Below, piece after piece: positions 1-64,000 of a DNA stretch of 64,000 nucleotides. The stretch is from Neodothiora populina. Its lineage: Eukaryota. The stretch covers positions 124,001 to 188,000 of the forward strand of contig NW_027191407.1 of the NCBI RefSeq assembly GCF_041146345.1. The letters are read 5' to 3'. Numbering within the stretch: the first letter of the stretch is position 1; every line of letters starts with the position of its first letter. A program made the position numbers and the translations under genes. A model generated the notes under the pieces. It was not told the DNA's origin, searched no databases, and saw nothing but the letters and a program-made list of their open reading frames with translations.

Positions 1-185
1 TTTGGGACCTCGCTAGTGGCACCTACTGATTGTTTCTGCTATTGGTCGTGAACGAAGACACTGCTTGCCCTGCTGGGCCTTCCACATCGTCACTACCTAC
101 CGAGTTTTTGTACTTATTACATCACATCTTTCGAACCTGACAGCAGGCGCTCACACGGCTGACGTCTCACAAGGCAGCTGCAAAC

Positions 186-3100
186 ATGTCAGCCTCATTC
201 CGAGCTATCGAGCTTGTTAAGATCATAGGCAACCCTACCAATGCCGCACAAGTTCACAGCGCTTCAGAAGAGCTCCAAGCGATACAACACAGCAACTATG
301 GCTGGGCAGTCGCTAATGCTATGCTTGAGGAGGACGATGACAATGTCAGATTTTACGGAGCTTTGACATTACAGATCAAAATCAATAAAGAAGGGTAAGA
401 AGCAAATAATTCCACAGTTCATAAGCGCATCTAAATTTCCCATAGTTCCCACCAATCCGAAGATGATACCACAGAGCTGAGATCACATCTCTTGACTTGG
501 CTTGTAAGTTAGAGTAGCGTCTACAAGAGCTACGAGCCTGTGTTAACAACCGGGCACATAGGTCAAGTTGGCAAGTCTACCAGCACGCAACTTTGTGTTG
601 TATAAGCTATGTGCTGCTCTTGCGACTTATTTCACCCAAGCTCCAATGCGGTGGTTGTCAGCTGTTCGTCAGATCATATGCTCCTTGAGAGCTGGCAGCG
701 TGGTCACAGGCGACCAACTCAAGACTTACCCTGACTCAGCCCAAGTATTCATGGAGCTTACACCAGTTCAACAACGTGTGACCATCCGATTTTGCCAAAC
801 GCTAGCTGAAGACATGTCCAATTCAGCCGGATTAAGCCAACAGTCGTAAGTTTTAAGCAGATGAGAACAAAAAATCTTCGAAGCAAGACTGACTTCTGGC
901 AGATTACGACTGGACGATACATTCAGTGCGAATACTCCGGACGTAACAAGCATCCTGGCCGTTTGCATCAATAATTTGGCACGAGACAACGTTGATCTTG
1001 GTATCGAAGCTCTCAACTGCCTGAATGTTGGTCATTCTATTAAGATAACAACGCGACGTGACGATCTGACATTATGTTCTAGGCTTGGATCATCTATGCT
1101 CATAGCAATTGGTCTAGAGATATCGGAACCCTGCAGCTTCTACAAGACCTCACTCCAATCACTGCCGAGTTCTTGGTCAGCAACAACGACGATCTGAGAG
1201 ATCTTGCTATAGAAATCTTCGTCAGTAATCTCGAGTTTCGATTAAAGTTCTTCAAAAAGGAACATGTTGAAATCATCTCTACACTTGTACGCCAAAAGAT
1301 TGGACCAGAATGTCTCGTTGCCTGTAGAAGTGGTCAACAAGAACCCGAGATTGTGTCACTCGGGAAGCTAGTGGCTGCTTACGGTAAGATCACCGTCAAA
1401 GATCTTGTCGTTGTTAGAAAACATGCCTCTTCCGAGAGCATTGTAGGTAAGTGGCCATTTCTCTCATAAGTTTTGGCAAGTAGTAGGCGCTGACGGGCAA
1501 ATATCAGCTTTGTTTCTTGAGCTTCTTACTGCGCCCGGTTATCCAGCAGAGGATGACGAGATGATATTTTCAGCGACTGAGTTCTGGAATGAGTACGCCG
1601 AGCACGCTGTCTATGCCGCTGCAGATAGTGAGGTCCATACACTCAGCAAGTGGCTGCCTCAAGCCAGAGAAGACCTCATGAAAGCTCTTCAACTATACTT
1701 GCCGAAGATGTCTCACCCACCACCGGAGATCAGCAAAACTTGGGACGAAGAAACCTTCCAGCAATGGAAGTTCTTCCGCGATAATGTCATGGATTACTTG
1801 GAATTTATCACGGAAATCCCTGACTCAAATCTTCTACACTATCTTATCGAAGTCGCTCTACAGATTCTACCAACCAGACAATGGTTCCAACTCGAAGGCG
1901 TGTTGTTCTGTATAAATGCCATCGCCGACTCTGTCAGACCGGCCAACGATGATCCGGCGATGAACGCCCTGATGGGTTCTTCGATCTTCAGCAATGCATC
2001 AGACATGAGCCTTGATGTGCCGGCTCTCCTCAGGCGTGCTGTCCTCAGAATGATCGACAATTACTCAACTTTCATCAAATCCAATCCACAATACATACCT
2101 CCGGTATTGACCTTCCTGTTTACCATACTTGAGGCCACACCACCGGACCAAGTGAGAGTGGCAGACCAAGCTGCGAAGTCACTGGAATCCTTATGCTCGT
2201 CATGTCGGCGGTCATTGACGCAACACCTTGGCGAGCTTCTTGCTCAGGTTCCACAGGCACTATCTGGACCGTCAGCTAATGGCTATCAGAAGGAGAAGGT
2301 CATGGCTGCAGTCGCATCGATCATACAGTCTTTGCCTAGCGAAGAGTTAAAAGCAGAGCCAATCTCGATCTTGATACAAGTCATCGAGACTGACCTTAAT
2401 GCTGCGGTGCAAGCAATGCAGAGGGGTGACGTGGAACAGGGTGAGCTTATCGGAACGACTGCGTTGCAATGCCTTGCAAGCATTGGTAAAGGAATTCAAG
2501 CTCTGGATGACAGGCCTATCGATATTGACTCCAACGACGACGACGAGACATCCACGACCGAAGGAGCACACTCTCAGACATTTTGGACATTGGAGGCTGG
2601 AGCTGCCATCCAGCAACGTATCCTTGCATGTTTCGAGATTATTTCCTATCTACAGAACGCGGGCGATGCAATTGATGCCGCTTGCGATGTTTTACGCGCC
2701 GGATTGGCAGAGACTGAGCCTGGACCATTCGTCTTTCCTCCATCAACCACAGTTGCCTTTGTAGCTAAAGCCACCACATCTCTCGACACACCGCGGATTG
2801 AGGCGGTTCTATCTACAGCGTGTACTTTCGTCTCGGCACACTCCCGCCGCAATACCCCACATCTGTTTGACGAAGTGCTTGCGGTATACCAATCAGTGGC
2901 TCGCGTCATGGGTTTATTGAAGGACCCAAGCAATGATCCACAGCTCGCCCAGATATGCGTGGAGTTTCTGCAGCGTCTTCTCGTTGCATACCTCGACGTC
3001 TTGCTTGCTCCAAGTGACGAAGAAATTGCTGGCGTCCTGCAGTTTGTCCTTGCTTGTGTCACGGGTCAAGCGCCAATGCTCAAGCGCATCGCATGCAACT

Positions 3101-3504
3101 TCTTTGAGCCTCTGATTGCACACGGCAGACCGAACAACCCAGCTCCGCTGCCCGTGACCCGTGTTCCAGTTGGGGTTATTGTACAGCACTTTGCTCCTCT
3201 CATAGCCACTTCGCTACTTTATCAGATCAGTGGCGTAGCACAGCGGTCCGAACTTGACTCGTTGAGCAAGCCTCTTCGCGCATTTGTTTTCAGCGTTCCA
3301 AACTGCAAGAAATATCTCGAGCATGCACTACTCGAGCAGGAGACGACATTTGTAGAGCTTGCCGCAGCGAACAAAACAGTGGATCAGTCTGAGCGTAAGG
3401 TATTCATTGCTAAGATTGTCGGGCTCAGAGGTGGACGACAAACGAATATCATCGTCAGAGAGTTCTGGGCTCGTTGTAAGGGCACTGTTAGTAAATTCGA
3501 GTGA
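186..3504 (+). CDS. Karyopherin-beta, importin-13/Kap122(Pdr6)-like (about 6 exons)
   Basis: Consecutive same-strand ORFs linked by GT..AG introns (e.g. 395-445, ~504-561, ~846-902, ~1027-1082, ~1447-1507). The N-terminus is IBN_N-like (VRFYGALTLQIKINK), followed by FVLYKLCAALATYF, WFQLEGVLFCINAIAD and a helical HEAT-like body. Confidence 0.75.
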
Positions 3505-4319
3505 TGGAAGAGGGATCAGCGCTCTGTCAATTCTGAACAAGTCGAAAGGTAAAGCCATATATACTTTGCTCCTGCGATGAGAAAGCTAGGTGCACTCAAT
3601 GGCGGATTGTCAAGTTATAGAACGAGACACCAGTACGCGAAACAACCCTGTCGAATTGGGCACGACATCTGGAATATACAGCATCATCGACGACTCAAGT
3701 CCATATCAAGTAGGAAAAAGTACCAATGACATCGAAAACTGGTGCATGTGTCCTGTTGCAGTGTTGCAGTTCATCTCGCCATGAGCATTCCTAGCACAAT
3801 ACTGTATTGAACGGGTAGAGGTTTCAGCACGGGCTTTATGTGCGCTTCACAGAGCAGCCGCAGCAAGAGATGTGAAACAGAATGCGACACACACCGGGGA
3901 TATTAATAGGAGGGAGTTGACTATCATATGACCAGCGGATGAACAGGTGAAAGCCTTTCTCACTTCTTGGTGGGCTCGTTATCCAGTGAACACCTACGGT
4001 ACAGTACTAGAATGACTTCCAACATGTTTGAATTACATAAGGTAAGCTTCGTTCCCCGCCAATCAGACGATGATCCAGCCGCAAAATGTCAAGCGTAACC
4101 TCCGCATTGGTGTCCCTCTATTCCCGGGACCGTAAGGAATTGAAGATACAGTAATTGAATATTGTATTGTGATGTGCTGTAGCTACTGTACACCACCTCA
4201 ACTACCAAAAAAGTACAGAAGTACAAAAGAGCTTCCTCCCACTCGTGTCATCGCAATCTAGCTCATACCCTGCGTGATACCTCAATTTCCTTGGATTGTA
4301 AAAGCTGCACCTCAGCATC

Positions 4320-5333
4320 ATGGGCTGGTTCTGGGGATCGACGGACAATCAAGGCGCCTCGACGTCGTCAAAAGATGCATACAACGATCTGGATCCATCA
4401 TTGCGTGACTTCTTGGAGAAGGAAAGTCCATACCGTCACCAACCGGCACCCAAACCGGCGCAACAGCAACAGCAGCAGCAAGAATCGCAATCATATCGCT
4501 CGCAACTCGGAATCACAAAGCCTGATGAATCTGCAACGACTCCTCCTGCTTCGTCGACACCCGCCTCGTCGGACTCGAAAGCAGCAGTACCACAAGAGTC
4601 CCTATTCAAGGATGGACGCTACGCACACCTCTGGAAAACATACACGCCAATGTCCGAAATCGAAGCCTCTTCACGCACGGATCAGGACCGGCTGACGGAC
4701 GTGGTGGAAGCGTACAACGAACGCAAGGCGCAGATCGGACGAGCGGCGGTGGAGAACTGTGTTTTCGAGCAGATTGCCGAGCACGAGTGTTTCAAGAAGG
4801 GAGGCGTGCAGGCACGACTCACCATGTGCAGTGAGCAGAACAAAGCCTTCAACCGCTGCTATACTATGCAGAGCAGATTCCTCAAGGCTCTCGGCTATCT
4901 GTCTATGGAGCGGAGTGAAGCGGAGGAAGAGCGCATCCAGATGCATGCCGATTCGTTATATCAGGAAATGATTGCGCGTGAGAAAGCCGCAGCCAAGGCC
5001 ATCGATGAGGGTCTACCTGTGCCGAAGTTCGAGCCTTTGATAAACAATGCAGCTGCGACAGACGTTTCCGCTTCAGAAAACAAAGGAAAGGGGCTTGACA
5101 TGTACACGGCAGAGAGGAGAAAGGAAATCGAGGCGAGCCTTGCAGGCAAGAGTCCGGACGAACGCGAACTCGACATCCAACTCCTTGTCGCTGAGCAGAA
5201 TGCGAGTCGGGAGTATGCCGAGAAGATTCAAGAATACTTTCAGGACGAAAAAAAGCTCAGAGCAGACAGAAAGGAGAGGGGCCGAGAGACGTTCGGTGAT
5301 TCCATCAAGAGGATATGGGGATGGGACCGGTAG
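4320..5333 (+). CDS. Conserved-looking fungal protein with twin CX9C motif (function unknown)
   Basis: Single 337-aa ORF with coding-like composition. CVFEQIAEHEC and CSEQNKAFNRC are both CX9C. Confidence 0.75.
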   Translation: MGWFWGSTDNQGASTSSKDAYNDLDPSLRDFLEKESPYRHQPAPKPAQQQQQQQESQSYRSQLGITKPDESATTPPASSTPASSDSKAAVPQESLFKDGRYAHLWKTYTPMSEIEASSRTDQDRLTDVVEAYNERKAQIGRAAVENCVFEQIAEHECFKKGGVQARLTMCSEQNKAFNRCYTMQSRFLKALGYLSMERSEAEEERIQMHADSLYQEMIAREKAAAKAIDEGLPVPKFEPLINNAAATDVSASENKGKGLDMYTAERRKEIEASLAGKSPDERELDIQLLVAEQNASREYAEKIQEYFQDEKKLRADRKERGRETFGDSIKRIWGWDR

Positions 5334-5573
5334 TCTCGCCTCTATTTCAATGTACAATTATACCCACTCGGACAATCCAGTCCTGCCTGAAGCCTATCTA
5401 CCATGACACAGAATAGCAAATGGGGTTCTCAGCAAATTATCATGATGCTGGAATCTATCATCAAGATTGTTTCTAATGCATAATCTATCGTAAAAAAAAG
5501 ATGTGACGTCCTTTTATCTGGTTCCCAACTGGTCGTTAAGCGGTGCCCGAGTGGGAGAGGGCGTAAGGCCCTT

Positions 5574-6384
5574 TCAGAAGAAGTTCTCGTGCATGAGAGC
5601 AGGACTCCAATACTCTGTTTCCTCGGCCTGGGCGTCAACCCACACCAAAGCGTCGGCCACAAGATCATCTATCACAGCGACTGCCCTCGCTCGCTCCCAC
5701 TGCAGGTTGATCTGAAGCATTGATACAGTGACATGTCCAAGGATCTGAATCGCCTCGAGAACTGTAGACTGATCTGTGTTGAGATCTTTCGGTACCGATC
5801 TGATCATCTGCTTTGTGCCAATTCGCATTACTGTAAAGCCAGAGCCTAGAGGTTTCAAGGACTCGACAGCACGAAGGATATCGTCACTGTTAGAAGTTAT
5901 AAAAAACCATAGATATAAACTCACAATCCAGCGGTACATACCTCGACACTTCGATACCTCCTCCGATACCCCTCCCCTGCTGAATCCTTTTGTGCACTTC
6001 AGTAACATCAATCATACCACCATTCTCCAGCCGCGTCTCGCGACAGACCTCGACGACGCGCACAGCAAGCTCGAAATAGAAATCATTCACGCTCCCGCCC
6101 AGCATCTGAGCCCAGAAGCTACCTTCGCCTCCCTTGCCGAGATGATTCGAGCTGGCCAGCGGATCGACTCCGATAGTATTACACATGCGCGCGAACTCGG
6201 CTCTGAAGCTGGGATTCGATCTGATCTCGGCTCCATGGCTGATGGAAAAGGAATGCAGAGCGGCTTGGAACACGGATAGTTGGTTTGCTAGCGAGTCTGC
6301 GTGCGCTGATCGTAGAGCTGCCCCGTAGGTTGCGTAGCGGTCTGATGCTAGTGCATTTCGCACGTTGCGCCTGTTTCCAGACAT
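5574..6384 (-). CDS. SNF8: ESCRT-II subunit Snf8/Vps22 (EAP30 family)
   Basis: FRAEFARMCNTIGVDPLASS, DFYFELAVRVVEVC, DDILRAVESLKPLGSGF, IRSVPKDLNTDQSTVL; intron 5887-5941. Confidence 0.93.
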
Positions 6385-6636
6385 TTCAACGTGTCGTCGT
6401 CTTCATATAAGGTTGGCTGCTTCCGCACTCGTTCGGATTATATATAAGTCGTGGTGTGTGTACACATGATTGGAGGGTCGAAATTACAGCATTAGGGCGG
6501 AGTAAAAGGTGGGGTTTGGAGGTAGAAGTGAAGCTTACTTTACAAGTACTGTGAGACAAGAACCAACATACCGCATCTATTATTATTTCTAGAGCAATAA
6601 CACCTGAAACGAAAAACAACGTGACATAGCGCAAAC

Positions 6637-7138
6637 ATGTCTATACCACCGGAAGCACTGCAAAAGGTATGAAGACACCGTCCACACACACACTTGCAAC
6701 ACAGATATACATGTAAACTGACCCTTTTCTCCCTGCAGCTTCTCTCGGAGATCGAGCAGAAAGCGGCCTTCTCGCAACAGCAGATCGGCATCGTCAAGTC
6801 GCAGATGGCAGCGAAGAATCGCGAGAGCCGCATGCTCCAACTCACAACGGTCGAGCTGGACGGACTACCGAAAGACGCAAACATCTACGAGGGTGTGGGC
6901 AAGATGTGAGTCGACAGATGGAGAGAACCTTGCGACGAGAAGCGTTTAGGGACTGATATGTTCAACACTCAGGTTCGTGGCGTGTCCGCCGAGCGAGGTC
7001 AAAGTGCGGATAGCAAAGGAGAGCGAAGACCTCAAGAAAGACGTCGAGAACCTAGAGAAGAAACTCAATTACCTCGAGACGACGTACAAGAACAGCAAAG
7101 AGCACCTGGAAGCAATCTTCAAGAACGGTGGACGATGA
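6637..7138 (+). CDS. PFD1: Prefoldin subunit 1 (3 exons)
   Basis: MSIPPEALQK|LLSEIEQKA...IYEGVGKM|FVACP...LEKKLNYLETTYKNSKEHLEAIFKNGGR*; introns 6667-6738 and 6906-6972. Confidence 0.9.
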
Positions 7139-7688
7139 AGTAGCCCTTCATGGAACGGGTTTTCAGTCCTTCAGCGATCGACCTCGGGACAGAAACCTCT
7201 TATGCAAGCCGCGGATCGTCCTCCGAGAATCGATGAGCAGTCTGTCTCATGATGCGCCCAGACGCCTTGTCAAGCAGCGAAACTACTCCGGCGCTCTAGA
7301 AAATTCTATGAGATGCATGTGTCGTGGTCTGGGCAAGGGCAAAAAGGACGAACAAGTAGACCGGTCCCAAGTCGCCCTGGTGGCGCTCCGGGTCGGTCAC
7401 GATCAATGGAAAGAGCACGATACCCAGACAGACGCTGCACAATTTCAACGCTAGCGACGAAAAGCAGCTCGCGGTATATATATTTGAAGAGATTATTACG
7501 AGTGGAAAATAGCTGGTGCACGTTATAGAGGATTACAAGGACACGACTGCAGTGGTGTCACAAATTGTCCAGTGTAAGCAGCATCGTGTCTGTTCTAGCT
7601 AAGATGGGTAATATATCATCAGCACCTCTCGAGGTTCATCATCGTTTGTCCCGCCACATCCCAAGCAATATACATTCGTCATCTGTCC

Positions 7689-8246
7689 TCATTCAACGAT
7701 GCTCGGATCGACCTTCCTCGACCGGTCGGCAGCAATCTCGCACATAGCCCGTATGGCATCAGCGCGCTCAGCGACAATATCACCACGAGCGATCCTCCTC
7801 TTCATGTCCTCCATGATGACAGGTCTGCTGCGCCCGTTGACGAAGACGACATATCTCAGGCCGGGGTACGTCTTCTCGTATTCTTCGTTGAGCTCCTTGA
7901 GGGCGCGCGCCTCGTCCTCGCCGCCCTTGTTCAGCTGGGCCTGCTCGGCCTGGCTCTGCGCGCTGTCGACTTTCTTCGCCCCGAGTCGCGGGTGGGCGCC
8001 CAGTATGCTCTCAAGCCATCGCGTGTCGCTGGTCGATGAAGACTCGGACAGACCCGTCAATTGTGCTCCGACTGAGGCTATCAGGTCCTCGTAGGAGGAG
8101 AAGGTGGTGTTTTGCAGCAGCTCAACGGAGAGCGTGTGTAGTGCGGTGCAGGGCTCGAAGAGGAGATCGAGGACCCCGGCTCTCTGTTCTGCTGATAGTG
8201 AAGGCAGACTCTGGATGGCTGGGAGAGTGGGAGTAGCAGCGGCCAT
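7689..8246 (-). CDS. OHCU decarboxylase (urate to allantoin pathway)
   Basis: VLDLLFEP, ILGAHPRLG, SQAEQA, LNEEYEKTYPGLRYVVFVNGRSR, AMCEIAADR. Confidence 0.9.
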   Translation of the reverse strand: MAAATPTLPAIQSLPSLSAEQRAGVLDLLFEPCTALHTLSVELLQNTTFSSYEDLIASVGAQLTGLSESSSTSDTRWLESILGAHPRLGAKKVDSAQSQAEQAQLNKGGEDEARALKELNEEYEKTYPGLRYVVFVNGRSRPVIMEDMKRRIARGDIVAERADAIRAMCEIAADRSRKVDPSIVE

Positions 8247-8519
8247 CTTTTGCTTGTTGTATACTTGTAATTGGGCAGAAGAGTAGAACACAACAACTAA
8301 GCAATTACCTTACTGTACCTTCCAGATTTGTATGTCTCCGGCGGGGCAGCAGCGCGTGTCATCTCCTCAAGGAATTACTGCATAACTCCGTCCGGGGGAG
8401 ACGAAGATTTACTTCGGTCTGCTCTGAATTACTGTAATGTAATATTCTTCTCATCAGCTCACTCACACATCTACTGGTCAGTCGCGAAGGATAGAAAAAA
8501 GACTGGAAGATAGAGTCCA

Positions 8520-8567
8520 AATAAGAAAAAGAGAAAGAAAAAGAAAAGAAAAGAAAAGACAAAAGAA
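8520..8567 (+). repeat. Imperfect (AAAAG)n purine tract directly upstream of the GPN3 ATG
   Basis: aataagaaaaagagaaagaaaaagaaaagaaaagaaaagacaaaagaa followed by ATG. Confidence 0.7.
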
Positions 8568-9455
8568 ATGTCCAAGTTCGGAGTGCTGACCATCGGTCCT
8601 GCCGGCGCGGGCAAAACCACCTTCTGTTCGGCATTAATACAACATCTCAAGAACAACCGCCGGTCGTGCTTCTATGTCAATCTCGATCCCGCCGCCGACG
8701 AGTTTGTCTACGAGCCAGACCTCGACATCAAAGACCTCATCTCTCTCCAAGATGTCATGGAAGAGATGGGCCTCGGCCCCAACGGCGGACTCATCTACTG
8801 CTTCGAATTCCTCCTCGAGAACCTCGACTTCCTAACCGAGCCCATGGAGAGCGTGACGGAGGAATACCTAATCATCATCGACATGCCCGGCCAGATCGAA
8901 CTCTACACCCACGTGCCCATCCTGCCTTCTCTCGTCAAGTCTCTGACCCGAGGCAGCCTGAACGTGAACCTCTGCGCCGCCTACCTGCTCGAGAGCACCT
9001 TCATCATGGATCGCGCAAAGTTCTTCGCCGGCACGATGAGCGCCATGAGCGCCATGCTGATGCTCGAAGTCCCCCACGTCAACATCCTGAGCAAGATGGA
9101 TCTGGTCAAGGGCTCCGTCGCGAGGAAGGAGCTGAAGAGATACATCGACCCGGACGTCAGTCTGCTCGACGAGACCCCGACCGCCGACGGCTTCATCTAC
9201 CAGGAAGAAGACGAGGTCGAGGACCCCACCCGGGTCGGCAATGTCATGGGCAGCGGTTCCTTCAACAAGCTCAACCGTGCTGTCGCTCAGCTCATCGATG
9301 ACTTTAGTCTTGTCTCTTTTCTCAAGCTGGACGCCCAGGACGAAGACAGCGTCGGTGCCGTGCTCAGCTACATAGACGATGCCATTCAGTTCCACGAGGC
9401 CCAGGAGCCCAAGGAACCTGCTGACGAGCTCGCTGACGATGAGGATATGGAGTGA
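8568..9455 (+). CDS. GPN3: GPN-loop GTPase 3
   Basis: P-loop GPAGAGKTTFC, VNLDPAA, LGPNGGL, DMPGQIELYTH, PHVNILSKMDL. Confidence 0.93.
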   Translation: MSKFGVLTIGPAGAGKTTFCSALIQHLKNNRRSCFYVNLDPAADEFVYEPDLDIKDLISLQDVMEEMGLGPNGGLIYCFEFLLENLDFLTEPMESVTEEYLIIIDMPGQIELYTHVPILPSLVKSLTRGSLNVNLCAAYLLESTFIMDRAKFFAGTMSAMSAMLMLEVPHVNILSKMDLVKGSVARKELKRYIDPDVSLLDETPTADGFIYQEEDEVEDPTRVGNVMGSGSFNKLNRAVAQLIDDFSLVSFLKLDAQDEDSVGAVLSYIDDAIQFHEAQEPKEPADELADDEDME

Positions 9456-10414
9456 GTCTTCTGATCCAATCAAGTCACCTGTTCCTACAAGGTCCGACCA
9501 CCTCGAGCATGGCACTAGGAATACTCGGTCATTTCACAAAACGCCGAACAAAGTCACTGCATCCCAAGCATATATGCGCATATGCGCACATGCGCACATA
9601 CACCCATCATGCGGCAAATCTCGCTCCAAGCAAAGATACAACTTTGAGACCAGTGACAAGCGCGCTTGGGCCATGCCAGCTTGCGGGTCTGACTGCACTT
9701 GCTCATCGGAGATCATCGAAGGAGTCCCGCACACACAGAGGACCCTTGGCGCGTGACGCCTTCCTTTAATTACGGCTTGGGTCATACTGCACGACGCTCT
9801 TTGCTCCGTCGTCACAGCCACGGCATTTCGAACGCTCGGCGTAGAAGTATCAAGGGAGCGAATGCAAAGCCCCGCCCTCACAGCTCGAGAGCTTTCCATC
9901 CTTGCTCTTGTGAATGACGTGACGGGATCAACCTAATTTGTCCAAGGATATCAATCAGTCCGAGAAATAGGCATTGGCATCTGTCTGAGCCGAGTATGAA
10001 CCTACCCTCGACAAATCTACTCGCCATCATCTTCTTGTGCACAGTCAGCAGGACTGAACTGCAACGGACTGGACTGGACTGAACTGTCTGAATCCGGTCG
10101 CAGTCTGGATTAGATAGAGTGGCTGGTGGATGTGCTTCTTTGAAACAATAGTCTTGCCGAGCCGAGGAATTAGAGATGTAGTAAAGACACAAATAGGAGT
10201 TGGCAGTGGCACAAAAGATTCATTGCAAAGAAAAAACAATAGACTTTCTTATTCATGTTCCGTCGAAGACGACACCATCATTGACAGATGATTCTGACTA
10301 GACTAGACCAAGTCTCTCTCATTCAACTCGCATGACTAGGACAAGACAACAACAACACTCCCCGTCGATCATCCTCGAATTCTTCTTCAGTGATTCGTCC
10401 CTTTGTCCCCGACA

Positions 10415-12252
10415 TCAGTCTTGAACTGGTCTTCCGTCACACCCTTGCCCATGGCAGCGGTACTGCTCACTCCACCGCTGACCATCTTCAGCATGTCGTC
10501 GATGTAGTTAGCGCCCGACCATTCTGCGATTCGATATATTAGCAATCTTTTCCTTTTCTCTCCATCTTGTCTTTGGTAGACTCACTTTGATGCAAAAGCA
10601 CATCCGTGCCAGCAGCGTGTTCCTTCTCCTGCACGTGCATGGCGTAAGCGCGCATGCCCGACTCACTGTACGCTTTCGAGAAGGTGTCGGTTATGAGGGC
10701 GGTCTGGTGCAGTCCAGCCAAGGTGATGAATTGCCAGCAGTAGCCGAGCTGAGCGAGACGCTGGATGTACGTCTCTTGCTCGTTCGTCGACATTGCTGTC
10801 TTCCAGTTGAAGGAGGGCGATAGGTTGTATGCCAGTCTGGCGAAAACAGATGATTAGCAGAAGCACTTAGAGGCAAGAACAGTATGGCTTACTTTTGTTC
10901 GGGCCACACGGCGTGCACGCCCTCTGCGAACTGCTTGGCCTGCTCGAAATCAGGAAGCTTGCTCTCCATCCAGATCATGTCGCAGTAAGGAGCGTAGGCG
11001 ATGGCACGAGTGATGCCAGGCTCGCAGCCGCCCTTAAAGCGGTAGTAGCCTTCTCTGGTCCTCGCCGCGTCCCAGTCGAAGAAGACTTCGACGCCAGTCA
11101 AGGCCTTTGCGATAGCTCTGGACTCGAGGTTGCTCTTTCCTTTTGATTGCTTGAGGAACTCGCTGATCATCTCTGCCTTGTTCACGTGGACACCTGCGTT
11201 GATGGTGTCGACGACGGCCTCACTGAAGAGCTTGAGGTGCGCTTGCTCGGTCCAGTTGTCTTCGATGGCCTGGAGCTCCGGTCCGTTCTTGCCTGCTTGC
11301 TCGGCGGCGATCATGAGATCGTTCAGCGGTTGCAAGGCTGGGTTTGTGCTTCCCATGATGTAAGCGTGGTCTCGAGGATCAATGCTGGATGCGATGAGGG
11401 TGGCAGCCTCGGCGTCGGTACGTGCAACAGCGAGAAGGTCAGAGCCTGTGAGAGTCAGTATATGTGCACAAGAAGCAATGAGTTGTGCAGCTTACCCATG
11501 ATATCTGCTTGTGCACGGATGGCCACGAGACGGTTGATGTGTTCGCTGACCGGCACAAGCACCTTTCCAGCCATGTGACCGCACTTCTTAGTTCCCGGAG
11601 CCTGATCTTCAATGTGAATACCAGCGGCTCCCTTCTCGATGAAGAGTTTAGTCAGCTTCATGACGGCAGTCAGACCGCCGTGACCAGTATCGGCATCGGC
11701 GATGATAGGTCGAAGGTAGTCGATGCTGGGCAGCTTTGAACGCTGTGAAGCAGGCGCGGACAGACGTTCATTGCGTTGCTTGCGGTCATGGAATAGCTGT
11801 GCCATGAAGAGATGCTGTACCTTGTTCGGCACAGTGGTGTATGGGTAGTCCGCGAGATCTGGACCGGGCTCATCCGAGGCGGAGGCAGTGGAAGAACTCT
11901 GCCATCCGGAAACATAGACGGTGTCGAGGTACTTGGCCATCTGGGTGACCATGACAGGATCGAGGCATCCATATGTGTAGCTCACTTCCTTGTTCTGATT
12001 ATAATGTCAGTCTGCGTCTTCGTGACCCAATGAAAAACAAAAGCAGCTACTTACTGCGAATCGTTGCTCAAGCGTCTTCCATAGCTTCTTGGACAGGACA
12101 TTGCTAGGATACTCGATCTTGAGATTACCACGCTTGTTCACAATCTGCTCGGGAGTGTATGGACGCTTCGTATATCTCCATCGAGAGTCAGACCACCACT
12201 GCTTGATGGCCTTGACTTCGTCTTGGAACTGTTGTTCTTCGTGGTCGGTCAT
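10415..12252 (-). CDS. ICL1: Isocitrate lyase (glyoxylate cycle), multi-exon
   Basis: [25 protein letters not shown], catalytic [23 protein letters not shown] (ICL-type rather than methylisocitrate-lyase-type), C-terminal [13 protein letters not shown]. Confidence 0.95.
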
Positions 12253-12434
12253 GTTGGAGATACTGCTCGACAGCTGCGCGGCAATTTGTTTCAGACGGTC
12301 CGCCAGTTTGACTGATACTCAAGACTATATGCACAACAGAAGAGAGGGCACACAAGATCAGGTGGACAGATAGTATGAGTAGTGCGTCACAATATGGATG
12401 TAAGAGATGCTTTCTAGAGACCAAGAAACAAAAG

Positions 12435-12946
12435 GTGGGGAGGAAGGGGGGAACGAATGAGACATTTATATATACAAATCACCTTTCTCATGGAAAACCT
12501 ACTTATGACTGTTACATGATACTCGGAGGCCCTCGGGGGATAGGCTGGGAAGACTCATGTGTTCGACCTCGGGAAAGGCAAGTCTGGAGACAGAGAGAGG
12601 TCCATTGATGCGCGGGAGCTGGGGCTCATGACAGAACCAAAACCGTTCTCTGTTTTCTAAGTACAGTCACCACTAGGACTAGTTGGCGACGGTAGCCGTC
12701 AAGTGGTCCAAGGCAGATGGAAGTCTGACGTTTTCCCCTTTCACCCGAGGTTGCTAGATCTGGGGTAAGAGCGCCTTCACATGCCAAAGTGCGGAGGGCT
12801 AGCGGGCAACGGGAGTTGGTCTAAAGAGCAATGCGCGTTCTTATGCGTCCAATCATCAGCCTCGAATAGCGGGTTAAATGCCATGGACTCATGCTGTCGC
12901 TAAGCACACACTTTTGCGCGTACAATGATTCAATACTTGGCCGAGG
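12435..12946. promoter_or_regulatory. ICL promoter: TATA-like element, four CCTCGG/CCGAGG (FarA/FarB-type) cores and five SYGGRG (CreA-type) sites
   Basis: TATATATAAA on the - strand at ~12465-12474. CCTCGG at 12531 and 12567; CCGAGG at 12745 and 12941. SYGGRG at 12435, 12584, 12619, 12760 and 12791. Confidence 0.55.
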
Positions 12947-13187
12947 TACTAACGCAACTGCTCCCCGTCAGACCACTAGAATTTAATTGCATCACATTTC
13001 GAGATTGAGATGTTATACATATTGCCATACACAAACACAATTGTATTGTGGGCGTTGGACGATGGCAGGACCTCCTATGCGGTCGGCCCTACCATTTAGA
13101 TCAAATTTGAATCAGACTCTCTAGGTCAAACCCAGGGTGGGTATCAAGGTCGGAACTTCCATTTCCCATGGCCGCAGTCTCATAGTT

Positions 13188-14274
13188 CTAAAGAAGGGTA
13201 TCACCAAGAGCACAGCGCACCAGAGAACATCCAGCACGAATGGTCTCAGATGCACCCTCGGACTCGAGGCTGGGATTGACCTCGACCAGATCCATGGCGA
13301 TGAGGCTGCCAGTCTCATGAACGCACTCGGCGATGAAGTCACCCTCTCTCAACGTGAGGCCTCCGCGAACAGGAGTACCCGTGCTAGGGGCCCACATGGG
13401 GTCGAGGGCATCCACATCGAACGAAAGGTGGATAGGAGTGTCGCTGCCAATCCAGCCTAGTGCCATATCCATAATCTTGCCGATGCCGTGTCTGACATGA
13501 AAGAGTCAGCATTATGTTTATCTATCGTAAGTACAAGGCTGTGTTCTTACCTGTCAATATCGTGCATAGAGAAGGCCTTGATGCCGTTTTCCCTGAGGAT
13601 CTTCTTCTCTCCGCTATCGATGTCTCTCAACCCGATGTAGACGAGCTTTTTCACGCTGACTCTTTGGTCGTCCTTGATCCATCCGAATGTCTGTTCGTTG
13701 TCATCCTTGGCCAGGCCAGTCAGGAAAGCGACCGGCATGCCGTGGATGTTTCCACTCTCTGAAGTCTCTGGAGTGTTGATGTCTGCGTGTGCATCCACCC
13801 AAATAACGGCAAGATCTCTTCCGAGTCTCTCTTTCGTTGCCTTTGCTGTGCCTGAAATGGTTCCCACGGCGATAGAATGATCTCCACCGAGTGTCAAGAC
13901 AAAACGACCTTCCTTGGCGTGCTCATACACCTGCTGGCTGAGCTTTTGTGTGACTGCGCTCACAGCTCTGGGCTTCTTCATTCCACGGTAGTCGGGATCC
14001 TCCTTGGGCATGATATCGGTGTAAGAATGGACCTGGCCATCGTAGTGCACGTTGTACTCGAGCTCAGACTTCAACTGATCGATGAGCCCGGCTTCTATCA
14101 GGGCCATGGGAGCTGCCTCGACGCCTTCCTGGCACTAAAGGTTGTCGCATCAGTGTTTGCGCCGAGTTTTGAGGGGGTTCTGTCGCTTACTTGACCACCA
14201 TTAAACGCGACGGCGACCAGACCCAACTCTGTGCGAGTGGGCAGGAACTTGGGTTGGAGAGAAGGAGCGTCCAT
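13188..14274 (-). CDS. CAR1: Arginase (3 exons)
   Basis: LGGDHSIAVGT, WVDAHADINTP, SGNIHGMP, HLSFDVDALDP, PSTGTPVRGGL. Confidence 0.95.
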
Positions 14275-15116
14275 GATGATACTATAGGCGGAATAATAAC
14301 TACGGTTTGCGATGTTGGAACGCCAGAGGAGAAACTGGAAATATCACAAAGAAGGAGAAAACGAATTTTCTCAACGAATATAAAGGCCAGCTGACTCCAT
14401 TTTCAACGTTTGTTCGCTCTATCCCATATTGTACGTAAATGAGTCGCGAATTTCGCCTGAACCTGTACTTAAGGGAATTATGTTCGTGGTCTACAAGACA
14501 ATTCCCCTAAGTACAGGTATAGGCGACAACAAAGAGAACAGCGTCGGTCTTGGTGCTGCCTCGAGCGTCCCGCGGTGGGGCTCCCGCCATTCACGTCACA
14601 ACAGCCGCGGAATCGTTCACCAGGACGCGGAGTATTCCGACTAAGGCAGCTGTGTTTGAACATTTAACAAATCCATGGTTAGAAGACCTTGCTGCGTATC
14701 TCTACGATTGTTAATATTATAGTTAATGTAACGATCGAAGTACTTACAAGCACCGCTCAAAAGCTTTTCTCTCAAAGCACTTTTCCCGCTCAAACTACGA
14801 CTCTTGCAGCTGTCATGACAACGCGCAAAATGCATTATGGACTTTGTAACCATATGGAAAACACATTCGACTGTTTCTGCGCATGCGAATGATATTGATC
14901 TCTTTGTATGTCACGACATAAGGAGAGTAGAAAGCTGAAATGGAGTTGCGATCGGAGTATCTCGAGCTTGGGTGAGGATTTGCATGAACGGGGTATTGTG
15001 GTGAAAATAAGCATATTGGAGAAAGACTTTTGGGTAGTAAGTCATTTGCTGCTAACATGTCGCTCTTTTGTCATTTATGGTATCTATATCACTCCTTCAT
15101 CTGGATTTTCGTCCTT

Positions 15117-16075
15117 TCACGCCCCGCCACCACTGAGGTACTCGCCAACACCGGTAATGGCGTCGGCGAATCTTCGACCCTCAATCAGTGTCAAATGTCC
15201 CATGGGCTTGATGCCAGCCTCCTGGAATGCTCTCTTGGCATCACTGGCCCCCTCATCCGTCGCCTTCTCGTAATCAAAGTTTCCAAACCCTAAACTGAAC
15301 TCGTGCAGCTTCTCGTCTTCGGGGTGAAAGTAGAAAGTCTCCGGGGCGGATTGTTTCTTGTTCTTCTTGCTCGGGCGGTTCTCCTCGGCGTCGAGTTTCG
15401 AGTCGACTTCTTGGTATGTTTTTGACAGAATAAGGTAGTGTGTGAAGTCGTAGGGCTCCTTTTCGTCCAGCGCCCATTGGATTTCCTCTTGCAGCATTGT
15501 GTAGCATGGCGTGATGATTTCAGAGGGCATGTTGATGAATCGCTCTGTTAGAATCAGACCGACCTGTTTCGTGTCGTCCTCTAGAAGTTTTGGCAGTGTG
15601 TCGGCAAGAGATGGCACTGTGGCGGCTTTGGAGGCGATGTAGCGTGTGAGAGCTTGGATAACAGGCTTGTCCTTGTGTTGGTGCAGGTTGAGCACTGTGA
15701 GGAAAGCAAAGGGGTCGGTCTCGTTTCCGTCGACTTTGACTGTGCTGCCTAAGAGAGGCTGGGATAGAATGAGGTCGGAGAGAGGTGACATGTCGAAGAG
15801 GACATTGTCCACATCGAGTAATTGCCGTAGGAGAGTCTTGAGACCGTGAAAGTCGACTGCGGGTTGGGGATCGAACCACTCAAAATCAACATCGAGCATG
15901 TCCTCGTCCTGTTCCATAACACTCAGTCAGCGACAAGTTCTCCACCATCACTTCTATCTGTTCTGGTTGATTGTCAATATAGACTTACATCATCAGAACT
16001 GCTCTCATCGTCATTGTCCCTCATCTTGTGATCCTTGGGAGGCGCATCCTGTCCTGCAGCTTTTCTCTTTGACAT
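15117..16075 (-). CDS. BCP1: Bcp1/BCCIP ribosome biogenesis and Mss4 export factor (2 exons)
   Basis: VDFEWFDPQPAVDFHGLKTLLRQL, GLILTERFINMPSE, FYFHPEDE; first exon MSKRKAA...; intron 15909-15988. Confidence 0.9.
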
Positions 16076-16489
16076 TTTGAACTCTAGGCTATATCGAGAA
16101 GTGATTAATTTGTTTTATGGTAAGCAGTTCCTAGTTGAACAAAATATGCAAAATATGTATTTCACCTCCAACTTTTTGGTCGGAGGTCGGCGAACTCGAC
16201 AGGGAATCAGACCCTGAGCCGAGTCGTGGGAGTCATGGCGGGGTTGATCGGGATGATATATGACTCGCTACAAGTGTGAGGCAGTATCGAGACGCCGACA
16301 GTGGGAATCAAGGACGACAAGGACAAGTAGTGCGGATCGGCGGCAAGCTGAAGTACAGCGGTAGGATAGCAAGAGTGAGCAGATGGTTTAGCACTCAGGA
16401 GAGCTTGAGTGTTACACACAAGTAGAATTCTCCGTATTTCTCAGTCACGTCTTTAATGAACCCTTAATAGGCTCCCAACAGCCAACACT

Positions 16490-17109
16490 CTACAAAGCCT
16501 TTCTGAAGGCGGCCTTGAAGGGATAAATTTGGACCTACAAGTTCAACCCCAAAAACAAGAGTCAGTCATCAACAGAACTCATAAGGATAATCCCGTATAA
16601 CGACGGTCCGCGAAGAGACCGCAAGGGGAACAAAAACTTACCTTCTCCCAATTCCAAACCCCACTCTGAGAATAGACATCTCCCTTTAACTTTTCCAGCA
16701 CCTCCTCCTTGGTCTCGGCCAGCGCAAGCATGATTGATCCATTGATCTTTGGACCTTCTCCTTCCTTTGGCGGCTCATCGAGGGTTGCTCCGCCCATAAG
16801 CCACAGGCCGGATTCGACGTCGGGCGTTAGGTTCGAGAGATGGGACCTGAGGGGTTTCAGTCTACTGTTATCTTCTTTTCGGATAGGGAAACAAGAAATG
16901 GAGGAGAGAGATGGAAGAGGAGAGGAAACATACTGTCTTACGCTCATACGCTTCTCCAAAGCGTCCGTATTGTCAGGTAGGATGACGATCCATTCGTGCT
17001 TTTGAGCCATTGTGCTTGTCGTTGATAGAAAGCGAAGTGTCGGAATTGTTCGAGCGGTGCAACGTGAGGTCGTACAGAGTCTTGATCGAAGGCAGAGTAA
17101 TGTTGACAT
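16490..17109 (-). CDS. YciI-like dimeric alpha/beta-barrel protein with a putative mitochondrial presequence (3 exons)
   Basis: HEWIVILPD..ALEKRMSVR..HL, GGATLDEPP, GSIMLALAE..EEVLEKLKGDVYSQSGVWN, last exon VQIYPFKAAFRKAL*. Confidence 0.8.
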
Positions 17110-17404
17110 GTATTTCGTTCGTACTGTAAGGTAATTCAGCGAGACACTTATTTCTCGTTTGTACCTGGATGGACCTTTGAGACGGAGCTTGGATTGGTTT
17201 GACGTGATCAATGGTGTTATGCGGGGAAATGTGCATGCGGGGCAATTCATAAGATAGAGAAGGCCGATGTCGGTAGAGGACTTGGGGGAACATTCGCTGG
17301 TATGTACGAAATCACAGTAGTCGAAGACTGACTGTTCAAGAACAAGTTATATCTTATATACGAGAGATATGTATGTACGCAATATCGAAAAGCAGAGCAT
17401 TCGA

Positions 17405-18993
17405 TCAGAGCTTGGCCTTTGGCTTCTCTTCCATCGCCGAGGCCACCATTCTCCTCTGAATCTTGCCAGTCGCAGTTTTAGGCATAACATCTGTGAAAAA
17501 GACCTATAATACATCCTCATCAGCACGTTGTCATCGTCAGAGATGTACAGAACAGAAAAACATACCTTCTTGGGGACCTTGAACTTGGCTACCTTCTCAG
17601 TCATCCACTTCTTCAACTCGTCTGCTGTCATCTTCTCGCCATCCTTGAGCACAACGGCAACAGCGACATCCTGGCCGTACATCTCATCTGGGGTGGCGAA
17701 ACTGACAGCTTCGGCGATCTTAGGATGTTGTGCCATAGTGTTGTCAAGTTCGATGGGACTGATCTTCTCACCACCCTTGTTGATCAGCTCCTTGATGCGT
17801 CCAGTAATGATGACATATCTGTCCTCATCCATCTTGCCCTGGTCTCCCGTTCTGAAAAAACCTTCGGCTGTGAATGACTCCTTGTTTGCCTTTTCGTTGT
17901 TCAAGTATCCTTTGGTGACATTCTCACCGCGGATAGAAATCTCGCCTTCTTTGCCTTGAGCAACCTCCTTTCCATCCTGGTCAAGAATCCTGACCTCAAC
18001 ACCTTGGCCGATTCCTACTGAACCTGGCTTACGTTTGCCGTCCAGAGGGTTGGAAGTCATCTGGTGAGCAGCTTCGGTCATGGCATATGCCTCAAGTACA
18101 GGCGCGTCGAACTTTGCCTCGAGCTCATGAAAGACTTTCGGACTTAGAGGACTTGAGCACGATCTTATGAATCTGATGTTTGGCTTGGTCGGAGGAGGAG
18201 GACTCTTAAGCAGAATCTGGTGGATGGTCGGCACTGCAGTGTACCAATTGGCCTTGAACTCAATAAAGTCGCGCCAGAATTCAGAGGCAGAGAACTTGGC
18301 AGGCACGACGGCTGATCCACCAGAGAGCAGAGGAGCAAGGAAACCAGCAAGTAGACCGTGAACGTGGAACAATGGCATGACCAGCATGGTACGATCCTTT
18401 GGAGTCAGTTCGTAGGTCTTCTGGATGTTTCTCATAGTCCTCGTCAAGTTCTTGTGCGTGAGTGGGACGGCCTTGGGTCGTCCTGTTGTACCACTGGTGT
18501 GGAGAACCAGGGCCACATCATCCGGCTGTGCTTTCTCGACTGGCTTATTGCCGTTGCCCTTCAGCTTGCCCTCGTCTTTGATGTCAAGAACGACCTCTTT
18601 ACCATTCCAATAGCACTCGGCGACTGCAGCCTTGTACTTGGTGGCGGCCTTGACAGCCGGACCATCTGCGAGACCCTGCGGGACAAGCACTAGAGCAGAA
18701 CTCAAGTCATCGACGTAAAATTCAAACTCGGACTGTTTGTATGCGGGATTGAGAGGAGCAGCAATGCCGCGCTGCCACGAAGCTGCGAGGAATGCGACAA
18801 TAAACGGGTATGAGTTGGGCAGAGCTATTGACACAGCAGAGCCTTGTGTGATGCCGAGTCTGGCGAGTTTCTTCTGGAATGCAAGCACATCGGCGGCAAG
18901 TTGCTTGTAGGACACAGTCAACGCTGGCTTGCCAGGGATGATGACAGCCGTAGCGTCGGAAGATAGAGCGAGTGAGTTGGCGAGTGTCGACAT
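17405..18993 (-). CDS. PCS60: Peroxisomal acyl-CoA ligase, Pcs60/oxalyl-CoA synthetase type
   Basis: AMP-binding LHTSGTTGRPK, PLFHVHGL, FIRSCSS, EAYAMTEAAHQM. The spliced last exon gives MPKTATGKIQRR...KPKAKL* (PTS1 AKL). Confidence 0.88.
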
Positions 18994-20181
18994 GCTTGCG
19001 ATTGCCTGGTGTTTTCAATGTCAGGAGGCGGGTTATTCTAGTGATGAGGTCCAGATACGAATATGATATCAGGACAATGCTTTCATCACCCTTGGTTTAC
19101 TTACACTACGGTACCTTATGTCACCATCACGATAAGGGTGCTGGACTGTTCGTTATTTCCATGATACTGCCATTTCCGTGTTTCGATAGTGACTGCCAAA
19201 TTGGGATTAGTGGTGTATGTCATCGAGCACCTCATCGAGAAAGCCGGGACCAGGTTCGACCAGGATCCCCATGCCTCGGAGTCTTTACTAAACATAAGGT
19301 ACCTAATTGATAGAGCACCATATACAGCGAGTATCCAACCATTGAGATGAAAGGCAACGTGCTTCAAAAGCTTCTTAATTGTCGAGCAGACGACCAAGTC
19401 TTTGTCTGCTACTCTCAGAGCGAAATCTATTACCTCCGTCGAGCTACTGTAGCATTAAGAGCGCGAGAAGCCACCAGGCAGCGTCAGCGATGATAATAAC
19501 ACCGCTGAGCACCTACTCACTGAGGTCACTAGCAGATGCTCACTGTGCTTCACTGGCGCAGTGTTGTGAAAGTATGAGGCGGAGTGAGCAGCATATGTGA
19601 TAACGTATACTGTATAGATAGAAGATTATGTTTGATCACCAGACGATCAAATCACAAATATACGTAAAATCATGACGGGTGCTGTGATACAATATACAAA
19701 GGTAAGCGCTTCCAGTTGGAGTGGTCAGGTCCAAAGAGTGTCTTCGTTTTATCGATAAGGACGATCTACTGTACTGCAAGTAAGCGGCCACCTGGCCAGC
19801 AGCACCGGTAGAGGTCACACCCCAACATCAACCTATCCTTGTTTCTCTTCTGTTTTCGTATCGTATCTTGATGCGATAATATAGAGCAGAAGTGTGCTAC
19901 ATATTCGGCAGGGCTCTTTGTGTACTTTACTGTCGAATCGCGCAGTGGTAGCTTGGCCTCTTTGCTCAACTTGACATGGACCTCTATTGAAAGAAATGCA
20001 CACATTCGCTGTTGCATTTATCTCTTCGCATGTGTAAATTATTACCACATAAATACGAACATCTCACTGAGGTAACGGGCTTTTCACGACCGCGAGGAGA
20101 TCTTATGTTGCTGTTGTTCGCCTTCCCTTGCCTCCGGGAATGCTCACATCACGTCGGCCGCCACACGAGGCCTTTTCGTCT

Positions 20182-23100
20182 ATGACATGTCTGCTTTCGC
20201 TACTTGTTCTTGCTTTTTGTTCTCTGCTCGTCAATGGCATGACCGACGCTGAGATTGCCGCTCTGAAACAAGATGCGAGATATGTCTTCTACCATGGTAT
20301 GACCAATTACCATCGTTATGCCTACCCCGAGGACGAATTGCGCCCTATCACCTGTACTCCTCTGACACGTGATCGATTTGATCCAAGCCATATCGAGGTC
20401 AATGATGTGCTCGGGAACTATTCTCTGTCCGTTGTCGACAGTCTTTCCACTCTGGCTATATTGGCTTCTTCTCCCACTTCAATCTACGACAAACACAACG
20501 CGCTCGACGACTTCCAAAAGTACATTCGTTTACTGGTGGAAGAATATGGAGATGGCAGGTCGGGTCCCACCGGACAAGGCAGGAGAGCGAGAGGCTTTGA
20601 TCTGGACAGCAAGGTTCAAGTCTTCGAGACCACCATTCGTGGCGTTGGCGGTCTCTTGAGTGCACATCTCTTTGCTGTCGGCGAGCTACCTATTCGGGGC
20701 TACCAGCCAGTGGAAGAGCAGCTCGAAGATGGTCGTTCTGGAATTCTCTGGGATCATGACTTCGTATACGATGGTCAATTGCTGCGTCTTGCGCAAGATC
20801 TTGGCGAGCGACTGCTGCCTGCCTTTCACACTCCGACTGGCCTGCCTTATCCACGTGTGAATCTCAGGCACGGCACGCCTTTTTACGAAAACTCGCCACT
20901 GAATAACGATCCAGAACACGGCCAGTGCAAAAAAGGACGTGTGCACACCGCAGAGAAAGAAATTACTGAAACTTGCAGCGCTGGCGCTGGGAGTCTGGTA
21001 CTCGAATTCACCGTTCTCAGCAGACTTACGGGCGACGAGAGATTCGAGCGGCTAGCGAAACGTGCCTTCTGGGCTGTCTGGGAGAGGCGCAATCCTTCTA
21101 CAGGTCTACTCGGTGCTGGCATCGATGCAGAGACTGGTACCTGGATTGGTGCCTTTACTGGTATCGGTGCTGGCATCGACAGTTTCTTCGAATATGCCTT
21201 CAAATCTCACGTTTTGTTGTCTGGCTCACATTATGATACCACGCAATGGCGCGAAAATTCACCTGAGTCATTCTTGCAGACCTGGCACGAAGCTTATGCT
21301 TCTCTTACCAAGCACGTTCGGCGAGACGTCCAGTTTCAGCATCCTCACTATGCCCAGAACGATCTGTACACTGGCGGTCCTAGGCTATCCTGGATCGATA
21401 GCTTAAGCGCCTACTACCCTGGTCTCCTTGCATCTGCTGGAGAGGTCGAGGAGGCTTCTACCGTTCACCTGTTGTATACCGCTCTGTGGACTCGATATGG
21501 TGCTTTACCGGAACGTTGGAATGCCCAGACAGGCGCGATCGACAATGGACTTCGATGGTGGGGTGGCAGACCCGAATTCATCGAGTCTACCTGGTATCTT
21601 TATCGAGCTACACAAGACCCTTGGTACTTGCATGTCGGCGAGATGACCCTTCGTGATATCAAAAGACGGTGCTGGACTAAATGCGGATGGGCTGGTCTAC
21701 AAGATGTTCGCACCGGAGAGCAGAGTGATCGTATGGAAAGTTTCTTTCTAGGTGAAACTGCAAAGTACCTCTACCTGCTCTTCGACACGGAGCACCCTTT
21801 GAACAAACTTGATGCTCCTTGGGTCTTTACTACCGAGGGTCATCCTCTGATCATACCTCCTTCAAAACGCGGAGACCCCGTGACTGATCAGGTAGAATCA
21901 CAGCTCTATCCGTGGCTATCACAGGGAAAGTGCCCGATCGCACCAGAGTCCCTGCCATTCACTATGTCTACCGTGGCCGCTCGCCCGGATATCTTCCATG
22001 CGGCCTCGCTCGCTCGTCTACATTTGATGCCTAAGAAAGACACGCCAGGTGCGCCTCTTCTTGATTTCTCTGCGGATCACCCGAGTGTCACTGTAGGCGA
22101 CATCGCATCTCCGAACAACTACACCTATTTCCCGTGGACACTGCCGCCTTACCTCATTCCATCCAACGCGACGAGTTCCAAGGTGGCAGTGCGACCCACA
22201 TTCGACCTTACCTTTCCCTCGTTGCCTAGTACTGGGTTTGATCTCGGCACCCTGCAAAAAGTCGATGGCGGGATTCTTGTCAACTCTATATCCGGTCTGC
22301 GATTCGGTATGGTTCTTGAAGAGGACGATGCGGGAGAGCAGCGGTATAGGATTCATGCTCTTAGCAATCTTGCGCTCGGCAAAGACGAAAACCTCTACTT
22401 AGGAACTGGTACTCTGTCGCAAGTAAACCCCGCCGATCCCCATTTCACTCGAATGAGGGACACGGAGGTTGTTGACTTGATCATCGACGCTCCTGTGCCG
22501 CCTTTAGTTGCCGCTGCGGGTACAGAACTTGACACAGATGAGGCCGCGGCAGCCTCTAACGCATCCGTTGAAATACTTGATCTTTTCGATCTGGATTTCA
22601 CACTCGACCTTGACCCGGACTTGTTTTCAGCAGAGCACAACAGCGAGTCTAGCGAGGCAATATTGAGCCAGATTCCAGCAGCTGTCTTTGCGGATGCAGA
22701 CAGATTGGCCGAACAGCTTGATGCGCTTGTGGGTATCTTGCCTGATGCCATAGGAGTGGATAACGCCCTTCGCAATGCAGCAGGCAAGCTCCGTGCAGGA
22801 CAGTCACTAGGTCCGAAACTTGAGAAACATTCTGGAAGTCGCGACGGTGGCCCTGTTCGATCTGAAAAATACGAAGAACAAGAAACGTTGAGGCGATATA
22901 CAGTGCCCGCTATGGTATCCACCGGCATCGGTGCCGCACCACTGCCACTATCCCTCGATACAGCACCAGATCCTACAACCTTGGACTCCGGCTACCTCCC
23001 ATACAATTCCGTCCTCGTCATTGACAGCGATCTCTGCGACACCGAGGACCAGCCACCACTGACCTTATCGACGGACATACCTTCGAACCACAACATCATT

Positions 23101-23580
23101 GTGGTTAAGAGAGGCGGATGCAGCTTCAGCACCAAGCTCTCCAAGATCCCATCTTTTGCGCCGAGCGCCCGTGGGCTACAAATGGTCATTGTCGTCTCCT
23201 TTCCCGAACACGAACACCGCAAGAGAGACAACGACTACACCACCGACGAAACCAGCCTCGTCAGACCTCTGCTCGACGAGAAACAACTGACGCCAAAGGG
23301 CGTCGAGAGAAGAAACGGGATCGCGATGGCCATGGTCTCCGGTGGTGAAATCACATGGGACACATTCGTGCATGCGGCGACTGCATTCGGAAGTGTCGAT
23401 GTCGAGGGCGGGAAAATTGTCATTAGAAGCAGCAAAAACGACGAAGAAGAAGACCATAAAGGGAAAAGGAAGTCGAAGGCTAAAGACAGTAGCAAGAGAG
23501 AAAGGGCAGGAATTGGGATCCGTAGACGCTATTATTGGAGCAGTCAGGGGGTTAGGATAAGCAATTTGTTCATGCGATAA
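20182..23580 (+). CDS. MNL1: GH47 alpha-1,2-mannosidase-like ERAD lectin (EDEM/Mnl1/Htm1) with a PA-like C-terminal domain
   Basis: Signal peptide MTCLLSLLVLAFCSLLVNG; DELRP, VFETTIRGVGGLLSAH, GAGIDSFFEY, RPEFIESTWYLY, DRMESFFLGET, FTTEGHP; PA-like VVKRGGCSFSTK. Confidence 0.9.
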   Translation: MTCLLSLLVLAFCSLLVNGMTDAEIAALKQDARYVFYHGMTNYHRYAYPEDELRPITCTPLTRDRFDPSHIEVNDVLGNYSLSVVDSLSTLAILASSPTSIYDKHNALDDFQKYIRLLVEEYGDGRSGPTGQGRRARGFDLDSKVQVFETTIRGVGGLLSAHLFAVGELPIRGYQPVEEQLEDGRSGILWDHDFVYDGQLLRLAQDLGERLLPAFHTPTGLPYPRVNLRHGTPFYENSPLNNDPEHGQCKKGRVHTAEKEITETCSAGAGSLVLEFTVLSRLTGDERFERLAKRAFWAVWERRNPSTGLLGAGIDAETGTWIGAFTGIGAGIDSFFEYAFKSHVLLSGSHYDTTQWRENSPESFLQTWHEAYASLTKHVRRDVQFQHPHYAQNDLYTGGPRLSWIDSLSAYYPGLLASAGEVEEASTVHLLYTALWTRYGALPERWNAQTGAIDNGLRWWGGRPEFIESTWYLYRATQDPWYLHVGEMTLRDIKRRCWTKCGWAGLQDVRTGEQSDRMESFFLGETAKYLYLLFDTEHPLNKLDAPWVFTTEGHPLIIPPSKRGDPVTDQVESQLYPWLSQGKCPIAPESLPFTMSTVAARPDIFHAASLARLHLMPKKDTPGAPLLDFSADHPSVTVGDIASPNNYTYFPWTLPPYLIPSNATSSKVAVRPTFDLTFPSLPSTGFDLGTLQKVDGGILVNSISGLRFGMVLEEDDAGEQRYRIHALSNLALGKDENLYLGTGTLSQVNPADPHFTRMRDTEVVDLIIDAPVPPLVAAAGTELDTDEAAAASNASVEILDLFDLDFTLDLDPDLFSAEHNSESSEAILSQIPAAVFADADRLAEQLDALVGILPDAIGVDNALRNAAGKLRAGQSLGPKLEKHSGSRDGGPVRSEKYEEQETLRRYTVPAMVSTGIGAAPLPLSLDTAPDPTTLDSGYLPYNSVLVIDSDLCDTEDQPPLTLSTDIPSNHNIIVVKRGGCSFSTKLSKIPSFAPSARGLQMVIVVSFPEHEHRKRDNDYTTDETSLVRPLLDEKQLTPKGVERRNGIAMAMVSGGEITWDTFVHAATAFGSVDVEGGKIVIRSSKNDEEEDHKGKRKSKAKDSSKRERAGIGIRRRYYWSSQGVRISNLFMR

Positions 23581-23882
23581 CCTTTTTTGTTCCGTCTATT
23601 GAATGTATGTAGAACAATATCAATATATACACACATACTCATTTCGTCCACTCATCAATACTTTCTCATGAGTCTTGTCTGGAGAAGTCCAAGGCGGCTC
23701 TGGACATGTCCATATAAGGATAAAGCACTCGCCACGACTTTCATGTGTTGCGGAGAGGAATACAAGAACTAGATTTGACCACCTGTGTATATGTGCATGC
23801 TACTCAAATTGAAGCGGGAGAACATATCAGCATCATAACTTCTGGATATCGATTCTGTCGTGTCTACATGGCAATATCTTCT

Positions 23883-24918
23883 CTAGTTTGTGACGGCTTG
23901 GACAATGGCGCCATCAGCGCCTTGATCAAGGTCGTCGAGACTCTTCATGTCTTCTTTGTTGAGCTCAAAGTCATAAATGTCGGCATTGCCCTCGATCCTG
24001 CTGGGCGTGTCACTCTTTGGCAACGGAACCTACACCAGTGTGAACTTCTGTTTGTCTATGAGTCAAGTCATTTGTAACGTACCCAGCCCTTCTGCAGGCA
24101 ATATCTGATGAGGACTTGGCCGGTGCCCTTGTTGTGCTTCTTCGCGATGGAATTCAAGGTAGGGTCGTCGGCCTTCTGGTTGCGGACGAGAGGGCAGTAA
24201 GCCTCAACGACAATCTTGTTGTCTTGACAGTACTTGACTGCCTCACGCTGCTGGTTCCAAGGGTGAAGCTATAATTGCAGCATTAGGATTTCATTACTAG
24301 GTCAAGATAGTCATGTTCACACACCTCGATCTGGTTGACATGAGGAGGCCAGACTTGGGCAAACTGCTTGAGCTCCTCGATCTGACCCACACCAAAGTTG
24401 CTGACACCGATTGCCTTTGTCTTGCCATCCTTATACAGACGCTCTAGTGCTTGCCACAGCGTTTTCCTACCCTCAGGACCGCTGCTAGGGGAGTGGATCA
24501 AAAAGAGATCAACGTAGCCGCCCTTGTCAATCTTATCCACACTCTCAACCAGACTTTTGTAAGTCTCGTCGACGTTGCTTGCAGGGCTTAGGATTTTGGT
24601 TGTAAGGAAGACATCCTTGCGAGGAACATCGGACTCTTTGATCGCCTCTCCCACTAAGCCCTCGTTTGCATAGTATTGCGCAGAATCAATGTGTCTGTAT
24701 CCAGCTGCAAGAGCAGTAGCACAAGACTTCTTGCATGTCGGTCCATGTGACTGGTAGACACCAAAGCCAAGCGCAGGGATCTTGACCGATGAGTTTGGTA
24801 GTGGCAGAATGGACTGGAGAGTAAACGAAGACATGTTGATGCTATAATGAAACGATCTGGAGTATGCTAGGGAGTGTAGACGTGAGTTCAATAGAAGTGG
24901 TTTTACTCTTGTGAACAT
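23883..24918 (-). CDS. Aldo-keto reductase (Gcy1/2,5-DKG reductase-like), 3 exons; core Met at 24834
   Basis: IPALGFGVYQ, GYRHIDSAQYY, VFLTTK, YVDLFLIHSP, AIGVSNFG, VNQIE|LHPW, QVLIRYCLQKGW. Confidence 0.9.
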
Positions 24919-25421
24919 CAACAGTTGTTATCTTCAAGAAACTAGAAAGAGGTTCGGTATCACTTTCGGTGTTCGATGACAACATTGACTGCATGCTCCA
25001 AACAACCCGACTGCTTCGCTTAGCGAAGACCATCGTCATAGATGACTGTTATTGCGTGACTGGCTGTTGTCGTCCGTCGTACCGATCACAAGCCAATCGA
25101 CTACGCTTCACTGCAAGACGTGCTGTACATGGTGCATTCCTGCCCGTCTCAAACATCCTGTCGCATTGAGCGGTGTATGAACGATGTCTCGGTGCACCTG
25201 AGTCTCAAACATTCTTAAAACAACAGCTTGAATCTTCAAGAGCGACGAACAAGTCTTCTTGGTAGCACGTAAGAATATCATCAGCCGTAGGTCGGACGTG
25301 CTCGTGAAGCCATCACCATTATCATCTTCAACACTGGTATCCCAGTAAACAATCATATCAAGTATCCCTGAATATCAATAAATCCGACACTACTATCAGA
25401 TCTTGCTATAAGCCCAACACC

Positions 25422-26669
25422 ATGTGTCGGTTTCTTGTGCGTATGATACGGGAGATGGCCAGAAGATTCCAAACAATCTGATGACAATCACAGGTCTACA
25501 AAGGCAAGGAGCCGATTCTCCTCTCTCATCTGATCCTCGATCCAGCACATTCGATTCTCACTCAGTCCTACGATTCACGGTTACGGCTTGACACGCGACG
25601 ACCACACAACGGAGATGGCTTTGGTGTCGGATACTACACCCCTCCCGAATTGCACTCGTTGCTCGGCCCGGACCCATGCATCTTCACCTCGACGATACCC
25701 GCATGGAATTGCACGAACCTAGCTCGCCTTGCGTCCAAGACGGTGTCTCCTTTGGTTTTTGCGCATGTCAGAGCTAGCACGGAGGGAGCTCTCGCCGAGA
25801 TCAACTGTCATCCCTTCAGCAGAGGCTGTTTGATGTGGATGCACAACGGTGGCATCGGCGGTTTCAACGGAGGTGTCAAGAGGAAGCTGGTCAATGATGT
25901 CAAGGACAGGTGGTTCGACGGCGTGGCAGGCAGCACCGATTCAGAGTGGGCTTTTGCCCTGTTCCTAGATTGCCTGGAAAAGCTAGGCTATGACCCGGAC
26001 GGCGTTGAGTATCAGACGCAAGGCTTTGGCCACACAGTATTACGCAAAGCAATCCTCATGGTCATCGAGCGCATCAACGGTTATGTGCGTCAGCTACCCG
26101 AGGAAAAGAGAGATGTCAGTCTGCTCAACTTTGCTGTCACGGACGGCAAGAGCGTTGTTTGCACTCGCTACGTCAGCAGCAAGACCGACGAGGCCGCCAG
26201 TCTTTTCTTTTCTAGCGGCACGAGCTGGACCAAGAAAGCCGGCAAAGGCACTGCTGGCGAGAGCAAAGACGATTACAGAATGGAGCGAAGAGATCGCGGC
26301 GCAGATATTGTGCTTGTGGCCAGTGAACCACTGACTTTCGAGCGAGGTACGTCGCTGCGTTGTTGTAGCCATACTGGCAAGACTAACACTATCGCAGACA
26401 ACTGGGTCACTGTGCCTACGAATAGCACCATCACGATACACAACCAAACGGTACTCATCCATCCCATCCTTGACGAGTTCTATCAGCCTTCGCCGTCGTT
26501 CAAGCGATCCTCCAAGTTCGCTGAGGCCAAGGGTCAGACGACTACCGAGATGGCGGGTGCAGCGCCTGTCGGTACCTCTTCAGGAGAGGTGACGAGGTCG
26601 AGTTCGAGTGTTGACCTCGCGGAGCGGGTTGCAGAAAAGGTGAATCGACTCGGGTTAGCAGCGGCCTAG
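25422..26669 (+). CDS. DUG3: Class II glutamine amidotransferase Dug3 (glutathione degradation)
   Basis: N-terminal MCRFL|VYKG (Ntn nucleophile Cys2), RRPHNGDGFGVGYY, FAHVRAST, NCHPF, MHNG, GSTDSE; introns ~25437-25493 and 26347-26397. Confidence 0.9.
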
Positions 26670-27276
26670 TGTCATGTTTTCATTTTCCGATGAAACTACT
26701 ATAGAGACTGCATCTGCACCTTTTACATATAGTGATATCCCAAGGACCTCTTTGTCAAGCCGATGCAATGGCATTATAACTTGTTGTCATCCAACGAAGC
26801 CGGTCATCAATGCTTCATGGTCTGATATTGATCTAAGCAAGCATCCTAGTCGTAGGACCCGAGCTGGTCACGACTGAGCTGGCTATATCAATACTTATGC
26901 CCATGAATACCAACTATTGCGCCCCAAAGTATTAACAACCTGCTTCATCAGATAGCAAGACAAAAGAATGTAAAACAATGAAGTGACCAAATGTCACGAC
27001 GATATTCCCACGCCGCGGGAGTCGGAGCTCGCCGACATGCAAGTCCGCCGTTCTGCGCTGTGTACCTACCTACCTCCAAGGTAGACAAGCTCCAATGCAA
27101 AAGCAAAGATAGGTAAACGATAAAAAGTAGCATTTCGACCCGTGAGTAACGTACACGATCCTCTGATTTTTTTTACCCTCCTGTACTGTCTCAATCTCCT
27201 CCGTACACATCAAAAGAAACCTTCCAAAGAAAACAAAACGTCGTGCGACGACACACAACAAGCACGCAGAAAAACC

Positions 27277-27729
27277 ATGGCTCAGCAAGCACCACGACCA
27301 TTCATCACCTGCCACGTGCTCGAGACCGTGGCAGGCCGACCGGCGGCGAATATGGCCGTCAGCCTGACTCTGATCTCGCCGACTCCCTCATCAGCGAGCA
27401 ACAACGCGACGTTCACAGCGACGACCAATTCCGACGGCCGAGTCACGGCGTGGTCTCCCTCTCCTTCTTCTTCTTCATCTTCTTCTTCGACGACGAGGAC
27501 GACGACGACGACGACTCTAGAAGCCACGATCGAAGACGCGAAGAAACAGTTGGGCAACGAGGAGCAGATGGTGTGGAGCATTCGGTTCCAGACGGGAGAG
27601 TTCTATGGGGCGGGAAAGACGTTCTGGCCTGAGGTCGAGCTGAGGTTTTTCACGGCATTGACGGAGTTGCATTATCATGTTCCGTTGCTGCTGGGCCCGT
27701 GGAGTTATACTACTTATCGCGGGTCTTAG
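27277..27729 (+). CDS. 5-hydroxyisourate hydrolase (transthyretin-like protein)
   Basis: ITCHVLETVAGRPA, TNSDGRV, FWPEVELRF, HYHVPLLLGPWSYTTYRGS* signature. Confidence 0.93.
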   Translation: MAQQAPRPFITCHVLETVAGRPAANMAVSLTLISPTPSSASNNATFTATTNSDGRVTAWSPSPSSSSSSSSTTRTTTTTTLEATIEDAKKQLGNEEQMVWSIRFQTGEFYGAGKTFWPEVELRFFTALTELHYHVPLLLGPWSYTTYRGS

Positions 27730-27986
27730 ATGTGTCATGATGCGCGGAACGGCACCGTGATATAGATGAAGAAGGAAATGAGATTCTTCTTCGCCATGAG
27801 CAATCGGGTAGATCCAGGAGCTTGTCCTGTAGCGGAAGAAGGTCTCTATAAGTGCTTGTGCAAAGCACACCACGCTCAGACATGTGGACTGTGAAACTAG
27901 TATTTATACATCTGAACGTCTCTCTCCGCCTGTCTATTTTTATCAACTCTTTTAGTACAGTATCATCGAGGCCGTGACTGCATCGA

Positions 27987-28787
27987 TCAACCTCTGGTAG
28001 TCTTTCGTTCTTCGGCTCTTCTCTTGGACCTGACTTCTGCCTTTCTCCTCTCACCACCGTCGATCTTGTGACCTCTCTTCTGCTCCCATAGACCTTCCTT
28101 GGCAACAATGGCAGCGACACCGGTCTTGCCCTTGACAGTCTCGATGTGCGGGCCGGCGATGACGCTCGCCTTGATGATCTTGACACCTCGGACAGGCTTG
28201 AGCTTCTCCGGCGGCGGCAGCTGAGCGGCAGGGGCAGCGACGCCATCTTCTCCGTTCACCGCGGGGACATTGACGACGATTTTCCTCATTCCAGGCGAAG
28301 AGGTCAACGTCGCCTTGCCCGTCCCCGCCGCCGCCTTCGCATCCCCCGGCCTCTCGACAGGCACCTCGACAATCTTGAGCTCGCCCCGTCCGTTCTCGTC
28401 GACAAAGTCCAGGTCTCCGCCAATGCCAAACTCTCCGTTTCTGAACCTCTCGCGCCAGTGAAGCAGGTAGCGTCTGCTGCGCGCGGGCTCGATACCGCTC
28501 TCGCGTAGCTGGGCCGACGACAGAGAGAAAAGTGATTCCCAGTCAGGAAACTTGGCGCTGTGTTGGGACATGTTGCGGCCGATCAGAGTCAGGAATGTCG
28601 ATGGGTCTGGCACGAAGGGAGTGGGTTTGGGGATGCGTGGCGGCGGCATGGTGGCGTGTAGACAGCGTAGTTGTTGCGCGGGCTTGTGGATCGAGGCGGA
28701 AGGGCTCCATTGTGTCGGTATTGGGGAGGTGGATCTGAGGATGGCCGAGGTGGTTGTGGTGGTGAGGGGACGCCGTGTGGCCATCAT
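27987..28787 (-). CDS. FYV4: Mitochondrial small ribosomal subunit protein mS41 (IGR domain)
   Basis: PTPFVPDPSTFLTLIGRNM, LSSAQLRESGIEPARSRRYLLHWRERFR, GHKIDGGERR; Arg/Thr-rich presequence. Confidence 0.85.
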   Translation of the reverse strand: MMATRRPLTTTTTSAILRSTSPIPTQWSPSASIHKPAQQLRCLHATMPPPRIPKPTPFVPDPSTFLTLIGRNMSQHSAKFPDWESLFSLSSAQLRESGIEPARSRRYLLHWRERFRNGEFGIGGDLDFVDENGRGELKIVEVPVERPGDAKAAAGTGKATLTSSPGMRKIVVNVPAVNGEDGVAAPAAQLPPPEKLKPVRGVKIIKASVIAGPHIETVKGKTGVAAIVAKEGLWEQKRGHKIDGGERRKAEVRSKRRAEERKTTRG

Positions 28788-28877
28788 GATGGAGGGTAGA
28801 CCGTGTGGTTGTATCCAGGCAATTGCTGACGTAGTCGCTATGTCGACAGTGCAGCTGAGAACAGCTAGATATATTTC

Positions 28878-28911
28878 AGGTGGAGGTGGAGGTGGAGGTG
28901 GAGGTGGAGGT
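28878..28911 (+). repeat. (AGGTGG)5+ microsatellite in the FYV4/KEI1 divergent intergenic region
   Basis: aggtggaggtggaggtggaggtggaggtggaggtg read directly. Confidence 0.9.
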
Positions 28912-29304
28912 GCTGCAGATGCTCGCAGTAGAGAATCGGTAGAGCAGCCTGACTTCCTTCGTACAGAACAATAATTAGTGGAAGGTGCTCTGCTCTCTGC
29001 TTGCAGCAACGGCAACAGCACCAGATTGCAGATTGCAGATTGCCCTAATGATTTTCTGTCTTTCTGTGGTCCGTGCATCGTTTCTGCTAAACGCCAAGGA
29101 TATTCATATCCGACACGCCCGTCGTCTTCGTCGACTGCGCCATGATTCAAAGCACAGTTGCTGCCTGTCAATCCTGACAACAATAAACTGCCATACCGAC
29201 ATACCTACTCGTCTTTTTCTGTTGACCGGAAACTCGCCCACGACTACTTCGCTCCAACCTCTGGTCTACACAGGAAACAGCCGTCCGCGGGAACCACCGG
29301 AAGC

Positions 29305-30316
29305 ATGGCCTTCCACCTGATACCACGGCCAAAGGTGAGGAATTTCATAAATCACAATTCCAACTCTAAAGACTGATGATGGATTGCCGCAGACCTTCCT
29401 CTACCTCATCTCATTGAGAACAGCAACCGAACTCATCATCTTCACCCTGCTCATCAACAAAGTCTCCGGTCTCTATGGCCTCCTGGCTCTCCTCACGGGC
29501 TACCACCTCTCCGCTGTGCAGCTGTCCATGTACATCTACTCGATCATCATTTTCGCACTCGTGTGCTACCTCGCTCCTCACATCAAGCGTCAATCGCCCC
29601 TGCAATGTCTCGCCCTCGCCTGGATCTACATCTTCGACTCCCTCATCAACGCAGCCTACACAGCCCTGTTCGGCACCACCTGGTTCATCCTGCTGGCGCG
29701 CCACCTCGGCGACGGCACCCCGGCGCAGCCGCAAGGCCCCGGCGGCAAGATGATGAACGACACAGCCGGCTTCACCGACCCGGAGACAAACGTCAGCAGA
29801 GTCGACGTCGTCGCCACGCCCGCGGCAGGACTCCTTGCAGGCCAGGACGCAGTCGCCGTGGGCAAGCACGACGCCTCTTCAGCCACGCTGGGCAGCGCCG
29901 TCTTCCAAGGCGGCAGCATCATGAGCATCACCGCCATCTGCATGCTGTGGATGGTCCGCGTCTACTTCTGCCTCATCGTCATGGCCTACGCCCGCGGCGT
30001 GCTGCGGCAGTACATCGTCACCATGTCTGCGTCGAGCTACGGTGGATCCGACAGGTCTGACCTGGCCGAGAACCCCTTCGCACCAGGCCGTGAGCAAGGA
30101 GAGGGCTGCAAGGGCGCGCTCGGTCGCGCCATGACCCGTGTTTTGCAGAACTACTGGCTCGGCAAGGACGACGAGGACGAGTGGGTCAGAGGCGCCGGAG
30201 ATAGATTCAGACGCCTGGCCATCAAGGTCCCTGAGCCTGGAGTCGGCGAGAGGGAGAGGAGAGCTCGCAGCGGTACGGGCCCGCCTGTGCCGCTCAAGAA
30301 GATGGAGAAGCCTTGA
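29305..30316 (+). CDS. KEI1: Inositolphosphorylceramide synthase regulatory subunit Kei1 (DUF1753)
   Basis: MAFHLIPRPK|TFLYLISLRTATELI..LLINKVSGLYGLLALLTG; four hydrophobic segments; intron 29335-29392. Confidence 0.82.
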
Positions 30317-30515
30317 TCTCCTCTTCTCCTGGTCCTTCCATCGGATAATTATATGTAATATGGGTTCCCTGGAGTGTGGTCACGGGTATTAATGTACGTT
30401 ATTCGCGAACCGTGAATCAAAAAGCAGCGGCTCGAATGCCCAATTCCATCACGCTACTCGCACTTTGGATACACGACATCAGTAGATATGGGGCATTTCT
30501 TGACCATGTGACATT

Positions 30516-31661
30516 TCAGAGTGGAGGAAGAGTGATGGTGCCCTTCCTCATCTTCTTCCTAGGGTCAGGCGTGCTACTTCTAGAATTCGGCTGCGATCCA
30601 CTGTTCTCTCTATAGATGCTTTCTCTCCTGTGCTTCCTCCCGTGACTGCTGTGAGGCGCCGCGGGCTTCTCCAGGTCTGGCGGAGAGGTGGAGTGGAATG
30701 TCTTCTGCCATCCTCTCCATCCTGTCCACCACAAAAGTCCTCCCTCTTGTCGAGCGAGCTGCCGTTTTCGCTGCTTGACTATGGACCGTAGGTGGGCGCG
30801 GCGTTCGTTCTCTTTCTCCCAATAGGTAGCGCGGTGAGTGTCCCAGTCTTCTCGGAAGTCCGGTGAGAAAGGTTTCGGCAAAAGCAACAGTTTCACCGCA
30901 TCTCCACCAGGTGCAATGTCCTCTTCCACCCATAGTTCGCGACGGCTGCGCTCCCAGAGACGTGATAGATCTTTTTCGTTGTTTGCGTGGCTTCGCTCGA
31001 TGTCCTTGGGTACAAGCTCAAAGTTCATGCCTCGCACCTTGCCGCTCAGCAAGTCATTGAAGAGCAGATAGGCAAATAACTCGTGCCACCAGCTTTTCCG
31101 GATGATGACAAGTTTGAGATTGAAGCCTCTCAGTCCGCGATTTGTGATTGCGACCCAGCGGCGAGGCCATCGTACTCCTCTATCCCACATGCCCGTTCCC
31201 CACACCAACCCGGCCGTGACGACGCCGCCGACCCATCCCAGTCGTTCCGCCATGTCAACCACCCAGTACGGAGATCCTCCCGCGCCCTTGCCATCCTCGC
31301 GGGGGCGTAGAAACAGCAGATAGGTGAACGTGATCAACCAGGCGGCCAAGGCAGTCATGAGGACGAGGTAAAGGCGTAGTCTGGCGCGCAACGAGAGATA
31401 TTGTGCGCGCAGCGAAGCCTCGAGGATGAGCAGGTTTTGGTATATGCATTCGGGCGACGATGGAAGATTGGAGAGCGGGTCGTGGACGGACGTGGGTGCG
31501 GGCAGAGCCACAGAGTGCGGTGGGATGGACGAGGTGGTCGAAGAGGCAGAGGCGGATGAATAGCGACGGGCGGACTGAGCGACTTGGTCGGCCGAAACAT
31601 TGGGTGGTGGTGCACCTTTGACGATGCGATCGATCTGGGACGCCGGCCGATTGACGCTCAT
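30516..31661 (-). CDS. SPO7: Spo7, regulatory subunit of the Nem1-Spo7 phosphatase
   Basis: PSSPECIYQNLLILEASLRAQY, two TM segments, RWVAITNRGLRGFNLKL, VKLLLLPKPFSPDFREDWDTHR..YWEKE. Confidence 0.88.
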   Translation of the reverse strand: MSVNRPASQIDRIVKGAPPPNVSADQVAQSARRYSSASASSTTSSIPPHSVALPAPTSVHDPLSNLPSSPECIYQNLLILEASLRAQYLSLRARLRLYLVLMTALAAWLITFTYLLFLRPREDGKGAGGSPYWVVDMAERLGWVGGVVTAGLVWGTGMWDRGVRWPRRWVAITNRGLRGFNLKLVIIRKSWWHELFAYLLFNDLLSGKVRGMNFELVPKDIERSHANNEKDLSRLWERSRRELWVEEDIAPGGDAVKLLLLPKPFSPDFREDWDTHRATYWEKENERRAHLRSIVKQRKRQLARQEGGLLWWTGWRGWQKTFHSTSPPDLEKPAAPHSSHGRKHRRESIYRENSGSQPNSRSSTPDPRKKMRKGTITLPPL

Positions 31662-32442
31662 GTTGGCGTTGGGCGTCATACCTATCATACCGGAAGGAAG
31701 ACAGCAGAAGGGCGGTATGCGTTCCAGAGACGTTGTTGTCACAAGCGCTTATGGAAAGATGGCATGGATCGTTCAAGACATGACGTGTGATGGATGTCTC
31801 CGGGCAGAACACAAGAGCAGAGCAGAGGTATGTCAGAAATGCATACGAACAAGTGGTTCGATGGACAAGGTATAAAAGCGATTGAGCCGGATATTGGAAG
31901 AATGAATTCGCTACACACTTTTCTCGCCCATTCTATTATGGAAGTCACAGTAAGGTCGGGCAGGTACGAGTGATGCAAGTACAGCACCGAGTAAGGTACC
32001 TTAGATATGGGGCAGGTTTTGGCGAAGAGGTTTCCCTCGGCTTGTGTAAATGGAATCGCAGTCGTGACCCCACATACTGATACAAGAATGGACTCCAGCG
32101 AATCCCAGAGTTCGTGAAACACAATGAAACGTACAGGTAGGAATATTGCTTCTATGTTCATTGATGAGTCGTCCAGTATATGTATATTCGATGACATATT
32201 ATGCCGCGAATCGCTACTGTTGGCAAATCGACTCCATCGTCACCCACATCCAATTGTCTATACTGGCTTTCCATGAATGAGATAATCAGACTATGCAATG
32301 GGCACCTTGACATAGTATTTATTCAGGTGACCTGACCAAGTTGTCCAAGTCCCCTTTTGTTGAAGTTTCCCGTACTTTTGCTGGTGTCACTTTAGTCTTC
32401 TATAGTTACATACAATACAGTATCTGCCGATACACATAGGCT

Positions 32443-34277
32443 CTACCTGTTGAGCTTTTGGGATGTGAAAAACACATGCAAGAAACCGAGCCAACTTCCC
32501 ACTACGCCGATTGCAGAGTAGGAACTTATGAACATCAATGGCAAGAACTCGAATCTGCTACCAAAGATGATCTGGTGGACCAATGAGCAGTACACAATCA
32601 ATGGGATGGCTACCACGATGTACAGTAGAGTGAAACGATCGAGCAAAAATACCCTTGGTCGGGCAGCCCTGAGGTAAAGGTCAGCTAGGTCCCGTGAGAC
32701 GATGATTGAATATAGACTTACGCAGGAGCCAGACGATCGCCGACAAGCAAGAATGTTACCAACCAGAACACTGTGTAGATTGTCTTGATGGGAAACTCTT
32801 GCATGGTGAACAATAGAGGGAAAAGAGAGACGTGTCCAGAGACTGCAAGCGGTCTGAAGGCACCGAGGTATCGGCGATCCTTGAGTGCGACCAGACTGAA
32901 TGGGATCAACACAAGCAGAATCGCTTTCTCGTGAACATGCCACCCGAATAGGAAAGAAGCATAACCGCACAGAGTGATTGTGCCTACGAAAAGATCCCAT
33001 GTTGGCTTGACAAAAAAGACGGCAAGAAGAGGAGGCTTGAAAATAAGTCAGCACAGTGCTAAGTGAATCTTGAGGCATAAACTTACAGCCTGCACGGCTA
33101 AGGTTAGAATAAACGTCAATCTTGGAGGAATGTCAGGGAGGACGGCAAAAGCAGTATCCCCAACAAGCCCTCTGGTGACACTCGTTACGGCGTCAGCATT
33201 GACAGGAAGGTTGAGGTACGGTGCCACTGCAAGCGTCAGTATGGAACACACTTTGCGAATCCAGTGCAGAACTCACAGTAGATTAGCACTCTATCAGTGA
33301 ACGAGTACATTGCCCAGACGTTGGGCGCCCAGTAAGCATGGCACAGGCCCCTTGAAAAGGGGAAGAGGCGGCTAAGCAATTGCTCTGTTTGTCCCCAGTA
33401 TACGAAAGGTCCGAAAGCCAGCGCAAAGACTGCCACCAAACCAACACCGAGCTTGACACAATTCCAGAACCGGATCCTCGGCAAGGTGTATCGGAAGTCA
33501 ACACAGTATACTCTGAGCAGGTAGACGAAGTATGCTGGTGCCAAGTACAAGTAGATGTGCTTGAAACATAAGAGAATGGCAAACAGGATTCCACTCAGTA
33601 ACAGGCCACGTGGCTCACGAGCAAGTACGATAGAAAGAATCAGCATGCCGTAGAGGAAGCCATTGTACTGGAAATGGATATGGTCGATTATTAGTAACCC
33701 AGGAGACAGGAAGATTGAGATGGCAGCCGCATGCGAAGTCTTCCGAGAACTCGGTGGGGAGCCTTTGACATAGCTGCGTACCAATCAGCGGTGGCGCCTA
33801 TGTTGTGATTCTCCACAAGACATACAGATAGAGTGCAAGGAGCAGAACAAGCTCGGTAACCAGTACTGTGGCTCTCTGGAAGTAGACGGTGCGCCAACTA
33901 TCATAGTTCAGGTTCTGGACCTGAAGCATCTCGGGGTCAACGTATCTCGCCGCTTGGGACATTGCCCATTCGAACGCTGCGAAGAAAGGAGGATAGTCGA
34001 GAGTCCATTCTGAAGTTTGCTAGATCATGTAAATATGGGACCACCTTCGGTATGGAGTGCTTCACGAACCTCATAGTACCATTCTCGCACAGGCAAGGAA
34101 TGAGTGATGGCAAGCCAATTCCGATGGACCTCGAAGTCGGTGGACTTGCTACACCCCTGTAAGCCAATGAGTGTGTGAGCGGGTTTTTTTCAGAACATAC
34201 TAAGCCGGCCATAGAAGGATTTTTAGAGCAGTAGCTACTACCGCACACTGCGATAACGACGGATAAAATTCCAACAT
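32443..34277 (-). CDS. ALG8: Dolichyl-P-Glc alpha-1,3-glucosyltransferase Alg8 (multi-exon)
   Basis: [91 protein letters not shown]. Confidence 0.93.
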
Positions 34278-34697
34278 GCTTCAATATTCGTCCATTTGTT
34301 ATCGCAAACAATTCGGTCTTCTTCTATTCCAGTGGATTATTTATGTCAAGGTACTTTAGGTACGTCGCGGGATATTTGGAGATTCTTATCTAATCTAATC
34401 TAATCTCCGTGTCATGTCTGACATTACTGTCACGAGATTGACCAAAGTAGTCGATCTAGTCTTTATTTACCTATCTTTCTTACTTTTGATACGTTCATAT
34501 CAGGTAGGAATTAAGGTTGATTGGAGTGGTCTTAACTTGGCGGTGGAAAACACTGCGTTGTCTCTAGCCATACAGTTCGGTGGAAAACTCAGGTGCATGT
34601 TCTTGTTCATGTTCATCGTAGCATCGTAGCCTTCCTCGCCTCTATAATAATATACACATTAAGTACACACCCACTCTCTCTTGCAAGATGATCGGAT

Positions 34698-35585
34698 TCA
34701 CGTCTCGACCTCCTCCATAGCTCCAGCCTCGACAGCAACAGCCACCCCCTTGTCATCTCCACTACCACCACCAGCACCAGCACCAGCACCAGTGTTTGAA
34801 GCAAAAGAAGACGCATCCGCCGCCAGTCCAGCAAGCCGTCCCAAAACCTCCCTTTGGCTCTTGATCTTCCGTTCCAGTTCTTGTATCTCGACATTTTGGT
34901 CGGCAATCGAGCGGTCCATGTCGCCTAGTTTCGACAGTTCTTGCAGTGCGCGGCGAATCTTTGATTTTATCGGCTGTGAGGCGATTTGAATCTCTTTGTA
35001 GGGGAGTTCGTCGCGTTGGTTCGCGGGGGGTGTGGTTGTTGCTGATGATGCTGTGGTTGGTTGGGATTGGGATTGTGTCGTTGACGCCAGAGTCGCGGAG
35101 TTGGGGATCGCTGATGTAGAGGATGGGGGAGCGGTCTGTGGACTCGTGTTTGTTGTTGAAGAAATCGCAGCATTGGTTGAGGAAGATGTCTGCTGCGATA
35201 GAGACGATGGTCCAGGTACTGTGCCTGTCCTAGAGACACTCGAGTCGAAAGAGACGCTCGGAGTAGTGGTGGTAGTGGTGGCATTGTTGTGGATCGCGTT
35301 GGCTGTGACGATGGGGTCGTTTGTGTAGTGATTCAGAGTGGGTTCCAGTCGCGACAGCAGAGCGTGGAGAGGCGGAAGGATGTCAAATGTTTGAGGCGGC
35401 GGTAGAGGTGGTTGTTGAGTCGTCGTCGGTGATCTTGACGTCGTCGTCGGCATACCTGTGAGGTTGGACTTTTTGTTTGATGTGAGGACTGATGCTGCTG
35501 CGCTTGACGGTAGAGGAAATGGTTGGCCTTGAGGCGGTACTGAGGGAGCGGCTGAGGGTGGTGTTGCTGATGTTTGTGCTGACAT
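34698..35585 (-). CDS. MED9: Mediator subunit Med9/Cse2 with long S/T/P low-complexity segments
   Basis: PPPQTFDILPPLHALLSRL and IKSKIRRA...LGDMDRSIADQNVEIQELERKIKSQREVL. Confidence 0.75.
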   Translation of the reverse strand: MSAQTSATPPSAAPSVPPQGQPFPLPSSAAASVLTSNKKSNLTGMPTTTSRSPTTTQQPPLPPPQTFDILPPLHALLSRLEPTLNHYTNDPIVTANAIHNNATTTTTTPSVSFDSSVSRTGTVPGPSSLSQQTSSSTNAAISSTTNTSPQTAPPSSTSAIPNSATLASTTQSQSQPTTASSATTTPPANQRDELPYKEIQIASQPIKSKIRRALQELSKLGDMDRSIADQNVEIQELERKIKSQREVLGRLAGLAADASSFASNTGAGAGAGGGSGDDKGVAVAVEAGAMEEVET

Positions 35586-36616
35586 TTCTCTCTCAGAAGA
35601 AAAGAGATTGTCGCAGAGGCGATTGTTTGAGGATGGATGTCTTGGCTTCACTTTGGCATAAAATGAATGCTTGTCTGAATTAAGAAGTCGCGAGTTGTAA
35701 ATTGCGGGTAATTGGTGACGGACCTCGGAGGTTAAACCCATTGACTATTCTGCACCCCACATACTGTATCCGTAATTAGGTCGGACCCTCTTGTTGCACA
35801 TTGACTTTTTGGGCGTAGCTGCGGCCGAGGGGGGACCCTGTTCACAAACACACAGCTAAAGCCACAAATTCAGCGCTTGCTGCAAGAGATGTCTTCGATA
35901 CCGTTCGACTTGACTATGCTATGATTTTGTCATGCGCAGCATACTCCGTTATCATCTCTCTATCGATTTGCAGCACTTACTTCTCAGGCGATACGTTGTT
36001 AGCCACATGCTCCTCAGAAACCTTGCAACCGCGGAAACGTCGTCAGGGGTGAGGGAACAGGCACAATATTCCATACGAAGTAGGTACTCGTAAGTCCGCT
36101 GAGTTGCTCTTTGCTAGATTCGATAACGTGCGCATTTAGAGGAATCATTACTATGTGGCGAGTATACCATCCAGCGTCCAAGATCCCAAAGCATCAGTAT
36201 AATCATTCCCATTAGTCAATTGCAATACCCGACGCTGGAGTGGTGCTGACAGATATGTACGAGTACGCCGGTGGTTTCTGCAGCAAGCTTGTTGCAATTC
36301 ATTGCAATAAGCTGCTGATATTGCCATTCAATGCAAATGGCGTTTAGGGACACCCATCGATGTGTTTGCAATTGACTTTCAAGAGGAAAGCTAGGCTTAT
36401 TGCGCGAAGAGTAGTAGTATATAACCTCCATTCCATATCATCGATGGTACTGGTATTCTATTCAGATTCCCAACATTGCAAAGCATTCAATCAAACAAAT
36501 ACTTGCAGAACATTCCCACTTTACCCATTGAATCGAAGTTTCACAAGAAAACCCCAATTCACTTACTCACTTATCACTTGACACGGAAAATTCCCAAAGA
36601 CTCGACAAACTTCACC

Positions 36617-37574
36617 ATGTCTCAAGACCTTACCGCTGGCCTTGACGAGTTGCATGGGGTGCAGGCGATCATCGCAAAGTACCAGGTTGACCTCGCTGCT
36701 CCGACGTACAACCTCCTATTGAGACAACGTGGGGAGAAGAGGGTTCAGGAGTGTGAGCTGCAAGTAATCCAGATCATTGCACGACTCGAAGGGGAATTCG
36801 GGAAATCTATCAGGGAATTGGAGACCATCCCGATTGAGTATGACTCTGAGTCTGAGTCGGTGTATGATTCTGAGGATAGTGCTGATGGGAATGTCGATGG
36901 GGATGTCGATGGGGGTGTCGATTTGGGAAATGGCAACCAGGAAGAGGAAGACACCGGGATCTGGGGCGATGACGACTCGACTTTGGCTCTCCATGAGAAT
37001 TGCATGGAAGATGTACTTTTTGGTGAGGGCAACGATGCCGAGGGATTTCAGACCTGGAGTGTCGAGGATTTGGCCTCGGATCTCCGCGAGAGTTGCATGG
37101 AGGAAGCCGCCTCTGTAGCTGGCTGTACCTCCACTGCGCCATCGAGAGATACATGTACAGAGCGTAGAAACATCGAGGCAGTGAGCGACCGCAACACATC
37201 TCCCTCCAAGAGAGTAGACTCAGGATTGGCGTCAGCTACCAGCAGTTGCGGGTCACCGCCAGCTCCCAGGACATTGATGCCGCCGCTGCCTGCATTGCCG
37301 GCTTGGACTCAGACTAACCCTCAGCCGGCCCACAAGTTGCATTTGCCGGGTAGGATTCCACAGACGCAGGTATCACAGGCTCCTGGCCAGAGAAGCCCCA
37401 CGATAGCCCACAAATTGATTCTGCCGGGTAGGCTTCCACCAGAACACTCTCAGGTTCTGCCGATGACCGGCTCTTCAACCCCTCCGCCACCACACCCCTC
37501 TGCGTCTACTGCGCAGCCAAGGACTTCGCCTCCAACCCTGCCTGAGCCGGTCATACCTTCTCTTTCTCCTTCCT

Positions 37575-37605
<31 letters not shown>

Positions 37606-38428
37606 CATTTCCTGGCCGGCAGCAACTACACCCGCGACCGGCACACGTCCAGGTCCGCCGACAAGTCCCAAGCGCAAACGCGGCGAGAAAGGGCTCAGCG
37701 CCGCACAAATTGCTAGGCTACCGGAGAGGAGGAAAATGCGCCAGAGAGCAGTGAACCGAATGCTGGCCAGCCAATCGCATGCATCTCGCGCCACACCAAC
37801 CCGAGTTCACGACCACAGAGCCAACTTCCTCCAGACGGGCGCTACTCGAACAGTTGTATGTGCAGATCGCAGCAGACACATTCTCACAATCCGCCAGCTC
37901 GGGACTTCCAGGTGTTTCGCAGAGGCGTTCAGGAATGGGTGCCTCGTCACTGGTTCTCAGGGTATGGTGTTGTTCGACCTTGAAGATCCAGAGGATGAGA
38001 TCTGTCTCGGGGTTGATGTTGACCCTGTTTTGTTCGGGCTGTGGGCAATGTTCCTCCGCTCAGATTCATATGTTGTCGAGGCAGCATCTGCGCCTGCAAC
38101 AGGGCAACATCAGGCGCAGGCAAGAATCGATGCCTTCAACACTCACATTCGTCTCTTCGCTTTCGCGGAACTTTTCGAATGCAGTGAATTTCAAGGCGCC
38201 ATATGGCACAATGTCGAGGCTCTGTATAGGCAATACGTCAGCAGGCGGGAGGCGTCTGCTGCACAAGAGCCCGGAGATCTGCAAAAGGCGGAACAGTGGA
38301 ATATCGTGGGCGGGTACTACCGTGTTCGGGATTTGGTACCCATCAAGTATAAGACTTACAACTGGGCTATGGAAGCTGGTGCTGCGAAGACGACTGATGA
38401 GATGCATCGCCATTACAGGAAAACCTGA
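36617..38428 (+). CDS. Hypothetical protein: acidic and Pro/Ser-rich regions, NLS-like PKRKR, divergent C-terminal BTB/POZ-like domain
   Basis: 603-codon intronless ORF with ATG in context TTCACCATGT. The C-terminal VVCAD..SRCFAEAF..DVDPVLFGLWAMFLRSDSY..HIRLFAFAELFEC resembles the fungal BTB pattern. Confidence 0.6.
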
Positions 38429-39321
38429 TCAGTACATAGAAATGCCAAATGGACTGTTGCGGGTATCGCTGTTTCACTGTGCATGTACCGATGTGTTGTG
38501 AGATGTTTGAAAGGACGCCTTATCTCATCTGCGTAGAATTCTATATCCACATCATTTCTACTTCTGGCGTATATGCCTATGACCACTCGGACCATCTAGC
38601 TCCAGCCTCTCTCAGCAGAGGACGTCTTAGTGCATACTTCCATCGTGATTGCAGGTTCGTGCAGCTGATGACTCCATCAAAGAAGCTAATGCTCTTGCTT
38701 GCCGCTTCCCAAAGAAGGATATCCTTGGCTTGTGGTATCATAAGATTTCGAATACTAATAAACATGTACATGACACTGCATATACCGAGATCAGAAGCGA
38801 AGCTGTGTTCAAGCCAACCCATCAAGCTTCGCTCCTGCCTCCACATCGCTATTAGCATAGCCAAATGAAACTCTTCCTTACCGATCATGGATGGCACAGT
38901 ATACTGGTCAATGGAATACCCCTAAACATCTGAGCATGGACTTTACCGCTAGTTTGGCCTTCCTCAGTCCAGCCTCGGTGCTCAAACGACGACGCCGAAT
39001 TGTAAAGCCAATTGCAGGAATTCTGGACTCGAAAGCGTATCGTGTGCAACACACTTTTTGAGAACAACATATGCAATTAGCTGCGCACATGCAATTAGCT
39101 GCGAGAATTAGTATAGTATAAGTATGTTGGGAAGTAAGTGTGTAGTAGTCTTCTACCAACTCCATCCACATCATTCTGTTCCATCAAGCATTCAGCATTT
39201 AATTATACCAAATACACATTGCACAAGTCAACTTCAATCTACCAAGTCATACCAAACTCCAATTTCTCAATTCGTACTTTTATCCTCTTCTACAAGGACC
39301 CTTCCTTCTCCCATCAGCATC

Positions 39322-40158
39322 ATGGAAGGATTCGACAATACCCTCGCCAACGTTATGGTCAGCATCGAAGTTCCCAAGGACTGGACTCTCTTCCTGAAGA
39401 GCAAGGACAACAACTTCACCAGAACAAATCTGAGCGCGGCATGCCAGAAGTCCGCCATCATACGCAAGGGCTATCAGGACCCAGACCGCGCGGCCATCAT
39501 GAGTCAAAATCAAGGCATGCTCATCAGAATGGATTTTGGAAACACTGCCCTCAAGGCCGTTGCACGCTTCATCGATACCGGAAAATACAGAGTGCAAACC
39601 GCAGCTGAGGTCAAGGTCGAACACTACAACGCCGCGTTCATTGGCATGGGCCATCATATGACGGTACACACCGCTGCCAAATTCCTGGAGATGCCTGAGC
39701 TTATCGATCTCGCGGCTGATGGCTTTCATGCTTGCTGGGAAGCTGCACCGAAGCATGCCGGTCTACCGAAAAAGAAGGACAAGCGCACCATGAAGGACAG
39801 AGTGCACTACCTGGCAGCCGCGAAGGGTAGGGTTCGCGAGAAGCGGGAGGCGGTGGCGGCACGTCGCGCAGGGAGGAAAGCAGGCATACAAAGCAGTCAA
39901 GGAAAGGAAATGTCATCTTCGCCAGCTTCAGGAGTTGAGATCAAGCAGGAGCCATTGGAATTGCCGAGCTCTGAGATTCTCAGCAAGATCAAGCAGGAGC
40001 CATTGGAATCGACGAGCTCTGAGATCCTCAGCAAGATCAGCCCATCAACCTCTGCTAGTTCTGGGAGACCAGAGCTCTCCATCATGATACCGGTGACAGA
40101 TGCTCAGGTGTTTCGAATCATCAAGGAAGAACCTCGCACATCGCTACTTCTGTACTGA
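39322..40158 (+). CDS. Hypothetical protein with a divergent N-terminal BTB/POZ-like domain, basic region and tandem IKQE repeat
   Basis: 278-codon ORF downstream of a TATA-like GTATAAGTA. KDWTLFL..ACQKSAII..ALKAVARFIDTGKY..HMTVHTAAKFLEMPELIDLAADGF resembles the BTB pattern. Confidence 0.6.
   Translation: MEGFDNTLANVMVSIEVPKDWTLFLKSKDNNFTRTNLSAACQKSAIIRKGYQDPDRAAIMSQNQGMLIRMDFGNTALKAVARFIDTGKYRVQTAAEVKVEHYNAAFIGMGHHMTVHTAAKFLEMPELIDLAADGFHACWEAAPKHAGLPKKKDKRTMKDRVHYLAAAKGRVREKREAVAARRAGRKAGIQSSQGKEMSSSPASGVEIKQEPLELPSSEILSKIKQEPLESTSSEILSKISPSTSASSGRPELSIMIPVTDAQVFRIIKEEPRTSLLLY
39940..40039 (+). repeat. 48-bp coding tandem duplication (IKQEPLELPSSEILSK / IKQEPLESTSSEILSK)
   Basis: Two near-identical 48-nt units at 39940-39987 and 39988-40035, plus the start of a third. 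Confidence 0.9.
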
Positions 40159-41360
40159 ACTTTTCTGCTGGAGTTTCATGATATAACGAATAAGGGCATT
40201 GGCGGAAAGCGTCGCAGGTTATTGCAGCGGGGAGGTTCGAACACAAGAACATTATCTGCCTAGAGGTTTGACATATCGTTCAGGGGGAGACGAGCTGCTG
40301 GGAGTTCTTTTCATTGCATGACATAATCGCATTCATACAATCGCATTGCCATAAATGAAGTAACAAGAATCTTCCAAAACCATACCTGCATATAGCCTTG
40401 TGATTACCTGAGTGACACCCACAGTGACACCGAAAGTGAGGTCAATTTCGAACTCAACTTCAACTTCAACTTGTCACGTAAAGAGAAAATGTGTTTCTGT
40501 CGAACATCAGCAGCAAGGCCCATAAATAGGGTCTCAATGCTTCCTTTTCCACTGAGTCACCGAAAGAACACAATCCACACTTGGAATGTAAGAGTGGCTC
40601 GTGCTCGTGGATAGAAATATCCATATGATATCTCGAAGTGTGCACGAAGGCGGACAAATCATGTCTGGATCCTCGTTATCGTTCCATAGCATCCAACGCC
40701 TCCTCGTCCAGGTCCTACAATATAATCAGCAAGAACAGGAGGATTGTACTCTGCACCACGAGCGTGACGAGGCGCAAAGGTTCAAGGATCATCACCATGT
40801 GTGGTCAATCACGACCAGTCGGATTTAATTAAAGTCCGCGCATATGATTTTAGGCATCAGCGACGCCTGAAAAAACACTCTGCCATTGGTCATGTTTGAG
40901 GGAAGCAAATCATGCGTCGTAGAGGTACTCGACTGTGCTCTGATGCATGACTTGAGACTTGATAGGTATAGGAGAGTATAGTATCTTTGTACAAGATTGA
41001 TGCTCAGGATACTGGAATGGTGCTTGTGTATCTATGCAAGGAAGCTTGGCACGTCTGCACCAATTACGCTATTCCAGATCGTGCGGTCAAGTAATCGCTG
41101 AAAGACGGAGAAACTTTGAAGGTACCCCGAGCATTTGCGGACTCATGGCTGTTCGTCACGAAACACAGGCAAGTAGCATACAAGTGGCAAGCGCAAAGCA
41201 AGGCATTATAGATGAATATTATAATTTTATTTCTGTGGTATCATTAAAAATTTCCCTGTATATGTTGTCTGAAGAAGACGTGACCCTTCAGATCCCCAAA
41301 ACAAGAACCCGCCCATATGTGCAGAAATCATGCTGTATTATTGTATCGTCCTCTATCGAT

Positions 41361-42554
41361 CTAAGCCATCATAGGCTTTCCAATCTCGCTCTCCCAGTTC
41401 TGCGCGCGCTCGAATCCGTTCGAAAACGTCTGGTAGTCCAAGAGAGCCTTGTAGACTTCCTCGGTCGATGTGCAGACGAAAGGACCGTACTGAACGATCT
41501 TCTGATCTAACGGAAGTCCAGCGAGAAGGACGAGCCTGGAAGCATTCTCTGCGTTTTCAGGGACGCGAGCAATGATCTGGTCGCCGCTCTGTTCGAACAC
41601 AGCGATGTGGTAACGTGGGAGGTTCTCCTCATCTGCGCCCTCGCCGTAGATGACGTTGCCTTCGAAATTGTAGCCGAAGGCATTCCATCCCGATGGCAGA
41701 CGTTGGACGATCTTGCCGCCAGGCTGGATTGTGATGTCGAGAAGCCAGATTGGGGTGTATGCGAGCTCTTGAAGACTGTCGACGCCTTCACTTTGTCCGC
41801 TGATCACCTTGATGGTGACCTTGCCGTCTGCGGTCTTGGCAGTGGGGATCTCCTTCGCGCGCACGTCACGGTAGCGAGGCTCGCAGTTCTTGAGACTCTT
41901 TGGAAGGTCGACCCAGAGCTGCATACCAACGTTCGGGCTTCCGTCAGGGTTCGCGCGGGGCATTTCCGAGTGCATGATACCCCTGCCTGCGGTCATAAAT
42001 TGCAGATCTCCATCGTAAAGCGTTCCCTTGTTGCCGGCAAAATCTTCGTGATCAGTGGTACCGTGCATGAGGTAAGTGACGGTTTCCTGGCCGCGATGGG
42101 GATGATCAGGGAAGCCAGCGCCAGGCGATACGGAGAAATGGTCGAGCATCAAAAACTATACAAGAAAGTCAGTATTTTGATCCCAGATGTAAACACAAAA
42201 GGCTAGACTTACCGGTGTAAAGTTCTTGAGCTGGCGAGTACCAATGGATCTACGCACACGAGCACCGGCTCCTTCGGGTGTGTCGACTGCCTCGAAGAAT
42301 TGTTGGATTCCTCTCGTCTTCGGGTCCTTTGCATTGAGAGAAGGATCCTCTGGAGGGATCACAGGAAGACCGGCGAATGTCGATTGAGGTGCGGAAGACA
42401 TTGTTGCGTTGGTTCGGGCTTGTTGTATGTTTGTGGTGTTCGTAGATGTGATTGACAATTTAGGACTAATGTATGGGATGTATGATCGAATTGCTTGTCG
42501 TTGTGCGTATAATATTGCTGCTATGCAAATTAAAATGGAGATTAAGAGTCTCAT
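41361..42554 (-). CDS. Pirin-family bicupin with an N-terminal hydrophobic signal/anchor extension
   Basis: EGAGARVRRSIG, FLMLDHF, GFPDHPHRGQETVTY, QFMTAGRGIMHSEMP, QLWVDLP, VQYGPFV; one intron at ~42157-42212. Confidence 0.9.
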
Positions 42555-43477
42555 GGGCTCGAAGACGCACTTTTATATGCAGAAAGAGAAGGCGACGAGA
42601 AGATTCTTATAGCGGAACGAGCAGAAAACATGATACGACTTAAGTTGAATTACTGGCACAGGACGACTACATGTATACAGGAGGGTTTATAGAGACTTAT
42701 GCTGACCAAAGCTGACCATTTATGCGGGGATGAGGGAAAACAGATCGACGAAATGATGGTTAATTATGATCACGACTCTTTTGGGAGACTTAGCAAAGAA
42801 TGAGATTGTCAGCTAAGTCCATGGTCTGGTGCGGCTCTGCGAAGAAATGATGCTCTCCAAGCCTCGGCAATAATCAAGGGACCAGTAGTCGGACACTAAG
42901 GAAGGTACAGTATTACTGTAAAAAGCGTTGGAGGGGCTGTCGATAGGCAGAAGAATATAGGGCAGTTGGGTGGTTAGCAGATGGACTACTTAATCCCCGA
43001 ACATGACTCTGTTGTGTTCCATTTGTTCTCTATTCCTGCATTCTTCACAAACCGTTCTGATGCCTCAGATAGCGATAGTACTATGGTCCCAAGATGTCGA
43101 AACCAGAGTACATGAGTCCGCTGTAGGATCCGATTTGAGACCAGACTCGAGATGTGGTGGCTGTAGAACGCAAGAGCATAGTATTGAACTATACTCAAGT
43201 AAGCAGGTGAAAAGAAAAGAATGGAAGTGGAGTGAAGATGAAGGAAGAAAACAAAAGGAAAGAACAAAAATCAGGGCCACTCTAAGCTGTAGAGCATCAA
43301 CGCCGGAAGAACAAAATACAATAACTTTCAACCCTCCTAAACTCCCTCCACGAACGCCTGAAAACCACTTTTGCATCCCATCAGACGGCCGATAGTACTC
43401 CTCGCTAAAATGATCCGTACAGTTCGATAAAGAAGGTGAGAAGCAACAACAAATGAGATTACAGGAATCCGACAACC

Positions 43478-46400
43478 TCAAAGCAATCTTGCCCGAACAG
43501 TAGTCTCAGGGGTAGCCCTAGCAATACGAGACGCGAGAGTTTCTGATGCAGCCATCGAAGCTGACTGGATAGCAGGCATAGTCGCCGCTCTTTTGAAGTG
43601 TCCAGTGTCCGTATCGGTGGTATGCTTGTCAGGCCAAAAGTCGAACCAGTAGGGCTTCGTGTTGGTCGGCTCCGCGACAGATTCACTGTAGTCGCCATGT
43701 ATTCCCTTGCAATAATCTGTGGCCCAGCGGGTGCACCTTGCTCTGAGACGCTTCTCGCCCTCGGTGGCATTCTTACGGCCGTAATGGAGAAGGACGTCCT
43801 CAAGACCGTCAACGTCATTGTTCTTCACCGAGACGCAGACTTCGCCGCAGCCCCATGTCAGACACTTGCCCGAAGATGCAGCAGTGAGACACTTGCGGCC
43901 GCGCAGGTTCGACAGGCAGGCTGACCAGATGTTGCAGTCGGAATCGTAGGCGTTCTGAACCGAGCAATGGCGCCTGCCGCCTGAGCTGCAGAGGGATTGA
44001 TTCGATGGGAAGAGATCGAGGAGCGGGTCGTGGTTCCAGTCTGCTGTTGCTCCAGACCATTTGCGCATACCGTTTACTATCCCGCTGTCGGGCATTTTGG
44101 ACATGTAGGGCGAGGGAAGCCAAGTGGGGTCGGGGTATATAAGAGATGTCGAGGACGAAGGGGATCGTTTGTCTTTCCGCTTCAGTCCCACCCTTTTTCC
44201 GGATTCCTGGGCGATGCTGTCTACATCGTCGTTGATATCTCTCCTTCTCACTACTACCGCTCCTGCTGTTGGTGGGAATACAGGCAGAGATTCAGGCACA
44301 GTGATGACATTTGGAACGACAACAGGCGTGGAGTATGTACTGTCGCTTTTGGGTATCATGGAGCCACAAGCCATATACCCCCATCTCAAGCATTTGCCAT
44401 GGCGATCTTCCAACTTACACAACTTGCCACAAATTCCTTTAGGGAAGAGCACGCGCGCCTCGTCGCAGGGGTCGACACCGTAGTGTATACATTTGAATTC
44501 GCCATCGACTTTCTCGACCTTGAAGCACGTCCGTCTGCAAACAGGGTGGTTATAGCTTTCACATACCCCGTAGGTGTTCACTGCGAAACAGAAGTTGACG
44601 GGGACGTTGTCGGTACCAGGGGGTCGGGTGAGGTAGGGTGGGTGTGCTGGAGGGTGGCGTTCTTCGAAGTCGTGCTTTCTGGTCGAAACTGGGGGTATTT
44701 CGTGTCCAGTCCCAGTATGTGCTTCACCTGTAGAAGCTGAGTGAAATCCGAGACCAGTTACAGTGGCTGCGGCGGAATTGAGATTGATGAGCGACTGTGT
44801 GAGGAAATCGTAATTAGTTCCTTCGTCGTCGGGAACGTCACTGGGAGCGACATCAGGACCAGAATTTGAAACATTTAAAGTAGCCTCGGCAGGGCTGAGG
44901 CTTATGAGTGACTGCGTAAGGAAATCATATCCAGTCCCTTTGTCGTCAGCAACATCTCTGACAACATGATCGGCATCAGACCCAGAAAGGAACCCAGTTG
45001 AAGTAGCTTCGGCAGGAGTGAGGCTTATGAGCGACTGCGTGAGGGAATCGTAGCCATGCCCATCATCATCGTCGTCAGCATCAGTACTAGAACTAGTTGA
45101 GGTGGCCTCGGCAGGAGTGAGGCTTATAAGCGACTGCGTGAGGAAATCGTATCCATGCTCATAACCATCACCAGAATCAACATCATTGTCGTATTGGTTG
45201 TCAACCTGGATACTACGGGCTTTATTGTGACCAGAATGTCTTTGGCGCCGGATGTACGGCGTAGTTCCCTCACCGTGTGAAATCACGACACGTCTCTGAC
45301 TGGTTGACAGCCAAGTTGTGAGGAATTGAACTCCGGTTTTAGTGCCCACTTTGTGTGTGCGAGTGGCAACGACAGCTATAAGCACGTCGTACTTGAGCTC
45401 TTTACGAGGATAATCAATATCTTCATTGTCTTGGTTTCCAACATTGTTGTAGCTGCGGGCAGTGATTTGGCCAGAAGGCTCGTGGCGACGGACTAATAGC
45501 GTAGATGACGAACCAGTCGAGGCTGTAAGAACATCGAACCCAAGATCGATGCGTCTCCCATTGGCCCAGGTCTTGGCTGGGAGAATATCGAATCCAGCCT
45601 CAAGACTCCTCTTACTAGTAGAGGTTGAAGCCGAGGTCGCGGACAAGTCGGTCACATTCCGCACCTCTTGCGTCGGACTAGCAGTCGATATTGTAAGGGA
45701 GTCGTGTCCGGTCTTGGTCGTGCCACTGATATCAATACCATATTCATGACTATTGTATCCGTCACGAGCATAGCGGTCGGCACGAGCATTGATCTGTTGT
45801 TGGCTCTTGATATGATCAGATCGGCTGACCTCGTCTATTTGGCGCTTTCTGATGGAGCGGTCGAGACTGAGAAGCACGTATATGTTAGCGCTATGAACTT
45901 TATCAAGAGACAGGCACCTAGTGCTTGAGAAAGAGGAGAGTTTTCTTATGGATGGAATGTCATCTCTCCTTCTTGGCCAAGGGAAATGCGATGATAAGCC
46001 CCGAATGAACGTAAGTTGATGGTCTGAGCTATCTAGTAAAGGAATGACACGGTCTATGAAAATATGTGCTTAATGAACGTGAGGGACGACTACGAAGGTC
46101 ACCTTTGGCGATGGGCGATACTATGAGTGTCTCGAAGGAGGCTAAATTGGAGTATAGGGTAAAAAGGGGAATAGGTGGCAACGGAGGAAAGTCAGACTCA
46201 TGGAGACTTGTGACCTGTAACTTACTCCGCTTGAGACAGGTTGCGCATCTCCGTCGAATTCGCCGGTGGCGGTGGAGGGGTCCCGACATCAATCGAGTCT
46301 TTAGAGACCCTCGCGCATTTGCAGTCCACGACATAGCCAGCAGCATTCTGGGTGCAAAGCCAGTGCTTATGCTTGGGGCAAGGCTTTACTTGGCTTGCCG

Positions 46401-48429
46401 CGAGCCCACTAGCATTTCCGTATGGGATCCTGTAAGCATCATGGAATTGCCCAACTTTTGATCTAATCATGATGGAGGGGTGTAAACACTGACAGCCCTT
46501 GCCTGCGGCATCGCACATGGGCACCTGGCCATCAGGACAATTGTCGACCTCTTGCTCGCATACGCAGTGTTTAGCACCCGCCTTGCCATCGCAAAGCTTG
46601 CTTGACGTGTTCGGGCAGACACCATCGGGTGCAACAGGAGTAGTGGCACCCTTGCCGGGCTTCGGCTGTGACACTAGATGTTTGCCAACACATTTGCACG
46701 TGTTGGCGTATCCGTTGCAGAGCTTACGTTCGTCAGATGAACAACCAGTATCTACAGGGAAGAGGCATTGACAAATCTTAGCATCAGTCCGGCCATCACA
46801 GATCTTGGTTGCCTCTTTCGGGCAAGCTTTGCCTGGAGCAGTCTCATCCGTAGTGTAGTCACGAGGGACGACGCGCTCGGCAGTATCCCGATGCAGGAGT
46901 TCTGGCTTGCCGGTGGGAAGATAGTCACTGCCAGTCTCGGTTGTCCAGATGGTGGAGGCATGCTTGACCTTGTTGCTCTCAAGACTTTGAACAATGACGG
47001 CGGCAGGGGGGCTAGGGGTCGCGGAGACAATGACCTCAACGACACTGGTCATTCTGGTAAAGACGAAGGAAGACTTGGTGGACTGTTCTAGGCGACTGAG
47101 CGCCAACCTAGAAGCCTTTGCTCGATCGCACATGTTACGCTCCTTGATCTCTCTGCGGCCAAGCTGCTTGACAGCGGAGGCAGCTGCAGACTGGGCGGCC
47201 TGAGACTTCTTGGCACATTTGTTGTCTCCTTGCTTGCAGCCACTGATATTGACATCAACATCGACATCGACATTGATGCCGCAGTGGGGACACTTGGAAT
47301 CATCGGTGCATGAGTCGCAGTCAGATTTGGGGGGAGATAGTGGCGGAGTGTTGGTTGTCACAGTTGTGCCAGGCGCGGTGATCGTTGTGCTCGAGATTAC
47401 GGTGGTCCCAGGACCACGGATGGTGGTGCCTCTGAAGCAGGTGAATGCGGAGACGACAGTTGAGCCAGGGCCAGTGACGGTAACGCCAGGAGCAGTCACG
47501 GTGCTCTGAGGAGGATAGACAGTGGTACCAGAGACGACTGTAGATCCAGGCCCTGACACCGTTTGCGTGATTGGAGGGATAGTGACAGTATAGTTCTTAG
47601 TGATTCCAGAAACGACGGTGCAGTAAACAGTGATTCCTGGAGCGGTCTTCATGGTATTGAGGGTAATCGTAGACGCGGGAGCAGTGACTGATTGGATGAT
47701 AGTAGTACCGGACACAATAGTTGTGCCTGGCAGGGTCTGGGTGGACCCGGGTGCAGTAACATTGTAGGTACGGTACATAGTCGTCCCAGAGACGACAGTA
47801 GCAGTCTTGGTAGATCCAGGCGCGGTCCAGGTGGTACCCGGAGCGGTGACGTTGTGTTGTACCGTGGGGCCAGGGACAGTCGAGACGCGTGAGATTGTGG
47901 CGCCAGGCAGCATACGCGTGAGGGACAGGGTGGTGCCGGATACTACGGTGCAAATGACGGTCTTTCCGGGTAATGATGTTGTCTTCGTTGTGCCGGGAGC
48001 AGTGACAGTGGTACCAGAGACGATTGTGGAGCTCGGAGCGGTAACGGTGGAAGCTTGACACGAGGAGCAGCTAGACTCCGAAGAGGAGGTCGAGCAGCTA
48101 GTCAAGGAAGAAGGTGACGAGGTCGAGGTAGATGAGCTTGAACAGCTGGTGGAAGACGAAGACGACGAAAACAAGGTAGAGGAGCTCGAAGAGACCGAGG
48201 AAGCGGAAGACAGAGTGGTGCAAGCGCTAGAGTTGCATGGAGGCGGGCTGGCGATGCTGCTGGAGCTGCAGCTGGCCGACGTGAAGGTGCTGCAACCACC
48301 AGCGGCATGACAAGAGGTGATGATGGAGGTCTTAGTCGACTTGGCAGTAGCCGTAACAACGGGGGCCGGGGCAGCCAGCACCGTGATGGTGTAGGCGCTC
48401 AAGGCCAGAAGGGGGAGCGTGAAGCGCAT
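43478..48429 (-). CDS. Large (~1530 aa) secreted, Thr/Ser-rich, Cys-rich modular repeat protein; exons 48429-46226 and 45866-43478
   Basis: Signal peptide MRFTLPLLALSAYTITVLA-AP. The stop of the upstream ORF lies inside a GTAAGT donor (46225). Branch point GCTAAC and CAG acceptor (45867) precede the downstream ORF, and the phases match (GA|T = Asp). Confidence 0.75.
44760..45160 (-). repeat. Four coding repeats of G(Y)DFLTQSLISL(T/S)PAEAT
   Basis: DNA-similar units anchored at 45130, 45031, 44908 and 44791 (periods 99, 123, 117 nt, all multiples of 3). Confidence 0.9.
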
Positions 48430-48682
48430 GTTAAGTCGAAGTTGGATCCGACGTCTGCTTCTCGAGCTGAGCAATCTTGGGCTTGTTGCGTGAGTGTCAG
48501 GTGTAGGAGAAAGTTGGAAAGCAGAGGGGCAGCGGAGTATTTATATATTCGGGTTCCGCTTCGATACTGCTACAATTATTCCACAGTGCAGCCATCGCGA
48601 TTGCAAATGAGATCCCACCAATGACAATATCATGCAAGATGATCAACGTCAAAAGCTGAGGGTAAGAGTTTGCGCATTTGCA

Positions 48683-50126
48683 TTACGCTTTTCCCAATGA
48701 CCAACCATCGTCTCCATTATTACGGGTCCATCCTCGCAGTGGACCTTGTCTGACCAGCCTTTTGATAGATTCTCGCGCTTGCAAAGCGTAGTGGGTCTTC
48801 ACCCCATTGTACGTAGGCTGATTCAGAGCTTGTTGAATGGCCTTCTCCCCGATCATCATAGCAAGACCTGCAGCCATTAACCACGTTTTTCTTCTCGACA
48901 CGGCAGAAGCCCCCCTTGGATCAAGCTGCTTTCTCCCTTGCAGAACTCCATTGATAAGGGTCTCCTGATTCGATCCATATGTCAGTGAAGAGATATTGGA
49001 GGGGACAATAGAGACAGTATCTGCCCACGCTGTAGAGCGTCGACTGAAGCTAAACTCGCGAGCGGTGGGGTTGACCTTGAAAGGTCTATAGGAATAGAGT
49101 GTGAGTGCATAGTCACGATCCCCAGTACGCTCTAGTGGAGCCATCCGACCTTCCGGGCCAAAGGCTCGCTGACAAGCCGTGTCAATGTATTGGCTAGCGG
49201 GCATGGTCAGCGTAGATAGATAAGCTCTGTCTGGATGTACGAATAGAGATGTGAGACTCGAAAGTGTTGAGGTAGTCTGCTTCAGTGCCAGTTTGTCGGA
49301 GCATGACTTGGACAAAGTTGGTGGTGCATCTGGTCGGGAAGGTTTGCGACGGACAACGCCCAGGACGTCAAAATAGGAGCGACCGTAGAGCTGGGATGAA
49401 GCTTGGTCATCCCGGGATGGACTGCCACTTTTCGACCCTATGCAGCCAGGGTGATCTTCTGAATCAGCAGGTTGTGGGGGAGGGGTACGTGACCAGGGCG
49501 TAGCATCTTGCTGAGCAGCCATGGTCAATTCCATGCTCGCATCTCCACAGGGCGCCTCGGAGCAGTACATGTGTAGTGTGACATTGTCTCTGATTCGGAA
49601 TGGCTGTCCCTGCCATGATCGCCCGTTCTGTGGCAGGTCGTCATCGGAGGCAATCTCGGCAGGCTTGTTCCTCCACTCGAGGATGTTGGCCGCGGCACCA
49701 TCTACACTATTGTCATGATCATTCCCTGGCATAGCGAGACGACTACATTCATCGAGTAAGAAGCGGTTGAAGGCTCTCAAAGCTAGTATCTCAGCATGAC
49801 TGTCATGCAAGACATTGCCCTGCAGCACATGTAATTTGTCCTGAGGCAGACATTTCATACCAGTAGCTAGGGCGACACATCTCAGCCTATTGCCTGGTTG
49901 TTCATAATGTCTAGAAATTGTGATTAGTATGAGGTCATCGGGGAAAAGAACCATTCGTGGATCATTACCCACTATCAACTACGATACCGGCAAGAGGAAC
50001 CCATTCTCGCCGGCCAGGCTTCAGAGCAGAAGACGTATCACGAGGCTTGCGATGGGAAGGAAGTGCATCGAATGCACTTATAACGCAATCCGCGATCGCA
50101 TTTGCTTCTTCAAGGTCTTTCGTCAT
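48683..50126 (-). CDS. TAD1: tRNA-specific adenosine-37 deaminase Tad1/ADAT1 (2 exons)
   Basis: REWVPLAGIVV, CVALATGMKCLP, LHDSHAEILALRAFNRFL, YCSEAPCGDAS, RRKPSRPD, SKSCSDKL. Confidence 0.9.
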
Positions 50127-50976
50127 GCTTCGTCAATATTCGATACTAAACATTAAGAAAAGAGCTTTTGAGCACTTTTTTCGAAGAACAACATATATAT
50201 CCGCAAACAGGGCAAATGAGGTTGCAGCATGGAGTGTGATATGAAATGCTATGATAAGAACTCTATCGACAGAAGCAAATCAGCCGTCGCGTCGCGTTCC
50301 GAAAGTGTTCTTTTTTTGTGCTTGGATCTTCACTTCACATTCGTCAACTGAGGTATTATTCTATACGCATCTACATAAAAGGCTTGGCCAGCTTGACGAC
50401 CCGCTCAAGCGTGAACTCCCGCTCTGGACACGCCCTTTCGAAAGCCTCTATTCCGTCGGGTTTGATGGAATACAAGAACGAACTAATAAATTGAAACGAA
50501 TTGATTCCATCTTGATATTTAGTGAGTTCTTAGCCAGAGGTAAGACGCACTACTACATTATTTGCGAGTATTCGGAAGAAGAGGCGGAAAAGAAGTGCTT
50601 CCGCGTGGAGTAATGTCAAGTTATAGCCATAGTGACGACCGCAGACATAAATAGCCATTAATTCCAGACATCAGCTTTGAGACAATTGCTATTTGGCCTG
50701 CTTGAACAGATCTATAAACCCAGATAATTCAATCGAGTGCAAAGATCGCAATAGTGTTGTCCTCAGGCAATGTTCCTCTATGGCAGACGACGCCTGATTG
50801 ATTGAAGCAACTTTGGAGGACTTTATTCAGCATGAGAGGTGCCCATGAGTGCTGTCAGGTGAACGGCTCTTCGACGTTGTGATAATGCCACTCGCTACAG
50901 CAATATTCGCGGGTAGAGATTCACCATGCTATAGGCTCTGTACAACCATCTAGAATGCTCAATTCCTACTTGATCA

Positions 50977-52071
50977 TCACTTCTTCGATCCTTCAAGGAA
51001 GTCCTTCATGTTGAGCTCTCCCGTGCCCCTTTCTAAGGGCTTAGCTTGACCTTTGCCCTCTTTCCAGCCGATCATATAGATGGTTCGAAAGGTAGCAGGT
51101 ATACTGCCATCCTCATTGCCATAAATCTCCTTGTAGATGGCTTCTGTTGCCAACAAGACCTCCCTAGAGATAGGACCTGCCATACGTCGCAATGCAGCAT
51201 TTGATTCACCCATTGCTTGTAGGTCACGCATCAAGTGAAGCGTAGTCGGGTAATCGACAATTATGTCATCGACATCTACAGTCAAGAGCTTAAAACCAGC
51301 ACGATTAAGCAGATTGCCAACGTCTCGCACATCTGCTAGAGGCGAAACATGTGCACCAATACCTCCTAAGCGATCGGACTCGGCGAGTTGCAGGGATCCA
51401 CGCAACTCATACAAAGTGTCGCCGCCAGACATGGCAGCAATGAAAGGGCTGTCTGGCTTGAGAGAGTGATTGATTTGAGTCAGCACGGAAGGCAGGTCAT
51501 TAATCCAGTGCAAGCTCAGTGATGACAGAACAAGGTCGAATGTGTTTGGCTCGTAAGGGAGATATTCAGTGTTCTGCAGAATCTCTCTAGATAAGGACAT
51601 CTCTTTGTTGAAAGGCTCGTTCTGATCACGGTAGAGCATTGCAGCATTGGTGTCGGCGCATGTTAGGTGGCCAATTTTCTTGCTTAGTGGTTCTGCCACC
51701 GGAGCCATCGAATCTGGGTCTGGATCCGGTCGAGTGAGGATCTTTGCAATATTACAAGCATTGGCTCCATAGTCAAGCACATTGTCAAAGTTACGGTTGA
51801 TATCAAGCAACCGGGTGCAAAGACGAGCGGCTACTTCATCGCGAAGATAGTCGACTGCCCGTGATTCGTTGACGTCTGTGGCGGCTCTAGTTCTTTGTAG
51901 GTGTTTGGATTCATTTGAGAATACAGAAACAGTAGGAGCTCCAGGATTCTGCACTGCGTATCCACGACGGCTTGCTCGAGTCTGTTGTATGCGACTCCAC
52001 TGCCCCAGTGGCTCCTTTGCACGTCGGATCAATGAACGCGCTGAACTGTTTATATTCATGACGCTCGACAT
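50977..52071 (-). CDS. NDUFAF5: Complex I assembly factor NDUFAF5 (SAM-methyltransferase-fold arginine hydroxylase)
   Basis: DYLRDEVAARL, FDLVLSSLSLHWINDLP, GGDTLYELRGSLQLAE, HVSPL, DLQAMGESNA, IPATF..IYMIGWK. Confidence 0.9.
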   Translation of the reverse strand: MSSVMNINSSARSLIRRAKEPLGQWSRIQQTRASRRGYAVQNPGAPTVSVFSNESKHLQRTRAATDVNESRAVDYLRDEVAARLCTRLLDINRNFDNVLDYGANACNIAKILTRPDPDPDSMAPVAEPLSKKIGHLTCADTNAAMLYRDQNEPFNKEMSLSREILQNTEYLPYEPNTFDLVLSSLSLHWINDLPSVLTQINHSLKPDSPFIAAMSGGDTLYELRGSLQLAESDRLGGIGAHVSPLADVRDVGNLLNRAGFKLLTVDVDDIIVDYPTTLHLMRDLQAMGESNAALRRMAGPISREVLLATEAIYKEIYGNEDGSIPATFRTIYMIGWKEGKGQAKPLERGTGELNMKDFLEGSKK

Positions 52072-52561
52072 GGGACTGATCGGAGTTAAGAAAAGCAGAA
52101 GAGAAGTCAAATATGATGTGTAGCAACTTTTGTGAAGGGCGATGCGGTGAGGTATTTCAGATGGTTCTGCTTTACTGTTTCAACAATCTAAGGTATTTAT
52201 TCTTTATACATTTCCATATCAAAAAAAGGTACACGTCGTCATAGAGTTGTTCCACCGCGGTCTTGGCGGATTCGGGGAAGACAGCCGCATCGATGCTATT
52301 CCTGGAATGTCGTGGGGTTCCAATTAGACTGCGCCGCGTCGCGCAAGAGAACCACTTTGATCTACGCCACATCGCGTAACGAGAAACCCTGTCCGCTCGC
52401 GAGACGGACGGATTAACTTTGTCGGTAGTGGACAAGATCTAGGTTTGTCTTGTTGTCGGCTTGTTGGGTTGCGACTTTAGACTTTTCTTCTTGGTACACA
52501 GAAGTATAGTCAGTTGTAATAGCAGTAGCAGCAGCAGTAGCCACAACAGCTGCGAATAATC

Positions 52562-53506
52562 ATGGCAAACGAACCCGTAGACGAACGCGTGGTAGACCCA
52601 GCCAAAGTATGGACGACATTAATCACAAACACCTCTTACCTGTCCGGACTCTTGACCTTGGACTATTCGCTAAAAGCAGTAGGGAGTAAATACCCTCTGA
52701 TAGCATTGTACACGGATGGATTCCCAGAAGAAGGACACGCAGCACTGAAAGCTCGCGGGATCCCTTCGAAGCGCGTGCCATATCTGCTTCCCTCTGTGCC
52801 CAAAGAATACACCAACGACCCGCGCTTCTACGACTGCTGGAGCAAACTGACGCCCTTCAATCTGGTTGAATATGAACGCGTCATTCAGCTCGATAGCGAC
52901 ATGCTGGTGCTTCAGAACATGGACGAGCTGATGGAAATCGAGCTGGATGGCCCCGAGCTCGAGGGGAAGGGCAACCGGGTTTTCGCTGCGAGCCACGCCT
53001 GTGTCTGCAATCCGCTCAAGAAACCGCATTACCCCAAGAACTGGATCCCAGAGAACTGCGCTTTCACTCCGCAGCACAGTCAGCCGGAAGAAGCTCAGAC
53101 CGTCGGCGCAGGCCCTACTGCTGGACTGGCTATGCCGAACGGTGGTCTTCAGGTCGTCGTGCCGTGCAAGGCTGTCTACGATCAGATCCTCAAGATGCTG
53201 GGCACTGATTCTACCATCGACATGGAATTTGCTGATCAGTCAATGCTGAGCGAGTGTTTCCCTGGTCGATGGGTGGGTCTGCCGTATATCTACAATGCGC
53301 TCAAGACGCTGCGCTATAAGGGCGTACACGATGCGATCTGGAGAGATGACAAGGTCAAAAACATTCATTATATCATGAGCCCTAAGCCCTGGGACGAAAA
53401 GGAGGGCGAGAAGGGAAAGAAGGATGAAACGAGTCTATGGTGGTGGAATATCGACGATAAGAGAAAAGAGCAAGAGAAGAGCAAGGGAATTGACGATGGA
53501 TTTTGA
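52562..53506 (+). CDS. Glycosyltransferase family 8 (glycogenin/galactinol-synthase-like)
   Basis: WTTLITNTSYLSG, WSKL, QLDSDMLV (DxD), PNGGL, FADQS, YNALKT, HYIMSPKPW. Confidence 0.88.
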   Translation: MANEPVDERVVDPAKVWTTLITNTSYLSGLLTLDYSLKAVGSKYPLIALYTDGFPEEGHAALKARGIPSKRVPYLLPSVPKEYTNDPRFYDCWSKLTPFNLVEYERVIQLDSDMLVLQNMDELMEIELDGPELEGKGNRVFAASHACVCNPLKKPHYPKNWIPENCAFTPQHSQPEEAQTVGAGPTAGLAMPNGGLQVVVPCKAVYDQILKMLGTDSTIDMEFADQSMLSECFPGRWVGLPYIYNALKTLRYKGVHDAIWRDDKVKNIHYIMSPKPWDEKEGEKGKKDETSLWWWNIDDKRKEQEKSKGIDDGF

Positions 53507-54269
53507 GGAGATCATGGCTTGTTTAAGAAGATTGGACATATGCTCTCTTCCTGCTGCTATCTATCAGATAGTGTTGCATTCCGGCCGGTAAAAACAATCC
53601 TTGATATGGGCTTGGAGTATGCCATCGCATACTGTGTTCGCTTTCACAGAATGTTCTCTATTTGGATAGCGACAAGAGATAAAGGCTCGACACGCATTCA
53701 ACTTATTGAGTACTGTACGAAGCCATGCCAGACTCGCAATTTTCGTAGCTGTCATAATGTATAACACTACAGTCAATAGAGTTGTTTGACCATAATTTAT
53801 TAGACTTGAACAGCCTGACAGTCCATTCGTAAAAGCGCCATGATCGAGTAACAACGCACCTACGAATTGCTTAAATAAGTATGCCGAGCCAGTGAGCTTT
53901 GTGAGATCGTAAATCCTCACCGAGATTCGAGATCGTCCGAGATAATCCGAGGGTACAACGACTTCGATTTCTACTTTACTTGTATAACAGTAAATAATTG
54001 AGTGTAAACAATAAAAATGGTATCAATTGCTTGCGGAATCGTTACATACGTACAATTCTGAAAAGTTCTTGAGGAGGATTCAGCCTACTCAGTATACGCA
54101 GATAGGTTGCCAACCAATACTAGTCAGTGCTCGACAATTGATGTCAACGAATGGAGGGGCTCGGATTTTGACTCATATCTCCTCTCTATTATCTCACTCG
54201 AGATCGACCAAAGTCTACTTGCGTATCCTGTGCTCCGGTCAAGCTACTCCCAAGCGGTCTATTGTAAAC

Positions 54270-55604
54270 ATGGCTTCCACAGAAAGAGCAACGAACGTCT
54301 CAATCGCGCCTCTACTTGCTAGACTTGCGGATCCCTCGACCACATATCACAGCATTACTGGACCCGAGATTGCAGCTGCCATATCGCTCATTTTCGACAA
54401 TGCGACTTCACCTGTGCAGACGGGGTGTCTGTTGTATGCCCTTCACACTACGCAATTAGACCGTCGTCCCGATGTCCTGGCTGCATGCGCCGATAGTATG
54501 CGACTTGCTTCGGCGCAGGTAGACAACGATGCATTAAAAAAGGCCGTGGAGGAGAGAGGGAAGAAGGAGGGACAGTACAACGGTGGTCTGGTATGCTGTC
54601 TTTACTTCTGTCATCTTCTCAGTCGCTCTTAGCATACTGACTACAGATTCCAGTGCGATATAGTTGGCACAGGCGGCGACAGCCACAACACTTACAACGT
54701 CAGCACCACATCCTCTATTCTGGCGTCTGCTCTCTTGATGATGGCTAAACACGGCAACAACGCCTCTACGTCCAAGTCCGGCAGTGCCGACCTTCTTCTT
54801 GCCGCGCAGCCTTCCCCAAGCATTTCTTCTGTGCTCTCAACGACATTACCAGAAATATACTCGTCTACGAATTACGCCTTCCTCTACGCCCGAGAGTGGC
54901 ACTTGGGCATGCGGTACGCGGCCGCTGTGCGAAAAGAGCTGCCCTTCCGCACAATCTTCAACCTACTAGGGCCCCTCGCAAACCCAGTCCAATCGTCTGG
55001 TCTGATTGAGACGCGCATCTTGGGTGTCGCAAAGAAAGACATGGGTCCCATCTTCGCCGAGTCTTTGCGCCTCAGTGGAGCTACAAAGGGAATGGTCGTG
55101 TGCGGCGATGAAGACCTCGACGAGTTGTCATGCGCAGGAAAGACACACTGCTGGATGCTCACGGAGCAAGACCCGGCTCTGGCCAAGCCTGCGACTTATG
55201 CTCCCTCGGTAGTCATCGAACCCTTTACTGTTCACCCTTCAGACTTTGGTCTCACCCCTCAGCCCTTATCAGCCGTAGCAGGCGGCAAGTCGCCATCCGA
55301 GAACGCTGCTATCCTTAAGACGATCTTGGACGGCTCAATCGATCCACAAGATCCTGTCTTGACTTTTGTCCTGATCAACACGGCTGCTTTACTGGTCGCA
55401 AGCGGTATCTGCGAGACCGATACAAGCGCTATGGGACCCGGCGACGATGGCAACGTGATGAAAGAAAGAGGGCCAGGCGGACAAAGATGGAAGGAAGGTG
55501 TTAGGAGAGCGAGATGGTGTGTCGAGTCCGGCTCCGCCAAGGCATCCTGGGAGGGATTCGTGAAGGCGACCAGAGAGATCGAGAGCAAGATTGCCGCAGC
55601 ATGA
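54270..55604 (+). CDS. TRP4: Anthranilate phosphoribosyltransferase
   Basis: CDIVGTGGDSHNTYNVSTT, KHGNNASTSKSGSADLL, RTIFNLLGPLANP, LDELS; intron 54591-54653. Confidence 0.95.
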
Positions 55605-56006
55605 AGGAGCAATTGCTATAAGAGACCCAATCAACAATGGGGAAAAGTAGATTACTAGACTACGTTCTTATCATCATGAAACTTTTCGTGATTCCGAGCT
55701 CAGCATTGAATGAGGACAGGATAGGACAGCAGCGTAGTGGAGGGGTGGCGGGGTACACTGCGATCTCCCATCGCCAAGATATTCCGCCCCATCTGTGTCG
55801 GGGCGGAGAGCGGCGAGCGGGCAGGGCGTAACACGATACAGCTTCGCTCTCATACGTCCGCACCTTTGCTATAGCACAAAGTACATTGGCCGTCCAATTG
55901 TCGTGTCTGTTCCCTTCACATTAAATCTTCACATTAAATCTTCACACGAGTGCGCAAACTCGGTTCCGACAAAGAATGAGTTCAGGCTAATTTTCTCCAG
56001 TCTACA

Positions 56007-56319
56007 ATGCCTTCAAGACCCAACCTCACCGGCTTCGATCCTCAGAAGTTCGCTGCCTCTGCTGGCCATGCGGCAAAAGATCCCTGGGCCAGAGCGTGCG
56101 TCGCGTCCTCGAGCTTTGTTTCAATTGCATCTCTGACATTGTTCCGTTGACAGTGAGACCTGGAGATACACCGGTCCTTTCTCCCGCTTCAACCGCTTCA
56201 AGGGCGCCTTCCCCGGCCTCGGAATAGCTACTGTCGCATTCGCCGGATATCTCGCCTACGAGGCCGTCTTCCTCAAGGACGAGCACCACGGCGACGGACA
56301 CGGAAGCGACCACCACTAG
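56007..56319 (+). CDS. NDUFB3: Complex I accessory subunit B12/NDUFB3 (NB2M)
   Basis: MPSRPNLTGFDP...KDPWARA|ETWRYTGPFSRFNRFKGAFPGLGIATVAFAGY...HH*; intron 56096-56152; probable 5'-UTR intron ending at 56000. Not present as one ORF in the track. Confidence 0.9.
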
Positions 56320-56874
56320 ATTGTCTGCTTTCCATTCCTCCCATTCGGCCTTTTCCACATTTCCCGCCTGGCGTTCATGGAGTTATACCCACTAAATCAT
56401 GAAACCAAAGAGGCAGTCCGTTCAGACGAGACACAGTCAGACGGTAGCGAGGCTCATCCCGCTTCGAGGCGATGACTGAAGCAACTGTTCTGAGACGATT
56501 CAGGTCGATGCATCAGCGTTTCTGTGCGAATCGACAGTATGTGACTATGTGATGGATCTACATGGCATTTTCGCGGCACCTTTCTGTCTATTAGCATACT
56601 GTATATAAAAGTGGCAGTCAGAACCCATCAATTCCACCTCTGGAACTGCATGTGAACTCTGCGAGCTCGTGACCTCATATTCCATGCCTGATACTGCCTT
56701 TTGTTTGTAGACATGATCATATCATCTTCTGTGACTCTCTTCTTGGCGTTACGTGCCTACTTGTCTGGCTCATATATTTTCGGCGTCTCGGAGTTACCAC
56801 ACTTCTTCTCTTCTTCTGTCCACCACTGATTACACCCACCACTGTCTTTGCAACAACAACATAACAAAGCAGAA

Positions 56875-57804
56875 ATGAATTGCAACGGAAGCATGACCTC
56901 GGCTCGCGCTCTCTATCGCGTTTTCATCCAACCCACACTCCAGCAATCGTCGTCGGCGACAACGATTCGCTCATTACACCAATCCACCAACCGCATCCTG
57001 ACAAGAAGTCTACGCCCGCGTCCAGAGGCGCCATATGTCCCTAAGACAGCAAGAGTCTCACACTTCAGCACAAGCACCTCTCGTCCCGCAACGCGGCCTC
57101 CAGAAAAGCGCACACAACTATGGGACGAAGAGATCCGCGCACGCCTGGTGCGAGTGGTAGACCCAGAGACACAAGCGCTGCTTCCGGCCCAAGGGCTGCG
57201 CAGGGTGCTGCAGACGTTCGACCGCAAGACACATAGACTGGTCGCCATGACAGGCCCGCCCAAGTCCAATAACAAGGGCAGCAATAACAAAGCACGTGGC
57301 AAAGCCAGCGCGAACAACGAGGAGGACGACGCAGCAGGCGATGAGGTAGAGGCGGGGCAAAAGACGAATTCACAGCAGAGGCGGCAACAGTGGTTGCTGG
57401 ACATGGAAGCAGAGGAGGCGGAGGAGTGGATTCCGACCTGCAGGATCATAAGCAAGAAAGACCAATACCTGGCGGAGAAGGCGAGGCGCAAACAGCAGAC
57501 GCTCGTCAAGAAGGCTTCGGGCGAGGCAAACACCAAGATCATAGAGTTGAGTTGGGCTATCGACTCGAATGATCTGTCGCACAGACTCAAGCGCGTGAAA
57601 GAGTTTTTGGAGGATGGCAAGAGGGTCGAGGTTGTCATCGCCAAGAAAAAGGGAGGCCGGAAGGCGACGCCCGAGGAGTGTCAGGGGGTCGTGCAGAAAG
57701 TGAAAGAGGCGGTCGAGGCAATCGAGTGTGCGAAGACGTTGAAGGACATGGAAGGCAAGATGGGGCTCACTGCCACCATGTTCTTCGAGGGAGTCAAGAA
57801 GTAA
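56875..57804 (+). CDS. Mitochondrial translation initiation factor IF-3-like
   Basis: Presequence-like N-terminus, DEEIRARLVRVVD, PTCRII, KIIELSWAIDSNDLSHRLKRVKEFLEDGKRVEV. Confidence 0.8.
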   Translation: MNCNGSMTSARALYRVFIQPTLQQSSSATTIRSLHQSTNRILTRSLRPRPEAPYVPKTARVSHFSTSTSRPATRPPEKRTQLWDEEIRARLVRVVDPETQALLPAQGLRRVLQTFDRKTHRLVAMTGPPKSNNKGSNNKARGKASANNEEDDAAGDEVEAGQKTNSQQRRQQWLLDMEAEEAEEWIPTCRIISKKDQYLAEKARRKQQTLVKKASGEANTKIIELSWAIDSNDLSHRLKRVKEFLEDGKRVEVVIAKKKGGRKATPEECQGVVQKVKEAVEAIECAKTLKDMEGKMGLTATMFFEGVKK

Positions 57805-58109
57805 GGGGTGCTGTCGGCATTGGGGATCATGACATGACAGGAACCGTGTCTCTGGGAGTTCGTGGAGGATGACCCCTACATAAAGTTGGATGAATGGTGT
57901 ACGACTACAGCGGTCCGCTCTGTATGGTAGTAGCATTGTACATGGACAAGACGAGAAGATGATCCACATAGACAAGATGACAATGTATAAAAAGTCATGG
58001 TCGGGTATCATGTTTCATTTATGCCTCACTTCGAGGACATTATCAATTTTTCTTTCTTTCAATGCCCTATACTTTCCCTTGACTCCACGATCGAGTCCAG
58101 AATCCCCAA

Positions 58110-58917
58110 TCAGCCCATCACAGGGTTGTAAGCATGTCTTCCCCTAACTTTCTGTAGCGAACACGAACGGAAAACGCCAAAGTCAGCCAAACCATCACTC
58201 GAAGCGGCAGAATAAAGAAACGAAGCACAAACCTCAACGACGCCCCCCAAAAACCCGCCCACGAAGCTCCACGCGAGCAACCCAACGGTAAGTCCCAGGA
58301 ACCCCCAGACAATAACCTGATCCTTGACACTGTCCCTCTGAAAACAAGTCGCAAAGACGACGTCCTCGATCCTGTCGTCCGCGGCTGACACCGATGATGC
58401 AGAACCAGAAGCAGCGCCTCGACCAGGTTTCGTCGAAGCCGAAGAAGAGGCAGACAGAGCCTTTATGCCCGCGCAGATAGGTAGGTTATAATCAAGACAG
58501 AACTGGCGATTACAGTCGGCGCAAGTGCGCTGTTTCTTCTTGTTGCCGCCGGACTTGTGTTTTTCGCCGTCGTTGTCTTTGGTGTTGCCATCATCTGCTG
58601 ATCTCGGCGGAGCTTTCGTTGTCGTCCACAAGGCGGAGAAGAGGCGCTGTTGGAGCGGCGCCGAAGCGGAAGACACGGGGTCGTTGAGCGGGATGATGGT
58701 GCTGTTCGAGTAGCAGGTGCATTTACAGAAGGACGGGGGCGCTGCGCATGGGAGTAAGTAGTGGGTTTGAGGAGCTGGCTGGGTCTTCTTCTGTTTGGCA
58801 TATGCTGGCGACGGAATGTGGAAAAGTAAGGTACATACTGGCGCATGAAACTGGGTTTACGGCAAATACTGATATCAATGCCAGTGTAAGGCAGAGCAGG
58901 GATATCCGTGACTTCAT
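58110..58917 (-). CDS. Small Cys-rich single-pass membrane protein of unknown function (3 exons)
   Basis: Signal peptide MKSRISLLCLTLALISVFA; FCKCTC..NSTIIPL, TCADCNRQFCL, PIC, TCFQRDS; C-terminal TM; tail KVRGRHAYNPVMG*. Confidence 0.7.
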
Positions 58918-59382
58918 GCTTGTTGCACTTTCAATACCCTATTACTACGGTACAGATACTCTACGTAGACTGTAAAGATGCGAAACCCCAGCTGGATGCT
59001 AGATGCAGTCTGGGAAAAGGGAGATCAATTATGGTTAGCATCGAGAAAGTTAGGTAGCTCATGAGAATAATACTCGACCGTCATATGTCACGGTCCCCGG
59101 AGGCTAATCGCGAAAGTCTCGCCAAGAAACGCGGAGAAGGAAGGAACCCTTGCCGATCACTGCCTGTTCGGGATAAGGTAATGGTAGGGTACTCCGCCAT
59201 TGACCTGCGAACTGCCCCCCCATCCGTCATGGGGTAACGTCTGTTTGTCTATTCTTAGATTCTTTGTCTAGTCGTATTCACCCATTCATCCACTGCGTTA
59301 CACGCTCACCACTCCGCTCTGTCCGCACATCGCAACAAAAGTACCCTCTGCTGTGACAAGGAGAACCACTTCCGGAACGACA

Positions 59383-60960
59383 ATGGCGGCGGCGGCGGCG
59401 CCGGCGACTTCGCCTCGACCCGGCCAATTCGACATCCGCAACATCTCAGCCTGCCCCATTCACCTGGGACGCAGTGCTCTGAAAGACACGACGACGAGTC
59501 CGAGCGGATTCACGAGCGTGCAATACAACCACAAACCGGCCTTATCAGACGGCCGAGCGACAGTGACGTCCATCGACGCCTCAGGCGCCGCCAGCAACAA
59601 CCTCCAATCACTGACAATCGAAGACGGCGACGACGAATACCGCTACAAAGGCTCGCGAGCACAGGGGGACCACGCATACATCTTATTGCCGGATAAAGAA
59701 GGAGACGGATACGTGCTGGAGAAGCTGGACGCGAGCTACCATTTCAACCTTACCAAAGCGCCATGGGAGTCGAATACGCAGACTCTAGCGGAGTGGTATC
59801 CGCAAGTAGTGACCGCAGACGGCGGAGCAGACGAGGCGACTGAACTGTTCGGCGAAGGTGGTGGCGGCGATGCGGACCACAAAGACGAAGCCGCCATGGA
59901 AGGCGACGCGGACACGGATAATCCATTTGATTTCAGACACTACCTACACATCTCCGACACGCCGAGTCCGCAGACGCGGCCAGCGAGGGGTGGTGGAGGC
60001 GGGAAGATAGGAACACCGTCGAGCGTCGCCTCTCAACCATCCACGCGGACCAACACCCCCGTGGTGCGAACGGCAAAGAAACCCACCTCGGCATTCGCGT
60101 CGCAAGAAAAGCGACTGCGAGCCAAAGCCAAAGCGAAGCCCAAACCCGTCGTCGAGCGCCCGCAGCAATCGCAATCGAAACGCATGAGAATGTCCCCGGA
60201 AGCCGAAACCGAACAAGCCTCCAGAAGACCAGCCGCGACAGATATCCCGACCGTCCGCCTCGATCGCCGCGCCTCGACTCGCGTCTCAGCCCCGACGGCA
60301 GACACCCACGCCAACAACAAAAAACCCGGCCGACGCAGTCTCACAACAACAACAGACGCCCCCGACAACGGCTACGACGAAGAAGAAGAAGATGAAGAAT
60401 ACGACGAAGTCGACGACGACGGCGACCTCGTCTTAGAAGGCGACGCGCCTTCGTCCCAGCGCAACCAGCGCTCTCTGGGCCTCGCGCTATCCGGCGCACT
60501 CGGCGGGCCGCGCAGCCTACAAAGTGCGGCGAGCAGTCCCGCGAGTCATATCAACTCTCCGCACGCGCGGAGTCATGCTAGGAGTCATCTGCAGGAGTCA
60601 CATGTCGATACGGACGGGGAGGAACTCGAGCTTGATGACGATGACGATGATGAGGTGCAAGACGCGAGCGATGGGGAGTTGCAGACGGAGGATGAGGATG
60701 TCCAGCAGGATATGGATGCCATGTCTGAGGCTGAAGCCGTCATTGCTGCAGACGACGATCAGGATGTGGATGAGATTCATCTGCCGAGTCCGGCGCAGGT
60801 GCATCGGCCTAGCGTCAGTAATGCCGTCGTCACGACCGCCGCTGCTGACGACGATGACGATTTGGAGAATCAGATGTTGTTGGCCCTCGAGGGCGGAGAC
60901 GACGACATGTCGGGTCAGCAGCAGGCTGCTGAGAGCGAGGAAGAGAGTGAGGAGGAGTAG
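59383..60960 (+). CDS. ELL-associated factor (EAF)-domain RNA polymerase II elongation factor
   Basis: PIHLG, FTSVQYNHKP, YRYKG, YVLEKLDASYHFNL, NPFDFRHYL; acidic tail ending ESEEESEEE. Confidence 0.7.
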   Translation: MAAAAAPATSPRPGQFDIRNISACPIHLGRSALKDTTTSPSGFTSVQYNHKPALSDGRATVTSIDASGAASNNLQSLTIEDGDDEYRYKGSRAQGDHAYILLPDKEGDGYVLEKLDASYHFNLTKAPWESNTQTLAEWYPQVVTADGGADEATELFGEGGGGDADHKDEAAMEGDADTDNPFDFRHYLHISDTPSPQTRPARGGGGGKIGTPSSVASQPSTRTNTPVVRTAKKPTSAFASQEKRLRAKAKAKPKPVVERPQQSQSKRMRMSPEAETEQASRRPAATDIPTVRLDRRASTRVSAPTADTHANNKKPGRRSLTTTTDAPDNGYDEEEEDEEYDEVDDDGDLVLEGDAPSSQRNQRSLGLALSGALGGPRSLQSAASSPASHINSPHARSHARSHLQESHVDTDGEELELDDDDDDEVQDASDGELQTEDEDVQQDMDAMSEAEAVIAADDDQDVDEIHLPSPAQVHRPSVSNAVVTTAAADDDDDLENQMLLALEGGDDDMSGQQQAAESEEESEEE

Positions 60961-61211
60961 TAATGTTAGCAGTAGCAATAGACAGTGTCTCGCTTGAATT
61001 GGGAGAAGAACTCAAAGTCATCTCACTGCCACCATGTTTTTTCGTCATATTGCTCAACACTGTGTCTATCCATGCCACACGTGCTTGTGGGCAATCTCTC
61101 AGGGATTACTCTTATGTGGCAAAACAAAACAAAACAAAACACAAAGTGAAATGTACACATCTGAACATGCGCACTTGCTGCATTATTATACATTTGCCAA
61201 CTAACGCACGT

Positions 61212-62659
61212 CTACTTGTAAAAGTCAAACTTGTCCGCCTCCGACGCACCCTTGACCTGGCTGGTGTAGGCGTCTTCCAGATCTTGCTGGATGATGTTGT
61301 ACCTGTTCTTTCTCACGGCGCGTAGGCCGGCTTCCTGCATGATGGCGGAAATAACGGCACCACTGAGGGGATCGTTGCGCACGATCAAGCTGTCGAGGTC
61401 GACCTCTGGGCTCAAGCTCATCTTACTCGCAATAGTGGAGAAAATAAGTCTTCGCTCGCGACGGTCGCGAAGGTTGGGGAACTCGATCTTTCGGTCAAGA
61501 CGACCGGGACGGAGAAGGGCGGGATCCAGAGTGTCGGCTCGGTTGGTGGCCATAATGACCTTGACATTGCTCGTCTGGTCGAAGCCGTCCATCTGGTTCA
61601 GCAACTCGAGCAAGATACGCTGGACTTCTCTGTCCGCACCGGTCTGAGCGTCGAAACGCTTGGTGGCAATGGCATCGATTTCATCAATGAAAATGATCGA
61701 GGGGCTGTTCTCCCTGGCCATGCGGAAAACGTCGCGGACCATGCGAGGACCTTCACCGAGGTATTTCTGGACAAACTCGGAGCCGACGACACGGATGAAG
61801 GAAGCAGTGGTGCTGTTTGCGACGGCCTTGACGAGCATGGTCTTTCCGGTACCGGGCGGACCATACAACAACACACCGCGGGGAGGGTCGATTCCTATTT
61901 GCTTGTACAGGTCGAAGTGTGTCAACGGTAGCTCGACGGCTTCCCTGATCTCTTGTTTCTGCATGTCCAGACCTCCCACATCGGCATATGAGATATCCGG
62001 CTTCTCGTCGGCGCCAAGCATGGCAATCGAGGAGTCGGCTTCGGGGGGTAGAATGTCGACTAGGGAGTTGGAGTGACGGTGTAAGGCGACAGAAGATGAG
62101 GGCTTGAGCAATTCGCGATCGAGGGTCGAGAGAATGCGGACGACATAGTTGGAACCTGTCGAGGATTGCACGATACCAGTGCTGCACAGCCGTCAGTCGG
62201 GCTCTCTGCTGCCTTAGTCACCGAGAAATGTATCTTACTTTTGGTCGATGGCTTCCATGAATTGGCCTATGACGAGAGGCACACTCTGTATCCGCTTGAT
62301 CTCCTCCTGTGCACGGACGAGCTCCCTCTTCAGACTCCTGTTGAGTTGTCAGTATTGAATGTGTGCGGTGACAGTAGAGAATAGTGTGGACGAACCTCTG
62401 CTCATCCTTGATGTATTCCTCTTGAAGCTTGATATATCTGCACGGAGTCAGCAAAGAGTGGCAGTGACAGCCACAGCCAAGGGCAGACGCAAAGACAAAC
62501 GCACTCTAGCTGTCTCTGGAGCTTCTTGAATGTGGTGTAGTGATCGCCAGAAGCAGTGCCAAAGCCCTCGAGTGATTCGAGATTAGGCATGGTTGATGCG
62601 AGCTGTTTCTTGTGCGGCGGCACTGTGTTCAGCGGACTTTCGGTTGCGACATCAGCCAT
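61212..62659 (-). CDS. RPT3: 26S proteasome AAA ATPase Rpt3 (subunit 6B), multi-exon
   Basis: [62 protein letters not shown]-terminal FDFYK. Confidence 0.96.
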
Positions 62660-63119
62660 GTCGAAGTTTGGTTTTCCGTGTCTTTGTGTCTAGTAGCCGA
62701 GTGTTTCGTTTTGTAGCCAGAAAGCAAGACGTTTGATGTCTGATGGCTCAGTGATGGATGTTGTGATGGTGGAGTGAATAGGTGGTGGTTGACGACTTGA
62801 TGGCGAATGCAGCAGGTGCCAGGTGCCAGGTGCCTCTCACAGACAGCAACTGCAGCTGCAGGCAGTCGCGCGTCAATGTCACTACGTACTTGTGGCTTCC
62901 ACATCCATGGAGAAACGCCGGATCTTCTCTCATTGTCTTGGCAGCCGCCTCGGAATTGCATCGCAGAGACATTCATCATGGGCATATAATATTATTGTAA
63001 AGACACCCATCACCACCTTCTATCGCCCAGCAGGATTGCCCGAAATAGCCACTACATACCGCGAGCCGTAACACTTCAATCTGCAAAAGCATACCTGCGG
63101 CAATTGCCAGACCGTCAAA

Positions 63120-63536
63120 ATGTTCAGCCTTGCCAGCCGCGCGCTCTTCCGAGCAACCTCCTCCATCTGCACACGCTCAGTTCAAACAACGCAATTCAGC
63201 ACAAGGGCCTCTCTCATCAGCACGACATCACTTCTGGCTCTCGCACGGCCGATACCTACACAGATCATCCCATGGGCGACGCAACAAAGAGGCATGAAGG
63301 TGCGAAGCTCGGTCAAGAAGCTATGTGATGGCTGCAAGGTAAGACTACCCGTCATGACCAATATTGGTTTCTAGCGAGAGCATCATGGCTGAGTTGAGAT
63401 GTAGAGTGTACGAAGGAAGGGTGGCAGATATGTCTACATCATCTGCAGCAAGAACCCCAAGCACAAGCAGAGGTAAGCGCGAATCGTGAAATCAGAAGTG
63501 TATGTCAAGATACTGACAAACCTCAGGCAAGGATAA
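63120..63536 (+). CDS. RTC6: Mitochondrial ribosomal protein bL36m (3 exons)
   Basis: Presequence then MKVRSSVKKLCDGCK|SVRRKGGRYVYIICSKNPKHKQR|QG*. Confidence 0.9.
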
Positions 63537-63663
63537 GGGACGGTAGACCATCAATTTTTGTATTATACTCATACCCAGCATATTCCAGCGTCAGGTTGAT
63601 TAGGCTTCCAACAAACTACTTGTACCAAAAAAAATTCCAACAGCTCGCCATGTGCGTGTCTTG

Positions 63664-64000
63664 CTACAAATCTGGATCGATGTGCATCTTGAACTTCTTG
63701 TTGGCGCGATCCGGCGCTCTCATCTCGAATTGACTGCCATGTAATTCGAAGACCAGTGGCTTTGACCTCATTTCATCTGTCTCATTCCCTGCCGCTCCGC
63801 TCTTGTTTTGTAATGGCAGCTCGAAGCGGAACACAGTGTGCTCCTTGGGCACTCTTTTGACTTCATTCTTTGCAGTGATGATCTCGAACGTGAATTTCGT
63901 ATCCTTGAGCACGATGCCCTTGATACCAACTCTGCCCACACACCTACTGCGCACGACTTCCACCAGCGCACCATGAAAGTCGGCACTTGCCAGCATTGGT
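63664..64000 (-). CDS. POP4: RNase P/MRP subunit Pop4/Rpp29 (3' part only; runs off the window)
   Basis: LASADFHGALVEVVRSRC..RVGIKGIV..DTKFTF, VPKEHTVFRF, ELHGSQF..RA..RANKKFK. Confidence 0.9.
   Translation of the reverse strand, partial: PMLASADFHGALVEVVRSRCVGRVGIKGIVLKDTKFTFEIITAKNEVKRVPKEHTVFRFELPLQNKSGAAGNETDEMRSKPLVFELHGSQFEMRAPDRANKKFKMHIDPDL

Follow-up and report, generated by a model that had tools for sequence, protein, structure and literature searches.

Organisation of the isocitrate lyase locus

The window analysed here is a 64,000-nt stretch of DNA from the Dothideomycete Neodothiora populina. On its minus strand lies an isocitrate lyase (ICL) gene that matches P0001 at 100% identity (N. 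populina AAFC00_007190, UniRef 'isocitrate lyase', 545 aa), a protein annotated from the ATG at 12252-12250. ICL is a key glyoxylate cycle enzyme that is peroxisomal in fungi, and it is a virulence or fitness factor in many of them. On the same strand the frame 5′ of the annotated ATG stays open for 22 codons, back to a TGA, and reads VSVKLADRLKQIAAQLSSSISN. A CTG at 12306-12304 begins an 18-codon stretch that runs in frame to the annotated ATG and encodes (M)ADRLKQIAAQLSSSISN. An earlier note on this DNA had proposed that the CTG is a non-AUG start codon that provides ICL with a cryptic peroxisomal signal of the PTS2 type. Translation reproduced its coordinates, open frame, TGA, CTG context and 18-codon extension; its C-terminus for ICL, EDQFKD, was wrong, as the actual end differs, but its statement that this end is not PTS1-like is correct. 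The principal features are as follows.

12463-12476, minus strand: TATA-like box TGTATATATAAATG, the last three bases of which are the sole nearby upstream ATG
12437-12453, minus strand: 17-nt pyrimidine run just 3′ of the TATA box
12319-12321, minus strand: in-frame TGA closing the leader frame, four codons 5′ of the CTG (from leader translation)
12303-12311, minus strand: start context TCAAA CTG G, with A at -3 and G at +4 (from the sequence and its relatives)
12304-12306, minus strand: proposed near-cognate start codon CTG (CUG) (from codon conservation and parsimony)
12253-12306, minus strand: putative 18-codon N-terminal extension (M)ADRLKQIAAQLSSSISN, unannotated (from three-base periodicity and in-frame length changes among relatives)
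12271-12297, minus strand: PTS2-type nonapeptide RLKQIAAQL, residues 4-12 counted from the CUG, from CGT 12297-12295 to CTG 12273-12271
12250-12252, minus strand: annotated ICL ATG, context TCCAAC ATG A (from the sequence)
10387-12252, minus strand: ICL coding region, five exon blocks, stop included
12252-12055 and 12054-11997, minus strand: first exon and first intron of ICL

A scan of the leader found no ATG between the CTG and the main ATG of the window. The nearest ATG 5′ of the CTG, in any frame, is 159 nt away at 12465-12463, within TATATAAATG, which bears out the claim that the leader has no ATG other than one in the TATA-like box (~12465). This box lies about 158-170 nt 5′ of the CTG, and the Aureobasidium-type loci L012, L013 and L017 have the same TATA..ATG layout 142-160 nt 5′ of theirs. 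Given that the sole nearby ATG in the window and in these loci belongs to the TATA box, it is probably located 5′ of the transcription start, which by its sequence surroundings probably lies near the pyrimidine run at 12437-12453. From one sequencing run (X1, probably DNA), a single contig of 203 nt was obtained that covers 12267-12469; it is uninformative on transcription, start site and splicing. Next 5′ of the ICL promoter, on the same strand, is a frame at 13547-14134 that we take to be arginase-family-like from motifs recognised by eye (..GGDHSIAVGT..DAHADINTP..).

An in-frame extension precedes ICL in two groups of fungi

We scanned metagenome contigs with an alignment of ICL N-termini and obtained 554 matching stretches; a relative is encoded by 176 of them, and the analysis used the best 80. 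In these best 80 of 176 loci we translated the leaders 5′ of the invariant WW...RW..T[KR]R block. An in-frame peptide starting (K/N/T/I)-[L/V]-A-[D/E/G] at the same codon was found in 52 of the 80 loci, as well as in the window. The extension is absent from the other 28 of these best 80, which include one locus, L036, that ends 3 nt before the ATG and is not judgeable.

Loci were placed by best tblastn identity to named proteins, together with identical annotated N-termini; the class labels of carriers and non-carriers are those that we take the named species to have. Among the best 80 of 176 loci the carriers form two groups. The first, which we refer to as the RLK group, is nearest to Dothideales, Mycosphaerellales/Cladosporiales and Myriangiales, and includes Aureobasidium and the Cladosporium type NLADRLKQVVAAV; the annotated N-termini of Friedmanniomyces endolithicus and Cercospora kikuchii are identical to L021 and L049, respectively. 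The second is nearest to Lecanoromycetes (Varicellaria, Teloschistes, Gomphillus) and has extensions of 12-14 codons, e.g. LADQKPFVVAVP-M. Non-carrier loci have their closest matches among Leotiomycetes, Botryosphaeriales/Trypetheliales, Pleosporales-like and Eurotiales-like proteins. A protein search limited to residues 1-40 of leader plus exon 1 returned the window's own protein alone and was thus uninformative.

Several individual loci deserve mention. The LADQKPFVVAVP-M extension is found in L046, L048, L050, L056-L058, L064 and L067; the other Lecanoromycete-like carriers are L042/L043/L045, L053/L062/L063, L027 and L073/L075/L079, the last three with GTG. The Lecanoromycete-like extension has the same CUG/GUG start and context and clear coding selection, without a PTS2-like motif. 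L042 and L045 are the sole carriers with an ATG before the main ATG (out of frame, 25 nt past the CTG), and their close relative L043 is without it. In L069 (nearest Rhizodiscina/Aulographum), at about 130-146, a stop followed by AVPTM is apparently the remnant of a ..FVYAVPT.M extension left behind a stop, and L065, a Eurotiomycete-like transcript contig, retains GAT CTG G and VVTFAVSVD-M. The remnant in the first and the retained form in the second suggest an old extension that has been lost repeatedly.

ICLs of the Chaetothyriales type have a 13-residue extension that begins at an upstream in-frame ATG (MTSTLNKISDTFK-M and variants) and has no PTS2 pattern. Cases are P0144 (Exophiala xenobiotica), P0221 (E. 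sideris), P0141, P0142, P0158, P0159 and P0188, and the loci L078 and L026; within the same 90% cluster, annotated proteins of sister species are shorter by 13 residues (537 versus 550 aa).

Comparative evidence for initiation at the CUG

Among 38 distinct sequences from the best 80 of 176 loci, the codon at the start position is CTG in 35 and GTG in three; none of the 38 has CTC, CTT, CTA, TTG or TTA. An ordinary Leu four codons further is encoded by TTG (10), CTG (8), CTC (5) and CTT (1), and for an invariant Leu of exon 1 the relatives use six different codons. Position -3 is A in 37 of 37 sequences, the 38th being too short, and position +4 is G in all 38, because an Ala codon (GCN) always comes next. 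These two bases are described as key and perfectly conserved at conserved near-cognate starts in Pezizomycotina by Ivanov et al. 2017 (PMC5487733).

Conservation sets in at the same place. Per-base entropy is 1.6-2.0 bits over -30 to -8, drops between -7 and -2, and is 0 at -3. On the 3′ side of the CTG, entropy is three-base periodic, with means for codon positions 1, 2 and 3 of 0.92, 0.50 and 1.46 in 26 RLK-type sequences (14 codons), and of 0.29, 0.26 and 0.90 in 12 Lecanoromycete-type sequences (12 codons). These alignments show protein-coding selection on the extension, and conservation begins with the CUG/GUG and its context.

We also built a FastTree tree from 35 distinct exon-1 sequences and counted parsimony changes on it. 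None falls on the third base of the CTG and two fall on the first base, both C to G. By comparison, 11 and 10 changes fall on the third positions of the adjoining Ala and Asp/Glu codons, and 11, 11 and 10 on three four-fold sites of exon 1. With 10-11 changes at neighbouring sites, zero changes at the third base of the CTG would have a probability of roughly e^-10 under an equal rate. A search through all frames of up to 300 nt found one copy of the motif A-NN-[CG]TG-GCN-G[AG] in each of 39 out of 63 distinct loci, never out of frame; the 13 distances, from 96 to 147 nt, are all multiples of 3.

In addition, there are natural swaps to ATG. The called protein P0154 begins MVFTYAVPVDM where L065 reads GAT CTG GTC.., that is, LVVTFAVSVDM; P0122, seen as protein only, begins MTLAKQKTFVYAVPVDM, with an ATG two codons 5′ of the Leu at the conserved position. 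At the main ATG the -3 base is A in the window and A in 22, G in 5, C in 7 and T in 1 of 35 relatives. A hairpin 3′ of the CTG that would aid a non-AUG start was considered and rejected: the mean z was 0.16 over 35 sequences, none of which fell below -2.

Codon identity, context, the onset of conservation, substitution rate, frame and natural swaps together argue for the CUG as the start codon, and we consider it very probable that the extension is translated from it. The earlier proposal of CUG initiation is thus strongly supported by comparison, as 52 of the best 80 loci keep the peptide, the frame and the start codon with its A(-3)/G(+4) context.

The PTS2 match in N. populina and in the extension family

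The strict PTS2 consensus, reportedly that of Petriv et al. 2004, is R-[LVIQ]-x-x-[LVIH]-[LSGA]-x-[HQ]-[LA]. RLKQIAAQL fits all six defined positions of this pattern and, if translation starts at the CUG, lies near the N-terminus as residues 4-12. The strict pattern has 3 matches in the 127,996 six-frame residues of the window, from which about 2e-4 would be expected by chance in so short a leader; the other two (at 43584 and 18806, minus strand) were dropped, their frames being broken by nearby stops. RLKQIAAQL also fits the looser pattern (R/K)-(L/V/I)-x5-(H/Q)-(L/A) given in PMC7214817, a pattern with 29 matches in the same set of residues.

The match is not kept throughout the family. Of 26 distinct extension peptides, one (the window) fits the strict pattern, two (L001 and L031) fit the classical one, five have H/Q followed by V/I, and 18 fit none. 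Among the 21 distinct RLK-type peptides, eight have H/Q at position 8 and the other 13 have A, P, V, T or S there; the Cladosporium type, RLKQVVAAV, is one with A. Counted by sequence (26 of RLK type), R is found at position 1 in 24, L/I at position 2 in 26, a hydrophobic residue at position 5 in 25 and V/L/I at position 9 in 25, and position 8 is A in 8, H in 6, P in 5, Q in 4, V in 1 and another residue in two, so that 10 have H/Q. For position 8, the window's nearest relatives have Q in L001 and L002 and H in the Aureobasidium-type L012 and L017; Q or H is also present in L009, L019 and L031. The R, L, Q and L codons of L001 differ from those of the window by synonymous changes only, and the x positions vary freely. 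The Lecanoromycete-type extension (12-14 codons) has no PTS2, and no R-L at all.

Given that 18 of the 26 extensions and the Lecanoromycete type are without PTS2, we reasoned that the extension has some conserved role that is independent of the canonical signal. We conclude from the comparison that the conserved entity is the CUG-started N-terminal extension, and that the canonical PTS2 is found in this lineage and a few others; in the rest of the family the signal may have been relaxed or lost, or the helix may serve some other role. The earlier note was right that RLKQIAAQL is a PTS2 consensus match, and its signal holds for the window and its nearest relatives; across the extension family the signal is not the conserved feature (H/Q at position 8 in 8 of 21 RLK-type peptides). 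The related leaders, whose comparison the note had proposed, contain the conserved in-frame extension with a near-cognate codon in 52 of the best 80 loci but retain RLx5(Q/H)L in part only.

For the extended relative P0002, an AlphaFold model (50-row alignment, mean pLDDT 69) has the extension helix continuous with the first ICL helix, but with a pLDDT of about 50 there, too weak to serve as evidence. A mitochondrial presequence was considered and set aside, since an acidic residue is invariant at position 3 and an acidic stretch follows the ATG.

A model for two ICL isoforms

The best explanation of these data would be as follows. With the leader of the ICL mRNA free of AUG, scanning ribosomes would first meet the CUG, whose context, with A at -3 and G at +4, is the best one for a fungal start. 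A fraction would initiate at this codon with Met, which yields an ICL extended by 18 residues; the remainder would scan on to the annotated AUG and make the short form (leaky scanning). Residues 4-12 of the long form would be a canonical PTS2 (R-L-x2-I-A-x-Q-L), most likely bound by Pex7 for import into the peroxisome. ICL is an oligomer and peroxisomes import folded oligomers, so short subunits could enter together with long ones, and a minority of extended subunits could bring them into the peroxisome piggy-back. The model presumes that the leader is transcribed in N. populina, that some share of starts occurs at the CUG, that Pex7 binds the long form and that import can be piggy-back; it would predict dual cytosolic and peroxisomal isoforms.

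We judge that the extension rather probably works as a PTS2 in N. populina, and we favour the model as a whole, a CUG-started long ICL that carries a PTS2 and is imported by Pex7 beside an AUG-started short form, as the account that is somewhat likelier to be right than wrong. Several observations weigh against it. The canonical PTS2 is not kept family-wide, as 18 of the 26 distinct peptides fit no pattern. The extension is lacking in 28 of the 80 loci, though ICL is reported to be peroxisomal in such fungi too. L002, L031 and L037, discussed below, count as transcripts solely by their lack of introns. Finally, N-terminal fusions of Histoplasma Icl1 are still imported, according to PMC13343957; no free, leader-encoded N-terminus would then be needed in that fungus, unless the tagged subunits ride with endogenous ones.

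A CUG-started extension might instead have been selected for something other than Pex7 import, such as binding of another receptor or partner, or control of ICL stability or assembly. We consider this main rival unlikely on present evidence, though well worth weighing. Under such a role, the PTS2 match of the window would be a by-product of an amphipathic R-L-K-x-hydrophobic helix. The low frequency of H/Q at position 8 and the 18 of 26 extensions that fit no PTS2 speak for it, as does the Lecanoromycete-type extension, with its CUG/GUG start and coding selection but no PTS2. Moreover, the pattern that is conserved is L-A-[D/E]-R-L-K-x-hydrophobic-hydrophobic-small-x-hydrophobic, in which the invariant acidic residue at position 3 lies outside every PTS2 definition. 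However, the window meets the strict consensus at six defined positions, a match found only 3 times in 127,996 residues. The conserved R1, L/I2, hydrophobic 5 and hydrophobic 9 (24, 26, 25 and 25 of 26) are the face of the PTS2 helix, and position 8 in the nearest relatives switches only between the allowed Q and H. In addition, the ICL of Aspergillus nidulans is peroxisomal and Pex7-dependent, as stated in PMC3764329.

A broader version of the Pex7 model is also conceivable, in which the CUG/GUG extension predates the split of Dothideomycetes, Lecanoromycetes and at least some Eurotiomycetes and is the missing signal for Pex7-dependent ICL import in filamentous ascomycetes, a minority of subunits carries whole oligomers, and start-codon efficiency sets the peroxisomal share. 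We advance it tentatively and think it doubtful. If it were true, lineages without H/Q would use a relaxed, undescribed form of the signal, or a second route via Pex5.

An upstream ATG exon is very improbable

An upstream AUG could in principle lead into the extension, either by way of an upstream exon that splices onto the CAG at 12314-12312 or in an alternative transcript; the CUG would then be an ordinary Leu codon. The window does have a CAG 5 nt 5′ of the CTG, and some protein models reach upstream: the 570-aa A. pullulans models that begin MRLK.. (P0015 and P0204), and the Hortaea-like P0006 and P0121, with an ATG 21 codons upstream. Several findings nevertheless make this reading very improbable. 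An ordinary Leu codon would not be CTG or GTG in 38 of 38 sequences, with no third-base change where neighbouring sites have 10-11. Conservation begins at -6 to -3, with none further 5′, and the AG that precedes the CTG varies among relatives (e.g. ACAATCAAG in L002 and TATTCAAC in L008). In every carrier with enough upstream DNA the nearest upstream ATG is at least 82 nt from the CTG, and a few shorter loci show none. The M of the P0015-type models is E in A. pullulans P0194 and in locus L017, so it looks like a model artefact.

Three carrier contigs, L002, L031 and L037, are intron-free, with ICL ORFs of 547, 535 and 536 aa, whereas the genomic loci break after 70-143 aa; we read these uninterrupted frames as spliced transcripts. 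In-frame stops precede the CTG by 9 codons in L002 and by 5 in L037, and L031 has a 170-nt leader without an ATG before its GTG. Stops just 5′ of the CTG in transcript-like contigs argue against an upstream ATG exon.

Two observations concern the upstream sequence of particular loci. In L002 (1-386), 386 nt precede the CTG and contain five ATGs 277-335 nt upstream, which reflects either a long leader or assembly into a neighbouring transcript. In the Hortaea-like P0006 and P0121 (source 'merc'), an in-frame ATG lies 21 codons 5′ of KLAERLKQL, so this lineage might have a long form that starts at AUG; L023 and L024, the genomic loci nearest to these proteins, have a stop 8 codons upstream instead.

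A last possibility is that ICL is made from the AUG only, the conserved block being a promoter or leader RNA motif without coding function, or the PTS2 match being due to chance. This is very improbable: although the leader could hold regulatory sites for acetate induction and the evidence for translation in N. populina is comparative, three-base periodicity extends across 12-14 codons in two separate groups, lengths change in multiples of three only (13 distances) with no in-frame stops, amino acids are kept while synonymous sites vary freely, no hairpin is conserved 3′ of the CTG (mean z 0.16; 0/35 below -2), and P0154 has an ATG at the same position.

Annotation and significance

Initiation at the CUG, which we favour, would be missed by standard gene callers, as had been foreseen. 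When leader plus exon 1 was searched against proteins, 116 of the best 120 relatives, annotated or called, began at the ATG. The remaining four run upstream: P0002 (..KLADRLKQFVGQI..), P0006 (..KLAERLKQLTEAI..), P0013 (LAERLKSILGHV..) and P0015 (MRLKTILGHV..). The Aureobasidium pullulans ICL has three kinds of model at NCBI: P0194, 587 aa and labelled '5-partial', begins LVCTTTHLIKHTTAKLAERLKTILGHV; P0015 and P0204, 570 aa, begin MRLK[ST]ILGHV, with M where other models have E; and P0196, 554 aa, starts from the main ATG. Gene callers sense upstream coding potential in this gene, yet find no start.

How ICL enters peroxisomes without a recognisable signal is a long-standing question (A. nidulans 2008; Histoplasma 2026), for which the conserved CUG-started head piece is a concrete candidate. 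If the model is correct, ICL would join Ustilago maydis Pgd1 as a second case, and phylogenetically a much broader one, of a peroxisomal signal concealed in a '5′ UTR'. With 116 of the 120 best relatives called from the AUG, the annotation error would be systematic, and constructs made from the annotated CDS would omit the signal.

Comparison with known systems

In the literature searched, we found no published upstream extension or non-AUG start for ICL, and the available parts of Kremp et al. 2020 and Ivanov et al. 2017 do not mention isocitrate.

The same enzyme has been studied in two Eurotiomycetes. Import of A. nidulans ICL (AcuD) depends on the PTS2 receptor PexG (PMC3764329, citing Hynes et al. 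2008), which confirms at second hand what the earlier note had said of AcuD. Histoplasma Icl1, which is without a recognisable PTS1 or PTS2, needs Pex5 or Pex7 (PMC13343957). Both resemble the ICL of the window in that the annotated protein has neither PTS1 nor PTS2, and in both a PTS2 receptor is involved. Unlike the window, A. nidulans and Histoplasma belong to the Eurotiomycetes, and Histoplasma import also proceeds via Pex5 and tolerates N-terminal tags. Of the Eurotiales-like contigs, L078 is without the RLK extension and L065 has only a short one preceded by CTG.

Neurospora crassa cpc-1 (PMC5487733) resembles ICL in its in-frame near-cognate codon, its invariant A(-3)/G(+4) and its amino-acid conservation 5′ of the AUG. 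It differs in that the extensions are about 180 residues long, with several candidate starts, interplay with uORFs and no targeting signal. In Candida albicans 6-phosphogluconate dehydrogenase, an N-terminal PTS2 is added post-transcriptionally and was missed by annotation, as is proposed for ICL (Strijbis et al. 2012, via PMC7214817); there it is added by alternative splicing and not by start-codon choice, and a spliced exon is disfavoured for ICL.

The closest parallel is U. maydis Pgd1, in which a non-AUG-started PTS2 is proven; about 2% of starts are non-AUG, and the protein is mainly cytosolic (Kremp et al. 2020, PMC7214817). Both genes have a PTS2-type nonapeptide in frame 5′ of the annotated AUG with no in-frame AUG upstream, and near-cognate codons in a conserved block, with the motif kept in relatives, for ICL in part of them; leaky scanning, as in Pgd1, is what we propose for ICL. 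Pgd1 uses a tandem AGG AUU, whereas ICL has a single CUG (GUG in some relatives) in optimal context, and ICL is a different enzyme that is regarded as peroxisomal. The ICL extension is found in at least two fungal classes, with the PTS2 consensus in part of them, and is known from sequence, whereas Pgd1 is known from experiment. We conclude that the making of a PTS2 by non-AUG initiation is an already known mechanism, and that its occurrence on ICL, to the extent that the comparative evidence is borne out, is new to the literature searched.

Follow-up and report, generated by a model that had tools for sequence, protein, structure and literature searches.

A single-copy gene of Neodothiora populina predicted to encode a 1530-residue modular secretory precursor

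Known fungal precursors and the Neodothiora gene

Fungal surface-coating precursors are a known general kind of protein. In Ustilago maydis, Rep1 and Hum3 are precursors that each combine a signal peptide with repeats and Kex2 sites, most of the repeats being set apart by such sites; as PMC4617103 describes them, Rep1 yields short peptides plus one long piece, its Kex2-cut peptides forming surface fibrils, and Hum3 couples its repeats to a Cys-rich (hydrophobin) domain. Rsp3, from the same fungus, is an 869-residue surface-associated protein; according to PMC5923269, Kex2 is predicted not to cut between its repeats and the protein is reported to be unglycosylated. In Candida albicans, the 271-residue Ece1p has kexin sites between unlike segments and gives eight short peptides (PMC12153327), while the KEPs combine a signal peptide and many KR/RR sites with a motif common to several predicted fragments (PMC6339444, PMC7329392). 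Adhesins, which include the GPI-less Blastomyces Bad-1 and S. pombe Map4, commonly show a signal peptide, a high Ser/Thr content, repeated segments, stretches rich in Cys, sequons for N-glycosylation and dibasic motifs; according to PMC6023273 none of these is universal, and dibasic motifs, of unknown role, occur in 15 of the 24 adhesins catalogued there.

The gene compared here lies in a 64,000-nt stretch of a Neodothiora populina contig (the window, whose coordinates are used throughout), between an adenosine-deaminase gene and a pirin gene. The best explanation is that this orphan fungal gene, present once in the genome and restricted to its lineage, has one long intron and encodes a 1530-residue secretory precursor. 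Its predicted features are as follows.

48539..48547, minus strand: TATA-like box TATATAAAT, ~110 nt upstream of the ATG
48429-46226, minus strand: exon 1, 2204 nt, codons 1–734 plus two bases
48373..48429, minus strand: probable signal peptide, residues 1–19 (basic start, hydrophobic core, LA|AP cleavage context)
48049..48372, minus strand: Ser/Cys-rich segment, residues 20–127 (44% Ser, 8% Cys)
47335..48048, minus strand: Thr/Val/Ile-rich repeats, residues 128–365 (47% T+I+V)
47152..47334, minus strand: short segment of 6 Cys that includes a VDVDVDV strand and runs up to LGRR (residue 426)
46315..46824, minus strand: five 4-Cys modules, C-x7-C-x6/10-C-x-C, residues 536–705
46225-45867, minus strand: intron, 359 nt, phase 2, spliceosomal
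45866-43478, minus strand: exon 2, 2389 nt, with no in-frame ATG before 44374
45245..45853, minus strand: cluster of Kex2-type sites (IRKR 743, SKR 821, GRR 840, LVRR 862, QRR 927, YIRR 942)
44741..45190, minus strand: four conserved acidic repeats (spacing 33–41 residues, core xYD[FS]LTQSLI, net charge −26)
44351..44605, minus strand: Cys block 1, 10 Cys, three hairpin-like C-x8/11-C-x2-[WY] units
44165..44350, minus strand: Pro/Val linker with a strongly basic processing region (VVRRR 1277, GKR 1293, LKRKDKR 1302)
43589..44164, minus strand: candidate domain of 192 residues between Kex2 sites, rich in Cys and Trp (10 Cys, 8 Trp)
43478..43588, minus strand: Ala-rich tail of 36 residues after FKR, not a GPI signal, and stop codon

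Like Rsp3, the predicted protein is secreted and GPI-less and joins a Cys-rich region to a complex array of unlike repeats with no predicted domains; unlike Rsp3 as PMC5923269 describes it, and with no sequence match to it, the predicted protein carries a Ser/Thr stalk and five 4-Cys modules. It shares with Rep1 and Hum3 the union of signal peptide, repeats and Kex2 sites, with Hum3 the coupling of repeats to Cys-rich sequence, and with Rep1 the expected output of short peptides plus long pieces, but of its repeats only the degenerate copies have Kex2 sites between them, the repeats together make up under 15% of its sequence, and there is no Pfam hydrophobin match. Kexin sites between unlike segments recall Ece1p, although the products here would mostly be large glycosylated or disulfide-rich blocks, with no indication of a cytolytic peptide. 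The common adhesin features listed above from PMC6023273 are all seen in the predicted protein, with 13 sequons; in contrast to the adhesins compared, there is no GPI signal or recognised lectin, Ig-like or chitin-binding domain, and the dibasic sites are far more numerous and concentrated in one half.

The likeness to KEPs is partial. By hydropathy and inspection there is a signal peptide and no transmembrane segment, and cutting at KR/RR with clustered sites merged gives 14 fragments, where Le Marquer 2019 asks for at least four. The same rule asks for at least three similar fragments: pairwise shuffle tests gave p 0.003 for 822–840 against 841–862 and for 863–927 against 943–1000, other pairs reaching p 0.01–0.05, uncorrected for 66 pairs. 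Repeat coverage falls below the 15% of that rule (19 residues in each of five fragments give 6%, in each of nine motif copies 11%). Umemura 2020 asks for at least three tandem repeats of 8–100 residues between Kex2 sites; judged on [KR]R sites (KK and RK are also counted in that paper), none were found, one fragment containing all four conserved repeats and another all five Cys modules. KEP surveys demand compact repeats between Kex2 sites, and large mosaic precursors such as this one drop out of them for that reason.

Other classes fit less well. A DUF3328/UstYa gene, expected near precursors of dikaritins (ustiloxin-type RiPPs), is absent from the gene's own contig (C18), all eight matches in the genome being on C4 and C13. 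STE13-type XA/XP dipeptides follow two of the 16 dibasic sites, neither before a repeat, which does not suit an alpha-type pheromone precursor, and the basic tail with a C-terminal hydropathy maximum of 0.65 does not suit a GPI-anchored adhesin or flocculin. Msb2-type signalling mucins have a transmembrane segment and a cytoplasmic tail; the protein has no second strongly hydrophobic segment. The DGQ[IV]Q internal repeat of Pir cell-wall proteins has no match in it.

By sequence, the protein is an orphan with no detected relatives in the searches run, in keeping with the first-pass annotation, which had not recognised a family. Word-index searches returned no match for exon 2 among proteins of 1393–3975 residues, for residues 365–734 of exon 1 among those of 403–1285, or for residues 120–734 among those of 1286–3670; phmmer gave 0 matches for exon 2 against 1.84 billion representatives. 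Similarly, the ESM Atlas had no match to the five 4-Cys modules or the exon-2 Cys blocks, metagenome scans confirmed 0 of 109 and 0 of 36 pattern matches, PDB sequences gave best E-values of 0.33 and 0.8, and the sole match in the fungus's own genome was the gene itself. Across both exons and ten sub-regions, nothing in Pfam passed its curated cut-off; the best entry, DUF7575 (E 0.0025, 17.6 bits against a cut-off of 28.5), fell on a CxxC..CxxC stretch and was rejected. AlphaFold2 single-sequence models were unusable (mean pLDDT 45.1 and 36.2). Foldseek with the pLDDT-45.1 model gave no E below 0.6, and the many EGF-repeat proteins among its top rows are not evidence, given that model.

Modules and dibasic sites

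Among the 19-residue windows of the protein, hydrophobicity is highest in the one beginning at residue 7 (Kyte–Doolittle 1.82), and the runner-up (1.48) is a Pro-containing stretch; hydropathy found no transmembrane or GPI segment, the best C-terminal 19-residue window being the 0.65 given above. The Thr/Val/Ile-rich region holds [VI][VI]SG[TI]T six times and T[AG]PG[STVI]T eight times, and 4-Cys modules 1–2 and 3–4 form a tandem duplication. The 192-residue candidate adds two more C-x8/11-C-x2-W units and is weakly similar to Cys block 1 (shuffle p 0.007). The Cys total, 59, is odd, and Cys434 is the sole Cys from the cut at 426 to the first module. The site cluster at 45245..45853 delimits Cys-free pieces of 78, 19, 22, 65 and 15 residues, four of which contain a degenerate G-[FYH]-D-x-L motif.

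Of the 16 KR/RR sites, 15 fall in exon 2, where 5.6 are expected (shuffle p 0.00015), a figure to be read knowing that real proteins also stand above the shuffle expectation, since three of 26 control long frames reach an observed/expected ratio of at least 2.2 (one of them on only 2 sites). Exon 1 has a single [KR]R site (LGRR) against 1.8 expected, hence no excess. Over the whole protein, [LIV]-x-[KR]-R occurs six times against 1.2 expected (p 0.0016); for the [KR]K control the excess is not significant (9 vs 7.1). An RR site is retained at the equivalent place of a duplicated unit (862 and 942), and the genome holds one proprotein-convertase (kexin) P-domain gene. With both KR/RR and [LIV]-x-[KR]-R in excess, no significant excess of the control and a kexin gene in the genome, the exon-2 half is likely to be processed by Kex2. 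Three of the 16 sites lie inside Cys blocks and may escape cutting. As a separate observation, Gly precedes four of the 16 sites against ~1.1 expected, an amidation-like pattern.

Much of the architecture proposed by the first-pass annotation stands: five 4-Cys modules and two further Cys blocks (10 Cys each), every dibasic motif it named, and no transmembrane or GPI tail. Its count of about nine G-[YFH]-D-x-L repeats is reached only with looser matching; the strict form occurs six times, with four strongly conserved copies. It had dibasic sites separating many modules and releasing several small disulfide-rich peptides. No such site lies between the five 4-Cys modules or between the four conserved repeats, and the site positions do not support such peptides, as the predicted Cys-containing products are large (~410, 220–320, 335 and 190 residues) and the short ones (15–25 residues) have no Cys.

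Predicted products and role

By analogy with Rsp3, Rep1 and Hum3, we give an even chance to the reading that the gene encodes an orphan surface or adhesion glycoprotein that has no GPI anchor and is cut by Kex2. The precursor would enter the ER, where its Ser/Thr stalk would be O- and N-glycosylated and disulfides would form, and Kex2 would then cut at linker KR/RR sites in the late Golgi. About four large pieces would result, namely the 410-residue mucin-like stalk, the 220–320-residue block with all five 4-Cys modules, the 335-residue acidic-repeat plus Cys-hairpin piece and the 190-residue Cys/Trp domain, together with several Cys-free peptides of 15–80 residues. The likeliest role would be that of a surface coat, an adhesin or a part of the matrix, whose pieces might re-bind the wall or one another by way of disulfides and short strands prone to aggregation, the Cys blocks serving as binding modules; an AGGRESCAN-type scale marks 12 candidate aggregation hot spots, eight of them in exon 2. 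Surface association is proposed by analogy with Rsp3, which with Bad-1 offers a precedent for GPI-less surface binding (PMC6023273, PMC5923269), as the Rep1 fibrils do for cut peptides. Against this role stands the generic nature of the adhesin features, and it is backed by no homologue, no family and no confident fold.

An Ece1-like cargo polyprotein, a reading close to that of the first-pass annotation, with the Cys-rich blocks as diffusible effectors or antimicrobials and the stalk, acidic repeats and short peptides as spacers or chaperones, appears unlikely, though several features suit it. The 192-residue piece has an even Cys count and is cleanly delimited by LKRKDKR and FKR, the strongest of the basic clusters; next to the −26 acidic repeat, the Cys blocks carry a mild positive charge (pI 8.4–9.4). 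The antimicrobial-peptide signature GxC-x3/9-C occurs three times in Cys block 1 against 0.73 expected (p 0.024), which is weak as one of three tests, the five modules and block 2 showing no enrichment (p 0.73 and 0.63). Ece1p itself shows that unlike peptides can lie between KR sites (PMC12153327), and removal of pro-domains by Kex2 is common in effectors (PMC8528282). However, Kex2 sites do not flank individual Cys modules, no effector, toxin or antifungal family was matched, and a 410-residue glycosylated stalk would be a costly spacer.

We consider it improbable that the product is a spliced but largely uncut long mucin-like glycoprotein whose dibasic sites are mostly incidental or shedding points. 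Exon 1, with no dibasic excess, and the conserved repeats, free of such sites, are consistent with it, as are the dibasic motifs of catalogued adhesins (PMC6023273) and Rsp3, a predicted non-Kex2 protein with repeat and Cys-rich regions (PMC5923269). The exon-2 enrichment with its aliphatic P4 preference argues otherwise, and the VVRRR and LKRKDKR runs, in predicted linkers, would be hard for Kex2 to miss. The processed surface glycoprotein would offer a test case for the question, raised by PMC6023273, of what dibasic sites do in adhesin-like proteins and whether shed pieces build a matrix; no literature joining the adhesin, dibasic and Kex2 topics was found. The gene further contributes two types of Cys module for which no relatives were detected.

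Exons, intron and origin of the gene

The two neighbouring frames are almost certainly two exons of one gene, and the predicted splice between them is very probably real. The intron has a GTAAGT donor, a GCTAAC branch at 45889 and a TCTCAG acceptor, and joins 2204 and 2389 nt in frame into 1530 codons plus a stop. The exon and intron coordinates of the first-pass annotation thus hold, and sequence supports well its one spliced, secreted, GPI-less modular protein; its ORF lengths of 750 and 799 residues need correcting, the first running to 735 from its ATG and the second to 863 codons stop to stop, 795 of them within exon 2. The TAA ending the unspliced 735-residue frame sits within the donor GTAAGT, as happens in 0 of 251 control ORFs of 150 or more codons. 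Neither exon has a further in-frame intron candidate.

Exon 1 has a coding log-likelihood of +79, and the first half of exon 2, which lacks an ATG, one of +42, whereas the intron scores −43, −34 and −40 in its three frames, i.e., non-coding. Upstream of its first in-frame ATG, exon 2 is closed in the other five frames, and in its repeats there 13 of 20 variable columns are third positions (p 0.004, pN/pS 0.20). As this variation is mostly at third codon positions, exon 2 appears to be translated; it has no in-frame ATG for 497 open, coding-like codons, and therefore needs an upstream exon. Two points count against the model: the intron is long for this genome, where candidate donor–acceptor distances peak at 40–80 nt, and coding score alone does not choose the donor, a weaker GTGCGA at 46516 scoring 21.8 against 21.0.

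Other accounts of the 359-nt gap were rejected. Stops in all three frames and lower GC speak against a frameshift or assembly slip. Introner-like elements have many copies and stable secondary structure (PMC3609843); this intron is single-copy in the genome and unstructured (folding z-score +1.07, 83 of 100 shuffles folding as well). Nor does it host a snoRNA, having no Rfam match inside it; exon 1 has the only one within 42500-49000 (E 0.34).

That a mucin/Cys-module gene fused with a KEP-like gene, the former spacer becoming the long intron of a splice-switched two-gene secretory polyprotein, seems a rather remote prospect. The old stop codon would then lie inside the splice donor, and the Kex2 site eight residues past the junction would re-separate the halves. 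With the intron retained, the product would be just the 735-residue surface protein; when spliced, it would carry, behind the same single signal peptide, a further payload made up of short peptides, acidic repeats and two new kinds of disulfide hairpin block. If true, this would be a polyprotein with two undescribed Cys-module types.

That exon 1 is instead a complete gene of 735 residues (or 748, through an alternative 84-nt intron, 46225-46142, with a TCTGAC branch ~50 nt from its AG), followed by a separate, truncated or decaying gene read at most from the ATG at 44374, is highly unlikely: exon 1 does end at a stop and appears self-contained, the 359-nt intron is atypical, and no 1530-residue product was found in the protein collection searched (word-index, phmmer), which includes a neighbouring gene's product, but the 497 codons before that ATG are open and constrained, the open frame 5' of the acceptor scores as non-coding (−15), the three ATGs between 46201 and 45780 are all out of frame, and perfect donor, branch and acceptor signals of compatible phase sit at the coding boundaries. 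Upstream, only 253 nt separate the ATG of the gene from the stop codon of an adenosine-deaminase gene.

Probable splicing of the two reading frames

The gene under study lies on the minus strand and is modelled as two exons encoding 1530 aa (window coordinates):

48429-46226 (-), exon 1
46225-45867 (-), intron of 359 nt
45866-43478 (-), exon 2

The first-pass annotation had joined two open reading frames through this intron, and the arithmetic is correct, 2204 and 2389 nt giving 1530 codons; the unspliced first frame measures 735 aa, not the 750 aa claimed. The 359-nt intron has a GTAAGT donor and a GCTAAC-x14-CAG branch and acceptor, and the stop of the first frame falls within this perfect donor, an arrangement seen in 0 of 251 control ORFs of at least 150 codons. 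Coding potential was scored with a model built from 80 long frames in 20 other stretches of the assembly and the remainder of the window. Read in their own frames, exon 1 reaches +79 and the 5' half of exon 2 reaches +42. The three frames of the intron score -43, -34, and -40, and where the second frame stays open 5' of the acceptor it scores -15.

Exon 2 has no in-frame ATG before codon 498 (44374), and the four conserved repeats lie 5' of that codon. The repeat cores were selected for protein similarity, a choice that biases the test; of their 20 variable columns, 13 are third codon positions (binomial p 0.004; pN/pS 0.20). A 109-nt repeat defined on DNA has mismatches at 52/222, 74/216, and 93/216 of codon positions 1, 2, and 3, which points the same way but less strongly. 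Third-position variation, together with the closure of the remaining five frames, argues for constraint at the protein level on this stretch, which needs an upstream exon; two separate units in place of one gene are given very little credence.

By coding score alone, the modelled donor does not stand out among 912 frame-compatible GT/GC-AG pairs, and a rival donor, GTGCGA at 46516, scores 21.8 versus 21.0. Of the pairs listed, the modelled one alone combines GTAAGT and a YAG acceptor with a branch site. For this genome the intron is long: distances between candidate donors and acceptors have their peak at 40-80 nt (25 of 105) with a flat tail beyond, and the intron of the adjoining pirin gene has 57 nt. 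An alternative 84-nt intron with its acceptor at 46142 would yield a 748-aa product. Judged by its sequence signals, the splice as modelled is highly probable.

Predicted protein architecture and Kex2 sites

Features of the 1530-aa model (residue numbers; encoded on the minus strand)
1-19, predicted signal peptide
20-127, Ser/Cys segment
128-365, Thr/Val/Ile repeats
up to 426, 6-Cys segment ending at LGRR
after LGRR, linker containing one Cys; candidate single-Arg sites at IKER 431, LLHR 514, and VVPR 523
536-705, five C-x7-C-x6/10-C-x-C modules
past the exon junction, Cys-free pieces of 78, 19, 22, 65, and 15 aa, bounded by IRKR (743) and five further sites
961-1110, four acidic repeats (core xYD[FS]LTQSLI), net charge -26
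C-terminal to these repeats, Cys block 1, 10 Cys
between Cys block 1 and the 192-aa piece, basic stretch with VVRRR and LKRKDKR
192-aa piece containing 10 Cys plus 8 Trp, followed by FKR (1494)
after FKR 1494, C-terminal tail of 36 aa

The whole protein has 59 Cys and 13 N-glycosylation sequons, and hydropathy agrees with the earlier reading that it lacks a TM or GPI segment. Modules 1-2 and 3-4 form a duplication (p 0.003). A C-x8/11-C-x2-[WY] unit common to both exon-2 Cys blocks occurs in 5 copies versus 0.54 expected, a pattern set after inspection, so that its p-value is inflated. As for the roughly nine G-[YFH]-D-x-L-like repeats first described, the strict motif finds only 6; the looser count of about nine is fair, because the next five matches scored on the four cores (788, 844, 913, 826, and 893, all within the Kex2-rich stretch) beat the 95th percentile of shuffles, rank for rank. 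Within the 6-Cys segment, a short tandem repeat of GACATC (47251-47273) codes for an alternating VDVDVDV strand flanked by Cys.

[KR]R sites number 16 versus 7.1 expected in the whole protein (p 0.001), with 15 of the 16 in exon 2 (5.6 expected), whereas the comparison motif [KR]K gives 9 versus 7.1. For the form [LIV]-x-[KR]-R the count is 6 versus 1.2 expected, in agreement with the preference of Kex2 for an aliphatic P4 residue described in PMC8528282, and the assembly contains a kexin-type P-domain gene. The [KR]R excess is not extreme, a ratio of at least 2.2 being reached in 3 of 26 control frames (one of these on 2 sites only), and the positions of the sites matter more than their count. 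Dibasic sites were first said to separate many modules; they do bound the Cys-free pieces, but none lies between the five modules or the four conserved repeats. Three fall inside the Cys blocks (1180, 1367, and 1441), which, even if cleaved there, would probably be held together by disulfides. The sites therefore predict large blocks and a few Cys-free peptides, instead of the several small disulfide-rich peptides initially proposed.

Proposed function and relatives

It is established that Kex2, acting late in the secretory pathway, cleaves after KR/RR and at some xR sites. PMC4617103 describes Rep1, whose peptides freed by Kex2 form surface fibrils, and Hum3, in which a Cys-rich domain is linked to Kex2-separated repeats; Rsp3 (PMC5923269) and Bad-1 (PMC6023273) are reported to bind the fungal surface without GPI. 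By analogy, the precursor would be secreted, glycosylated, and cleaved to give about four large pieces and several small ones, which would build a surface coat or adhesive matrix, a reading to which we give even odds. Its mode of action would resemble that of a Kex2-processed repeat-containing surface protein, yet it is not a KEX2-processed repeat protein by either rule as set out in PMC6339444 and PMC7329392: repeats cover 6-11% of the protein where 15% is demanded, and Kex2 sites do not flank every one of the conserved repeats. A cargo polyprotein, with the Cys blocks as diffusible effectors or antimicrobials, is a possible but clearly less probable reading, and a largely uncut mucin is unlikely.

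Equally doubtful is a fusion of two genes in which intron retention would decide whether the short or the long product is made. In its favour, the intron lies 8 residues before a Kex2 site, its donor includes the stop codon that closes a self-contained frame of 735 aa, and the dibasic sites are nearly all downstream. We rate this reading low because GTAAGT in phase 2 also produces such a stop simply by its sequence. Other known classes were rejected: a GPI adhesin and an Msb2-type mucin (no GPI and no TM segment, respectively, by hydropathy), a Pir protein, a pheromone precursor, and a dikaritin precursor, no UstYa being found on the contig holding the window.

The family had not been recognised at first, and no relative emerged from word-index protein searches with exons 1 and 2, exhaustive phmmer with exon 2 against 1.84 billion proteins, Atlas, Pfam, and PDB sequence searches, or metagenome scans. 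Orphan status is provisional, covering exon 1 by word index, the N. populina assembly as the one eukaryotic genome, and, for the modules, proteins other than short ones. The gene is single-copy in that assembly. No protein search returned its own product, and the collection includes a methyltransferase encoded nearby but not the 735-aa form; the product seems to be missing from the deposited set or modelled differently there. Structure prediction without an alignment gave no usable model.

Genomic setting

The assembly comprises 24 Mb in 18 contigs, of which C18 contains the window. The window is fungal DNA, as its introns have GTRNGT donors and RCTRAC branch sites and the assembly has eight UstYa/DUF3328 matches (C4:4076-7199, C4:1148854-1155819, C4:770892-771173, and C13:1246964-1247500, on two other contigs). 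The groups of three near each end of C4 are candidate dikaritin-type RiPP clusters.

The gene under study has an adenosine-deaminase gene (PF02137) on one side and a pirin gene on the other. Only 253 nt (48430-48682) separate the deaminase stop from its ATG, with a TATA-like TATATAAAT at 48547, so the deaminase 3' UTR and this promoter must nearly overlap. The pirin gene (41361-42553, minus strand; 57-nt intron at 42212-42156) has an upstream in-frame ATG at 42553, with a TATA-like box only ~25 nt 5' of it, and a second ATG near 42401, preceded by a hydrophobic, signal-anchor-like N-terminal extension. Just past pirin, two long ORFs, 36425-38428 (+) and 39112-40158 (+), have no Pfam match over the cut-off; with the gene under study, they make three genes without a family assignment amid conserved genes.
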